From positions 1 through 64,000 of the forward strand of contig MCFE01000193.1 in the NCBI GenBank assembly GCA_002104905.1: a stretch of DNA of 64,000 nt. Reading direction: 5' to 3'. Under the pieces are notes generated by a model. The model worked only from the letters and a program-made list of their open reading frames with translations. It had not been told where the DNA came from and ran no database searches. This document shows, in pieces, positions 1 to 64,000 of this stretch; position 1 is the first letter of the stretch, and each line of letters begins with the position of its first letter. This stretch comes from Basidiobolus meristosporus CBS 931.73 (Eukaryota; Fungi; Basidiobolomycota). The position numbers and the translations under genes are program-made.

Positions 1-826
1 GAACCCTAAGTCTTGCTAATATCAAGCTTACCAGTCATTGCACTATGGCAAATATACTTGATAAAAATATTACTAAAGTGTTTTCTCTAGATGTCTTGTA
101 CCAATTTGACTGAAATTGCTTTATACACACCTTTCAGGACTTTCCTGATTAATACTCACTTGGCTCCTTTTTCATGAAAATATCACTGCAATAAGATTCA
201 TCTCCCTTATCAGATACTCCCATACATCTGTTGTTGTATGTTTTCTTAAACATTTCTAAATCTCCCAGGCTGATTTACTCCATTCCAATGTGCATCAAAG
301 CTCTGATATTCCTTGGAATATTGCTTTAAGATGGTTGAAAATTATTATACAAGGGGCATACGTCCCTGCTGACTTCCTCATTTGTTTTAGTTTAGGCTGC
401 ATATAAAGATCTCACCTAATCTTGGCAGCCTTCCCTTCCTTTAACAAGTAAACATTGCCACCTCCTCCCAATGACAGTAACTTATACCTTGAAAGCTGAG
501 GTATCTGAAGAGCTCAAGTGGAGCACCTTGATATTTGAACTTCCAAAGGTGGATAAGAATTGAATGATCAAGTTGAAGCAACGAGCTCGCCCTTGTGAGC
601 ACAATCTTTTCCGTGCATTTGTTTTGTACTTGGTTATTAAAAGCATTTTATTTCCAGCAGAATGGTTGATTGACTGAGATTAGAAAGCCCTGAGTATATT
701 GAGTATTGATTGTGAATCTCATGCATCTATGCAAAAGATGAGCGCATGAGTTAGGCGACATGCAAATGGAGGTTTATTGGGTTTACTGGGGTATTTGGGG
801 ATACTGAACTTGACTCAGAGTCAGCA

Positions 827-1841
827 TCATTGGCCACGACCATAGGCTGATGCTGTGAGATTCAGGGTCTCAAGAGCAATGCGGTTGGGGAATCTTTTCT
901 TCATAAGGTCATAGATCTTTTGGGCTGTATAGCTTTTACCGTAGACGTGGCGATCGAAGTACTCGATATACTCCTTGGTGGCCCGAAGATCAGACACCTG
1001 AGGCTTCTCAGTGCTAGGAACATGCCCAGCAATCACCTTCTTGGGCTTGAGGCGGATGAGATCTGGAGGACAGATTAATACCTGCGTGACACCCCTTCCG
1101 ATATGAATCGACGTATACTTACAGTCCAAGCTGCGAATCCATTTCTTACGATGGCTAGGCTCCTGGGCTTCTGAAAGCCAGACATGCATCCTGCTTGAGT
1201 ACACCATGTCACCTGTGATGAGTGTCTTCTGGGAAGGAATCCAATAAGCTGTCACGTCCTCAACATCACCATCAAATGGTTGCAATAGTTTGATTGGCTC
1301 GTTCTTGTTTCCCCCGAGGGTGATCGACTTGCCTCGGAATGGCTTGGGAATTCTTGGTGCTTGTGGGATCTCACCAGGTGCGTAAGCACCAGTCCATTGC
1401 TTCACTGGAGTGGAATAGAATTTGTGAATGTCAGTAGATGCCAAGGTAAGTGAAAGATGCGGCAGAATTGCAAATACCTTTCTCATCTACATGCTGCCTG
1501 ATTTTCTTCACTACGCTTGGCGATGCATAGAAGCCGGCTTTAGGGTAAGCCTTGAGAATCTCCGTGGCCCCAAAGTAATGATCAGGGTGCTCGTGGGTAG
1601 CAAAGATCTTGGTGACTGGAAGCTTGGTGGTGTTCTTGATGAGAGAGATCATCTCTTGCGCGGATGATCTGGTGAACCCAGCGTCAAGGATAACTACCTC
1701 CCTCTGCCCAATGACAGCGGTTGAGACCTCATACATCGAGGCATCTGAGGAGCTGTGGTGGATCACCTTAAGCTTTGGACTGCCAAAGGCGGATAAGAAC
1801 AGGGCTGAGAGGGTGATTGCTTGGACAACTGGATACTTCAT
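827..1841 (-). CDS. Secreted metallo-beta-lactamase-fold hydrolase, 3 exons (1841-1478, 1404-1123, 1062-827)
   Basis: Signal-peptide-like N-terminus MKYPVVQAITLSALFLSAFG, THEHPDH metal motif, later GD and AGH motifs. Two GT-AG introns (1405-1477, 1063-1122) join the ORF-track fragments in frame (VDEKVKQW; SLDYLIRL). Confidence 0.85.
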
Positions 1842-2595
1842 TATGAATACTGAGCTGGATGTCTGGTGCTTCCTTCCTTCCGTTCTTTATATCTATCCAA
1901 GCTTCCAGTCCAATACAAAGAATTAGTAATCAACTGCTCAAATGACGGCCCTGGAAATTGTGAATGATGGTACACTTCCCAAGATGACTAGTATATGTGC
2001 CCTGGATCAAGCCCCGGATAAAAGGTCAATGTTTGGATAGGGCGCTTGTATTTATTCGGGATGGGCAATCTGGAGAGCTCTCTATTTGACGCATGGATGA
2101 CCCGATCACATCAACACAGCCATATCAGCCATCTTCTAATGCACTTAATCTGATTGTAAGCGAGTCATTGACGATTCACATGCTCAACACCGAATATAGA
2201 AACAGAAATTCAAGAATTGAGGGGTTCGTTGCCTTCTTTATCCTTGCTAGAATACATAGCAGTAATCGAGCCAAGCACTAGCAAATATTCACAGGGCACC
2301 AAACAAGGCTACTCGTTTGATTTGAACACCTGTGCTTGATCCAATCATGTCGATGCTCCTTGGACAGAATTCGGTAAAAACGACCATACCCGGTCAGGGC
2401 GCTCTCAGGAATATATGATCGGCTTGAACACTTTACCCAATAAAGGAATCAATAAAGATTAAATAGCTCTAGAGTACTTTGGCTATGTTTCTCAATACCA
2501 TCATTCCACGAACTGGGTCGCATTTATCACAACTTGTTTGACGTGAAACCTATCGGCGACCTCCAACTCCACATGAATGATTGCTTTTTGCTACA

Positions 2596-2823
2596 CTATG
2601 GGGAGTTGAAATTTTCTATACACACAAGAGTGCGTACACAATCTTTATTTTGAATTGTTAAATTCCTTTTGGATAGTGTGCCCTTCCAACGGCTCGCCTC
2701 TTCATGGATCTGGGATGCCTTCTCTAGTGACTCTTGATGCTTCTCGGCTGAGACATTGGGATTGTGAGCGGCAGCCTTGAGTTTTCTTTCGACGTTTCTG
2801 GGGTTATTTCCTTCATATTCCAT
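2596..2823 (-). pseudogene. con-6: Con-6-like copy 1, frameshifted
   Basis: 7-bp deletion (GCGTACA) relative to copy 2 shifts the frame past the ancestral TAA at 2645-2647. The conserved NPGNVEGG is changed to NPRNVERK. Confidence 0.7.
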
Positions 2824-3243
2824 GGTGCTTTTGATTATTCGAAAAACGTTATGTGGAAGAAGGAGACTTTGACTGGCTTATATACACAAACCATACCCCC
2901 TACGGTATTACTGTTCTTAGCACGTACTGAGTTTGTAACTCACTGAATTTTAAATGTGCAGTCAAACAAGTGGAGGATACTCGTAGTTTAATATCCCATG
3001 TCCCTAGAACCCCTTGGTTGCATATTAAGCAAGTGACTTTGGTATTTTATTGCTCTCTACTTGATTAAGACTCCCATTTCATGCACATCTTTTGCTTTGA
3101 CATAAATGATATAGTAATGGGATTTTAAGGTACACTCAATAGTGTGTCTTTGGCAAGCTTATAAACACGAGCCAAACTCCTTACAGCATCAGTGTCTGTG
3201 TTGGCCAACGATCTATGCTATAAAGATTGCGGCAACTGTGACA

Positions 3244-3271
3244 CGATCGATATTGACAGCGTAGATCGGGA
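3244..3271. promoter_or_regulatory. Bipartite GATC element upstream of Con-6 copy 1
   Basis: CGATCGAT-attgacagcgt-AGATCGGGA; counterpart upstream of every copy. Confidence 0.55.
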
Positions 3272-3712
3272 TAGCTTTGGGTGCGCAGTGTTGTACCTGA
3301 CCGGATTTGACTGAAATACGATGTTTGATCGAGGTTGGAAGTGCAATAAATAAGAATGAAGCGTGGCATACTAGCACAGTAGTCACCTTTTCTTCCTCTT
3401 CATTTCTTGTACATCTGAAGCTTTACTGCATGTGTATATGATATTTCTCAACATGATGATTTTATTTACTTGCAAGATATTCATATTCATTTTGTGCTTG
3501 GGTTCTTGCTTGGACACGCTTCATGATGAGACACTGAGATCTAGGAGGGCCACAAATCTCGAATTCTCGAAAGTCTCTCATGTTACAATTACTAGGTGGC
3601 CTAAGGACGAGTTAGGTAAGGTCTGCATGAATGAACAAGTACAAATCCACAAAATAGTTGGACTCCATACAATGGCAAAGTTAGCATCGTTAATCAGCAT
3701 ACGCATTAGTCT

Positions 3713-3898
3713 TTATTTTGAATCCTTGGATTCCTTCTGTATAGTTTGATCCTTTAATGGCTCGCCTGTACGCTCTTCATGGATCTTGGACGCCTTCTCT
3801 AGTGACTCCTGTTGCTTCTCGGCTGAGACGTTGGGATTGTGAGCGGCAGCCTTAAATCCTCCTTCAACGTTTCCGGGGTTCTTTCCTTCGTATTCCAT
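3713..3898 (-). CDS. con-6: Con-6-like conidiation/spore protein copy 2 (61 aa)
   Basis: KNPGNVEGGFKAAAHNPNVSAEKQQES matches the Con-6 pattern NPGNVxGGxKAxxxNPNVSxE. Confidence 0.85.
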   Translation of the reverse strand: MEYEGKNPGNVEGGFKAAAHNPNVSAEKQQESLEKASKIHEERTGEPLKDQTIQKESKDSK

Positions 3899-4016
3899 GG
3901 TGCTCTCGAGCTATTAGAGAAATGATCTGTGGAAGAAGGCACCTTTAACTGGCTTATATACGCGAGCCTTACCCCGTATGGCACCAGTGTCTGGTCATTG
4001 TCGACGACATTTCTGA

Positions 4017-4044
4017 CGATCGATCTATACCATATAGATCGCGA
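4017..4044. promoter_or_regulatory. Bipartite GATC element upstream of Con-6 copy 2
   Basis: CGATCGAT-ctataccatat-AGATCGCGA. Confidence 0.6.
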
Positions 4045-4601
4045 TGACTGCGGGATATTAGAATTAATAAATACACGATCGATGAGAAGATTATGCCAAG
4101 TACACAATCAATGATCAAGGTCAATAAGTGTCATGATCGATGAGATGACTATGCCAAATTAGCTAGGCTCTATTGATGACGCGCAAGTCTCATATAGGAT
4201 AGTGGCTAATCCAGTATTTCACACATGGCTCTGCTTAATTAGATTTGCATGAACTCCCATCGGTGATACCCAAGTCACATTGATACATATATGCCAAGGA
4301 ATACACTACCGAAGCCTTCACTTTCCAAGGTTGCATGAGCATCTGCATTAGACTTGTTCCATTGTGCCAGAAAGTGCAGTTTATTTTGTTATCAATTTGT
4401 TAAGTTTTTGATTTTGATCCTAATCTGTCACTGTGATCATGATGGAACAAGTACATTGTGTTTATGACCCACCAGACTCCAAATGTACGCTCGAACATGT
4501 GAAGTATACACGTAGTTATATACAGATGTACACGATAACAAGTCAAGATAAGTAACACGATAACCAAAGTTTCAAGGTACACTTGATAATGTGCCCGAAT
4601 T

Positions 4602-4778
4602 TTATTTTGATTCCTTTTCAATGGTCTGCCCTTCCAGCGGTTTGCCAGTACGCTCCTCATGGATCTGCGATGCCTTCTCTAGTGATTCTTGTTGCTTCTC
4701 GGCTGAGACGTTGGGATTGTGAGCGGCGGCCTTGAGTCCTCCTTCAACGTTTCCTGGGTTCTTTCCTTCGTATTCCAT
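4602..4778 (-). CDS. con-6: Con-6-like copy 3 (58 aa; below ORF-track cutoff)
   Basis: Manual translation MEYEGKNPGNVEGGLKAAAHNPNVSAEKQQESLEKASQIHEERTGKPLEGQTIEKESK-stop; in-frame 9-bp C-terminal deletion. Confidence 0.85.
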   Translation of the reverse strand: MEYEGKNPGNVEGGLKAAAHNPNVSAEKQQESLEKASQIHEERTGKPLEGQTIEKESK

Positions 4779-4925
4779 GATGCTTTTGGGTTATTTGAGA
4801 AATGATATGTGGGAGAAGGAGCCTCTGGTGCGCTTATATACTCAACCTATTTTCTCAGTGACATCATGCATAATGAGCGCTTCATGACTAGCTTCAGTCA
4901 ATGCCATTATGCTATCTGTCTGAGG

Positions 4926-4944
4926 CGATCGATATCTACAGATC
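4926..4944. promoter_or_regulatory. Bipartite GATC element upstream of Con-6 copy 3 (short spacer)
   Basis: CGATCGAT-atctac-AGATC. Confidence 0.55.
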
Positions 4945-5325
4945 AGCATTGCTTTGGCATATTCGACCGTTTACGCAGCAGTTTGTCTGATACACGATGT
5001 ATGATCGAGGTTGATAAGTGAATTAAGTACTGTTGATATCTATGCACTAACGGTACATTATCCAGTGTTTCCTCCGCTTCATTTCGCATCTTTGAGCTTG
5101 GATCCTCGCTCGGACACACTTAATAATGAGATCCCAAGGTATAGGAGGACTTCAAATCTCGAAATCTAAATGCCTGACCCGCTACAAATGTGAGTTGACC
5201 TACAGATGAATCGGGTAAAGCAGCCTCCATGAACCAACGCGTACAAATTCATCATGCAGTTGATTTTCATATAATAGCAAGACTAACATCACTAATCAGC
5301 GCACACGTTAAAACGGGCAATGTTT

Positions 5326-5511
5326 TTATTTTGAATCCTTGGATTCCTTTTCAATGGTCTGCCCTTCCAGTGGTTTGCCAGTACGCTCCTCGTGGATCTG
5401 GGACGCCTTCTCTAGTGATTCTTGTTGCTTCTCGGCTGAGACGTTGGGATTGTGAGCTGCAGCCTTGAATCCTCCTTCAACGTTTCCGGGGTTCTTTCCT
5501 TCGTACTCCAT
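5326..5511 (-). CDS. con-6: Con-6-like copy 4 (61 aa)
   Basis: Same Con-6 motif, intact ORF. Confidence 0.85.
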   Translation of the reverse strand: MEYEGKNPGNVEGGFKAAAHNPNVSAEKQQESLEKASQIHEERTGKPLEGQTIEKESKDSK

Positions 5512-5661
5512 GGTGTTTCTGTGTTGCCAGATAGATCTTCTATGGAAGAAGAAACCTTATGGGAGCTTATATACTCGACCTATACGTCCACAGTGACATC
5601 ATGAATGGTGAGCCCTTCGAGTCAAGTTTCATTTAATGGCGTTATACTATCGACTTCAGAA

Positions 5662-5689
5662 TGATCGATGTTCAACGCGTAGATCGGGA
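5662..5689. promoter_or_regulatory. Bipartite GATC element upstream of Con-6 copy 4
   Basis: TGATCGAT-gttcaacgcgt-AGATCGGGA. Confidence 0.6.
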
Positions 5690-6261
5690 AAACGCTGGCA
5701 TTGTTTACATTGAAGCTCGGGCGATTGGATTTGGTTGATAGACACTGTATGATTGAAGCGCCCATCGAGGAGATCGATGTATAAGAATGCGACACTTGGC
5801 CCCAATCACGGAAACGACCGCTCTATCCATTTCTTCAAGCTAATCTAAAGCAACTCGCGGCAACACTATATATCGGTCCAAATATGCACTGGATGCACTT
5901 ATCGGTTTTTCAAAACCACAACCCCTGCTGTGTACAATACTGCTCATCATCGGACTAGATTCATGTTTGGAGGTACTGAGTGAACATTCCCTATTGTAGG
6001 CGCATTCTATGGTGATGTCACGAAGTTCGATAAAATCCCGGTCAAGTTGCAACTATTACATTATCGAGGAATCGAGCAAACTAATGAACATTTATGTTTC
6101 CAGAACATCAGATCCAACTGGTACTCGATCGATAAACAGATTCATCTAGTAAAGTCAGCTGGAGCGGCAATAGACAACACTCCACTCTTATCACAATTTT
6201 ATATACGGCCTTGGTCATGGTAACCGAGATTTCAAAGTACACAGTAAAGTGTGTCTGTTCT

Positions 6262-6447
6262 TTATTTTGAATCCTTGGATTCCTTTTCAATGGTTTGCCC
6301 TTCCAGTGGTTTGCCAGTACGCTCCTCATGGATCTGCGATGCCTTCTCTAGCGATTCTTGTTGCTTCTCGGCTGAGACGTTGGGATTGTGAGCGGCGGCC
6401 TTGAGTCCTCCTTCAACGTTTCCTGGGTTCTTTCCTTCGTATTCCAT
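6262..6447 (-). CDS. con-6: Con-6-like copy 5 (61 aa)
   Basis: Same Con-6 motif, intact ORF. Confidence 0.85.
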   Translation of the reverse strand: MEYEGKNPGNVEGGLKAAAHNPNVSAEKQQESLEKASQIHEERTGKPLEGQTIEKESKDSK

Positions 6448-6597
6448 GGTGCTTTTGAGTTATTCGAGAAATGATATGTGGAAGAAGGAGCCTCTGGTGC
6501 GGTTAAATACTCGACCTATGTTTCCAGTGACATCATGAATGGTGACCAGCATTGCGTGTTTAGTTTCAGCTAATAGCATCATGGTAACGACAGGAGG

Positions 6598-6625
6598 CGA
6601 TCGATTCCCATGGTACAGATCGGGA
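6598..6625. promoter_or_regulatory. Bipartite GATC element upstream of Con-6 copy 5
   Basis: CGATCGAT-tcccatggtac-AGATCGGGA. Confidence 0.6.
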
Positions 6626-8366
6626 TAACGTTGGAAATATCCCATCTTTGTCATCGTTTACGCAGCAGTTTGTCTGATCGGATCGGACTGATACATAGTG
6701 TATGATTGAGGCCACCAAGTGCAATAATCAAAAGCAATGAATGAGAATGCAGCATCTGACCCCAAGTGCGGTTGACATCTACACCCTAGTTATGTTCTAT
6801 TCATTTCCCGATGTTGAGCATGCCTCGGAAATGCTATTCTATATCCACCTTTACTTTGGCTGTATGCCTAGTGCATTGAATATTGCTTATATGCATACTC
6901 TAAGCTTTCTATTTACACGATACACGCTTGAACACACTTGATGGCGAGATCCTTGGGTTTGAGAAGACCACATACCTCAGACCCTAGAGGTCTGTCCCGT
7001 TACCAATGCCATGTGAGCTATAGATGAATCAGGTATGGCAGCCCGCATGAATGAACACGTACTATTGATATGGCTGATATTTTTGTTCAACACGTGATCA
7101 ACAGCAATATTGCATAGCAACATGATTACAGTGCCAAAGTCAGATGATAGAGTTGGTGTGCAGCTGAATTACATTCTGATTTCATCATCTCTGACAAATC
7201 TCTGTGAGCCATATACCTCTTAACCGCAGTAGTATACACCTTCACCATGGGCCCAAGCTGTATTTGATACTATTTACATAGCATGGTAAAGATGCCCTTG
7301 ATACCCAATCATTCCAGTGGAAGTGTTATTCCAGCCCAAACTCTTAACATAACCTATGTTGGTGGTCATTGGGAAGTAACTAGAGCAATGAGTGACAACA
7401 AAGGAATTTCTGCTTTGGTAGATTTAGAAAAGCATTATGGAGAGATTTCAAAGGAATCATGCAGGGATCTTCTGAGCAATGAGCCTTTCCATCATTTCAA
7501 CATTTCTACAATCCTCAGCATAAAAGCAAGCATATCGCCCAGTCAAGACAATTGAGCAATTAGAGCAATTAGGGCAATTAGGGCAATACTACTAATTTCT
7601 GTTGATTGTATGTTGAGATTGGGATCCATGACATTTCTGAATACCAAGGAATTACTAAGCGTATACCTTTTCAATGTGTCAGATGCATCCACTGGAGCAC
7701 CCTATGCTCCTCAAAACTTCGTATACATATAATAGGCTCTTTCATAATTCCAGCTATATCTTCATTGACACAGCAAATCATATCTTATTCTTTTACCTCG
7801 CCACTAGATATCAAAGAGCTCTTAGGTTTACATGAAAATACTGCTTTACTTGCGTAAGGTGGTGCAGTATAGCTCTGTCATCTAGGTTCTATTAATCTAT
7901 GCCAAGAAGTGGATTCAGTGGCGTAGTTTTTGATGATATTAACAAACCAGACTTAGTATAGATCCAATTCATACAAGTAGATCGAAATCCAGGGCCATAT
8001 CGTGTTCAGGATGAAAAATCCCCTTCTGTGCGCCTGTACATTCCCATTGTGTAGTTAAACCCAGCCTGCAGTCGAATAAAAACACAATAGACTGGGAATT
8101 ATAAGAATAAGCGAGATGGAGCGTATCCTGTGGGGCTAAACGAGATCAGGATGGTTGATCAAAGTCCCATATACTTACACCAGATAACCTTAATTTTTTG
8201 TGACAATAATATTTCTCACACTCGAACTGTCAGTGTGACTTGTGGCGAGGTGGTAATACCTTTATCCATGTTGTGGAGAAACTAATATGCACCATGGTAC
8301 AAGCACTCGAAGTATAAAGGAGGTTGAGGGTGCATCCACCAAAGGCAAACCAAGGTTATACTCACT

Positions 8367-10106
8367 ATGAGAAAAGACGAAGTCACCATTTCTGGAGCAG
8401 ACGAAAAAGACTACATCGCAACCGAGCCTGGTGCGTACCCAGACACTCAGGAGAGCAATATCAAATGGTACATGCGCAATCTTTGCACCAGAGAAGGCTG
8501 GCTAGGAGAATATGATTTTGGCTTCCTTTGCCTACCAAATCTGCCGGGCTTTAGAAAACAAGAGCCGGCGAAGTTTATTGGGATCAAAGACCGCCTACCA
8601 CTGGCCGTTGCATTCATCATGGGTTTCCAGCATTGTTTGGCCATGTTGGCGGGTGTAGTCACGCCTCCACTCATTCTGTCCGGACCTGGCCCCAAGCACA
8701 TGAACCTCAACACCGATTATCGCTCGTACCTCATTTCAGCTTCACTCATTACATGCGGCCTGCTCTCGACGATTCAGATGACTCGGTGGAGAATTCCGGG
8801 AACTCGCTACTACATGGGGACTGGGCTCATCACGGTTGTCGGCACCTCGTTCACCATCATGCCGGTGGCGGAGTCGTCATTTGACTACATGTACCAATCC
8901 AACTTCTGCCCTTCAGTGAAGGATGATGCAGGCGTGATTACTGAGTATCTTCCTTGTCCGCAAGCTTACGGAGCACTTCTTGGGACCACCATGACCTGCT
9001 CGATCTTGATGATTCTTATTTCATTTGTCCCAGCTAAGGTGCTGCATAAACTCTTTCCTCCACTTGTGACCGGGATTACCGTAACTCTGATTGGTGCGCA
9101 TTTGGTCGGCTCAGGCTTGAAGAACTGGGGTGGTGGAAGCGGTCCCTGCATTTCTCGCCCAACTAGTGGAAACTTCACGCTTTGTCCCGATATCAGCTAT
9201 CCTAATGCTTTGCCCTGGGGTCACATCAAGTACATGGGGCTTGGCTTCTTGGTGTTCATTTCCATCATTCTTTTCGACATTTTCGGCTCTCACTTCATGC
9301 GCTCGGCCGAAGTGGTACTTGGCTTGATTGTTGGCTTGATCGTCTCTTGGTCCACTGGCTACGTGAACACCCAGGTCATCAACGAAGCCCCTGTCGTCAC
9401 TTTTCTCTGGGTCAAGACCTTTCCGCTCGACATTTATACGCCAGCAATTATCCCGATGTTGGTGATTTACATGTTGATCGCGGTGGAATCCATTGGTACC
9501 ATTAGCGCGTGTTGTGATGTCTCGGGTGTTGAGGTGTCTGGGCCGGTGTTTGAGACTCGTATCCAAGGCGGAGTTTTGGCTGATGGGATCAACAGTTTGC
9601 TGGCGGGCGCTTTCACCAATCCACCCATGTCAACCTTTGCGCAGAACAACGGGATCGTGGCATTGACCCGGTGTGCCAACCTCACCACCGGCTACGCCTG
9701 CTGCTTCTTCCTCGTGTTCTTGGGGGTTTTCTCCAAGTTGGCCTCAGTGTTCCTCGCCATTCCGCAGTCTGTACTTGGCGGAATGACCACTTTCTTGTTT
9801 GCGAACGTGCTGGTCTCTGGGATCCGTATTCTTTCCTATCTTAAATGGACTCGTCGTGATCGATTCATCGCGGCAGCTTCAATGACCCTCGGGATGGGCA
9901 CCACCATCAAGGAAGACTGGTTCTCATACGCTCTCACCGCCTACAGAGGCTCCAATACCACGGTGAACGGCCTGATTATTTCTGCTGAGATGGTTGTCAA
10001 TTCCGGGTTTACCATTGCCGCACTCATCGCCATCATTCTTAATCTGGTGATGCCAAAGGAACCAGAGGACCTCGAGAACGAGGAGAATGAGGGCCACCCT
10101 GCCTAA
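8367..10106 (+). CDS. uapA: Uric acid/xanthine permease (NAT/NCS2 family, UapA-like), 579 aa, intronless
   Basis: GFQHCLAMLAG TM1 motif, NAT signature FAQNNGIVALTR, many hydrophobic segments. Confidence 0.92.
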   Translation: MRKDEVTISGADEKDYIATEPGAYPDTQESNIKWYMRNLCTREGWLGEYDFGFLCLPNLPGFRKQEPAKFIGIKDRLPLAVAFIMGFQHCLAMLAGVVTPPLILSGPGPKHMNLNTDYRSYLISASLITCGLLSTIQMTRWRIPGTRYYMGTGLITVVGTSFTIMPVAESSFDYMYQSNFCPSVKDDAGVITEYLPCPQAYGALLGTTMTCSILMILISFVPAKVLHKLFPPLVTGITVTLIGAHLVGSGLKNWGGGSGPCISRPTSGNFTLCPDISYPNALPWGHIKYMGLGFLVFISIILFDIFGSHFMRSAEVVLGLIVGLIVSWSTGYVNTQVINEAPVVTFLWVKTFPLDIYTPAIIPMLVIYMLIAVESIGTISACCDVSGVEVSGPVFETRIQGGVLADGINSLLAGAFTNPPMSTFAQNNGIVALTRCANLTTGYACCFFLVFLGVFSKLASVFLAIPQSVLGGMTTFLFANVLVSGIRILSYLKWTRRDRFIAAASMTLGMGTTIKEDWFSYALTAYRGSNTTVNGLIISAEMVVNSGFTIAALIAIILNLVMPKEPEDLENEENEGHPA

Positions 10107-10897
10107 CCCCCTACAGTTCAAAGCACATGTTATCTCTATTGGCAATAAATCGTAACTTATTCATATCCAAGTCTTGCCTCAAAATCTTCCTTCATTGAAG
10201 CTAGTTCCAGGAATCGGAATCCGAACCAACCGAAACGTATGATTGCATTCTTCTCGTAGCCACCCCGACGATCGCAAGGTTCTATTCCCCACAGGGCCCT
10301 GCTTCGAAGATCAGGTGGCTTAGTTGTATGGTCTGACCAAGAAGGCCCCCAAAGTGCCATTCGATTGGTCGCATGTCAAGGTAACCATCACTCCTTATTT
10401 TTGGCATTGTAACATACCAACAGATATTCGAAGCTCCGGATCAACAACTGGCAGACAGTCTGCACATGACTCATCCATGGCCCACTCTTTCGGCAAAGGC
10501 ACTGCGATGTGATTGCTCAAAGCACCTTGAACAATCCACTTCTTGCCTGACACAAAACCATTCAACACATTTCTACACTTATTGGATACGGCGGGCATGC
10601 ATGTAAAAATGTTCGTACTCCGCCATTTTACATGCATGACTGTTGTATCCAATCCTTGCATCTAGAGCCGAGGGCCAATTGGGACTTTTTAACACCTACA
10701 CAACCAGGTTTTCTGCAGCTCACTGTAACATGGGTAAATTGGCGAGTTATCAATACCCGCATTGTTTGTGGAAGCACAAACTCTTCTCCCATTGACCGTA
10801 TGCACCACCTGCCTAAAGGAGGAATCTGTCACACCAGTGAGATATGCACTAAGTCATTTAAAGCCAGGCTGGCCGCTAAAAAAGGGGCAAGTCAATA

Positions 10898-12409
10898 ATG
10901 AGGTTGGTACACCTGGCATTGACTTTTGTTTCCTTCCTCGCATGCATTGCGGGGATTGAATCGGCTCCGTTAGATTTGTTACCAGCAGCAGTAGATATAT
11001 TGGAAGGAAGCGGTCCTGCAAACGAGACTTTCGCCAAATGCATAAGGAAATCCGGCGCCGAGATCATACTTCCATCGAATCTCATCCGTTACGACTTTGC
11101 ACGGGTCGGCAGAAGAACCAGAGTAATCAACCACCCGCTAGCGGTGGCCTATGCCGAGACGGCAGTCCAAGTACAGCAGCTTGTGAAGTGCGCCATTGAT
11201 GCAAAGGTGGTTGTAACTCCACGGAGTGGCGGCCATAGCTACGAAGGATTCTCTTCTACCACCGGAACGCTGGTAGTTGATATCTCCAAAATGAACAACT
11301 GCACGGCCACTGGCACTGACACCATCAGGGTGGAGGCTGGAATCCAACTACGAGACCTCTATCTGTCCATCCACAAGAGCAACCCTGGTCATACCTTTGC
11401 CGGGGGAACCTGTCCCACGGTTGGCCTTGGAGGAATCCTTAGCTCTGGAGGATATGGCACTGTTGCAAGAAGATTTGGCATCGGTGCTGACCACATACTC
11501 TCCGCAACGGTTGTGAACTCCAAAGGAGAGATCGTTGAGGTGAACGACAAGGCGGAGCCTGATCTGTTCTGGGCACTAAAAGGAGGCGGAGGAGGCACCT
11601 TTGGCTTGGTACTCTCCTACTCCTTAAAATTGGTCAAGACCCCCGAGAACAGTATGTTCCATATCACCTGGACCCTACTTGATGCAGTGGATGTGATTAT
11701 GCGCTTCCAGAAGTGGGCACCCACCGCAACCGACAAGTTGACCATGTACTTTTATCAGTTGCCAGGGATCCTTAAAATATACGGACACTACCTAGGTTCC
11801 ATGGACGAGCTTGACGCGGTGTTGAAGGAGAGCGGGCTTCTCGACATTGGTACGGCTGTCATGCACAAGGTCTCATGCTCTCCCCTCGGGGCAAAGATGT
11901 TCTTCAACTTCGACGACACTTGCCAAGATCGAGTGACCCTCGCCTCTCAAGCATTTGCGGACATCACCAAGAGCGAGAAATCCTACGCTAAGAGCCTGTT
12001 CATCGTGCGCGAAATCCCCAGGGAGGTGGTCATTGAATATCAGAAATTGTTGACGCTAGCGCCAGGGGTTACATATGTCAACATAGAGCCGCATGGAGGA
12101 ATCTTTGCAAGTCAGCCATCCTCCTTGACAGCCTATCCTCACCGAAAGGGCAATCTATTTCACATCGGCTTCGCTATCCTGGTAACCGGATTACCTGTAG
12201 CGGATGACCTGGCCCATGCTTGGATCAACAAGGTCCATAGCTTACTTCTTCCCTACTCCAATGCAGGTTCGTATCACGGTTATGCCGATTTGGACCTCCC
12301 TCACCCGCTGCAGTCCTACTTTGGCGCAAACGTGGACCGACTTGTCGAGGTAAAGCGTCGCTATGATCCCTCGAATGTATTTCGCAATCGGCAAAGCATT
12401 CATCCTTAA
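10898..12409 (+). CDS. Secreted FAD-linked oxidase, berberine-bridge-enzyme-like, 503 aa
   Basis: Signal peptide, RSGGHS flavinylation motif, GTCPTVG, C-terminal BBE tail YFGANVDRLVEVKRRYDPSNVF. Confidence 0.9.
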   Translation: MRLVHLALTFVSFLACIAGIESAPLDLLPAAVDILEGSGPANETFAKCIRKSGAEIILPSNLIRYDFARVGRRTRVINHPLAVAYAETAVQVQQLVKCAIDAKVVVTPRSGGHSYEGFSSTTGTLVVDISKMNNCTATGTDTIRVEAGIQLRDLYLSIHKSNPGHTFAGGTCPTVGLGGILSSGGYGTVARRFGIGADHILSATVVNSKGEIVEVNDKAEPDLFWALKGGGGGTFGLVLSYSLKLVKTPENSMFHITWTLLDAVDVIMRFQKWAPTATDKLTMYFYQLPGILKIYGHYLGSMDELDAVLKESGLLDIGTAVMHKVSCSPLGAKMFFNFDDTCQDRVTLASQAFADITKSEKSYAKSLFIVREIPREVVIEYQKLLTLAPGVTYVNIEPHGGIFASQPSSLTAYPHRKGNLFHIGFAILVTGLPVADDLAHAWINKVHSLLLPYSNAGSYHGYADLDLPHPLQSYFGANVDRLVEVKRRYDPSNVFRNRQSIHP

Positions 12410-12568
12410 GCTCCGTCATTGAGATACCCCACCCACAATTCTATACCCACCACAGCACTAGAGCCAAATAAAGCATCCTATCGCATGGCATTCATCTGGT
12501 TTGGAAATATTTATTGAAGGTATCATTCTATCACTAACGCAACAAGCTATTCTACACCGCGCCTCCGT

Positions 12569-13048
12569 TCATTCTTTCCTAGCGCCAACGAACTTGGACG
12601 CTCTCTTTCTGGACACCACGGGCCTTGCAAACTCCTGTGTCCAGTAGCTACCACGCGGATCATAGGCGACTCCGATCTGGGTGAACACTGGGTTCAAGAT
12701 GTTGCTACGATGCCCAGGAGAGTTCATCCAGGCGTTCATCACCGACATCTCATCACCAAACCCTGCTGCCACATTCTCACCAATACTGCCCCACACGTAT
12801 CCGGTTTCATCAATTCTGTCCCCCAAAGTTCGGTTGGGCTGGTCATGGGTCATTGTCCGGATGGTGGCTTGGTAGAGAGTATGCCTTTGCGCGGCCATCG
12901 TGAGCTTCGGATCAAGGCTTAAGGGGGGCACGCCAGCCTTTTGGCGCTCTTGGTTCACCAAAGCCAGGAGCCGGTTAGCATCAAAAGCAAGCGCCAACTT
13001 GGCGAACACAAGCACCGAGAGAATCAAGTAATAGCTGAAGAACTGCAT
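12569..13048 (-). CDS. Secreted CAP/SCP-domain protein (YkwD-like), likely start MQFFSY
   Basis: Signal peptide, LVNQER, AAQRH, GENVAAG, WMNSPGHRSNIL, YWTQEF. Confidence 0.9.
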   Translation of the reverse strand: MQFFSYYLILSVLVFAKLALAFDANRLLALVNQERQKAGVPPLSLDPKLTMAAQRHTLYQATIRTMTHDQPNRTLGDRIDETGYVWGSIGENVAAGFGDEMSVMNAWMNSPGHRSNILNPVFTQIGVAYDPRGSYWTQEFARPVVSRKRASKFVGARKE

Positions 13049-13847
13049 AGCTGCCAGCATCTGCGCCAAGTCGGCGAGACTTTTATATTGCTTCGAGCGG
13101 ATAATTCTTGGTCAACCACGCCAACCACAGTGCCCAGCCAATCCACCAAAATATCGATCTCATACATGCCCAATCTATGTTGCCTTCGATGGGAAGCTCA
13201 TCCCAACCACGGTCTCGTTAGCCCAGGACTGACAAATATGGGCGATAGCTTGGTGGTTCCCATCTTTAGTATTTCCCCAGATTCCTAATTCAGTCTGGTC
13301 GGACACCATAAACAGGAATAGAATCTGGTGGATGGTCGGCTATTCGAGTCTGTTTAGATATGTACCTAAGTTAATTAGGAGAGTCCAATGGTTGTTTAGG
13401 TAGTGTGACATGCCCAATTTGCTCATTCGTTGAATTTTGCCGTCCCCACTCGTCATGGCCAATTTTCTGCACCTCACCGGCGTACTTCCATCTTCTGTAT
13501 GACTTTCGCAATGGTAGGAGACGAGCTTGGATGTGAGTGCAACGTTCGTCGATGGCACAGTTCGATTGGGATTGTTGAGCACCAGGCAAGAATTCTTGCT
13601 GAGACCTGGGACACACTTTTGCAAAGGATGCACTTTATTAAACAAGAGATCCAATAGGATGATTGTTATTTGTTTTGATTTTCATCCAGATTTCTGAACG
13701 ATAGTATCAAGTGAATTTCTACTCATGATTGCCTTTAACTGCCCGTTTGAACACTCTATCGACACGTACACTTTCTGACCCGGCTTTGGAGATCCCCCGC
13801 AATTCACCAACCACAACTTTTAAAGCATATTCGTCTGACTTGATATC

Positions 13848-16096
13848 ATGCTCGGGTCCACTAGAGCGACAGTAAGTCTTGCCTACCAGTTGTACACCGA
13901 CTTGGTTTCCCCTTCGATGACTTATCAGATGTTATTCTTTTTTAGACCAAGGCTATTGCCACGGGTACGCCAAGAAGAGTAATGGAAGCGGTGGAGATAA
14001 CCGCTTCACCTGCCCCGATCAGAGGTGTGACTGTGAAAAGAAAGGTCTCTACGAGCACTCTTTCGCAGTCCACCACGGCCAGAAATGTTCGTCCAAGAGC
14101 GGACCCCGCCTCAACTGCTACGGGCAAGGCACCTCCCACCACAAGAACCACCACCACACGTAAAACTGCCCCTCCTGCAACGCGGCCAACAGCCACTCGA
14201 GCTGCAAGCGCAAGAGCCCCTGCCGTAGCTCCCAGAACCAGACCGGCCACTAGCAGTGCTACAGCCACACGTAAAGGCGCCACCGCCGCTACAAAGACTC
14301 TGGCCGGTACTGCGCGGACTGCCAAAGTGACAGGCGCCCCGGCGGAATCAGCCGACACTGAGGATAAGAGCCAGGACTCGGGTAGACCCAAAATCAAGAA
14401 GAGACCGGCTTGGGATACAAAGGGCCGTTTGGAGGACATGGAGCAGCTGATGGGTTTCCTCAAGGAGCAGATCAAACAATCAAACACCTCAATGACCGAC
14501 ATGCACGAAAAGCTGTCTGAGAGCGAGGCGAAGATCGACGAATTGGAAAGCTTCCGGAAAAACCTGGAGGATCGGGTGGAGGTCAAGGAAAAGGAAAACC
14601 ACGAGATCAATCAGCGGGCATCGGAACTGGAGCACAAACTGGAAGCCCTACAGGCCAGGAATGAAGAGGACATGAAGCGGGTGAAGCTTCAGTACGAAGA
14701 CGAACTGCTGGCGGTGTCTCGAGAAAAGGAACGAATCCTTCGCGAGAAAGAAGACGTCCTGAACGACCTGGCTCGAACCAGAGAGTCCCTGAAGCAGGAG
14801 GAGGATACCAACATTCAACTTCGCAACACCATCTCCACTCAATCTGCCAACTGTCTGCAGCTGGAGAGTGATCAGCGCGCGTTGAAAAACACCCTTGAAA
14901 CCACCGAAGCCACCTTGAGATTACGCGAATCACGAATCGCGGAGCTGGAGAAGCTGCTCGAGGAAACCAATTGCACCGTCGCCTCACTCGAGAGCAAATT
15001 AATGGAGGAAGAGACCCAGCGACGCAAGTTGCACAACACCATCCAGGAGTTGAAAGGGAACATCCGAGTATTTTGCAGGGTCCGACCCCTTCTCGGTGCC
15101 GAGCTTTCCGACGACATGTCCCATATCTCCTTCCCGGACGATGGGAAGTCCATCGAACTGTTCCAATCCCAAACCTCGGCGGACGGCTCCAAGACCACCT
15201 CGAAAAGCTTCCCCTTCCAGTTTGACAAAGTATTCCAACCCGGCGTTTCCCAAGCCGAGGTGTTCGAGGAGATCTCCCAGCTGGTCCAGTCCGCGTTGGA
15301 TGGCTATCCGGTAAGCATCTTCGCTTACGGACAGACCGGCGGGGGTAAAACGTTCACCATGGAAGGTCCGGACCATCCCACCCACGAGAACATGGGAGTG
15401 ATCCCCCGCGCGGTTCTGCAAATCTACCAAACGGCGAATCTGTTGAAGGAGAAGGGATGGGAGTATACCATGGAGGGCCAGTACGTGGAGATCTACAACG
15501 AAACCGTTCATGATTTGCTCGGCGACGGGATCCTGAGTAGCAAACACGAGATCCGCCATTTGCCCAACAACAAAACCGTCATCACCGACATCACCACCGT
15601 GTCGTTGAACACCCCCGACAAGGTGTCGGAGCTGATGAAGAAGGCTGGCCAGAATCGGGCCGTGGCCGCCACCCAATGCAACGACCGCTCCTCGCGTAGC
15701 CATTCGGTATTTACGCTGCGACTAACCGGCACCAACTCGCTTACCGGCGAGGTGTCGGAGGGGGTGTTGAACCTGATAGATCTCGCCGGTTCCGAACGTC
15801 TCTCCTCCTCCAAGTCCACCGGAGACAGGCTCAAGGAAACCCAGGCGATCAACAAAAGCCTCAGCAGCCTAGGGGACGTCATCTTCGCCCTGGCCAACAA
15901 AGAAAATCACATCCCGTATCGCAACTCGAAGCTGACCTACCTGCTGCAGAACTCCCTCGGCGGGAACTCGAAAACCCTGATGTTCGTCAACATCAGCCCG
16001 CTGTCGACCAATTTCGGAGAAACTCTGTGCTCCCTGAGATTCGCCACCAAGGTCAACAACTGCCAGATCGGAACCGCGCGTAAAGTCATCAAGTAG
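13848..16096 (+). CDS. KAR3: Kinesin-14 (KAR3/KlpA-like) C-terminal motor; exon 1 13848-13871, intron 13872-13945
   Basis: Basic tail, coiled coil, neck [15 protein letters not shown]-loop GQTGGGKT, switch I NDRSSRSH, switch II DLAGSE. An upstream ATG exon splices in frame through GTAAGT...TTTTAG. Confidence 0.93.
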
Positions 16097-16290
16097 CCCC
16101 CCCTCCACCTTCACACGTATACATCCCACCCATCCACCGCCAAGTCTTGATCGCATGTAAAAAGGACCTTCGTGAGAAATCGACTTTCTTACCATTTTTT
16201 TCAATTCTGCGTGTATTATTCCCATGAATATTTCTTGATTCTCCCTTGAATTTCTTGCTAATTTTCCAATAAACGATCCACCATCGCGTG

Positions 16291-16298
16291 GTCACGTG
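16291..16298. promoter_or_regulatory. GTCACGTG (Cbf1/bHLH-type E-box) upstream of RPS23
   Basis: Exact motif; a second exact copy lies upstream of eIF3j. Confidence 0.4.
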
Positions 16299-16419
16299 CC
16301 ACGGCCGGGATGATGTTCGGAGATTGGTAGATTCGGGGGGACGGCCGAGTGGGACGATTGAGGGTCTTAAGGAAGAGCAATTCGAGTGGGGGGGCTCCCT
16401 CTTTCAATCCTAAGTTAAT

Positions 16420-16950
16420 ATGGGTAAGTACGACGCGGCCCCATGGAAATAGATGGAAGCGGCAGTTTGATGGATGTACACTTGAGCAAATGACTAACTC
16501 CAGATACTCGTTCCAGGTAAGGGTAAGCCTAGAGGTCTTCAAGCCGCTCGTAAGCTTCGCAACCACCGTCGCGAAGAACGTTGGGCCGACAAGCAATACA
16601 AGAAGCGTGCCCTCGGTACCGCCTTCAAGTCCTCTCCCTTCGGTGGGTCCTCCCACGCCAAGGGAATCGTCTTGGAAAAGATCGGTGTTGAAGCCAAGCA
16701 ACCTAACTCCGCCATTCGTAAGTGCGTCCGTGTTCAACTTATCAAGAACGGTAAGAAGATCACCGCCTTCGTGCCCAACGATGGTTGTTTGAACTTCGTC
16801 GAGGAGAACGACGAAGTCCTCATCTCCGGGTTCGGCCGTAAGGGTCGTGCCGTGGGTGATATTCCTGGTGTTCGTTTCAAGGTTGTCAAGGTCTCCGGTG
16901 TCTCCCTTCTTGCTTTGTACAAGGAGAAGAAGGAGAAGCCCAGATCTTAA
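16420..16950 (+). CDS. RPS23: 40S ribosomal protein uS12/S23; exon 1 16420-16423, intron 16424-16516
   Basis: Spliced [15 protein letters not shown]...[21 protein letters not shown]. Confidence 0.97.
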
Positions 16951-17289
16951 TTTCCAAATCCCTAGTGTATTCCTCCATATCGGCAGACTTTACGAAATAA
17001 ACCTGAACTATCCTTTATTTGGATCTCAATTTCTTACCTAACTGTGCGAGTTATCATGTGTATACGATGTTGCTCGGAGAGCAGGCTTAGGCTGCCTTGG
17101 CCGTTGGGGTCCAAGTGATGGTCGATTTCAGGGACCATCCTCATCACGGGCTAGCGCTCGTGCGGACGGAGATTAGGGCCAGGTAGCCAATGAACTGCAC
17201 CCTGGATAAAAATGGGCCTTATTTGGAGCGAGCGTGAATTTAATGAGGTGATTCGTGTTGGGAAGCGGTTCCTTCTCTCTTCATCAATC

Positions 17290-17620
17290 ATGGAAAACGA
17301 CCAAGGTGTTCTCGTTGACTTGTACGTCCCCAGAAAGTGGTACGTATCCCAGCATCCCGAACGAAACCTCACCCATCAATCGCACTAACCATGGAATCCA
17401 TCGATCTAGCTCCGCCACTGGCCGTCTTATCCCCGCCAAGGACCACGCCTCCGTCCAAATCAACATTGGTGAGGTCGACTCCGAAGGTCGTTACACTGGT
17501 TCCTTCCAGACCTATGCCTTCTCTGGCTTCGTTCGCAAGCTCGGTGAGTCCGACGACTCCCTCAACCGTCTCGCCACCAAGGACGGTTTCTTGAAGAATG
17601 TCTGGTCCTACCAGAAGTAA
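17290..17620 (+). CDS. RPS21: 40S ribosomal protein eS21; intron 17340-17409
   Basis: Spliced [35 protein letters not shown]. Confidence 0.97.
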
Positions 17621-17942
17621 ATCCATCCGTGGAATAATAATAAACCTTTGTAGAATGCTTGCGACCGTTTTATTTCCTATTCACTCGACTTATGGCCGAG
17701 TAGTGATGTCGTTGGTTGCCAAGTTGATCCAGCTGTTTGGCTGCGAGCCTACTTAATAAACCTGTTCGCCGACTCTATTCCCCCCCCCCCGGACCACACA
17801 TACTTGGTCTCGAAGATACAGTCAACCAAAGATATACAAATGAACGAGATGTTCTTGAGTGATTATTCAACGTATATTTAGGAAACTCGTGCTTTAACTT
17901 GGGTGGAGTAGGATGGGGGGAAGGTTGGGTGACATAAGAACT

Positions 17943-18833
17943 TTACATGAAATCGTCGAAATCATCATCCAAGTTTCTAGAATAATCAGTGGTATCAATA
18001 GCATCGACCTGCTTGATGGTGGCGGTGGTCTTCTTGGTCTTCTTCTTACCCTTGGCAGCATCCTTGGCGGCTCTTTGCTTCTCGTTGGCTAGGGTGGTGA
18101 GGATCGAGGCCAATTTACGCACTTCCACATCCTTGAGCGGGGAGGCCAATTCACGGACGAACCCTTCCAAGAAACCCATGTACACGGTGGGGCGAACTTG
18201 CTTGGAGGTGGAGTTGATACGTTCAAGCAACACGGTGGAGAACTCATCGAATTCCTCCTTGGTCTTAGGTTGAAGACGGGTGAGTTTGTTACCAACCTCG
18301 GTATCCTTCACGGAGACCCCAGAGAACAAGTCGGTGGCGTTCTCGATGTCGGCCTCAACCTCAAGTGCTTGGAGACGAGCTCTGCGTGCGGCAGCGTCCT
18401 CATCACCAGCCATGGCGGCCTTCTTCTCGGCGATCTGCTGCTTACGTTTTTCCTCCTCTTCCTGTCTCATACGGATCTTCTCGGCGAGAGGGATCTTCTT
18501 GGGCTTGGCTGGCGCGGCCACCGGAGCGGCCTTTTTCTCCTCCTCCTCTTCAGCCTCCGAATCGGAGTCATCCCAGTTGTCCTGTTCGCCCCAACGGTAG
18601 TGTAAGTGTCCGGGGAATCGAAGTCGGTGGAGTGGTGCGAAAGGCTTACCTTGACGCCATCAGAGTCCTCATCTTCGTCGTCCCAGAATTTCCCCGTCTT
18701 GGCTACAACCACAGCTGGAACCTCGTCAAAATCTTCTTTTTCTAAAGGGGAACTCGCGGTTAGCAAAAGGGTGACCGAAGTGGGGGGGAATTGGCGACCG
18801 GAGTCACGACGTAAACATACCCCAGTCGGACAT
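17943..18833 (-). CDS. HCR1: Translation initiation factor eIF3 subunit j, 3 exons
   Basis: Spliced acidic N-terminus MSDWEKEDFDE...WDDEDEDSDGVKDNWDDSDSE, RQLEVEADIENA-like segment, KLxSxLTTLANEKQR, C-terminal DDDFDDFM; GT-AG introns. Confidence 0.9.
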
Positions 18834-18994
18834 GTTCGATGTATACGCCTCTAGCTTTGCTGTTGAACGAACAACTATTCACCAATACGAAAAAAAAAGG
18901 TGGTCAAGAAAAATCCCCCCCCCCTCCCCTTGTTCCATATGGACCGTGAAAATTTGGGTAGAAAAAAAATTCCCTTGGACGTCTGCCCTGGCCG

Positions 18995-19002
18995 GTCACG
19001 TG
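18995..19002. promoter_or_regulatory. GTCACGTG E-box in the eIF3j/RTC3 divergent promoter; RRPE-like TGAAAATTT at 18947-18955
   Basis: Exact motif seen in sequence; function inferred. Confidence 0.4.
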
Positions 19003-19671
19003 AGAGACCGAGGGACAGGGGAGAGCGAATCTTTCCATCGGGTTCCTTGACAGATGATGGCTGGACGGAAATGGCGACTGGATCTTGGGTGTGGGCATCC
19101 CCTTCCTCGACACAAACTCTCGGTAGATCCTATTGTCGCTCAAGAGGGATGATCTCCAGCCTGCGGAAATGCCGGATTCCTCAGATGCAAGGTCGGTTTC
19201 TCGCCTTCTATGATTATCAGTAAAGCTGGTGATTAAGCACCTTCTATGGGGAATAACATAATTGCTTCTGGCATTCTGCCATGCCTAGATCAGACCAAGT
19301 GACGTGGTGATAGTGACTTGGGTGAGTTGACGCTGGAACTAGGCGATGTGCTACAGCCACAGATTCCGATCAAAGTTGGCATCCCGAAGATACAACGGTT
19401 AGCCGACCCGCTTAGCTGAGGAGCATTCCATGGACTATCCCGTCAGAGCAATCAAACCATTCTTGACTGACAGCTGAAGATACAGTTAGGTAGGTGGAAG
19501 CGTAATGAAACACCAAAGTGGGTATCGATTGCGTCCAACCCACGTCATGATCAAGCATGATTTCATACTGATCCGTGACATACTTGTTGTGTGGTACCAC
19601 CGTCGACGACTATATATCGGGTGTCGCTGGGAAACCACCCGACAATTATCTCTCTGCAATCAATCTTCACC

Positions 19672-20040
19672 ATGGCCGCTACTCAACAAGTCGTTTTCTC
19701 CGATAAAGAGAAGTCCGATACCGAATTCTTCGTCTTCGTGAACCCCGAAGTCTACGAGGAGTGGGAATCCGACAAGTCCGTCCCCATCTCCAAGGTCGTT
19801 CAGGCATTCAACATCTACGTCACACGCACCGGTGGCAGCACCGGGGTGGCTGAGACCCCCTCGAACCAAGAGTTGGAGAACACCTTCGGCACCTCCAACG
19901 ACACCGCCGTTGTCGAACACATCCTTAAGCACGGGGTGGCAAAGGGCAGCTCCGGAATCCGCAAGACTGGCGACAAGTTCAACCTGTCTCGCGGAAGAGG
20001 AGTAAGCACCTCTGACGCCAGCAACAATGTCCACAATTAA
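19672..20040 (+). CDS. RTC3: Stand-alone SBDS N-terminal-domain protein (Rtc3/Yhr087w-like), 122 aa
   Basis: EFFVFVNPEVYEEW..DKSVPISKVV..FNIY and PSNQELENTFGT..D..VVEHILKHG pattern. Confidence 0.75.
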   Translation: MAATQQVVFSDKEKSDTEFFVFVNPEVYEEWESDKSVPISKVVQAFNIYVTRTGGSTGVAETPSNQELENTFGTSNDTAVVEHILKHGVAKGSSGIRKTGDKFNLSRGRGVSTSDASNNVHN

Positions 20041-22072
20041 CCAACCCACCTCTCCCTTGTATTCCCATCCATTCCCATGTAGACCATTCTTGAATAAAGT
20101 TTCCCACCACCCCCCCTGAAGATCCATGTTCCACTTCATCTAAACCTAGACCAAGTATGGTAATGGGGGAATTTACGTAGTGGTCACGTCACACTCTTGC
20201 CTGACCACCACCATTGTGTATGGAATCAATTAATCAATCTCCGCGATACTCTCATCCAGAGTGAATGATTGGCGAGGTATCATATCATATGGTGGAGAAT
20301 TTCGCCAGATTCAGTGGCAAATTCCGTCGCTCCAGGACCTGCTCCCACCCTGCCAATGGTTGCATTCCTCAGAGGGTTGATTTTTCCATGGGCTTCGACC
20401 GGTGAGTGGGCATCCTTGCGAGTCCTCACTCCTCATACGTATAACGCCCAGGACCTCTATAAGTGGTGTTGTACCTGAATCTCCCTAGGTTCCATCCTGG
20501 TGGGAGACGCTGGTGAGTGGTGCTGTCCGATCAATGATGGCGATGCTTAGACTCAGACATCCAGGTCGGATTTGGAAAGCAAAACCTTTGGAGGGCTGGT
20601 GGGATATGATTGATCCGGAGATCGGGTCTTCGCCAGTCAACTGGACGCTGACGTAGTTGGTAAAACCACCCTGAATGAGTTGTCCTTGTAACGAGCATGC
20701 CACTGGTCGACATGAGGAAGCGTAGATACTGATCTAACTCGTGGCTTAGCTCAGATCTGTGAAACGGGCCAGAGGATCGTTCCTTCCAAGAGAACATGGA
20801 AGGCCCCAAACCGGCCAAGTAACCGGATCAAACCTGCCTCTTCACCACTCCACCGTTCTCCAAGTCCCTGTCCTGAGCCAAGAGTTCGCAACCGATTCCT
20901 CCAAGTCCACCCCCCCAAACCTCACCATGCCCAGCAATGGCTGGGACTCTCCGTCATATGACCTCCGCCGAAGATTCTAAATCAAGCTTCCTTAGCGAGC
21001 TGGTGACACCTTGGAGAGACAGGTTGCAGATCACTGGCTCATCACCTGCACGTCCGTCGCGAGTGCTTCCATCATTAGTCCGTGGTTGGGAACTCGTTGG
21101 TATTGCTGAATGGACGATGGATCTCGAAAGGGTTCGGACGCCCGACCAAAGCGTACACCTTACCCTCTAATTCATCCCAGATGACTGCCGAACCCCCATC
21201 TGGTCCCTACGACCACACAGTTCCACCCCCTTCCCCCCCCAGATTCCCAGGGAAACCGAATCCGTCGCGCGTAGTGGTCCAGCTGCCGTTTCTTCAGAAA
21301 ACGGGGATCCGTTTGAAAGACCACTTAGCGCTCGGTCGAAGAAGTTCACTCGAGGATTCCATGGATGGAAGATGGAAAAGGGGCCGCATCTAGCAGCAGA
21401 TCATCATCCCTCGACCGTTCCAATGGGATGTGGGCCAGATTCTGAGGTCCTTCCACTGCCCAAAACTTGGCCTATATCTTACCAAGACCTTCCAAGACCC
21501 TCGGTGGTTGGTTCGGGGCGGGGCGGGCGGGCGGAATGCTCCATCTGGACTACGGGCTTCTTCCATACAATGGATTAACCCACTTTGGAAGGTTCCCACT
21601 TCCATCACGGGTCTCCGAATCTCCCCTACTGCTAATTCACCCAACCCCCTCCTCTGCCTAATGATCTTTGGTGCTGCCTCGGCTTTCTTCGTACCTCGCC
21701 CGTTACAGTCAGTTACCCCCAGCGGTCTATGTGGGGAATCGAGGTTCGTTTTCTGGTCCGACACCGTCGTGAAGATGTCACCGACCAATGGGTGGTTCGA
21801 ACCATGGAGAGTGCCGGGTTACTTGGCCCTCCCCACCTACCAAGCTACTCATGATCAGTGGTTCCCGGCTGTCGTTGGATGATACCCCAATGGTGCGCTA
21901 TGCATGTCGCCCAAATCGAGGTCATTCCCTAGAATGGTAACCCATTGGATGCCAAATAAGGCACCCTAATTTAGTCTTGGTGATATTTGGGTGGGGATCT
22001 CATGGAGATGCCCAAACCTCTGGAAGGAGTCTTGCCAAGACTACTCCTGCAAAGTGCTTCCCAACAGGCATC

Positions 22073-22105
22073 GTGTGTGTGTGTGTGTGTGTGTGTGGGG
22101 GGGGG
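22073..22105 (+). repeat. (GT)12-G9 microsatellite
   Basis: Directly visible; about 100 bp before the start of the CpG-depleted compartment. Confidence 0.95.
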
Positions 22106-22199
22106 TTCCTCCCGTGAGAGGCTTACCCAATCCCCAGTGGCGACAAACACTTGTAGTGGGAACCTAGTCCTGGCACCAAAACCCGTTGGCATCTCCACT

Positions 22200-23020
22200 C
22201 TGTTCATAATGGAGGAAGGGGCTATGATTGAAGAAGCATGATTCTCTAAAAGCTCATCAACTTCACTAGAGATACATTCACCCAGCTACTCTTCAAGCTC
22301 TAGTGGAAACAGCTGTTGTCTTGTAGGTAGTTCTTGCTGGCCATACTTGGAATGGGACTGGTCTTGGTTGGCAGTATTTATTGCTACAAACTGCAGCCTT
22401 TAGACTTGTTCTGTTGGATAGATCCATGTTGTACCAAGATCACCAGTCAGTGCCACAGAGTGCCAGTTGCTTCAACATAACATATATTCTGCTGCACTAT
22501 ATGTAGCTGCCAACTGCACCTTTGTGCAAACAGGCCTCTCTGTTTCACTTGCCAATCCAGAGAAAGTACATCTTTAGGTCCTTCTTCTTGACTTAAATCC
22601 ATGACCAACAGGCAAGAAAGAGATTTGCATGAAGACTTTGAGGATCTATCCAGAGCTCATGGCACTCTGAACCCTGTGGGAAAGATTTATGACATACCAC
22701 ATAAATTCATGGTACTATTCACCAGGGCAAGTCTTTTATATTGATATCATTGCAAGGCTGATACCTAGTTAGAGTGCCAGATAGTACTTGTAGGCAAAGA
22801 TAGTCCTAAACATTCTTTTGTTGTGCCCCTCCACCAGAATTCAAAGTGCCATAGGTCATACTCCTGTGACTCATGGCCTGACCTGATAAGAAGGGACCCA
22901 GAAGCTGGTTTTGTCTGCATGGGTAGCCTTAAGAGAAATGATTTGGTCCAATGGATGAATCTAATCAGGATCAGCTGCAAAAATCCTATTGGGAGGTCAT
23001 CATATTATTGGCAAGTGTGA
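22200..23020 (+). mobile_element. Degenerate TE relic, possibly LINE 3-prime zinc-binding (zf-RVT-like) region
   Basis: CpG-free; broken-frame peptide KIYDIPHKF...YHC...LECQ...DSPKHSFV resembles a CCHC motif; no intact ORF. Confidence 0.3.
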
Positions 23021-23021
23021 T

Positions 23022-23193
23022 CCCTAAGAAACAAAATCAGCAAAAGGCTGGCACAAAATCATCATTACATCAGCTGCATTCCTAGTGTGTCTAAACTTAC
23101 AGCCCTCAGTCAACAAGGTGCTATCCATTTGGCAGATAGGCACACTAATTTTCTTGGAGGAGACTAGGCCAACTGGCATGCATACCAAGTTTG
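23022..23193 (+). mobile_element. MITE family M, 5-prime fragment cut by the Copia LTR
   Basis: Starts CCCTAAGAAA and shares GGAGGAGACTAGGC.AACT.GCAT.CATACCAA with the 57719-58029 copy. Confidence 0.7.
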
Positions 23194-26100
23194 TGTTGTA
23201 AAAATTTGTAATTCCACCTCAATATTCACCTAACTTAGTCACTTAGATCATTACATTCAAATCCTAGAGAATACTGACCAAATTCCTTGTTGGGATTTAC
23301 TCAGAATATTCTCACCAAATTACCAGGTACCCAGAACATGAAAATTCTCAAAGTTGTCCAAACAGCTCCAAGCTTTGCACACATGTTCTTGGGACCTTCC
23401 TTAGCCCATTCTAGGTGCTCTTTATGCCAAGATCATGTAAAAGTATAAATACTACTTTTACATTCAATAAATCATTAAGTGAAAACCACATTATCTACTT
23501 GTTCTCCCAATCACTTCCAATATCTTCAAGACTCTTACAACAGGTTTTGAGCCCTGAGCTGTCACTCTGTGCAATGTCTACTACTGCTATTACTGGAATT
23601 TTTCCCTCTGCTGAAAAGTTGGATGGAACTAACTACCAAGTGTGGAAGGTGAAGATGAAGATGCGGCTACAAGAAAGATGCCTTTGGGACATTGTCATGG
23701 GAAAAGAATGATCTCCTAAAAACATGGAAGAGGAAGCCTTAAAGTGCCAGAAAATAGAACAAAGTGCCTTTAACTGCGTTTGCCTTAATGTCAAAGACAA
23801 ATTGCTAATTCAATGGTCAAGAGCAAAAATCACAAAGAATGCCTGGAAGGCATTAGTTGACATAAACCAGTAATGTTCAGCTGCTAAGAAAATGTATCTT
23901 AGACAAAAATATCATACTATAAAGATGCTGCCACAAGAAGAAATGAAAAATCTAATTAACAGAATACCCTGCTGGTGGATGTGATGGAATCTATAGGTAT
24001 AGCAACCACTGATGAAGATGTGATAGTCACCATCCTGAATAGCCCAACAGACAGGTTTCAGGGCCTTGTATCAGCCCTAGAGTCCAGAACCAAAGATTTG
24101 ACCCTAAATTATGCATATGGAAGGCTCCTGGATGAAGAGTTAAGAAAATCAAGCACCAACCAGAAGGAAGAAGAAAATGCCTTAATAATAAATGATTACC
24201 ATCAAAGGAGAAACCCAGGACCTTTAAAGGCAATAACAACCTGTTTTGCAACTACTGCAAAAGGAAAGGACACATATCAGACTGGTGCTTCAAAAAGAGA
24301 TATAATCAGCAGAAAAAGCCTAAATATGGAAACGCTGCAACAACTGAAGATAGACTATTCATGTCTGGACTAAATATGACCACAAACAATAATTCTCAGA
24401 TGTGGTATATTGACTCTGGAGCATTTCAACTCTTTACACACCAAGAAGAACTTCTTAGCCAATATCAAGAAATTCCAATTGAGAAAGTTTTCATGGGTGA
24501 CAATAGAACACATGATGCAGTGGGAGAAGGAACTATCCAAGTAAACCTTAGAAGCAGCAAAGGAAGCTATACACTGACCTTTAAAGAAGTACACTATGTA
24601 CCAGAAGTAGCCAGGAACCTAGTATCTTTAAACAGGGCCACTGCAGAAGGACTCAATTTCAGCTTTGACAATTCTGGATACAGGATCACTGATCAATATG
24701 GTGCCCATATTGCTTTTGGTATCAGGTATCAGAATCTATGCAGGTTGACTCATATTCCATCATATTTGGAAGCCAATATAAGTAACATAAATGAAGAAAT
24801 GCCAAAGCTTTGGCACAGAAGATTTGGGCACATCAATTTTGATTATTTGCGCATAATGATCAAAGATCAGCTAATTTCTGGAGTGAAAATTGCTCCCCTA
24901 GCTAATTTGGAGCACTGTGAAGCCTGCATATATGGGAAACAGGCCAGACAACTGCTCAAGAGCTCTGGGTGAATAAAAACTAAGAAAAACCTAGATCTAA
25001 TTCACTCAGATCTGTGTGGACCTATGCAAAATTTATCCTTAGGCGGGATGAAGTATTTAACCACTTTTATTGATGATTATACAAGATACACATGGGTCTA
25101 CTTCATGGAGAGAAAGGAAGAAGCTCTGTCTAAGTTCAGGGAGTTTAAAGCCATGGTGGAGAGAGAAACTGGTGAAAAAATCAAGAAAATATGCTCTGAC
25201 AATGGTGGAGAATATACCTCAAAACTCTTCATCCACTTCTGCAAAATTCATGGGATAAGTCAAGAGACTACCATACAATACTCCCCACAGCAAAATGGAG
25301 TAGCAGAACATGCTAACAGATCAATAATTGATATGGCAAGATCTATGATCCATGATCAAAAATTATCCTATGATTTTTGGGCGGAATCAGTTGCCACTGC
25401 TGTATATCTTAAAAATAGGAGTTATAACAGAATACTTTGTGATTCTACTCCTTTTGAAGCATGGTATGGATACAGACCAAGTGCAGAACATCAAAGAATA
25501 TTTGGGTGTACAGCATATGCCAAAAAACTGGCCGGAAATCAGTCAAAATTTGAGCCAAAAAGTGTAAAATGCATATTATTGGGCTACTGCAATGAGAGTA
25601 AGGCATACAGACTCTACAATACCAAAGCAAAGAAGCTGATCAAGTCCAGGGATGTGTTGTTTGATGAAAATTCAAAATTTTCACAAAAAATGACATCAGA
25701 TGATGACAAAAGTTTGATCTCAAGTCCACCAATTGTCAGGATTGAATCAGAGCAAGACAATGAAGATTTTTTCACTCCAGAGGACTCTACAACTGTGGTT
25801 CAGCCAGAATCAGTGCCCAGGAATATCCCAGAAGTGATCATTCCAGTATCAAATTCCTGGAGATCCAATTGGACAAGAAATAGCCCAAATTACTATATCA
25901 ATGAGGGTACAAACTTAGCTTATATTGAAAATTCTCAAAGTTGTCCAAACAGCCCCAAACTTTGCACACATGCTCTTGGGACCTTTCTTAGCCTATTCTA
26001 CATGTTTATAATCCCAAGACCATGTAAAAGTATAAATACTACTTTCACATTCAATAAATCATTAAGTGAAGACAACATAATCTACTCTCCTCCTAGTCAC

Positions 26101-29100
26101 TTCCAATATCTTCAAGACTCTTACAACAGGGTATGAGCCCCAAGCTGTCACTCTCTGCAATATCTACTACTCATACTACTGGAATTTTCCCTCTGCTGAA
26201 AAGTGGGATGGATCTAACTACCAAGTGTGGAAGGTGAAGATGATGATGCTGCTATAAGAAAGAGGCCTTTGGGATATTGTCATTGGAGAAGAATGCCGTC
26301 CTAAAAACATGGGAGAGGAAGCCCTCAAGTACCAGAAGAAAGAGCAAAGTGCCTTTAACTGCATTTGCCTTAATGTTAAGGACAAATTGCAAGTTCAATG
26401 CTCAAGAGCAAAAACAGCAAAGAATGCCTGGAAGGCATTAGAATACACCTACCAGTCAGGTTCAGCTGATAAGAAAATGTATCTGAGACAAAAATTCTTT
26501 GCTACAAAGATGCTGCCAGGAGAAGAAATGAAAAATCTAATTAACAGAATTACCCTGCTGGTAGATGAGATGGAATCTGTGGGCGTACCAACTACTGACA
26601 AGGATGCAATAGTTACCATCCTGAATAGCATGACAGACAAGTTTCCAGGCCTTGTATCAGCCCTGGAGTCCAGACCTGAAGATTTGACCTTAAATTATAT
26701 ATATGGTAGGCTCCTGGATGAAAAATTAAGAAAATGCTTTAATAAGCAATGGTAACCAGCAAAGGAGGTACCCAAAACCCTACAAAGGCAACAGCAACCT
26801 GTTTTGCATCTACTGCAAAAGGAAAGGACACACATCAGACCAGTACTTCAAAAAGAAAGATAGTCAGCAGAAAAAGCCTGAATATGGAAATGCTGCAACA
26901 AGTGAAGATAGACTATTCATATCTGCACTAAATATGACCACAAACAAGAATTCTCAGAAGTGGTATATTTACTCTGGAGCATCTCAACACTTTACACACC
27001 AAAAAGAACTTTTTACCCAATATCAAGAAATTCCAATCAAGAAGGTTTTCATGGGTGACAATAGAACACTTGATGCCGTGAAGAAGGAACTATCCAAGTA
27101 AGCCTAAGAGGCAGTAAAGAAAGCCATACATTGACCTTTAAAGAAGTACTCTATGTACCAGAAATAGCCAAGAACCTAGTAACTGTAAGCAAGGCCACTG
27201 CAGAAGGACTCAGCTTCAGCTTTGACATTTCTGGATGCAAGATCACTGATCAAAATGGTCCACATATTGCTTTGGGTATCAGAGATCAGTACCTATACAA
27301 GTTGACTTATATTACATCATATTTGGAAGCCAATATAAGTAACTTAAGCAAAGAAACACCAATGCTTTGGCACAGGAGATTTGGGCACAACAATTTTGAT
27401 TATTTGCGTAAAATGATCAAAGATCAGCTAATTTCTGGAGTAAAAACTGATCCCCCAGCTGATTTGGAGCACTGTGAAGCCTGCATATATGTGAAACAAG
27501 TCAGACAACCATGCAGGAGCTCTGGGTTAGTCAAAACTAAGAAAAAATTAAGTCCAGTTCACTCAAATCTGTGCAGACCTATGCAAAATTTATCCTTAGG
27601 TGGGATGAAATATTTGATCACCTTTATTGATAATTATACAAGATACACATGGGTCTACTTCATGGAGAGAAAGGAAGAAGATCTGTCTAGTTCAGGGAGC
27701 TTAAACTATGGTGGAGAGAGAAACTAGTGAAAAAAGCAAGAAAATGCACTCTGACAATGGTAGAGAATATACCTCAGAACTCTTCATCCACTTCTGCAAA
27801 ATTCATGGGATAAAGCAAGAGACTACTGTACCATACTCCCCACTGCCAAATGGAGTAGCAGAATGTACTAACAGTTCAATAATTGATATGGCAAGATCCA
27901 TGATCCATGATCAAAATGTATCCTACAATTTTTGGGTGGAATCAGCTGCCACTGCTGTACATCTTAAAAATAGGAGTTATTACAGAGCAAAACAATGACA
28001 ATTTTTTCGCTCCAGAGGACTCTACAACTGTGGCTCAGCCTGAGGCAGTGCCTAGGAATATCCCAGAAGTGATCATTCCAGTATCAAAAGCCTGGAGATC
28101 CAATTGGACAAGAAATAGCCCAAATTACTATATCAAATAGGGTACAAACTTAGCTTATACCTATTCAGTCCATATTGATCCACCCCAGACTGCAAAAGAG
28201 GCCCTAAATAGCCCTCAGACAAAGCTTTGGAGATCTGCAATGACTGAGGAATATCAGGCCCTGATGGAAAATCAAACTTGGGACTTAGTCAAATTACCAA
28301 TCAACCAAAAATCAATTGGATGCAGATGGGTCTTCAATACAAAATACAAGGCTAATGGTACAGTTGAAAAATAAAAAGCAAGACTTGTGGCCAAAGGATA
28401 CTCTCAAACTAAAGTACTTGACTATACTGAGACCTTTGCATTGGTAGCCAAGTTTCATTCTATCAGATTAATATTGGCTATTGCAGCCAAATATATGTTT
28501 TTTATAAATCAATTGGATGTAAAAACAGCATTTATGAATGGAGAACTTAATGAGGATGTGTATATGAACCAGCCTGATGGATTTGCTGACCAAGACAACT
28601 TCCACTTGGTATGCAAGCTTAAAAAATCACTATATGGCCTCAAAAGCCAAGAGCCTGGAATTGCAAGATAGATTCTTATTTTGGAATCTTTGAGTGTCAA
28701 ACACAGTATTGCTGACTATAGCATATACTATGAGCCAGATAAAGCAAATCAAGTTCTATTAGCTCTATATGTGGATGACTTATTTTAACTGCCAATAACC
28801 TAGTAACATTGGAAGAGACTAAATCCAGCCTATCTAAGGAGTTCAGGATGTCCAATCTAGGAGAACTCAGTTACTACTTATGGATTACGCTCTCCATAGA
28901 CAGAAGTACCCAGACTATCACCCTTGGCCAGTCCAAGTATATTCAAGATATACTAAAGAAGTACCAAATGGAAGACTGTAAACCGGCAGCAACCCCAATG
29001 GAGACAAACCTAAATTTGGTCAAAACTCAATCAAATTAAGAGAGCTTGGTGCCATCTGAAAGCCCTGACTCTCCTTATCAATCTATGGCTGGCAGTCTGA

Positions 29101-32100
29101 TGTATATCATGCTTGGAACATGTCCAGATATCCCATATTCAGTAGGAGTTGTCAGCCAACATAATCAGAAATATGGATCTGATCATATTGCAGCAGTTAA
29201 GCAGATTTTTAGAAACCTATACAGAACTGCTGATATCTGCTTAAAATATACTTATACAAATTCAGAACAGGATCTTGTGGGATACTCTGATGCTGATAGG
29301 GGACAAAATTTAAAAGACAGAAGATCCACCACAGGATACACCTTTCTTTACTGTCAAGGAGCAATTGCATGGAATTCAAGTAAGCAACCAACCATGCACT
29401 TTCTACTACAGATGCAGAGTACATGGCAGCCTGTGAAGCTACAAAAGAAGCAATATGGCTGAGAAAGCTTTTTACAGATTTAGGCCTATGTCAAAAAATG
29501 CCTATTACTTTATTTGAAGATAATCAAGGATGTATACAATTAGGTAGAAATCCAACTTTTCATGCTAGAACCAAGCATATAGATATTAGACATCATTTCA
29601 TATGTGAAGCTATAGAGAATAACTTAGTTTAGCTTACTGTCCTACAGATGAAGTGATTGCCAACATATTTACCAAACCATATGCTAGAGACAAGTTTGAA
29701 TATCTTAGGTCAAAATTAGGACTAGTCAGTATGAACATTTAGCTGAGTGGGATTGTTGTAAAAAGTTGTAATTCCACCTAAATATTCACCTAACTTAGTC
29801 ACTTGGATCATTACCTTCAAATCCTAGAGGATATTGACCAAATACCTTGCTGGGCTTTACTTAGAATATTTTCACTGAAATACTGGGTACCCAGAACATG
29901 AAAATTCTCAAAGTTGTCCAAACAGCCCCAAATTTTGCACACATGCTCTTGGGACCTTTCTTAGCTTATTCTATGTGTTTGTAATGCCAAGACCATGTCA
30001 AAGTATAAATACTACTTTCACATTAAATAAATCATTAAGTGAAAACCACATATTCTACCTGTGCTCCCAATCACTTCCAATATCTTCAAAACTCTTACAA
30101 CAAAAGGTAGTACCCAAGACCCTACAAAGGCAACAGCAACCTGTTTTGCAACTACTGCAAAAGGAAAGGACACACATTATACCAGTGTCTCAAAAAGTGA
30201 GATAATGAGCAAAAGAAGCCTGAATATGAGAATGCTGCAATAAGTGAAGATAGACTACTCATATCTGCACTAAATATGACCACAAACAAGAATTCTCAGA
30301 AGTGGTATATTTACTCTGGAGCATCTCAACACTTTACACACCAAAAAGAACTTTTTACCCAATATCAAGAAATTCCAATCAAGAAGGTTTTCATGGGCAA
30401 CAATAGAACACTTGATGCCGTGAAGAAGGAACTATCCAAGTAAGCCTAAGAAGCAGTAAAGGAAGCCATACACTGACCTTTAAAGAAGTACTCTATGTAC
30501 CAGAAATAGCCAAGAACCTAGTAACTGTAAGCAAGGCCACTGCAGAAGGACTCAGTTTCAGCTTTGACATTTCTGGATGCAAGATCACTGATCAAAATGG
30601 TCCACATATTGCTTTAGGTATTAGAGATCAGAACCTATACAAGTTGACTTATATTACATCAAATTTGGAAGCCAATATAAGTAACTTAAGTGAAGAAACA
30701 CCAATGATTTGGCAGAGGAGGCTTGGGGATATCAATTTTGATTTTTTGCGCAAAATGATCAAAGATCAGCTACATTCTGGAGTAAAAATTGATCCCCCAG
30801 CTGATTTGGAGCACTGTGAAGCCTGCATATATGTGCAACAAACCAGACAACCATTCAAGAGCTCTGGGTTAGTCAAAACTAAGAAAAAATTAAATCCAGT
30901 TCACTCATATTTGTGTGGACCTATGCTAAATTTATCCTTAGGTGGGATGAAGTATTTAATTCCCTTTATTGATAATTATACAAGATACACATTGGTCTAC
31001 TTCATGGAAAAAGAGGAAGAAGCACTGTCTAAGCTCAGGGAGCTTAAAGCCATGGCAGAGAGAGAAATTGGTGAAAAAATCAACAAAATACACTCTGACA
31101 ATGGTGGACAATATACCTCAAAACTCTTCATCCACTTCCGCAAAATTCATAGGTTAGAGCAAGAGACTACTGTACCATACTCCCCACTGCCAAATGAAGT
31201 AGCAGAATGCGCTAACAGATCAATAATTGATATGGCAAGATCCATGATGCATGATCAAAAATTATCCTATGATTTTTAGGCAGAATCAGTTGCCACAGGT
31301 TGATACCTTAAGAATAGGAGTTATAGCAGAATTCTTTGTGATTCTACTCCATCTGAAGCATAGTATGGGTACAGACCAAGTGCAAAACGTCTAAGAATAC
31401 TTGAGTGTACAGTATATGCCAAGAGGCTGCCTGGAAATCAGTCAAAATTTGAACCAAAAAGTGTAAAATGCATATTTTTGGGTTACTGCAATGAGAGTAA
31501 AGTATGCAGACTCTACAATACCAGAGTAAAGAAGCTGATAAAGTCCAGGAATATGTTGTTTGATGCAAATTCAAAATTTTCACAAAAAATGACACCAGAT
31601 GATTACAAAAATCTGATCTCAAGTCTACCAATTGTCAGGTTTGAATCAGAGCCAAACAATGAAAGTTCTTTCACCCCAGAGGACTATACAACTGTAGTTC
31701 AGCCTGAAGCAGTGTCCAGGAATATACCAAAAGTGATTATTATAGTATCAAATGCCTGGAGATCAAATCAGAAAAGAAATAGCCCAAATTACTATATCAA
31801 AGAGGGTACAAACTTAGCCTACACCTATTCAGTCCATATAGATGAGCCCCAGACTGCAAACAAGGCCCAAAATATCCATCAGACAAAGTTTTGGAGATCT
31901 GCAACAACTGAGGAATATCAGGCCCTGATGGAAAATCAAACATGGGCTTAGTCAAATTACCAATCAACCAAAAATCAATCGGATGCAGATGGGTCTTCAA
32001 TACAAAATACAAGGCTAATGGTACAGTTGAAAAATAAAAAGCAAGACTTGTGGCTAAAGGATACTCTCAAACAAAAGGACTTGACTGTACTGCAACCTTT

Positions 32101-34841
32101 GCACCAGTAGCCAAATTTAATTCCATCAGATTAATATTGGCTATTGCAGCCAAATGCAGGTTTTTTATTTCTCAAATGGATGTAAAAACTGCATTTTTGA
32201 ATGAAGAATTTGATGAGGACATGTAGATGGACCACCCTGATGGATTTGCTGACCAAGATGACCTCCACTTGGTCTGCAAGCTGAAACAGTCACTAGATGG
32301 TCTCAAACAATCACCATGAGGCTGAAATTGCAAGATAGATTCATATTTGGAATCTTTGAGTTTCAAACACAGTGATGCTGACTATAGTATATATTGCAAG
32401 CCAGAGAGAGCAAGTCCAGTTCTATTAGCTCTATATGTGGATGATCTTATTATAGCCACCAATAACCTAGAAACATTGGAAGAGACTTAATCCAGCCTAT
32501 CTAAGGAGCGCAAGACATCCAATCTAGGAAAACTCAATTACTACTTAGGGAGTATGCTCTCCATAGAGTACCCAGACTATTACCCTAAGCCAATCCAAGT
32601 ATACTCAAGAAATACAAAACAAGCACCAAATGGAAGACTGTAAACCAGCAGCTACCCCAATGGAGACACACCTTGACTTGACCAAAACATAACCAAATCA
32701 AGAGAGCTTGGTGCCATCTAAAAGCCCTGACTTTCCATATCAATCTATGGTTGGCAGTCTGATATATACTGTGTTTGGAACATGCCCAGATATCTCATAT
32801 ACAGTAGGAGTTGTCAGCCAACATGATCAGAACTATAGACCTGATCATATTGCAGCAGTAAAGCAGATTTTTAGATACCTATAAGGAACTGCTGATGTCT
32901 GCCAAGATAGACTTATAAGGATTCAGAACAGGATCTTGTGCAATACTCTGATACTAATTGGGGACAAAACTTGTCTGACAGAAGATCCACCACAGGTCAC
33001 ACCTTTCTTGCCTGTAAAGGAGCAATTTCATGGAATTCAAGTAAGCAACCAACCGTTGTGGTGGTGTATAAGTCCAAGGGAGAGATACATCCAACACTTC
33101 TCAAGTGTTTTGTGTGTGGGGTGTTCACTGGGTGCAATAGCCTCTGGCAAAAGCTTGCTAGGAATACTTGGGTTCTGTCTCTAATCTAATGTGAAGGGGA
33201 ATAAAGCCACAAGCTTGTCAAGGGAAAACTACTGAGCTACAATCCCCAACTTAGTTGGCATCTTAACAAAAGTATGTGCTGGGTTCAGCATCCTTTGAGA
33301 TGACAATGCACTAAAGCTTCCAAAGTCAAAACAACTGTAAACTCCACCAGCAGGGACTTGATAAGAATGCAGCTGTGGTCAACAGTTACAAAGACAGAAA
33401 AGTATCTTTGCCTGTGCAAGAACAAACTTGGGAAAGAATCATATAATAAAAGATACCTACTCTGAGTATTCCTCACAAGTATTGCCTCCAAGGTCAGTTG
33501 GCTGTCAGCGCGGTTTCCTGGGTGTGCCCTGTGGTCTGGGGTTGGAAGTACAGGTGGCAGCAGGTAGCAGTGATCACACTGACCAACAAGTTGGAATATT
33601 GATAAAAGGGATGATAATTTATTGTTGAGGGATAGCCTCCCTTAAGTACTTTTCTTACTGGCTAAGTGATTATTAATCATGGTGTTCCAGAAGGTTCTGG
33701 ATATCAATTGAAATCTTAATGACATCAGAATGACCTAAGAATGCTCTAAGTAGGTGCCGGAAGGTTCTAAGAGGCACAGCACATCCAACCAATCAGGAGT
33801 CAGTATTCTGAAACTTGCATAACATAGGGATACCAGATATGATATGGAAATGGTGGGGATGGTGACACGGGTTGATCATGTGTCATAAGTACTGGCGCAG
33901 GTACTTGCCTAATATGGAGGCACTTATAGCTAGTAATCTTACATAAAGTGAGGGGTAACTTATGCAATAAGGTAAGTAGGTGTGATAGTCAACCGGCTTA
34001 TGGGATAGTACTGATTGGGTAAGACAAATGGGATAAAACTGAAATAAATGTAGTAGAGATATAGGGAAGTAGAAAATGAGGGAATGAGCACATCTGTCAG
34101 TGGGTGTCACTGTCACCCCACTACACTGTAGCACTTTCTACCACAGAGGCAGAGTATATGGCAGCCTGTGAAGCTACAAGAGAAGCAATGTGCTTAAGAA
34201 GGATTTTTATAGATATAGGCCTATGCCAAAAAACGCCTATTACATTATTTCAAGATAATCAAGGATGTATATAATTAGGTAGAAATCCAACTTTTCATGC
34301 TAGTACTAAGCACATAGATATTAGACATCATTTCATACAAGAAACTATAGAGAATAACTTAGTTAGCTTATTTTACTGTACTTCAAACAAAACAATTGCA
34401 GACATATTTACAAAACCATTAGCTACAGACAAGTTTGAATATCTTAGGTCAATATTAGGACTAGTCAGTATGAACATTTAGCTGAGTGGGAGTGTTGTAA
34501 AAGCATGTAATTCCACCTAAATACTCACCTATCTTAGTCACTTGGATCATTACCTTCAAATCCTAGAGGATACTGTCCAAATTCCTTGTTGGGATTTACT
34601 TAGAATATTTTCACTGAAATACCAGGTACCCAGAACATGAAAATTCTCAAAGTTGTCCATACATCCCCAAACTTTGCAAACATGTTCTTGGGACCTTCCT
34701 TAATTTATTTTATGTGTTTGTATTGCTAAGACCATGTAAAAGTATAAATTCAACTTTTACATTCAATAAATCATTAAGTGAAGACCACATAATCTACTTG
34801 TCCTCCCAATCACTGCCAATATCTCCAAGACTCTCACAATA
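23194..34841 (+). mobile_element. Tandem array of three degenerate Copia (family A) units sharing LTRs
   Basis: 349-bp LTRs TGTTGTAA...CAACA at 23194-23542, 29754-30102 and 34493-34841 (last ends CAATA); partial LTR about 25926-26128. PBS at 23543 and 26129, PPT GCTGAGTGGGA. gag (DGTNYQVWKVKM), protease (WYIDSGA), GAG-pre (LWHRRFGH), rve integrase, RT and RNase H fragments in Copia order. No TSD (GTTTG vs GAAAG). Confidence 0.93.
33057..34125 (-). mobile_element. Solo LTR of Gypsy family B (1069 bp) inside Copia unit 3 RNase H
   Basis: Reverse complement of the LTRs at 50103 and 56192. 4-bp TSD CCGT/CTGT; removal restores KQPTVALST. Confidence 0.92.
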
Positions 34842-35168
34842 GAAAGAACCTATATAGTACAACTTGCTCTCTAGGGCAGTTCCTTGAGTCTCAAACACTT
34901 CTTCAATATGAATGAGCCAAGGTCCTAGGTTCTAATTGACTTTGCCATGGTTGCAGCTGACCTTCACACTAAAGTTGCTGTAAATAGCAATTTGCAAGTT
35001 CCATGACATGGTAATCCTCCCTTGTTGCTGTTGGCTAAGAAGCTTGAGTAACTATTATGGTTGGGTCAGAACTTGTTGCAATGTATATCCATTTGTTGCT
35101 TTCTATCTTCTTGATTGTTGTTTATTTTTTCACTACAAGGGAGGTTTTGGCTAATGCTGCTACCAATT

Positions 35169-35400
35169 TTACAAGTCATGATATACAAGAGCTGCAGAGT
35201 AACAAGGATCTTTGCTAGTATTCTATTAACTGAAACTTAGACTGATTTTATTCAGGTCACAACAGCACCTTTTGCACATTTTATCGGATTAGGTGCTGAC
35301 TAATGATATTTCCTAATTTAGGCTATGGCTGGTGACTCATTTGGTTACTGTATTGTCACCCAGTAGGAATTTACCTAACAAATGAATTGCTGTCAGATAA
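35169..35400 (+). repeat. Old dispersed repeat, copy 1 (copy 2 at 46808-47037)
   Basis: Collinear blocks TTACAAGT, TTTATT.AGG, TGCTGACTAAT.ATATTTCCTAAT.TAGG.TATGG.TGGTGACT, TCACCCAGT. Confidence 0.7.
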
Positions 35401-38015
35401 AACTGATTTGATTAAGCATTCAAGTGCTAAATTGTAACAATCTTGCCCAAATCTACAACTTCCCCAGTATCACTTGTAGTATTCAGTGTCCTGAACTTGA
35501 TCATTATTACACCAGTACAGAAATTTCAAAGCTGGCAGCTTACAGCTCAAGTTTTACTAGCTAATCACCACTTGACTATAAAAAAGTCTCAGCTGAGAGA
35601 TCCTGCACTATAAAGATGCCCTTATTTGCTGAAAACCTACTTAAAGATTGCTTCAAGAGACCCTGGTGCTCTAAATATGCCCACTTAGGATCCCCTGTAG
35701 TGTACAGTCCCCTTCAGTAACCACTTGAAGAGTCCTCTTTTATCTGGAGTCACTCCATTAGACAGCCTCACAGGTCTAAGGTACACTTGAGAGACACTAA
35801 AAGCATATTTCTTAAGATTTGAAAAACGTTTTGTGTCCAAAAAAAAATCTCTTCTCACAAAGGAAAGTGGCTGCAAAATTATGTAAAGCTACCAAATGAT
35901 ATATACTCAATAGTCTACAAAGATTAGCATTCTGCTATAGGAGTAGAATATACCACTTATAGTATATTTTGGGCCTAAGACCAGATAAGTCAATGAAAGT
36001 TCATCCTCTATTAATATATTAAACTCCCAATTACTATTTTAGAAATTACATACTGGAAGATGTGGTATATTATAGATTAGCCTTCTTGTCATTGAGCAAG
36101 CCCTAAACTAACTTTGATATATCATAACAGATCAAGCAGGCAGGCAAAGCAACAATATCTATAAAACAGACAACTATCAAAGTTCTTACAGTGGGGCTTT
36201 GCAGCATTATTGGGATACCAAATGGTTGCTGTATTGCTTTAACAGCAGTGCATAAAACTGCAGATTTTTTCCTTAAAACAAGTCAAGTTACAAGTACTAC
36301 CATATCCCAATCTCATGAAGAATATTACCTTCAAGGCCATCATGGATACAATGAGTTGGCACATGGAGGACAGCCAGGAAGAGTTGGAAAATACAGAGGA
36401 CAGATGTGCACATGGAGACACCTATGCCTATGGCATTAAGAAGCTAAGCAGCCCTAATGTTTGAGTAATCAGTTAGGTAATGCAAAGCTGAGTTGTGTGC
36501 AACAAGCAACTAGTTTTTATTAGGAAAACTCTACCAAGGTGCACCAAGTTTCTCTTAGTCACAAGCCAATCCCTACACTAATCAATACAGAACTTACACA
36601 AATACAAGCCAGAGTGCGTCTATAAGGGGGACTAGAATCCAGTAGGGAGAAGGACTATAGTGGCTAATTATCAAAACGTTCTTTGCAGATACTTAGGAGG
36701 TATTCATGGCAGAAGTGACAGCAGCCAAACATATGCTTGCAAGATATATACATTACCAGCAATACAAGGAATATTGCAACTTTGCAAGCATCATGCAAAA
36801 GAGCTGTAAAGTTGAGGTGATACAAGTATGCCAATTGTGGCAAGTGTGAGCATTTGTAGAGGTTAGTAAGCTAGAGGCCATGATATTTTTCAATTCAAAC
36901 TATATGTGGAATACCCCAGGTTGTTGTTGGCAAGCAAATACAGAGGGGTTATTCAACAGTGGAATATGTAAATTGGCAAGGGGAGGTAGAAAAAGGAAAT
37001 TCCATTTAGTAAATTGGTACAGTGGCATTGTACAAGACTAGTTGTAGGCTGCCATACTGCTGTAATAATGCTATCAGTGGTTTGCAAAGAGGTTATCAAA
37101 GCACCATCAAGTATTTTACCACATAAGGCAATTGCATGTACTGGCCTGTTAGATCCACTCAAATGGTTGTAAAGCACACTAAGTCTGCAACAACACCATG
37201 CCACCCTTGGCAAAACACCATACAAACACCATCATATTTTATCAACTTGATTTGGTGGTAAAATTAGCAAAACACTGTTGTGATCCTGTTGTAGTGGGGC
37301 AACAGTGACACCCACTGACAGATTTGCTCATTCCCATATTTTCTACTTCCCTATTTTTCAACTACCCTTATTCAAGTTTTATCCCACTTATCTTACTTGA
37401 TCAGTACTATCCCATCAGCCAGCTGACTATCACACCTGCTTACCTTATTGCATAAGTTATTCCTCACTTTATGTACAATTACTTGATGCAAGTGCTTCTA
37501 TATTAGACAGGTACTGTGCTAGTGCCTATGGCACATGACCAAACCATGTCACCATTGTGGGTTATTACTGACTGTACTTGGTGAGTGGGAGAGCTTGTAG
37601 GTCAAGTCAGTACCACTTGGTTCAGAATAGCTTCCAATAGAAGGTAGCAAGGTAATAAAGACTTCTGTTTATTTTGTCCAAATCTTGTTGTTCTTCCTGG
37701 TTCAATTGGGTAGATATATATATCACTTGGGGGGGCTTAGACAATAGACAATGTGTTATAAAATAGGGGTGTGAACACCTTCCTGTTATGGTAAGTGTTC
37801 TAACTAGATGAGGGCAGGGATAGGAGGGGAGGATGCGTGGGGGAATCATAGGGAGGGTACTGGAGGACTTTGGGTAGGACTCTGGAGGGAACTCTTGGGA
37901 GAACTCTTGGGCAAAGAGTGGGTACTACATTGAGTACTCACATATCCCGGGGGTTAAGTGGGAGCTTTGTCCTCGAAGTTCTTTGACTAACTTGCTTCTC
38001 CAGGATCGAATTTGT

Positions 38016-39155
38016 TTACGGAGCATGGGGAGTCACCGTAGTACCATTGCTGGTTGTCACTTGCAAGGGGATCGCGGGCAAGTACCTGATACCATTTGGT
38101 GGCAGAGTGGGGTGCGGCCTGTATTGCTCAAGGAATTTTTCCACAGAGCCAAATAGTTGGCGAACCATAGGGTTCTGGGTAAGTTCCTTGGGAGGGTCGG
38201 AGAACAAGAAAAGGTGCAATAGCGCGATAAAGTCTTGCTTCTTTATCTTGCGAACGTTATTGGGGCTTGTCCTTTTTGTGTTCAATATGACGGCGGGGGA
38301 CCTTTTGAAGAGGGCGTACACTTGGTCGGCAGTCACCCGTTGTCAATAACAAGTTTTTGCTTCTTCCAAGACGTATTGTAGTTCTCCCGTAGAAACTGTG
38401 GCGCAATCAAGGCACTTTTGTACTTGCCTCATGGTTTCTACAGAATCCGCGGCGGTTTCTTTGGCTTCTTAGAGTTGAACTTTGTACTGATTCCTGAGTT
38501 GTCCTATGGTAAACCACTGTAATAGTTGTAACACAGCAACTTGGTGGATTGCATGGGTTAACTGGCCGGTGTATTTAATCCGTTTGCATATCTTCTCTAA
38601 GATGGTTACTTCTTGGAAATGTGGTTTGAGATGTTTGCGAATTTCTTGGAGGAGTCCTTTGATTGGGAGTTCTACTTCTGGTGCTCTTGCAGCTTGTACC
38701 AGGTCTGCGTATACCTCAACAACCGTGGTACCTATTAATGGCAAGTATGCAACAAAACAGGGGGGCTCTCAAGGTCTTGTGAGGGCGCGACAGTTGATTC
38801 CTTGTGTCTTCTGTCTAACTGTGTCCAGTATGGATACGGGAATCAGCGCGGCGTCCTTCTCCTTAATGATCAAGGAACCTCCTCTTAGGTGGTACACGGT
38901 CTTCTTGGGTAGTATCTCCATGCTTTGTATAGGCGTGGGTAACTTGTCTCGTCCCTCTCTGATTGTGTCTTGTATTAGCGTGACTGCTCCAGCAAACAAC
39001 TCTTCATAGGTGGCTCTTGTTGTATGTAACGCTTGTACCATATCTCTTAACACTTGCAGGTTGGTTTTGTTTTTGATATCATCTTGGTTCTTGCTAGTGG
39101 GAGGGGTATTGCCAGTTTTGGGTGAACTGTTTCCTTTGGCGCTTTCCATATGCAT
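38016..39155 (-). pseudogene. Gypsy C extra ORF (379 aa from first ATG), unknown function
   Basis: Three ORF-track pieces (38769-39179, 38469-38744, 38016-38336) are in one frame, separated by single TGA, TAA and TGA stops with no frameshift. Confidence 0.75.
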
Positions 39156-39284
39156 TCTTTTGTTCTCCCCTTTGGGCAAACTCCCTCGCGCATATTATTT
39201 GTACCTATATTGACTAAAATCTCCTCTAATAAACTTCAAATGTATCCCTTGTCTTCCTCTATCCTTGTCCTGATATTTGTTTAA

Positions 39285-42200
39285 TCACACTTTGGTCTCA
39301 GTGATGATTGGTGGATCATCATGAAACGGTTTCAGATGGGCTGGCGCTACGTTGCTGATTGTCTTATTATTCAGGGTGATGGTGTACTTTGGTCCGTGGT
39401 CCAAACTGATAACGGTGCATGGGCCAATCCATCAGGGTGTAAATCATGGGCGGAACTTGAGGCCTGCAACGGTTTGGTTGTACCACACCTTATCGCCTGA
39501 TTTCCACTTTTGTCTTGTTAGTTTCTCATTTTTGGGTGGAGGGGGAAGGTGCTTGTTGACATTTTCGAATACTTTTATGTATAGGTGGGCAATACGGTGT
39601 ATCAACCTTTCTATATAGTCGTTATGTGTTGTCAGGGGGACACCTTCCATTGTCAAACCAGCTTCCTCCCGCCACTTGGGTCTTCGTCCATATAGGATTT
39701 CATATGGGGAGAAACCCGTCGTTTTATTTGGTGTGGTGTGCATTGCTAGGAGTGTCAGTGGGAGCAGCTTGGCCCATGATTGGGGAAGTTCCCAGTGAAG
39801 CTTCTCCAGTATGCGGCAGCACGTCTGGTTCATCCTCTTGGTTAATCCGTCAGTCTGGGGGTGATACGCGGCCGTGAAGACTTGTTTCACGCCCATCATT
39901 TTGCACAGGTGGGCCACGGTGTTGTTCAGGAAGGAACCACCATTGTTGGACAGGAGTATCTGAGGATATCTGTGTCGGCAGATGAGGTGTTCTAGAATGA
40001 ATTGGGCGGTTGTCTTCTGATCTTTATTGCAGACGGCTTGGGCTTCTACCCACTTTGAGAAATAATCGGTAGCAATTATTATGTATTGTTCTCCTTTCTT
40101 TGTTTTCATAAAGGGGCCAACAAAGTCAATCCCTACTTGGTGGAAGGGCAGGTCAACCGGTATTGGTGCGGTTGTCCCTATCTTCTGACTCCGGTTGAAT
40201 CTTTCGCAAGTGGTGCATCTTTGTAACGTATTTGTAACGTTGGTCATCATTTTTCGCCAATAGAACGTTTTTCTTAACATCTTATATGTTGTTAGGGGGT
40301 TAGCGTGTCCTAATGACATATGTCTTTCTTGTATGATTTCTTCACGGGCTGCTAGTGGGGGTACCTTGGCTCTGGACTGTCCTGGGAGGAACCATAGTTG
40401 ATTTTCTTGTACTTCGTACTGACACCATTTCCTTCAAAATTCTCTCTTCTGTTTGTTTGTAACGACATGTTTGGGATACCTCCCTTTCTTTTTAAAGCAG
40501 ATTACGTCCTCGTACTCATCACTGACACGTATTTGGCAAACGGGACAGCAACTGAGGAAGTCTGCGTCCTGGTGTTTCTTGCCAGCGCGGTGAATTATTT
40601 CAAAGTCGTATTGCTGTAGTTGTAGGGCCCAACGTGCTAGTTGGCTGGTAAAGTCTTTAGTTTTCATCAGCCAGACCAGTGCACTGTGGTCCGTTACTAT
40701 CGTGAATTGGCGACCATGTATGTATGTATGGAATTGTTTATTTGAATAAACAACAGCCAGACATTTTATCTTGGTAATGGGGTAGTGGCATTTGTGTTTG
40801 TTTAGCAAACAGCTCACGTAACCAATCGGGTGGAATTTGCCGGGTTGGTGGTATTGTCCCAGTACAGCGCCTATACCGGTGAGGCTTCCATCACAGTTAA
40901 TAAAAAGTCTTGCATCCCAATTGGGAAATCGTAACACTGGCGGTGACGTCAGGGAATGTTTCAGCTGATTGAATGCTCTCTTTTGAGGCTCCGACCATAC
41001 AAAACACTGGCCCTTTTGCATCAATTCATACAGGGGGGCTGCTATTGTCGCAAAGTTTTTGACAAAGCGGCGATAGTAGCCGGCTAATCCTAGGAATCCC
41101 AACACTGCATTAATGTCCTTTGGTGCAGGTGCATTTTGAACGGCTTTCAGGAGTGATGTAGATGGGTATATTCTATCTGCCGAGATCTTGTGGCCCAGGA
41201 ACAACAATTTTGTATACAGGAAATGGCACTTCTTGGGATGTAGTTTGAGTTGGTTCTTGAGGAGGGATGTCAGGATACGTTGCACATTGTGTATATGTTC
41301 TTCTACATCGGGGGAATATATCGTGATGTCTTCCAGATACACGAGGGCACATTCCCATTGTAGATTTCCTAGCACCTTGTCAATCATCCTTTGGAACGTA
41401 GCGGGGGCATTGCACAAGCCAAAGGGTAGTTGGTTCCATTTGTATAATCCAAGCAATGTTATAAAAGCGGTTTTGGGTTGATCTTCCGGGGCTACTTCTA
41501 CTTGCCAATACCTGGAGATTAAGTCAAGAGAGCTAAAATATTTAGCTCCAATTAATCTGTCCAAGAGGTCGTCTATTTGCGGTAGCGGATACACGTCCTT
41601 CCAGGTGATGGCATTCAATTTCCGGTAGTTGATGCAAAAGCGTTGCTTTCCGTCTTTCTTTGGGACTATCACTACGGGGGAGGCCCACGGAGACTGGCTC
41701 TCTGTAATGATGTCGTCTTTTAATAAAGTTTCAATCGTCTCTTTGATATAGTCTGTGTCAATTTTCAAATTCCTATAGGCTTTTTGCTTGATGGGGTATT
41801 TGTTGGCAAGGTGGATTTGGTGATATACCCCAGGTATATGACCAATTACTTGGTTCTTAGAGAATACTTGGGCAAGCGGACATATTCCTTCTAGGAATTT
41901 GTCTTGTAACGTAGGCGGTAGACCGGGGTCCACATCTGGTTTGGGGAGTTCTTCTTCTGGTTCTTTGTTTGGAGGTGGTCCTTGGTTGTTTCCGTCAACT
42001 TCCTCTAAGTTTAACAATGGCACTCCTCTAGGCAATGTCACCGTGTGTTGCCTGTTGTTAACCACTAAGCATTTCAGGCTTTGCGTTTCAAATTTCGGTG
42101 GTATCCATACTTTAGGGATCGAGATTCCTTCCAGTTGCTCAGATGCTTTTGCTGCAGTTATCATTCTTCCGCTTGTTGAATAAGCTATTGGTGTTTCTAA

Positions 42201-43030
42201 TGAGATCACCGTCTCACTGGCGGGTGGTATTTTTATCACCTTTTGTGTGATGATCGGAGACTGCGACGGTTTCATCTCTTTGATTGTCACACTGTTGCTA
42301 CGCGCCTTGCTCTCATTGGTGATATGAATCAGTGGGATACTCTTGGTATCCCACCTGAGTTCAGATGCACTGTAAAGTATATCCATCTTATGTTGGATAA
42401 ACCAACTCTTGCCAATGAGTAAGTCATTGGCTGCAACAGGTAGGACCACAACATCTTGGCGTATTATCAAGTTGCCTAGCCAAATAGGGCAATTAGGCAC
42501 CACACCTACCGTTGTATCCAGTTGGTCATTTGCTAGCCGTACTTGAATGGTGTTGTTGGGGACTATATTTAGTTTTAGACGTTTTGCTAATGACTCTGAC
42601 ATGATCAACGTAGAGGATCCTGTGTCAATAAGGGCAAGAATCTCCTTATTCTCTATACATACCTTTATGTATGTACCTTTATTCAGTTTTTGCAGGACCG
42701 TCTGGTTGACATGGAGGGTTGTTATCTCCTTCAATCCCTCTATCAGTTCCTTGACTAGAGCCGGGGCCAGTCCCAGTAAATTGGTTATTGGGAGGGTTGC
42801 CTTGGTTTGCTCTAGTACCTTCATTATGGGGAATAGGCCATGGGAAGACGTGCTAGCGTTCTTTGTTTGCTTTAACACTTCTTCCCAAGGTTCATTCCAT
42901 ACTTCTTCACCTAATTCCGCGCTCTTTCCTTTTGACAGAACCTCTACTACAGGTTCCTTTGCCTCCTCTCTAGAAGCATCATGTCAACGCTTCTTCTTCC
43001 GCACTTTGATTGTCCTGACCAGAGGGCTTA
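39285..43030 (-). pseudogene. Gypsy C pol (PR-RT-RH-IN), -1 frame relative to gag
   Basis: Single frame with four internal TGA stops. RT catalytic motif reads YLED instead of YLDD. Integrase has HHCC and VGIDFVGP. Confidence 0.9.
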
Positions 43031-43906
43031 GATTGACTGAGTCCCATTGGCCTCCTGGCGAGGGACTCTGTCTTTTGACGCCTTCTTCTCTTTTGTGTCC
43101 GGTACGGCTTCTCTTCCGTACTGTTTTTCACATTCATGGGCCCGGTGACCTACTTCTCCACACACATAACACGGATACTGTCGTCGCGGTTGTTCCATCT
43201 GTTGGGTCAGGACTTGAACCTGGGCCTTTAGATCTACGACAGCTTCCCAGAGTTTATCATCTTCTTTGGGGACTTCTTGGACATTGTTGATCAAGAGTTC
43301 TTGGACCTTTTGCTGTAATTCCTCTAACTCACAGTCTTTTGGGGAGGCAATTTTTCCTTTCTTACAGGGGATCCCTGTCCTTTGATCATTTGTATCACTA
43401 TAGGGTAGCCCCCATAGCAAGATGACCCCTCGTACTCATTTGACCAACTCTTGCAACATTTTACATCCCTGTTGTTCTTTGGACGCCCTACATCTTATTT
43501 CATCGTCTAAGCCCATGATGTAATACCTCATGAGCTGTCATTTGGCGATTTTGTCCTTTGGGAGACATCAAACTTGTTGGAGAAACAGTTCAGTGTAGGC
43601 TTCATAGCTTTTACTGCTTTTCTTCCGCAAGGACAGTAGAAGGGCTTTGTAGTGGTATCCTTTGGCATATAGAAAGCATGTCTTGTAGGCTTCTTCTAGT
43701 GCATCCCAGTCGTCTTTGACTGCGTCTTCCAACCCATAATGCCATTGCCATGCTGACCCTTCCATATGTCTTGCAAACTCTCTTACTTTCTTATCGTTGT
43801 CCCATCCTGCATCAACCGCAACTCTCTCAAACTTATCAAACCACTCAAGGGCTTTCTCTCTCTTTCCCTTGTATGTCTTTAGTTTGATTGTAGTAGTCAT
43901 TACCTC
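43028..43906 (-). pseudogene. Gypsy C gag, one frame with three TGA stops
   Basis: YKGKREKALEWFDKFE, CYVCGEVGHRAHEC zinc knuckle; the ORF-track pieces 43568-43924 and 43028-43420 share a frame. Confidence 0.85.
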
Positions 43907-44774
43907 ACTTGTGCTTATTTCCACAGAGACGGCACCAAATATGTGGGTTATTACTGACTGTACTTGGTGAGTGGGAGAGCTTGTAGGTCAAGTCAGTACC
44001 ACTTGGTTCAGAATAGCTTCCAATAGAAGGTAGCAAGGTAATAAAGACTTCTGTTTATTTTGTCCAAATCTTGTTGTTCTTCCTGGTTCAATTGGGTAGA
44101 TATATATATCACTTGGGGGGGCTTAGACAATAGACAATGTGTTATAAAATAGGGGTGTGAACACCTTCCTGTTATGGTAAGTGTTCTAACTAGATAAGGG
44201 CAGGGATAGGAGGGGAGGATGCATGGGGGAATCATAGGGAGGGTACTGGAGGACTTCGGGTAGGACTCTGGAGGGAACTCTTGGGAGAACTCTTGGGCAA
44301 AGAGTGGGTACTACATTGAGTACTCACAACCATCTCTACCATTCTCATACCATATATGGTATCCGTATGTTACACAGGTCTCAGAATACTGATTCCTGAC
44401 TGATTGGGAGTGTTGTGACACTTAGAACCTTCCAGTGCCTACTTATAAAATTCTTAGCTCATTCTGATCTCATTACAATTTCTATTTTACCACCAAAACC
44501 TTCTGGAACACCATGGTTATTAATCACTTAGCCAGTGAGAAAAGTATATAAGGTAGGTGATCCCTCAACAATAAATCATTGTCCCTTTTGTCAATATTCC
44601 AACTTGTCAATTAGTGTGATCACTGCTACCTGCTGCTACCTGAGCTTCCAACCACAGACCACAGGACACTCCCAGGAAACCACACTGACAACCAACTGAC
44701 CTTGGAGGCACTACTTATGAGGAACACTCAGAGTAGGTCTCTTTTATTATATTGATTCTTTCCCCAGTTTGTTC

Positions 44775-45921
44775 TGTTGTGTTGTATTATGATTAGTTTA
44801 GGGCTTGTTCTACAATGTAGAGGTTAATCAACAATTTACAACAACTTCCAGTATGCTAATACTGAAATAGTTTATTGGGAGCTTGATATACCAATAGAAG
44901 ATACAACTTTCACTAATATCCTCAATCTTAGGCTCAAAATATACTGTAGGCAGTTTTTATCACTTCTACAGCAGTGTTCTGACCTTCTGTCAACAAATGG
45001 ACTTATTAACTTTTATAGTATCTCTTCCTTATCTGAAAGTCACATTTCTTTCTGAGAAAATATTTCCTAATATAAAATTATGAACTCCCCTTTAACCTAA
45101 AGGGGTGTATTGTAGCAGTCTCTAACGGGGTCTTTAGACCTAGAGGGGTGTTTTTATAGTAAAGGGGCTTCTTTAGATAAAGGAGTTTCTTAAAGGGGCC
45201 TCTAAAGGGGTGTCTTTAGAGTAAAGGGGTTTCTTAGAGGGGTCTTTTCCAACAGAAAAGTGGTAGTTTCTTGTAGAACTTAGATTGGATTCTTGTGAGC
45301 TTTACAGTCTCTTTACTGATGTAGTACCAATCAAAGTCGGAATACTCAACAGTGCAAGTGATGCAGGGGAAGTATTATAGCCTTTAAACTTGTAATTGTA
45401 GTGCAGAGATTCTAGAAAGAGAGGCTCTCTCTTTATTTTTCAGCTGGGGATGTCATATATATGAAAATTCTGAAGGATCAAAGTTTTTGGGTGCTTGCGC
45501 AAGCAATACATGTGATGCAAAGCTAAAATTTTGCAGTGGAGCAGATCTGACATAGGTGCAGCACCTTTGAGAAATTTCATGTGATTTGATTGGCTGGCTT
45601 GAAAGTTACATGCAATCAAAGTCACCATAGTAATCCTAGCAATAAGGCATAGTATATATAATAATTGGACTCTTTTGGTCATAACTCCTCAAGTACTTCT
45701 TCAAATGAGCTGTAATTTGAAATATGTGTTGGCTACTATGTGTTCTGTATGACATGATATTCTTGGGTGGATTGCTGGTAAGGGTCTGGAGCATTTGTTC
45801 TTCAAAGTTGGAAATTCTTGATCTTTCACTTGTGTGTTACAATAGCAAAAAGCAAAATAAAGAAATGAGTGTAATATTGGTTTAGATATATTGTATTAGT
45901 GGAATACTTTCCATTACCACA
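44775..45921. mobile_element. Probable solo LTR (family D, 1147 bp) nested in the family B LTR
   Basis: TGTTGT...ACCACA termini and 4-bp TSD GTTC; removal restores the family B LTR; no coding capacity seen. Confidence 0.7.
45086..45243 (+). repeat. Cluster of eight GGGG runs in TA(A/G)AGGGG-type units
   Basis: Seven AGGGG, one CGGGG and one inverted CCCCT within about 160 bp. Confidence 0.85.
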
Positions 45922-46807
45922 GTTCTTGTACAGGCAAAGATACTTTTCTGTCTTTGTAAGTATTGACTACCACTGCATTCTTATCAAGTCCTGCTGGTGG
46001 AGTTTACGGTTGTTTTGACTTTAGAAGCTTTGGTACATTGTTATCTTGAAGGATGCTAAATTCAGCACACATATCTGTTAAGAAGCCAACTAAGTTGGAG
46101 ATTGAGGCTCCATAGCTTTCCCTTGACAAGCTTGTGGGCTTGTTCCCCTTCATAATGGATTAGACACAAAACCCAAGAATTCCTAGCCAGCTTTTTCCAG
46201 AGGTTATTGCACCCAGTGAGCACTCCAAACATAAAGCACCTGAGAAGTGCTGGATGTATTGCCCCCTTGGACTTATACACCACCACACCATCACAAGATT
46301 GTGTAGATGGTCATTAATTCCAAGCTGCTGGTATTATTGTGATCTCCTGATAGAATCTTGACAGCTGATGCAGATTGGATTCACCTGTAGGACCAAATTA
46401 TTTTTCATAGGGTGTATGTACCTGTGCAGATCAGTACAATATATATTTGCTATTACCATTGAATTGAATCCAGCTCAAAACACTCAACACATGCCTCGCA
46501 TTAATCATGAAGATATGCCAATGGCTGTGGCATTATATTGCACAAATATTTGGTCATGTTTCATCACAGATGTTTCTAAGTTGCTTTTAATTGGTCTCTG
46601 CCATATCTCTCAGCCTCCCATTTTGAGCACCCAACCACCTCCTACCTTTGGGAGCATTATTTTACTAAACCACTTTCACATACTTGTTAGTTTTAAACTT
46701 GAGCAGTGCACCTGATTTTCATACATACAGTTTGGTTTATTGGGTTGAATGTTCAGTTTCAACTCAAATGTAGATTGCACTAAACCAAACAAGTCTACAT
46801 ACCTGTA

Positions 46808-47037
46808 TTACAAGTTTTGATGTAAGAGTTGTAGAGGAATACGGAGTTTAGCCAGCATTTTATTCACTAATACTTGGACTTATTTTTATTGAGGTTCCAG
46901 CAGCTCCTCATATACATTTTGCTAGATCAATTGCTGACTAATAATATTTCCTAATGTAGGTTATGGATGGTGACTTTTATGATTGCATCCTCATCACCCA
47001 GTTAGATCCTACTTAAGACATCTATTTCTGTCTAATA
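46808..47037 (+). repeat. Old dispersed repeat, copy 2
   Basis: Collinear with 35169-35400. Confidence 0.7.
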
Positions 47038-47382
47038 TTGATTAGCTGATTCATGTACTGACTGATACTACAACTTGGATAGATAACACTGATATACTGA
47101 TAGGCTAAACATAAAACTAACTAATTTGACTAAAAAATAAACTAACTTACATATTCAAGTAGTAGATAGTAGCATTCTCCCCTACTAATGGTGAGAGGAT
47201 TCCCTTATATCTCTTTTCTTGTGATACCAATATCATGATGGTTCAGTATTGCCAGTAGGTCTTGCATGCTTGAGTCTGTGTCTATGAACTAAATCTTCCC
47301 TGATATTACCTTGTTTGTCCACAAGTTGATAAGTTGCAAATAAACATTCTCTGATGATCTTGAAAGGTCCCATCCATTGTGG

Positions 47383-49620
47383 CTAAAACTTCTTCCAAGT
47401 GTTGTTTCTCAGCAATGCAAAGTTCTCAATTGTCAATGCTTTAGATGATATACTCTCATCAAATATATACTTTATCTTTGCTGCACTCTGAGATCCTTTG
47501 GCCTGTGCCTCTTGTTGTCTTTGCTCCATCTGCTGGCCTCTATTGGGCTGACAGAGCTCATCTTCTAATGTGTCTGTATGCTTTGGTTGTGTGAAATCTC
47601 TGGGAATCCTTGGTTCACATCCACACAGAGAGTAAAGTGGCAATTGTTGGGTGGTGTTGTCTACTCTAACTCTGCATGTAAAGAGTGGTTGGTCTATATA
47701 CTCATCCCATCTACCAATGCCTCCATTTGCATACTTGGTCAGTATTTTTCAAATAATCCATTAAGCTGCTCAGTGACTTCATTAGTTCTAGGATGATGTG
47801 CTGAGGTTTTCATGTGTTTGATCTGCTGCATTTCTTGGTAAGATTCATTTATCTTTTTGATCTCTTAATCCACCTCATTAGGAATGGCTTTGTACCTGAA
47901 GTGTTTTGATAACAAGCTAGGTCAATCAAACTCATGCTCTAAGATGTGTTGTGCAACTTGCTATAGTCTGATAAAGCATCAGCAACCATGTTGTTTTTCC
48001 CAAGACAGTAGACAATATCTAGGTCAAATTGCTCATTGTACTCAACCCACCTTGTCATTCTTCTGGATAGCACACTGTAAGTAGAGTTATACATGAGTGA
48101 GACATGATCAGTCTTCACAGTACACTTGACTCCATGAGAATTGGACCTCCAGGTCTTCAAGCAGTGTATTATTGCAAGCATCTCCTACTCATACACTGGA
48201 TAGTTCTAATCTGACACTTGAGCATCTGCAAGGTAGTCTCACAGGCTTTGTTGCCCTTCAAGGTGTTGTCTTTCTTGAGGACAGCAGTTAAAAAGGCTGC
48301 AATACTTGCAAAACACTTGACAAATTTCCAATAATAGGAGGCCATTCCAATGAATGATCTGAGTTCTATCATGTAATGGGCTGCTTTAAATTCTTGATAA
48401 CTACAACCTTCCTGTGGCCCAAGGCCGCTACTTAAGAAATTCACACTTTGCTTACTTGCCATATAACTTGTTCTCTTTTACCCTAAGAAAAAAAATAAGA
48501 AAAGGTCAGCAGAATACCATCATTAAATCAAATGAATTCCAAGTTTCTCAAATCTGACAACTAGTATTATTGCATGCACTAGAAGTTTGGCAGACAAGCA
48601 GACTCATACTAGACTTGGCATTCAGCTGCCCACTACTTCCATCCAAAAATTGCAACTGGATATTTCAACAAAAAGCACAGTTTGATTACCAGCTAAATAC
48701 CGTTAGAGTACCAACAGAGTACCAGCTGAAAATGAGATGGATTCCAGGGTTGAGATTTTTCATAAGGATAGCTTCTTCAAGACCTTCTCAATATGAACCA
48801 AACAGTCCTCTTCTGTCTTGCTGTAAATTAGAATGTCATCTAGATACATTACCACAAACTTCTCTGAGTATTCTTAGAAGATGGTTTGCATCAAGGTCAT
48901 GATTATTGCAGGGGCATAAGTGTGGCCAAAGCTCATGACTTAGTACTCAGAATGCCCATATCTGGCTCTGAATGCTGTCTTAGGTATGTCTTCTGGTTTC
49001 ACCTTAATCTGGGTGTATCCTAACAAGAGGTCAATCCTGCTGAATTTAGTGGCTCCATTGAGTTGGTCCAAAAGCTCATCACTCCAAGGTATGTAGTGCT
49101 TATTTTTCATTGTGACTAAGTTGAGGGATCTGCAGTCAATGCACATCCCAAGTGTACCATTGTTCTTTTTCATAAACAGTACTGGTGCTCTCCAAGGTGA
49201 CTTGTTAGGTCTGATGAACTTTTGCATCAGTAACTGAACTATTTGTCTGTTCATTTCTTCCAATTCAAATGGACTCATTCTATAAGGTGTCTTGCTCACT
49301 GGAGGGCAATCTACTAAGTTATTGACATGATCCACATCTCAGACTGGTAATAGGCTTACAGGTTCATCTGCAAACATATCTGAGTATTCCTTCAGTAGAG
49401 TCTGGCCTCCTGGGGTGCTGGAGTAGAAGAATTCACCTATAATACCAGCATGAAGAACATCTGGGTACCTTTGTTAAATACTCTACAGAGCTCTGTCTTG
49501 CTAAGTCTCACCATACATCCATTCTTGCAACAACATTGTATGCGGTGGAACCCCCAATCCAGGCATAATCTCAGGGCATGCTTAGAGTTGTGTAGTTGGC
49601 AGATAACATCCATTTTGTCA
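47383..49620 (-). mobile_element. Degenerate Gypsy pol relic (Ty3/Tf-like RT, RNase H, integrase fragment)
   Basis: [59 protein letters not shown]; many stops. Confidence 0.85.
48481..48768 (+). mobile_element. MITE family M, complete copy (288 bp) in Gypsy RT
   Basis: Ends CCCTAAGAAAA / TTTTCATAAGGA with TA TSD; removal restores KVLKKLKENKLYGK. Confidence 0.85.
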
Positions 49621-49673
49621 AATAAAAAATTGCTTTTTAAAAAAATTTGGAGAGAAATTCAAAAATATTTTAT

Positions 49674-50098
49674 TTATTCATCTTTGGGAGCTTTGGCATG
49701 GGACATATTGCAGAGAAGGTTGTAGTTGCTCAAAAGCATTGCATCTTTGACTTCAAGGGCATGGACATCATCATTGCCAACAATGTAAACAATCTTCTTG
49801 CTGGTGGTAAAATGCACAGGGAAACCTTTCTTAAGTACAATGTCACGGGTGAAAGCATAGTTGTCTGGGTCACTGGGATGAGGTTCCCTGGTAAGAGTTT
49901 TAGGGGCGTGCTTAGAGCAAGTTTTGGCAGCACCAGAAGACTTGGTAGTACCAGGAGCCTTGGGGGCTCTAGGGGCGGGCTTTTTTCTGATCTTGACACC
50001 ATCACCAAGATAGTTGGAGCTGAGATTTTTTGGCGCACTTGAGGACAACATCAGGATCCAAACCTTCTTAAACAAGTTTGTTGGTGAAGTCAGACAGG
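49674..50098 (-). pseudogene. 3-prime part of an orphan ORF interrupted by the Gypsy B insertion
   Basis: Joins in frame to 57347-57262 after removing the element and one ACAG TSD; carries one TAA and one extra A in an A6 run. Confidence 0.55.
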
Positions 50099-50102
50099 AC
50101 AG

Positions 50103-53100
50103 TGTAGTGGGGTGATAGTGACACCTACTGACAGATGTGCTCATTCCCCTATTTTTGACTTCCCTTTATCTCTACTACACTTATTTTAGTTTTATCCCAT
50201 TTGTCTTACCTGATCAGTACTATCCCATAAGCTGATTGACTATCACACCTGCTTACCTTATTGCATAAGTTACCCCTCACCTTATGTAAGATTACTAGCT
50301 ATAAGTGCCTCTATATTAGGCAAGTACCCGCGCCAGTACTTATGACACATGATCAACCCGTGTCACCATCCCTACCATTTCCATATCATATCTGGTATCC
50401 CTATGTTACACAGGTTTCAGAATACTGACTCCTGATTGGTTGGATGCGCTGTGACTCTTAGAATCATCTGGCACCTACTTAGAGCATTCTTAGGTCATTT
50501 TGATGCCATTAAGATTTCAATTGATATCCAGAACCTTTTGGAACACCATGATTAGTAATCACTTAGCCAGTAAGAAAAGTATACAAGGGAGGCTATCCCT
50601 CAACAATAAATTATCATCCCTTTTATCAATATTCCAACTTGTTGATCAGTGTGATCACTGCTACCTGCTGCCACCTGTACTTCCAACCCCAGACCACAGG
50701 GCACACCCAGGAAACCGCGCTGACAGCCAACTGACCTTGGAGGCAATACTTGTGAGGAATACTCAGAGTAGGTATCTTTTATTATATTTGATTCCTTCCC
50801 AAGTTTATTCTTGCACAGGCAAAGATACTTCTCTGTCTTTGTAACTATTGACCACAGCTGAATTCTTATCAAGTCCCTACTGGTGGGGTTTACAGGTATT
50901 TTGACATTGGAAGCTTTAGTACATTGTCATCTCAAAGGACAATGAACCCAGCACATACTTTTGTTAAGACGCTAACCAAGTTGGGGATTGTAGCTCAATA
51001 GTTTTCCCTTGACAAGCTTGTGGCTTTATTCTCCATGACAATAGATTAGGGACAGAACCCAAGTACTCCTAGCAAGCTTTTGCCAGAGGTTATTGCACCC
51101 AGTGAACACCCCACAGACAAAACACTTGAGAAGTGCTGGACATATCTCTTCCTTGGAGTTATACACCACCACATATTTGGCACCCAACATGGGGGGTTCA
51201 TACAAGCTCCCTAGGACCCAACAAGATTTACCTGAAGATTTAAGCTGTTATCCACTTATTGCAGCAAGACTACCAATATTATCAAGATTACAACACCAAC
51301 CTACCTGCCCAAAATGAATTCTATGCCATTACCACTCTCACATAGAGCCCCACAGCTTGATGGAAAGAGTGTGGAAAGCTTCATATTCAAATGTGAGAAG
51401 CTCTGCAAGATGTGCAGCCTATCTAAACAAGAAATGGCAGAAGACTTCCCCTACTACTGCACCAATGATATTATTACTAAGCTTCTCAGACAAGGAGACA
51501 TTCTCACTGACTGGGCCTTAATGAAGACATACCTACAGTCCAAGTATGGTAGACCCCAGATATACTATGGAATCAAAGACCTCATACACTTTGGTTAGGA
51601 CTGGACTTTCCAAGCTACCACTTGAAGAGTTCATTCAACAGTATGAAGATATGGCCAAGCCACTCTTAGAGTCCCAGGGTATCACTGAGTTTACCATGAC
51701 ACTTTACCTTGCACAAGGGCTTGCTCAGGACTTTGCAAGGAAAGTTGACTTACATGCAGCCAAGGATGACAAGTCTGGCATTCCTTGCTTTGCAGAGATG
51801 AAATGTGCTCTCCTAGAAGCAAAGCAAACTTCCACCTTTATGAGACTCCTGACATCAAATCTGCCAGACCAGTCAACTAAGGAGTCAAGAAGTGCTGTTG
51901 CTGATAATCAGACCTACACTACCAACAGAATTGACCAACTTGCTGAACAGCTACAAAAGCTAGCCCTCAAGATTAATGGCTCAGCTGAGGTAGCCACTGA
52001 GGGCCAAAGACCTTTGCCCAGGCACTGCATCCGGTGCAACTCTATTCAGCAGGCCAGACAAGAATGCTCAGAGCTTAGTCAGCTACTCAGAGAAGGAGCA
52101 GTACAGTTTGATGCTGATGGAATGCTAGCTGACAAGGAAGGAAGAAGGATTCCCACTAATTTCCTAAGAGGATGAATGACAGCCCTTTTCCAGAAATCTG
52201 ACTCAGCAACAAGAAAGATTACTGTTGATGCCCCTATTGGGTCTCATAAAGTGAATCCAAGCAGCCCTGACAACAGACAATATGAAGATGATGCCTTTGC
52301 TACCAAAAGTCTCCTCCCTGAAGAACCTGCCAAACCCATCCTTAGAAGACCACAAGTTGAAGAATCTGAAGTTGTTATTGACAAAAGACCTAGTATACTG
52401 CCCACCCAAGATCCATTGCCTCACTTTCAGATTACCTCAAAGATAGCAAGCTACTCAAGCCCTCAACTGATTACTGAGAAGCTGCTGAAGCAGAACCTCA
52501 CTTTGTTGGTTGGAGAAATCATGAGTGTATCCCCATCTGTTAGGAAGACCTTTGATGAGCAGCTTAGAACAAGACAACAAGCTGTTGAACATATGGGCAC
52601 CAATATAATTCAGACAAACCATGAAGACTACCAAAAGGATGACAACACTACTGAATATAAGACCTTTACTCAGTTGCAACTGCTGTGGTGAAAGGGTATA
52701 TATATGATGACCCTGTTGACTGCCATATTGGCAGTGGCTCAGAGATTTATGTTCTGCCGCTAGATTCTGAAAGACACTTAGAAGCAAGGAGCTACTGCCT
52801 GTTGATAGAGATATTGGATGGAACATGACTGATGCAAACTCAGGATCTAGTCCACTCTATGGTGTAGAGAACAAGTTCCCTATTGAGGTACAAGGAATCA
52901 AGGTCTAGCTTCCCCTGTTCATCTGCCAGAAGTCAAACTTTGACCTTCTGCTAGGTAGACCATGGGAAACCAGTACCAAGGCTACAACTACCAACTATTC
53001 TGACAGTTCAGTATGGTACACCATACAAGAATCCAACCCAGAACTACAGTCAACCTTCTGTGGTGTAACACCCAACATTAAGAGGACACATACTGCTTGC

Positions 53101-56100
53101 CCAAAGACACATCTTGTTATAGAAGAAGATGAAGTGCCTGACAATATACACCTCAACATTTGGAGCTGCTCATTAGGTATACAGGAGCAGACAGTTATGG
53201 TTTGAACAAAATACTAGTCAGTAGAACAGAAGATTAGACCATCACTTACCCCTTTGACTGATGGATCTTGACCTGCTGATTACATTAGACCACCAGAAGA
53301 TATACAACTTACACCTGAGAGACTTAAGCAACTTATCATTGGTGATGGAGACCTAACACCTGAGGAGATACTATTATTTAAAGAGACCTTGAAAAGGCAT
53401 GATAAGGTCTTCTCATATAATGACAAGGAGATGGGACTTTTAAAGACATTGGTTGAAAAACCTATCAAGATTCATACAGTGCCCCACACACCCTGGTCAT
53501 ATAAGCCTTACCCACTGCCCAGAGGACTCCAAGCTGATGTGCATGACCTAATTAAGAAGCAGATAGAAGCTGGAATCCTAGATCCTTGCTATGGACCTTA
53601 TGGTAACAGATGGTTTGTGACCAAAAAGAAGAATGGAAAGCTCCAATTCATTCAAGATATGCAACCTGCAAATGCTGTCACTATCAGAGATGCTGCTATA
53701 CCACCATCTATTGATGACTTTGCAGAAAGCTTTAGTGGCCACTCCATATATTCAACACACAATCTCTACTCAGGATATGACCAGATCCCCCTTGATGAGA
53801 CATCAAGAGATATGTTTGCACTCCAGACACCATTTGGACTGTTAAGGATGACAAGACTCAGCCAAGGGGCTACAAACTCCATGGCTCAGTTCTAGAGATG
53901 CATGGCAAATGTGCTGTACCAGCTTATACCTGAGAAACCTGCTGTTTTTGTTGATGACATAGGCATCAAAGGACCAAAAACCCGGGACACCAGTGAAGTT
54001 ATGCCTGGAGTAAGAAAGTTTGTCTATGATCATATTTCAGACAATGATGCCATATTAGGAGCCATTGAAGAAGCTGGACTCACCATCAGTGGTGAGAAAA
54101 GCAGCTTTGGTGTATCAGAGATATCCATTGTTGGACAAAATTGCAACACCTTTGGTTGTTGACCTGGAGACTCCAAGACACAAAAGATACGCAACTGGCC
54201 TACCCCAACAAATCTCACACAAGCTTGTGGCTTTGTGGCAGCTTGTGGGTTCTTTAGCATCTGGATCCCAAGATTTTCTGAGATAGCAGAACCAATCTAC
54301 CGGCTACAGAGAAAGAATACCCCATTTATCTGGGGAGAAGAGCAAGAAGAAGCCATGCAATTACTGAAAGAGGCTTTAGTATCTCCACCAGTACTAAGAC
54401 CTCTTGACTATCAGAACACTAAATGCCCTCCTATTTGACAGTGGATGCAAGCCCTATAGGAGCTGGAGCACTACTTGGACAAGATGATGAGGATGGCAAC
54501 CGCTATGCCTGCAGATATGAGAGCTGCCTATTCTCACTTAGAGAGTAAAGATACCCACAGATTAAGAGAGAGCTACTAGGAGTTGTGAAGATGCTGAGGA
54601 AGCTGAAGTCACAACTCTACATCACACATTTCCTTCCGGAGACAGATGCCAAGCCACTTTTAGGAATGATTAACAAGCCTGACCTACCTGATGATGCCAC
54701 AAGCCAATGGATGGCATGGCTGAAAATGCTTGACTTTGAGATCAGATATATCCCTGGCAAGACAAATGTTGTGGCTGATGCACTCTCTGGGAAGGGACCA
54801 CAATGGTTTGAAGACTGGGACCCTCACTTTGATGACATTATTGATGCAGAGATCCAACAGATTGCCATCAAAGACAAAGAGATAATTACCTGGAGTCTGA
54901 TCAAGAAATATCTAAGGACACTTAAGAAACCTAGTTGGATGGAAATTCAAGAGTTTAGAAAACTCAGGAAGAAGGCACACCACTACTATCTCAAAGATGA
55001 TCTTCTCTTCAAGCAAGTGAAGCCTGGACTTATGCCAAGAAGAGTAGTCACTACCCCACAAGAGAAACTGAACATCATGACAAGTATCCACAATGGAGAA
55101 CCAGGAGGACATAGAGGACAAGAAGCCACCTACAATACCACAGCTCAGAGGTACTACTGGGAAAACACGTACTATGATATCCAACACTTTGTTGAGTCAT
55201 GTGTAGCCTGCCAGAAGAGATCCTCCAGGAGTTATGAAGAACCACTGCATCCTACTTACACAATCTGTCTATGGCAAAAGGTTGGTTTTGACCTTGTCCA
55301 CATGCCAACTGCTAGATCAAAAAAGTACCTGATTGTTTCAAGAGATGACCTTAGTGGATGGGCAGAGGCTTGAGCCTTGCCCAACAACAAGAGCCATACC
55401 ATATGGAGATTAATACTTGAAGACATCATTGGCAGATTTGGCTGCATCCAACAGTTTGTTGCTGACCAAGGAGAGATCACATCCCAAATGATCCAGGAGT
55501 TGTGCTCAAAGTACAAGATACACATTGCTTTTACAATGGCTTACCACCCTTAAGCCCATGGAATGATAGAGAGAGGACATGGACCATTGGTGAACTCTCT
55601 TGTCAAGACCTCTGAGAATAACACAACATTGTAGCCACAGCAATTGCATCTTGCACTCTGGGCAGATAAAATTACTACCAAGAGAACAACTGGATTATTG
55701 CCATTCAAACTACTCTATGCACATGACTGCATACTACCGTTGAGTTAAACACAGTCACTTGGAACTCATTGAATTGGAGATCCAATATGCAGACTGAAGA
55801 CCTCCTTGTAACTTGCATACAGCAACTTGATCACCATGACTTGAATATCAGCAGAGTTGCTGAACAACTTAAGGATACACAACTGAAGAACAAGGTGCCC
55901 TTTGACAAATCACACCCAACAAGACCAAAACCACTATCACTAAGAGACCCAGTATTACTATATGATTCCACCTTGGACAAACAATGGAGTTGGAAGTTTG
56001 ACAACAAATGGACTGGCCCCTACCTCATTTCCAAAGTGATTGGAAATGGAAGTTATTACATATCCAAGCTTGACAACACCCAGTTGAGAGCACCAGTTGC

Positions 56101-57261
56101 AGGAAACCAACTTTAGTTATTCAAGCATAGGAATTTTGCACATCAAGATTAGTTTGCGTTGACCCAAGCTTGAAGCTGGGAGGGGGGTGGATGTAGTGGG
56201 GTGACAGTGACACCCACTGACAGATGTGCTCATTCCCCTATTTTCTACTTCCCTTTATCTCTACTACACTTATTTTAGTTTTATCCCATTTGACTTACCT
56301 GATCAGTACTATCCCATAAGCTGGTTGACTATCACACCTGCTCACCTTATTGCATGAGTTACCCCTCACCTTATGTAAGATTACTAGCTATAAGGGCCTC
56401 TATATTAGGCAAGTACCTGCGCCAGTACTTATGACACATGATCAACCCATGCAACCATCCCTACCATTTCCATATCATATCTGGTATCGCTATGTTACAC
56501 AGGTTTCAGAATAGTGGCTCCTGATTGGTTGGATGCGCTGTGACTCTTAGAACCTTCCAGCACCTATTTAGAGCATTCTTGGTCATTCTGATGTCATTAC
56601 AATTTCAATTGATATCCAGAACCTGCTGGAACACCATGATTAATAATCACTTAGCCAGTAAGAAAAGTACTTAAGGGAGGCTATCCCTCAACAATAAATT
56701 ATCATCCCTTTTATCAATATTCCAACTTGTTGATCAGTGTGATCACTGCTACCTGCTGCCACCTGTACTTCCAACCCCAGACCACAGGGCACACCCAGGA
56801 AACTGCGCTGACAGCCAACTGACCTTGCAGGCGCTACTTGTGAGGAATACTCAGAGTAGGTATCTTTTATTATATTTAATTCTTTCCCAAGTTTGTTCTT
56901 GCACAGGCAAAGATACTTTTCTGACTTTGTAACTATTGACCACAGCTGAATTCTTATCAAGTCCCTACTGGCAGAGTTTACAGTTATTTGGACATTGGAA
57001 GCTTTAGTACATTGTCATCTCAAAGGACAATGAACCCAGCACATACTTTTGTTAAGACGCTAACCAAGTTGGGGATTGTAGCTCAATAGTTTTCCCTTGA
57101 CAAGCTTGTGGCTTTATTCTCCATGACAATAGATTAGGAACAGAACCCAAGTACTCCTAGCAAGCTTTTGCCAGAGGTTATTGCACCTAGTGAGCACCCC
57201 ACACACAAAACACTTGAGAAGTGTTGGGCATATCTCTTCCCTGGACTTATACACCACTACA
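50103..57261 (+). mobile_element. Full-length degenerate Gypsy (family B), tRNA-Lys-type PBS
   Basis: LTRs 50103-51173 and 56192-57261, 4-bp TSD ACAG, PBS TGGCACCCAACATGGGG at 51178-51194, PPT GGGAGGGGGGTGGA at 56178-56191. gag with Cys/DUF4100-like region, RT (FVDD), RNase H, integrase (HRGQEATY, WTGPY). Confidence 0.93.
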
Positions 57262-57347
57262 ACAGTGTAGATAATGTCAGCCACAATTTTGTTGGCAGAT
57301 TTGACAATATCAGATAAAGCTTGCTTACTTAAGTTCTCTTGGGACAT
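57262..57347 (-). pseudogene. 5-prime part of the orphan ORF (MSQENLSKQALSDIVKSANKIVADIIYTV)
   Basis: Reads in frame into 50098 once the insertion is removed. Confidence 0.55.
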
Positions 57348-57399
57348 GGGGAATTAGTGTTATGAATCTTAAAGAGATATCATCTAGCAGTAGTCCAGT

Positions 57400-58900
57400 C
57401 TGGCAGGTAGCAGCTCATAGGCCTTGTTGTTCTTCTGGATCTGAGTAGCTTGGGTTCTGCAGACAATTGATGGATTACAACCAAATAACCTGGTTTTCTC
57501 AAGTATATGGTCAAACTTGCAATTCCCAGATGTATAGGCCTACAGGTCTTCTTCATAGTCATTGATCTTTCATCTTACTGGCTGAGTGATAAAGGAAATA
57601 ATGCAAAAGTTTCCATCAGCAGCTGAGACTGAAGTTGAATTAGCGGGTTCAGAGTTGATCCCAGCTTTTGGGGTAAATTGCTCTTACATGTACACAGGTG
57701 ATAGTCCAGAGTCAATTATCCCTATGAAAAGTCTCAAACTTGGAGTTCATCTAATTTTTAGCTGGTATTCTGATGGTATTTTGCTGGTATTCAGCTGCCA
57801 TATTGGGTTCAAAATTTCAAATGCAGTTTTTCATGGAAATAATGAGCAGCTAATTACTAAATTTGGTATGGATGCTAGTTTGCCTAGTCTCCTCCTGGAC
57901 AACTTGTTTACCTACCTGCCCATCAGCTCAGAAAAGAGATTTTGAGAGTTGTCAATTTTGAGAAACTTGGAATTCAGCTGATACTGTGATGGTACTTTGC
58001 TGGCCTTTTGCCAATTTTTTTTCTTAGGGTATAATCTTGGCAGGTACTCTGTTAATTGTTCCATTGAAGTCTAATAGCTTCCCTGAGTCTGAGGTAATTT
58101 GGAACAAGTATACTTCAGTCATAAGGAAAGCAAGTTGTGAGTCTTCTTCAAGGTCATCTTCCATGTTTCTATGCTTAAGGGCTTCAATGTGGCTGAAGGT
58201 TCTTGATGAGTGGGAACCATTTCTTCTTAGCAGGCAATACTCTGCAATATGTCATTGCTGGTGGCAGTTGAAGCAAAGTCCTTTCTTTGTACATTCTTTT
58301 GAGGTGGGATTCTTCTGCACAGTGTCTATTCTCATGGGCACTGCTTCTGATGATCTCCTTTGATAGAGTTGTACACTCTCTGATTAGTCATTGTGGGCTT
58401 CTCAACTCTAAAAAAAGCTGAGTCATAGTCAATGACAATGTTCATGGCTTCTTCAATAGTCTGAAGTCTCTGACATTTCACTTCCTTGCAAGTTCTATCT
58501 TTCAACCAATCAATAAAGTATTCAGCTTGCACCAGGAGGTCCATTCCTTCAATTTATCCAAGTAGACATCTATACAAATAGATGTACTCTTGAACCATTC
58601 CATATGGACTGAGTGTCTTTGGCTTCATTCTTAGTAGTGTCTGCTGGTGGGGTGGTTCAAAGGCATCTTGAATTTCCAAAACAAACTCATCCCAAGTAGA
58701 AAAAGTAGAGTATCTTATTTTGTGGCTGACCTGATCTTGTTGTGATACCATTATAAAGCTGCATTGGCCAGGTAAGTGGCTGTGTAAAAGAACATGCTCT
58801 CTGGGGAGTTCCTTTAGCCTTAAAAGCTTCTTCAATCTAAAAGAGCCAAGCTCCCAGACTATCATTGAATCTACCAGATACCGGTTGTCCTTCACACTAA
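57400..58900 (-). mobile_element. Degenerate Gypsy gag-protease relic
   Basis: TWDEFVLEIQDAFEP gag, CFNCHQQ.H knuckle, protease KIIIDSG (after MITE removal), VSAADG. Confidence 0.8.
57719..58029 (-). mobile_element. MITE family M, complete copy (311 bp) in Gypsy protease
   Basis: Ends TCCCTATGAAAA / TTTTCTTAGGG with TA TSD; removal restores K-I-I-I-D-S in frame. Confidence 0.85.
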
Positions 58901-59541
58901 AGTTGCTCTTGGTTTTGGGATTTATAAGAGTTATAATCAGATTTTTGATCTAAACTTTCATGAGGTTCAGACTCAAACTTTTAATTTTAATTGTTAGAGT
59001 TATTTGATTCTAACTTTTGGCTTGGAATATCATATGACTCTCTGTATCCAGTGCTGTACAGGTTCTCTATGCTTTCAGCTGACATATGAGCAGGTTAGTA
59101 AGAAGGAGTCAATAGCATTTTATTTAAACTATATATAGAATATCCATGATAACAGTGGGTAAGCAAATAAATTTGCTTGATGCTATGATGGAATATATAA
59201 ACAGTACAAAGTGAGGTAGGAATGAAATACCTTGGGATAGGTTGTTCAAGTAGCACTATACAGAATCAGTGGTAGACCCTTGTGCTGCCATGAAAACACC
59301 AACAAAAGTATGTTGCAGTGGTGTAGTAGTATTCTGAGGAGATGTTACAAGTGCCAAGGTACAAGAGGTGGTTGACTGATACAATAATCTCTGGATGTAA
59401 GCTGCTGCTGTGTCTATTAGTATGTCACCTTGATAAGACTACTGCTGTTCTCCTTTCCAAGGAGCTCTAAGTGTCACTCAAGGCCTCTATGTGTCTTGTG
59501 CATTACCTTGAAAAGCTCTTCAATAGCAATTGGGAAGTATT

Positions 59542-62500
59542 TGTTGCAATTTAAGAAGTGATTTGGATATAAGGAACTTATCAAGAAATAGTGATAATAG
59601 TTGAACTGTTGTTTATTCATAAAGAAACTCAGTATTTATACCTTGGTAGAAGTAATACAGCTGCAACACTAAGTAGGGAGGGTTTCTCAATATTCAGGAG
59701 CATTCTGTGACAGTTTCAGGGTTAGTACATAATGTTTGGTAATAGTGCTAATTTGATCCTGACTATAGGGGATTAATCATAAGATCATATATCTGGAGAA
59801 AGTGGCAAAGTTAAGGCAGTAAATGAGTCCTACAGTGACTAAGACTGACCTAGAATTGTTAAGTAAATATCTAGCTGCTGAATGATACCAAATAGTCCAA
59901 TATTTCAGCACTCCCCCTCAACTAAATAATATCTTAATCCCAATTTCTCTCTAAGGATCTCAAACTGTGGCCTAGCTAGTGGTTTTGTCAATATGTCTGC
60001 CACCATTTTGTCAGTTGGGCAGTAAACCAGCTCCACTAAGTTATTTTCTACAGCTTCCCTCACAAAGTGATGCTGTATATCAATGTGCTTAGTTCTGGCA
60101 TGATTAGTAGGATCTCTAGCTAATGAAATACAACTTTGATTATCCTTGTAAATACATGTTGGTTCACCTGAATTAAAACCTAAGTCTTTGAATAATATTT
60201 GTAGCCATATAGCCTCCTTAGTTGCTTGACATGCAGCCATATATTCGGCTTCAGTTGTAGATAGTGCCACAGATGGTTGTTTCTTGCAATTCCAAGTAAT
60301 AGCTGCACCAGCATAAAGAAATACATAGCCTGTGGTAGAGTGTCTGTCAATTAGATTGCTACCCCAATCTGAATCACTATAACCATCAAATTTTTACCTA
60401 TTAGCTGCTCCAGAGTATTCCAGTACCATACTTATGGTACCTTGTAGATATCTGAAAATCTGCTTAACTGCTGTAATTTGATCTGATCCATAATTCTGCA
60501 TGAATTGACTGACTATTCCAACTGCTACTACAATATCTGGACGTGTAGACACCATCAAGTACATTAGGCTGCCGACCATTGATTGATAGGGAAAGTTCTG
60601 GTCCATATTTGAGCCATTTTCATCTATAACTGGCTGAGATTTGCTTAATCTCAGGTTATTGTCCATAGGGGTTGCTGCAGGCTTGCACTTTTCCATTTTG
60701 AAGCGTCTAAGAATGTCCCTGATGTACTTAGACTGATTCAGCACAATTTTCTGCGTAGGTATGTCAAATTTGACCTCAATTCCAAGAAAATAGCTCAATT
60801 TTCCAAGATCTTTCATCTCAATCTTGCTGAAGAGATCTGATTTCGTCTGTATAAGTGCCTCTTGATCACTTGTAGCTATAATTAGATTGTCCACATAAAG
60901 AACTAGGATGATCACACCCTTTTTGAGCTGTTTCACATATATACTGTGATCTGCAGTGCTATGAGAGAACCCAACTTCCTCTAGATATGTGTCAATCTTG
61001 TTATATCATGCTCTGGGTGCCTGCTTAAGCCCATACAACAATTTTCTAAGTTTGCACACCTTATGTGGGCTTTTTGGATCGGTAAAACCTTCTGGTTGCT
61101 TCATATATATAGTTTCTTGCAAATCCCCATTTAGAATGGCTGTTTTGACGTCCATTTGGTGTAGATCTAGACTGTGTACAGCTGCCAGGGCTAGAACTGT
61201 CCTAATAGAGTCAAACTTGGCAACCGGAGCAAGTGTTTCCTTAAAGTCTAGTCCTTGGATCTGGGAATAGCCTTTAGCTACCAATCTAGCCTTGTACTTA
61301 TCAACGGCACCATTTGAGGTTATCTTGATCTTGTAGACCCATCTACATCCCATTGGCTTTCTCCCATTTGGTAAATCTACCAGTTCCCACGTTTTTGCCT
61401 TGATCAGTGATTGGTACTCCTCCTGCATGGCTTGTTGCCACTTAGTAGCATCTGGACCTTGCATTGCCTGTTCCAGATTCTGAGGTTTGGCACATAAGGC
61501 AAGATAAGCTTCTTAATGATCATTGGATGTCTGCCACCAGGATCCAGGGGCATTTCTTATTCTGGTAGATCTCCTAACTGGGATAATCTGTTCCAATCTG
61601 GAACTGGTAGAAGTATCTTCCATCTCTGGCTGGATTTGGTACGTATCTTCTTCATTTGTGTTGATTGCATCATCGGGCAGCTGGCCAATGATTTCTGTGG
61701 CTTTCTGATCTGAATTCTCCTCAAATACAACGTCCCTGCTCTTGATCAGCTTCTGAATTTTGCCATCATACACTCTATACCCTTTAGTATCATCACAATA
61801 CCCAAGAAAGATCCCTTTTCTACTCTTTGGTTCCAACTTTGAGCGTTTTTTGTCAGGGATGTGATAAAAAACATCACTGCCAAAGATCCTGAGGTGCTGG
61901 AGATCTGGTTTTTTGTCAAGGATGTGATAAAAAACATCACTGCCAAAGATCCTGAGGTGCTGGAGATCTGGTTTTTTGCTTGTGTATGCTTCAAAGGGTG
62001 TAAAATCATGTAGTGCTGTTGTTGGGCATCTGTTCTTGATGTGTACAGCGGTAGCAACAGATTCAGCCCAAAACTTGTAGTCCATTCCCTTATCATGTAG
62101 CATAGATCTTCCCATCTCTACAATTGTCCTATTTGCACGTTCTGCTACTCCATTTTGCTGTGGAGTATGAGGAACTGTGGTCTGTTGAAGTATACCAGTA
62201 GACAAGCAGTATTTTGCAAACTCCTTTGAGCAGTATTCTCCTCCATTGTCACTTTGTAGTACCTTCAATTTACACCCAGTGTGTGTTTCTGCCATGTTCT
62301 TGAAGTGCTTAAACGTCTCTAAAGCTTCATCCTTTGTTTTGAGGAAGTACACCCATGTATATCTTGTCTTGTCATCAATAAACGTCATAAAGTATCTCTT
62401 GGCTCCAAAGGACAGTGTTCTCATGGGGCCACATATGTCTGGGTGTACAATAGCCAATATTTTGGTGGTATTGATGCCTTCTGAGCTCTTGAAATGTTGC

Positions 62501-64000
62501 CTAGCTTGTTTGCCATATCAACATCCCTTACAAACATTCAATTTGATTGGAATTGAGTATTTTAAGCCCAAAACAAGCTGATTTTTCACCAATTGGCTCA
62601 TTTTCTGTTCCCCTATGTGTCCTAGCCTCCTATGCCACGTCTCCAGTTGGTTTCATAAGTTTCAGCAATGTTGACATACTCAGGTACAATGATCTTGCAT
62701 TGTAACTTGTATATATTGTGATCTCTGATTCCCAAAGCTAATTTTTGTCCATTTTCACTCAATATTGAGCAGCTCAGCTTAGTAAAAACAAATTTCAGTC
62801 CCTGAGTAGTTGCTTTACAGACTGAGAGTAGGTTCTTAGCTATTCCAGGTACATAGAGTACGTCAGTCAGTTTTGCTGTTGTTGCCCCTGAGTTATCACT
62901 CATATTTAGTTGTATAGACCCACTGGTGGTAGCTTCCAATGCAGTGTTATCTCCCAGATAAACCTTACTTACGGGAATAGTCCTTAAGTTGCTGAACCAA
63001 TCCTTTATACCACAAATATGCTGTGATGCTCCAGAGTCAATATACCATTCATTACTTTGGTTACTTGCACTCTCTTGTACAGTGACAAATAGCTGTTCAT
63101 CAGTAGTTATATGGTTTGCCTGCTCTAGTTTCTGTTTTTCATCTGCTTGTTTCTTCTTGCATTCTCTTGCCAAGTGTCCTGGCTTCTTACAGTAGTTACA
63201 GCAGCCAGGTTTTCTTTGGTTTTGTTGCTTTCCCTTCTTTTCTGTATGCCTTTCTGAACTGAATAAAGCATTATCTTCAATTTTCTCTGCTTGATCATTA
63301 CGTCTGAGTTCTTCATGGAGAAGTCTTCCTTTGACATAGTCTAAAGTCAAGTTGTCTTCTCTGCTTTCAAAAGAAAGTATGAGTGGCTCATACTTGTCTG
63401 GTAGGCTGCAAAGCAGACAGAGTATCTTTTCTTCATCATCTACACCAGCATTAATACTGTAAAGTTCTTCTGCAAGTGTCTCCATTCTGGTAATGAGTTG
63501 TAGCATGTCATCATCTGGCTTTTTTCTCATGTTGAAGAACTTTTGTTTCAAATAAAGCTTGCTTGATACTGACTTTGCTCTAAGGATTCCCATGCTGCTT
63601 TGGCAGTATTTGAGGCATGGATTTGTCCAATGAAGGAGTCTTGCACATTGATGCATATTGCATTAAAGGCCTTTCTCTCCTTCTCTTGAAACTTCTCCAC
63701 ATCTTCTGCTGTTCCTTTGGGCTCAACTTCCTTTCCTGTTACTATGTTCCAAAGCTTTCTTTCCTCAAGGTGGATCTGCATCTTGATTCTCCAAAGTCAG
63801 TAGTTCTTCCCATCAAACCTCTCCTTTACAGGGAAAATGTTGGTATTGCTTTGTTTGCTGGTAGAAGTCATCTTTAGAATAGATTAAGGCAATTGGGGCT
63901 CATTACCTGTTGCAATTTAAGAAGTGATTTGGATATAAGGAACTTATCAAGAAATAGTGATAATAGCTGAACTGTTGTTTATTCATAAAGAAGCTCAGTA
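59542..64000 (-). mobile_element. Copia family F, near full-length; 5-prime LTR cut by the window edge
   Basis: 3-prime LTR 59542-59910, 5-prime LTR from 63908, PBS GGTAATGAGCCC (63907-63896), PPT GAGGGGGAG. gag ATG at 63871, CCHC knuckle, WYIDSGAS, rve integrase, RT ([15 protein letters not shown]), RNase H ending at 59905; several stops and frameshifts. Confidence 0.93.
61846..61971 (-). repeat. 63-bp in-frame tandem duplication in the Copia F integrase region
   Basis: KKPDLQHLRIFGSDVFYHI(L/P)D occurs twice; TTTTTTG microhomology at the junctions. Confidence 0.95.

Follow-up and report, generated by a model that had tools for sequence, protein, structure and literature searches.

The window, the whole 64-kb stretch of DNA analysed here, comes from Basidiobolus, in line with the expectation of a host outside the Dikarya. 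It carries an array of five single-exon Con-6 (PF10346) genes, all on the minus strand, between positions 2596 and 6447:

2596–2823, minus strand: Con-6 copy 1 (75 aa, ATG at 2823; PF10346 match)
3713–3898, minus strand: Con-6 copy 2 (61 aa; PF10346, E 3e-10)
4602–4778, minus strand: Con-6 copy 3 (58 aa, stops three codons early; PF10346 match)
5326–5511, minus strand: Con-6 copy 4 (61 aa; ORF and Basidiobolus Con-6 relatives)
6262–6447, minus strand: Con-6 copy 5 (61 aa; ORF)

The three ORFs compared with the Pfam Con-6 model, which has a gathering score of 25 bits, reached 40.1 (copy 2), 28.4 (copy 1) and 41.3 bits (copy 3). The array is a third Con-6 array of B. meristosporus and the orthologue of another B. 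meristosporus array, L007. Copy 1 is degenerate, with substitutions in the domain and a frameshifted C-terminal half, and its L007 counterpart is in the same state; the 58-aa form of copy 3 is likewise found in L007. Relatives for comparison were gathered by a word search, and the window proteins are 85–95% identical to Basidiobolus Con-6 proteins. An exact-protein look-up with the window's own Con-6 copy returned no identical record, and of the 197 pattern matches to further Con-6 loci in a metagenome scan, 0 were confirmed.

The original prediction placed a GATCGAT-N11-AGATC element upstream of each Con-6 gene, and such elements lie at the following positions:

3244–3268, minus strand: bipartite element near copy 1 (11-nt spacer; 421 bp from the copy-1 ATG)
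4017–4041, minus strand: bipartite element of copy 2 (11-nt spacer; sense GATCT-N11-ATCGATCG)
4926–4945, minus strand: bipartite element of copy 3 (6-nt spacer)
5662–5686, minus strand: bipartite element of copy 4 (11-nt spacer)
6598–6622, minus strand: bipartite element of copy 5 (11-nt spacer)

The pattern GATCGAT-N(4-13)-AGATC matches exactly five times in the window (plus-strand starts 3245, 4018, 4927, 5663 and 6599) against a chance expectation of 0.04, and five matches were reached in 0 of 100 dinucleotide-preserving shuffles of the 64 kb. GATCGA/TCGATC sites as such are concentrated here, with 13 of the 25 in the window falling inside the 4.1-kb array (P = 7e-10). The spacer lengths are as predicted, 11 nt in four elements and 6 nt in that of copy 3, and the short spacer recurs in L007. 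The distances agree as well: measured from the ATGs at 3898, 4778, 5511 and 6447, the proximal edge is 119, 148, 151 and 151 bp away, within the range of 119–151 bp given for copies 2–5, and the 421 bp given for copy 1 is also correct. On the sense strand of the genes, four copies have GATCT-N13-CGATC and copy 3 has the N8 version, in each case a direct repeat. The two GATC cores are separated by 19 bp (14 bp in copy 3, and 13 bp in B. ranarum), a separation that does not bear out the suggested spacing of roughly one helical turn. The attribution of the element at 3244 to copy 1 itself probably has to be revised as well. This element adjoins its own TATA-like box at 3157–3166 and is probably part of a relic promoter left behind by a sixth Con-6 copy that was deleted.

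The element lies 46–96 bp upstream of a TATA box fixed at -62 and is accompanied by further promoter blocks:

6501–6510, minus strand: TATA box of copy 5 (sense GTATWTAAS, at -62)
6527–6535, minus strand: TGATGYCA(Y) block, conserved, between the element and the TATA box
3326–3334, minus strand: distal third half-site, sense CCTCGATCA

The TATA box is also present at 5565–5574, 4832–4841, 3952–3961 and 2876–2885, with the relic at 3157–3166, and the TGATGYCA(Y) block at 5593–5601 and 4858–4866, with a variant at 3978–3986. By counts, the TGATGTCA block is ruled out as a window-wide enriched word, and its conservation is positional only. The third half-site, TCRATC, lies ~80–110 bp upstream of the bipartite element and has homologous boxes at 5002–5010, 5750–5758 and 6703–6711. 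The distal TGATYGARG box of the original prediction was found at homologous positions in four promoters, but with 5 occurrences against 2.8 expected it is ruled out as a stand-alone enriched motif. In place of the distal CCTCGATCA half-site, copy 2 carries GATCGATGAG at 4077–4086 and 4135–4144, boxes for which a reading as a yeast PAC-like (Dot6/Tod6) site was considered. A hairpin or cruciform formed by the element itself (5-bp stem, 15-nt loop) was discarded, since the structure is too weak and, lying upstream of the TATA box, is not transcribed.

The copies arose by tandem duplication, and finding the element five times is therefore no proof in itself; the real test is the conservation of the boxes relative to their spacer. 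Third-codon divergence is 9–35% inside the array and ~50% against B. ranarum, so the paralogues are old enough for conservation of the boxes to carry meaning. We aligned 12 promoters, five from the window and seven from B. meristosporus paralogues, and counted parsimony steps per column. The 12 box columns (5+7) require 8 steps, where the mean is 28.8, which puts them first among 238 placements, and the contrast of spacer minus box likewise ranks first. Individual box columns take 0–1 steps and spacer columns 3–5 (one column 1), with a background mean of 2.44; the spacer is more variable than background in this alignment. None of 100,000 random draws of 12 columns had 8 steps or fewer. The best-conserved 7-mer, ATCGATC, ties with the TATA box, and even the long branch of copy 1, at 0.40 substitutions per site, has kept the boxes. 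The claim that the boxes hold while their spacers differ is borne out by these counts, as is the comparison with neighbouring promoter sequence, in which the boxes are far better conserved than both the spacer and the adjacent promoter. The pattern of substitutions makes it very likely that the element is a genuine cis-element, a regulatory site of Con-6 promoters.

The other arrays extend this picture and set bounds on it. The element is present in 5/5 copies of the orthologous array L007, with 4 substitutions in the spacers and 0 in the boxes; this comparison was discarded as a test of constraint and has no power alone, because divergence is only 2.2% and only 1.3 changes would be expected in 60 box positions. 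With different spacers, the element is found in 5/7 copies of a paralogous B. meristosporus array, and on contigs L001 and L008 both words are kept and the position relative to the TATA box is unchanged. An association with all Con-6 genes holds within the window but not elsewhere: the element is absent from first-of-array copies in other B. meristosporus arrays, and three copies of the L008 array have a decayed, mutated box B.

In B. ranarum, 4/4 Con-6 promoters carry TCGATY-N7-TCGATT on the opposite strand; the underlying CGATY-N-CGATY direct repeats, again in 4/4 promoters, have a background of 0.019 per 350 bp. Because both orientation and spacing differ there, the bipartite N11 architecture is lineage-specific, and the sequences suggest turnover of sites around the same half-site between Basidiobolus species. 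Only two hexamers, ATCGAT and ACATCA, occur in all B. ranarum promoters and in at least 70% of the meristosporus-type promoters, an overlap that is only modestly significant (P = 0.03).

The half-sites resemble light-response elements (LREs) bound by the White Collar complex (WCC). Its ChIP-seq core in Neurospora is GATCGA (PMC3991626, PMC9225392), the frq proximal LRE, or Clock box, is a TCGATC-N3-TCGATC direct repeat (PMC3764193), and functional half-site gaps of 3 and 11 nt are reported (PMC7493669). In Cryptococcus, a 244-bp UVE1 promoter fragment with TCGATC-N6-TCGATC is shifted by recombinant Bwc2 (PMC3764193). The window element has two direct-orientation GATN/(T)CGATC half-sites on one strand and the GATCGA core in box A of 5/5 elements. 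It departs from the strict rule GATNC--CGATN, with the same N in both halves, to which GATCT...CGATC conforms at 9/10. The description as a candidate White-Collar light-response element is supported for the core and the CGATC-type direct repeat but not for the strict rule. That rule is followed perfectly in B. ranarum L004 (GATTC-N7-CGATT), the three other promoters there having GATCC-N7-CGATT. Half-site gaps are 13 nt, 8 nt in copy 3 and 7 nt in B. ranarum, as against the 3 and 11 verified in frq; such variation in spacing is what a flexible factor would allow, and known LREs show it too.

Like the window element, the Neurospora LREs consist of two same-strand CGATC-type half-sites with a variable gap and a GATCGA core, located upstream of the core promoter; con-6, the family next to the window element, is a classic light-induced target in Neurospora (PMC3764193, PMC7493669, PMC3991626, PMC4169166). 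The window element differs from these LREs in its first half-site, GATCT rather than GATCC, in its gap of 13 (8 in copy 3) rather than 3 or 11, and in its non-Dikarya host. The Cryptococcus neoformans UVE1 site shares the order of GATCT first and CGATC second (PMC3764193), but its gap is 6 instead of 13, and it is a single site at a DNA-repair endonuclease gene whereas the window elements are copied through a Con-6 gene array. The GATVC....CGATV motif of Wco1-dependent blue-light genes in Ustilago maydis is likewise a computed two-part GAT motif of variable spacing; it was derived from light-induced genes, whereas ours was derived from paralogous promoters (PMC4831468).

The premise that Neurospora con-6 is induced by light is confirmed by the literature, where it is among the most light-induced transcripts; for the Basidiobolus genes, a light response would be expected by analogy with N. 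crassa con-6 and A. nidulans conF/conJ (PMC4169166). White collar proteins are reported from all main fungal lineages (PMC7539958), and Basidiobolus conidiophores, whose formation is induced with light/dark cycles, are phototropic (PMC2528943). The literature searched yielded neither light induction of the Con-6 array nor factor binding to the element.

Conservation, site grammar and recurrence in a second species are direct observations. Starting from them, we propose, at slightly less than even confidence, that selection has retained the element as an upstream activating site of Con-6 genes, which the Basidiobolus WCC would read in response to light. GATA-type zinc fingers of this complex would read the half-sites, on the sense strand GATCT followed 13 bp later (8 bp in copy 3) by TCGATC in direct orientation; light-induced pairing of two complexes would fill both, and all the small hydrophilic spore proteins of the array would then be switched on together. 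Several findings count against this proposal: the fit of only 9/10 to the strict LRE rule, the 13-nt gap, which exceeds the verified 3–11, the loss of 5 bp of spacer in copy 3, which changes helical phase, the first-of-array copies without the element, the decayed B boxes, the different arrangement in B. ranarum and the modest significance of the shared hexamers. A broader proposal, that White Collar half-site grammar was kept from Dikarya to Basidiobolus and copied with the Con-6 hydrophilin through more than 20 tandem units, one light signal setting the dose of the array, we put forward more tentatively.

A transcription factor other than White Collar, acting in sporulation or stress rather than in direct light induction, is a serious possibility, though we lean against it. 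With the same reserve, the candidates would be a GATC-preferring GATA-type finger of the SUB-1/NsdD kind, involved in development, or a reader of the ATCGAT palindrome. The conservation evidence is equal for both readings and names no factor, the cross-species core ATCGAT is itself a palindrome, and the element fits the strict LRE rule only in part. Several yeast GATA-family fingers favour AGATC, which also speaks for such a factor. Con-6 genes are, moreover, primarily conidiation genes (PMC3991626). What weighs on the other side is that direct TCGATC repeats with a variable gap are the described grammar of WCC/Bwc2 sites (PMC3764193, PMC7493669), and that the literature searched gave no other fungal factor with a TCGATC direct-repeat grammar.

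We consider it improbable that the boxes act through the state of DNA or chromatin, as targets of symmetric N6-adenine methylation (6mA; VATB) or as boundary elements of the tandem units. GATC and ATCGAT do match the VATB ApT context preferentially methylated in early-diverging fungi such as Phycomyces, in which 6mA clusters mark expressed genes (PMC11258239), and there is one element per tandem unit. However, 6mA clusters span many ApT sites near gene 5' ends and would not need two precise words, these promoters have many other, unconserved ApT sites, and insulators of this type are not known from fungi. Least probable of all, and already largely refuted, is that the boxes have no function and either remain from recent duplication or gene conversion or reflect an aligner anchored on shared words. 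Every copy does derive from one promoter, and the window and L007 are only 2.2% diverged. Yet the boxes are islands of 5 and 7 bp around a diverged spacer, far shorter than conversion tracts, and their flanks align independently; the composite ranks 1/238 on a tree-aware count, the boxes survive the long copy-1 branch, alignment-free hexamer counts return the same words, and the half-sites occur, differently arranged, in B. ranarum.

White Collar binding sites in the literature searched come only from Dikarya (Neurospora, Cordyceps, Cryptococcus, Ustilago), with none from zygomycete-grade fungi. If the WCC reading is true, no WCC binding site would have been defined before in any fungus outside the Dikarya, and this one would come with naturally occurring variants, both in spacing (7, 8 and 13 nt) and in the loss of half-sites; light would then set the dose of an array in a fungus whose conidia are phototropic and forcibly discharged. 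Were light not involved, a large hydrophilin array under purifying selection would still have its main control site in this element. A candidate site this short and sharply conserved is a ready probe and reporter set. The more than 20 natural promoter variants, which differ in their spacers, including a shortened one, in the loss of single boxes and, in a sister species, by inversion, could test the age of DNA recognition by WCC and the strictness of its spacing rules. Light biology is a classic subject in zygomycete-grade fungi, among them Phycomyces, Mucor, Pilobolus and Basidiobolus.

The Con-6 array of the window occupies one strand:

2596-6447, minus strand: five small single-exon ORFs, copies 1 to 5, with ATGs at 2823, 3898, 4778, 5511 and 6447

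All three ORFs scanned match Pfam Con-6 (PF10346) above the gathering score, and the proteins matched in a word search are from Basidiobolus only (B. meristosporus CBS 931.73 and B. ranarum; 85-95% identity). The array is 97.8% identical to a B. meristosporus array on MCFE01000600.1 (L007), with five copies in unchanged order, which fits the non-Dikarya host supposed in the original prediction. Genes for a permease, BBE-type FAD oxidase and kinesin flank it, as do retroelements, and none of these is light-related; retroelement ORFs at 25024-26136 and 38016-42878 carry an integrase plus a retroviral SH3-like domain. Third-codon divergence within the array is 9-35%, against at most 6% at codon positions 1 and 2. 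Copy 3 (4602-4778) stops three codons early, and copy 1 (2596-2823) is degenerate, with Con-6 domain substitutions and a frameshift after residue ~42 that affects its C-terminal half; L007 has both defects, which are therefore older than the split of these two sequences. Public gene models in four B. meristosporus arrays (L001, L003, L007 and L008) fuse adjacent 61-aa Con-6 ORFs via long spurious introns into 87-150 aa products, the true content being 5-7 separate single-exon genes per array; L008 includes two truncated copies of 34 and 53 aa.

GATCGAT-N(4-13)-AGATC has exactly five matches in 64 kb (0.04 expected), one upstream of each Con-6 gene. Spacer lengths (11 nt in four copies, 6 nt in copy 3) and distances to the ATG (119, 148, 151, 151 and 421 bp) are as originally described. 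The array, 4.1 kb long, holds 13 of the 25 GATCGA/TCGATC hexamers in the window (P = 7e-10). Such recurrence alone is expected because the units are tandem duplicates.

We therefore compared boxes and spacer directly in an alignment of 12 diverged promoters, five from the window and seven from the paralogous array L001, scoring each column by its number of Fitch parsimony steps, with the tree derived from the remaining columns. This comparison is informative because the paralogues are old enough, as their third-codon divergence shows. Box columns required 0-1 steps, whereas ten of the 11 spacer columns required 3-5 and the eleventh a single step (background mean 2.44). Taken together, the 5 + 7 box columns needed 8 steps where the mean is 28.8, the lowest total among 238 possible placements, and the spacer-minus-box contrast was the highest; none of 100,000 random 12-column sets had 8 steps or fewer. 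Across the entire promoter, runs of columns at one step or less are confined to four blocks: GATCT, ATCGATC, TGATG(YCA) and the TATA box, with ATCGATC tying with the TATA box as best-kept 7-mer. An alignment-free hexamer count recovers the same words. The boxes are thus better kept than both spacer and neighboring promoter and, judged by this pattern, the element is a real conserved cis-element. Gene conversion as the source of box conservation is ruled out, as islands of 5-7 bp flank a diverged spacer.

In L001/L003, five of seven copies carry exact GATCT-N11-ATCGATC with different spacers, one reads ATCAATC, and the element is missing from the first copy. The first copy of L008 lacks it too; there, box A (ATCGATC) is intact in four of five copies and box B (GATCT) is mutated in three of these (GATTT, GACCT, TATCT), so box A is the more constrained half. 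Thus, the element precedes all five window genes, as first reported, but is not universal among Con-6 promoters. L007 differs from the window by four substitutions in spacers and none in boxes, which carries no statistical weight at 2.2% divergence. In the L001 13065 promoter (~-150), insertion of an additional CGATCATCA ahead of box B gives three close-packed CGATC words.

The TGATGYCA(Y) block precedes the TATA box by 20-25 bp:

3978-3986: variant of the TGATGYCA(Y) block
4858-4866: TGATGYCA(Y) block
5593-5601: TGATGYCA(Y) block
6527-6535: TGATGYCA(Y) block

It is kept in nearly all promoters, element-less first-of-array copies included, and looks like a bZIP site (CRE or CYS-3-type ATGRYRYCAT).

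Copy 1, whose own proximal promoter lacks the element, has a distinct layout:

2824-3268: copy-1 element region
3157-3166: TATA-like box adjoining the element
2876-2885: second TATA box, followed by the ATG

The element's TATA-like box is followed by about 290 bp, the first part of which aligns with the 3' flanks of other Con-6 genes, and then by the second TATA box; L007 shares this layout. The copy-1 element is probably a promoter relic left by a sixth copy after deletion of its coding region; in the simplest reading, that promoter then came to lie upstream of copy 1.

The N11 element is absent from all four B. ranarum Con-6 promoters (L002, L004, L005, L006). Instead, the antisense strand of each has TCGATY-N7-TCGATT at ~-200 to -225, and each also carries a TCRATCGG box; direct CGATY-N(3-15)-CGATY repeats occur only six times in 110 kb of background (0.019 per 350 bp). 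The hexamers that all four share with 70% or more of the 17 meristosporus-type promoters are ATCGAT and ACATCA alone (overlap of 0.29 expected, P = 0.03). The half-site is therefore genus-wide, while orientation and spacing turned over, as real binding sites typically do.

Read along the sense strand of the genes, the window element is GATCT-N13-CGATC. For the frq light-response element (LRE) of Neurospora, the quoted sequence is TCGATC-CGC-TCGATC, and recombinant Bwc2 shifts a Cryptococcus UVE1 promoter fragment with TCGATC-TTCATC-TCGATC (PMC3764193), which reads GATCT-N6-CGATC. ChIP-seq of the White Collar complex (WCC) yields GATCGA as the core, its end bases varying (PMC3991626, PMC9225392). 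LREs follow the consensus GATNC--CGATN, in which gaps of 3 and 11 nt are functional (PMC7493669), and Wco1-dependent genes of Ustilago are characterized by a comparable motif, GATVC...CGATV (PMC4831468). The window element has the direct repeat and GATCGA core of such sites; it deviates from the strict consensus at one base, and its 13-nt gap slightly exceeds the verified ones. It is a good candidate LRE. N. crassa con-6 is one of the most light-induced transcripts, A. nidulans conF/conJ are light-induced (PMC4169166), and light/dark cycles are used to induce the phototropic conidiophores of B. ranarum (PMC2528943).

The TATA box sits at a fixed -62, with the element 46-96 bp upstream, where it could serve as an upstream activating site. 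Light-induced LOV-LOV pairing would bring two WCCs together, and two of their GATA-type fingers might then read the element (model: PMC3991626), with further input from a third, distal half-site and the TGATGYCA block. In basidiomycetes, it is WC-2 alone that reads the DNA (PMC4831468). The distance between the GATC cores is 19 bp (14 bp in copy 3 and 13 bp in B. ranarum), not the one helical turn originally suggested, which calls for a factor able to tolerate variable spacing.

That a functional site exists here is very likely, and boxes without function, set against 8 steps where 28.8 are average, are highly improbable. Who reads the site is less certain: the WCC has somewhat below an even chance, and another GATC- or ATCGAT-reading factor, active in development or stress, is a lesser but substantial possibility. 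A role of the boxes through 6mA, for which a VATB context has been described (PMC11258239), or as boundaries is improbable.

Some window promoters also carry a bZIP half-site-like word upstream of the element:

4970-4978: TTACGCA word
6657-6665: TTACGCA word

TTACGCA recurs in all four B. ranarum promoters (~-118), where it is inverted and lies on the downstream side of the GATC boxes.
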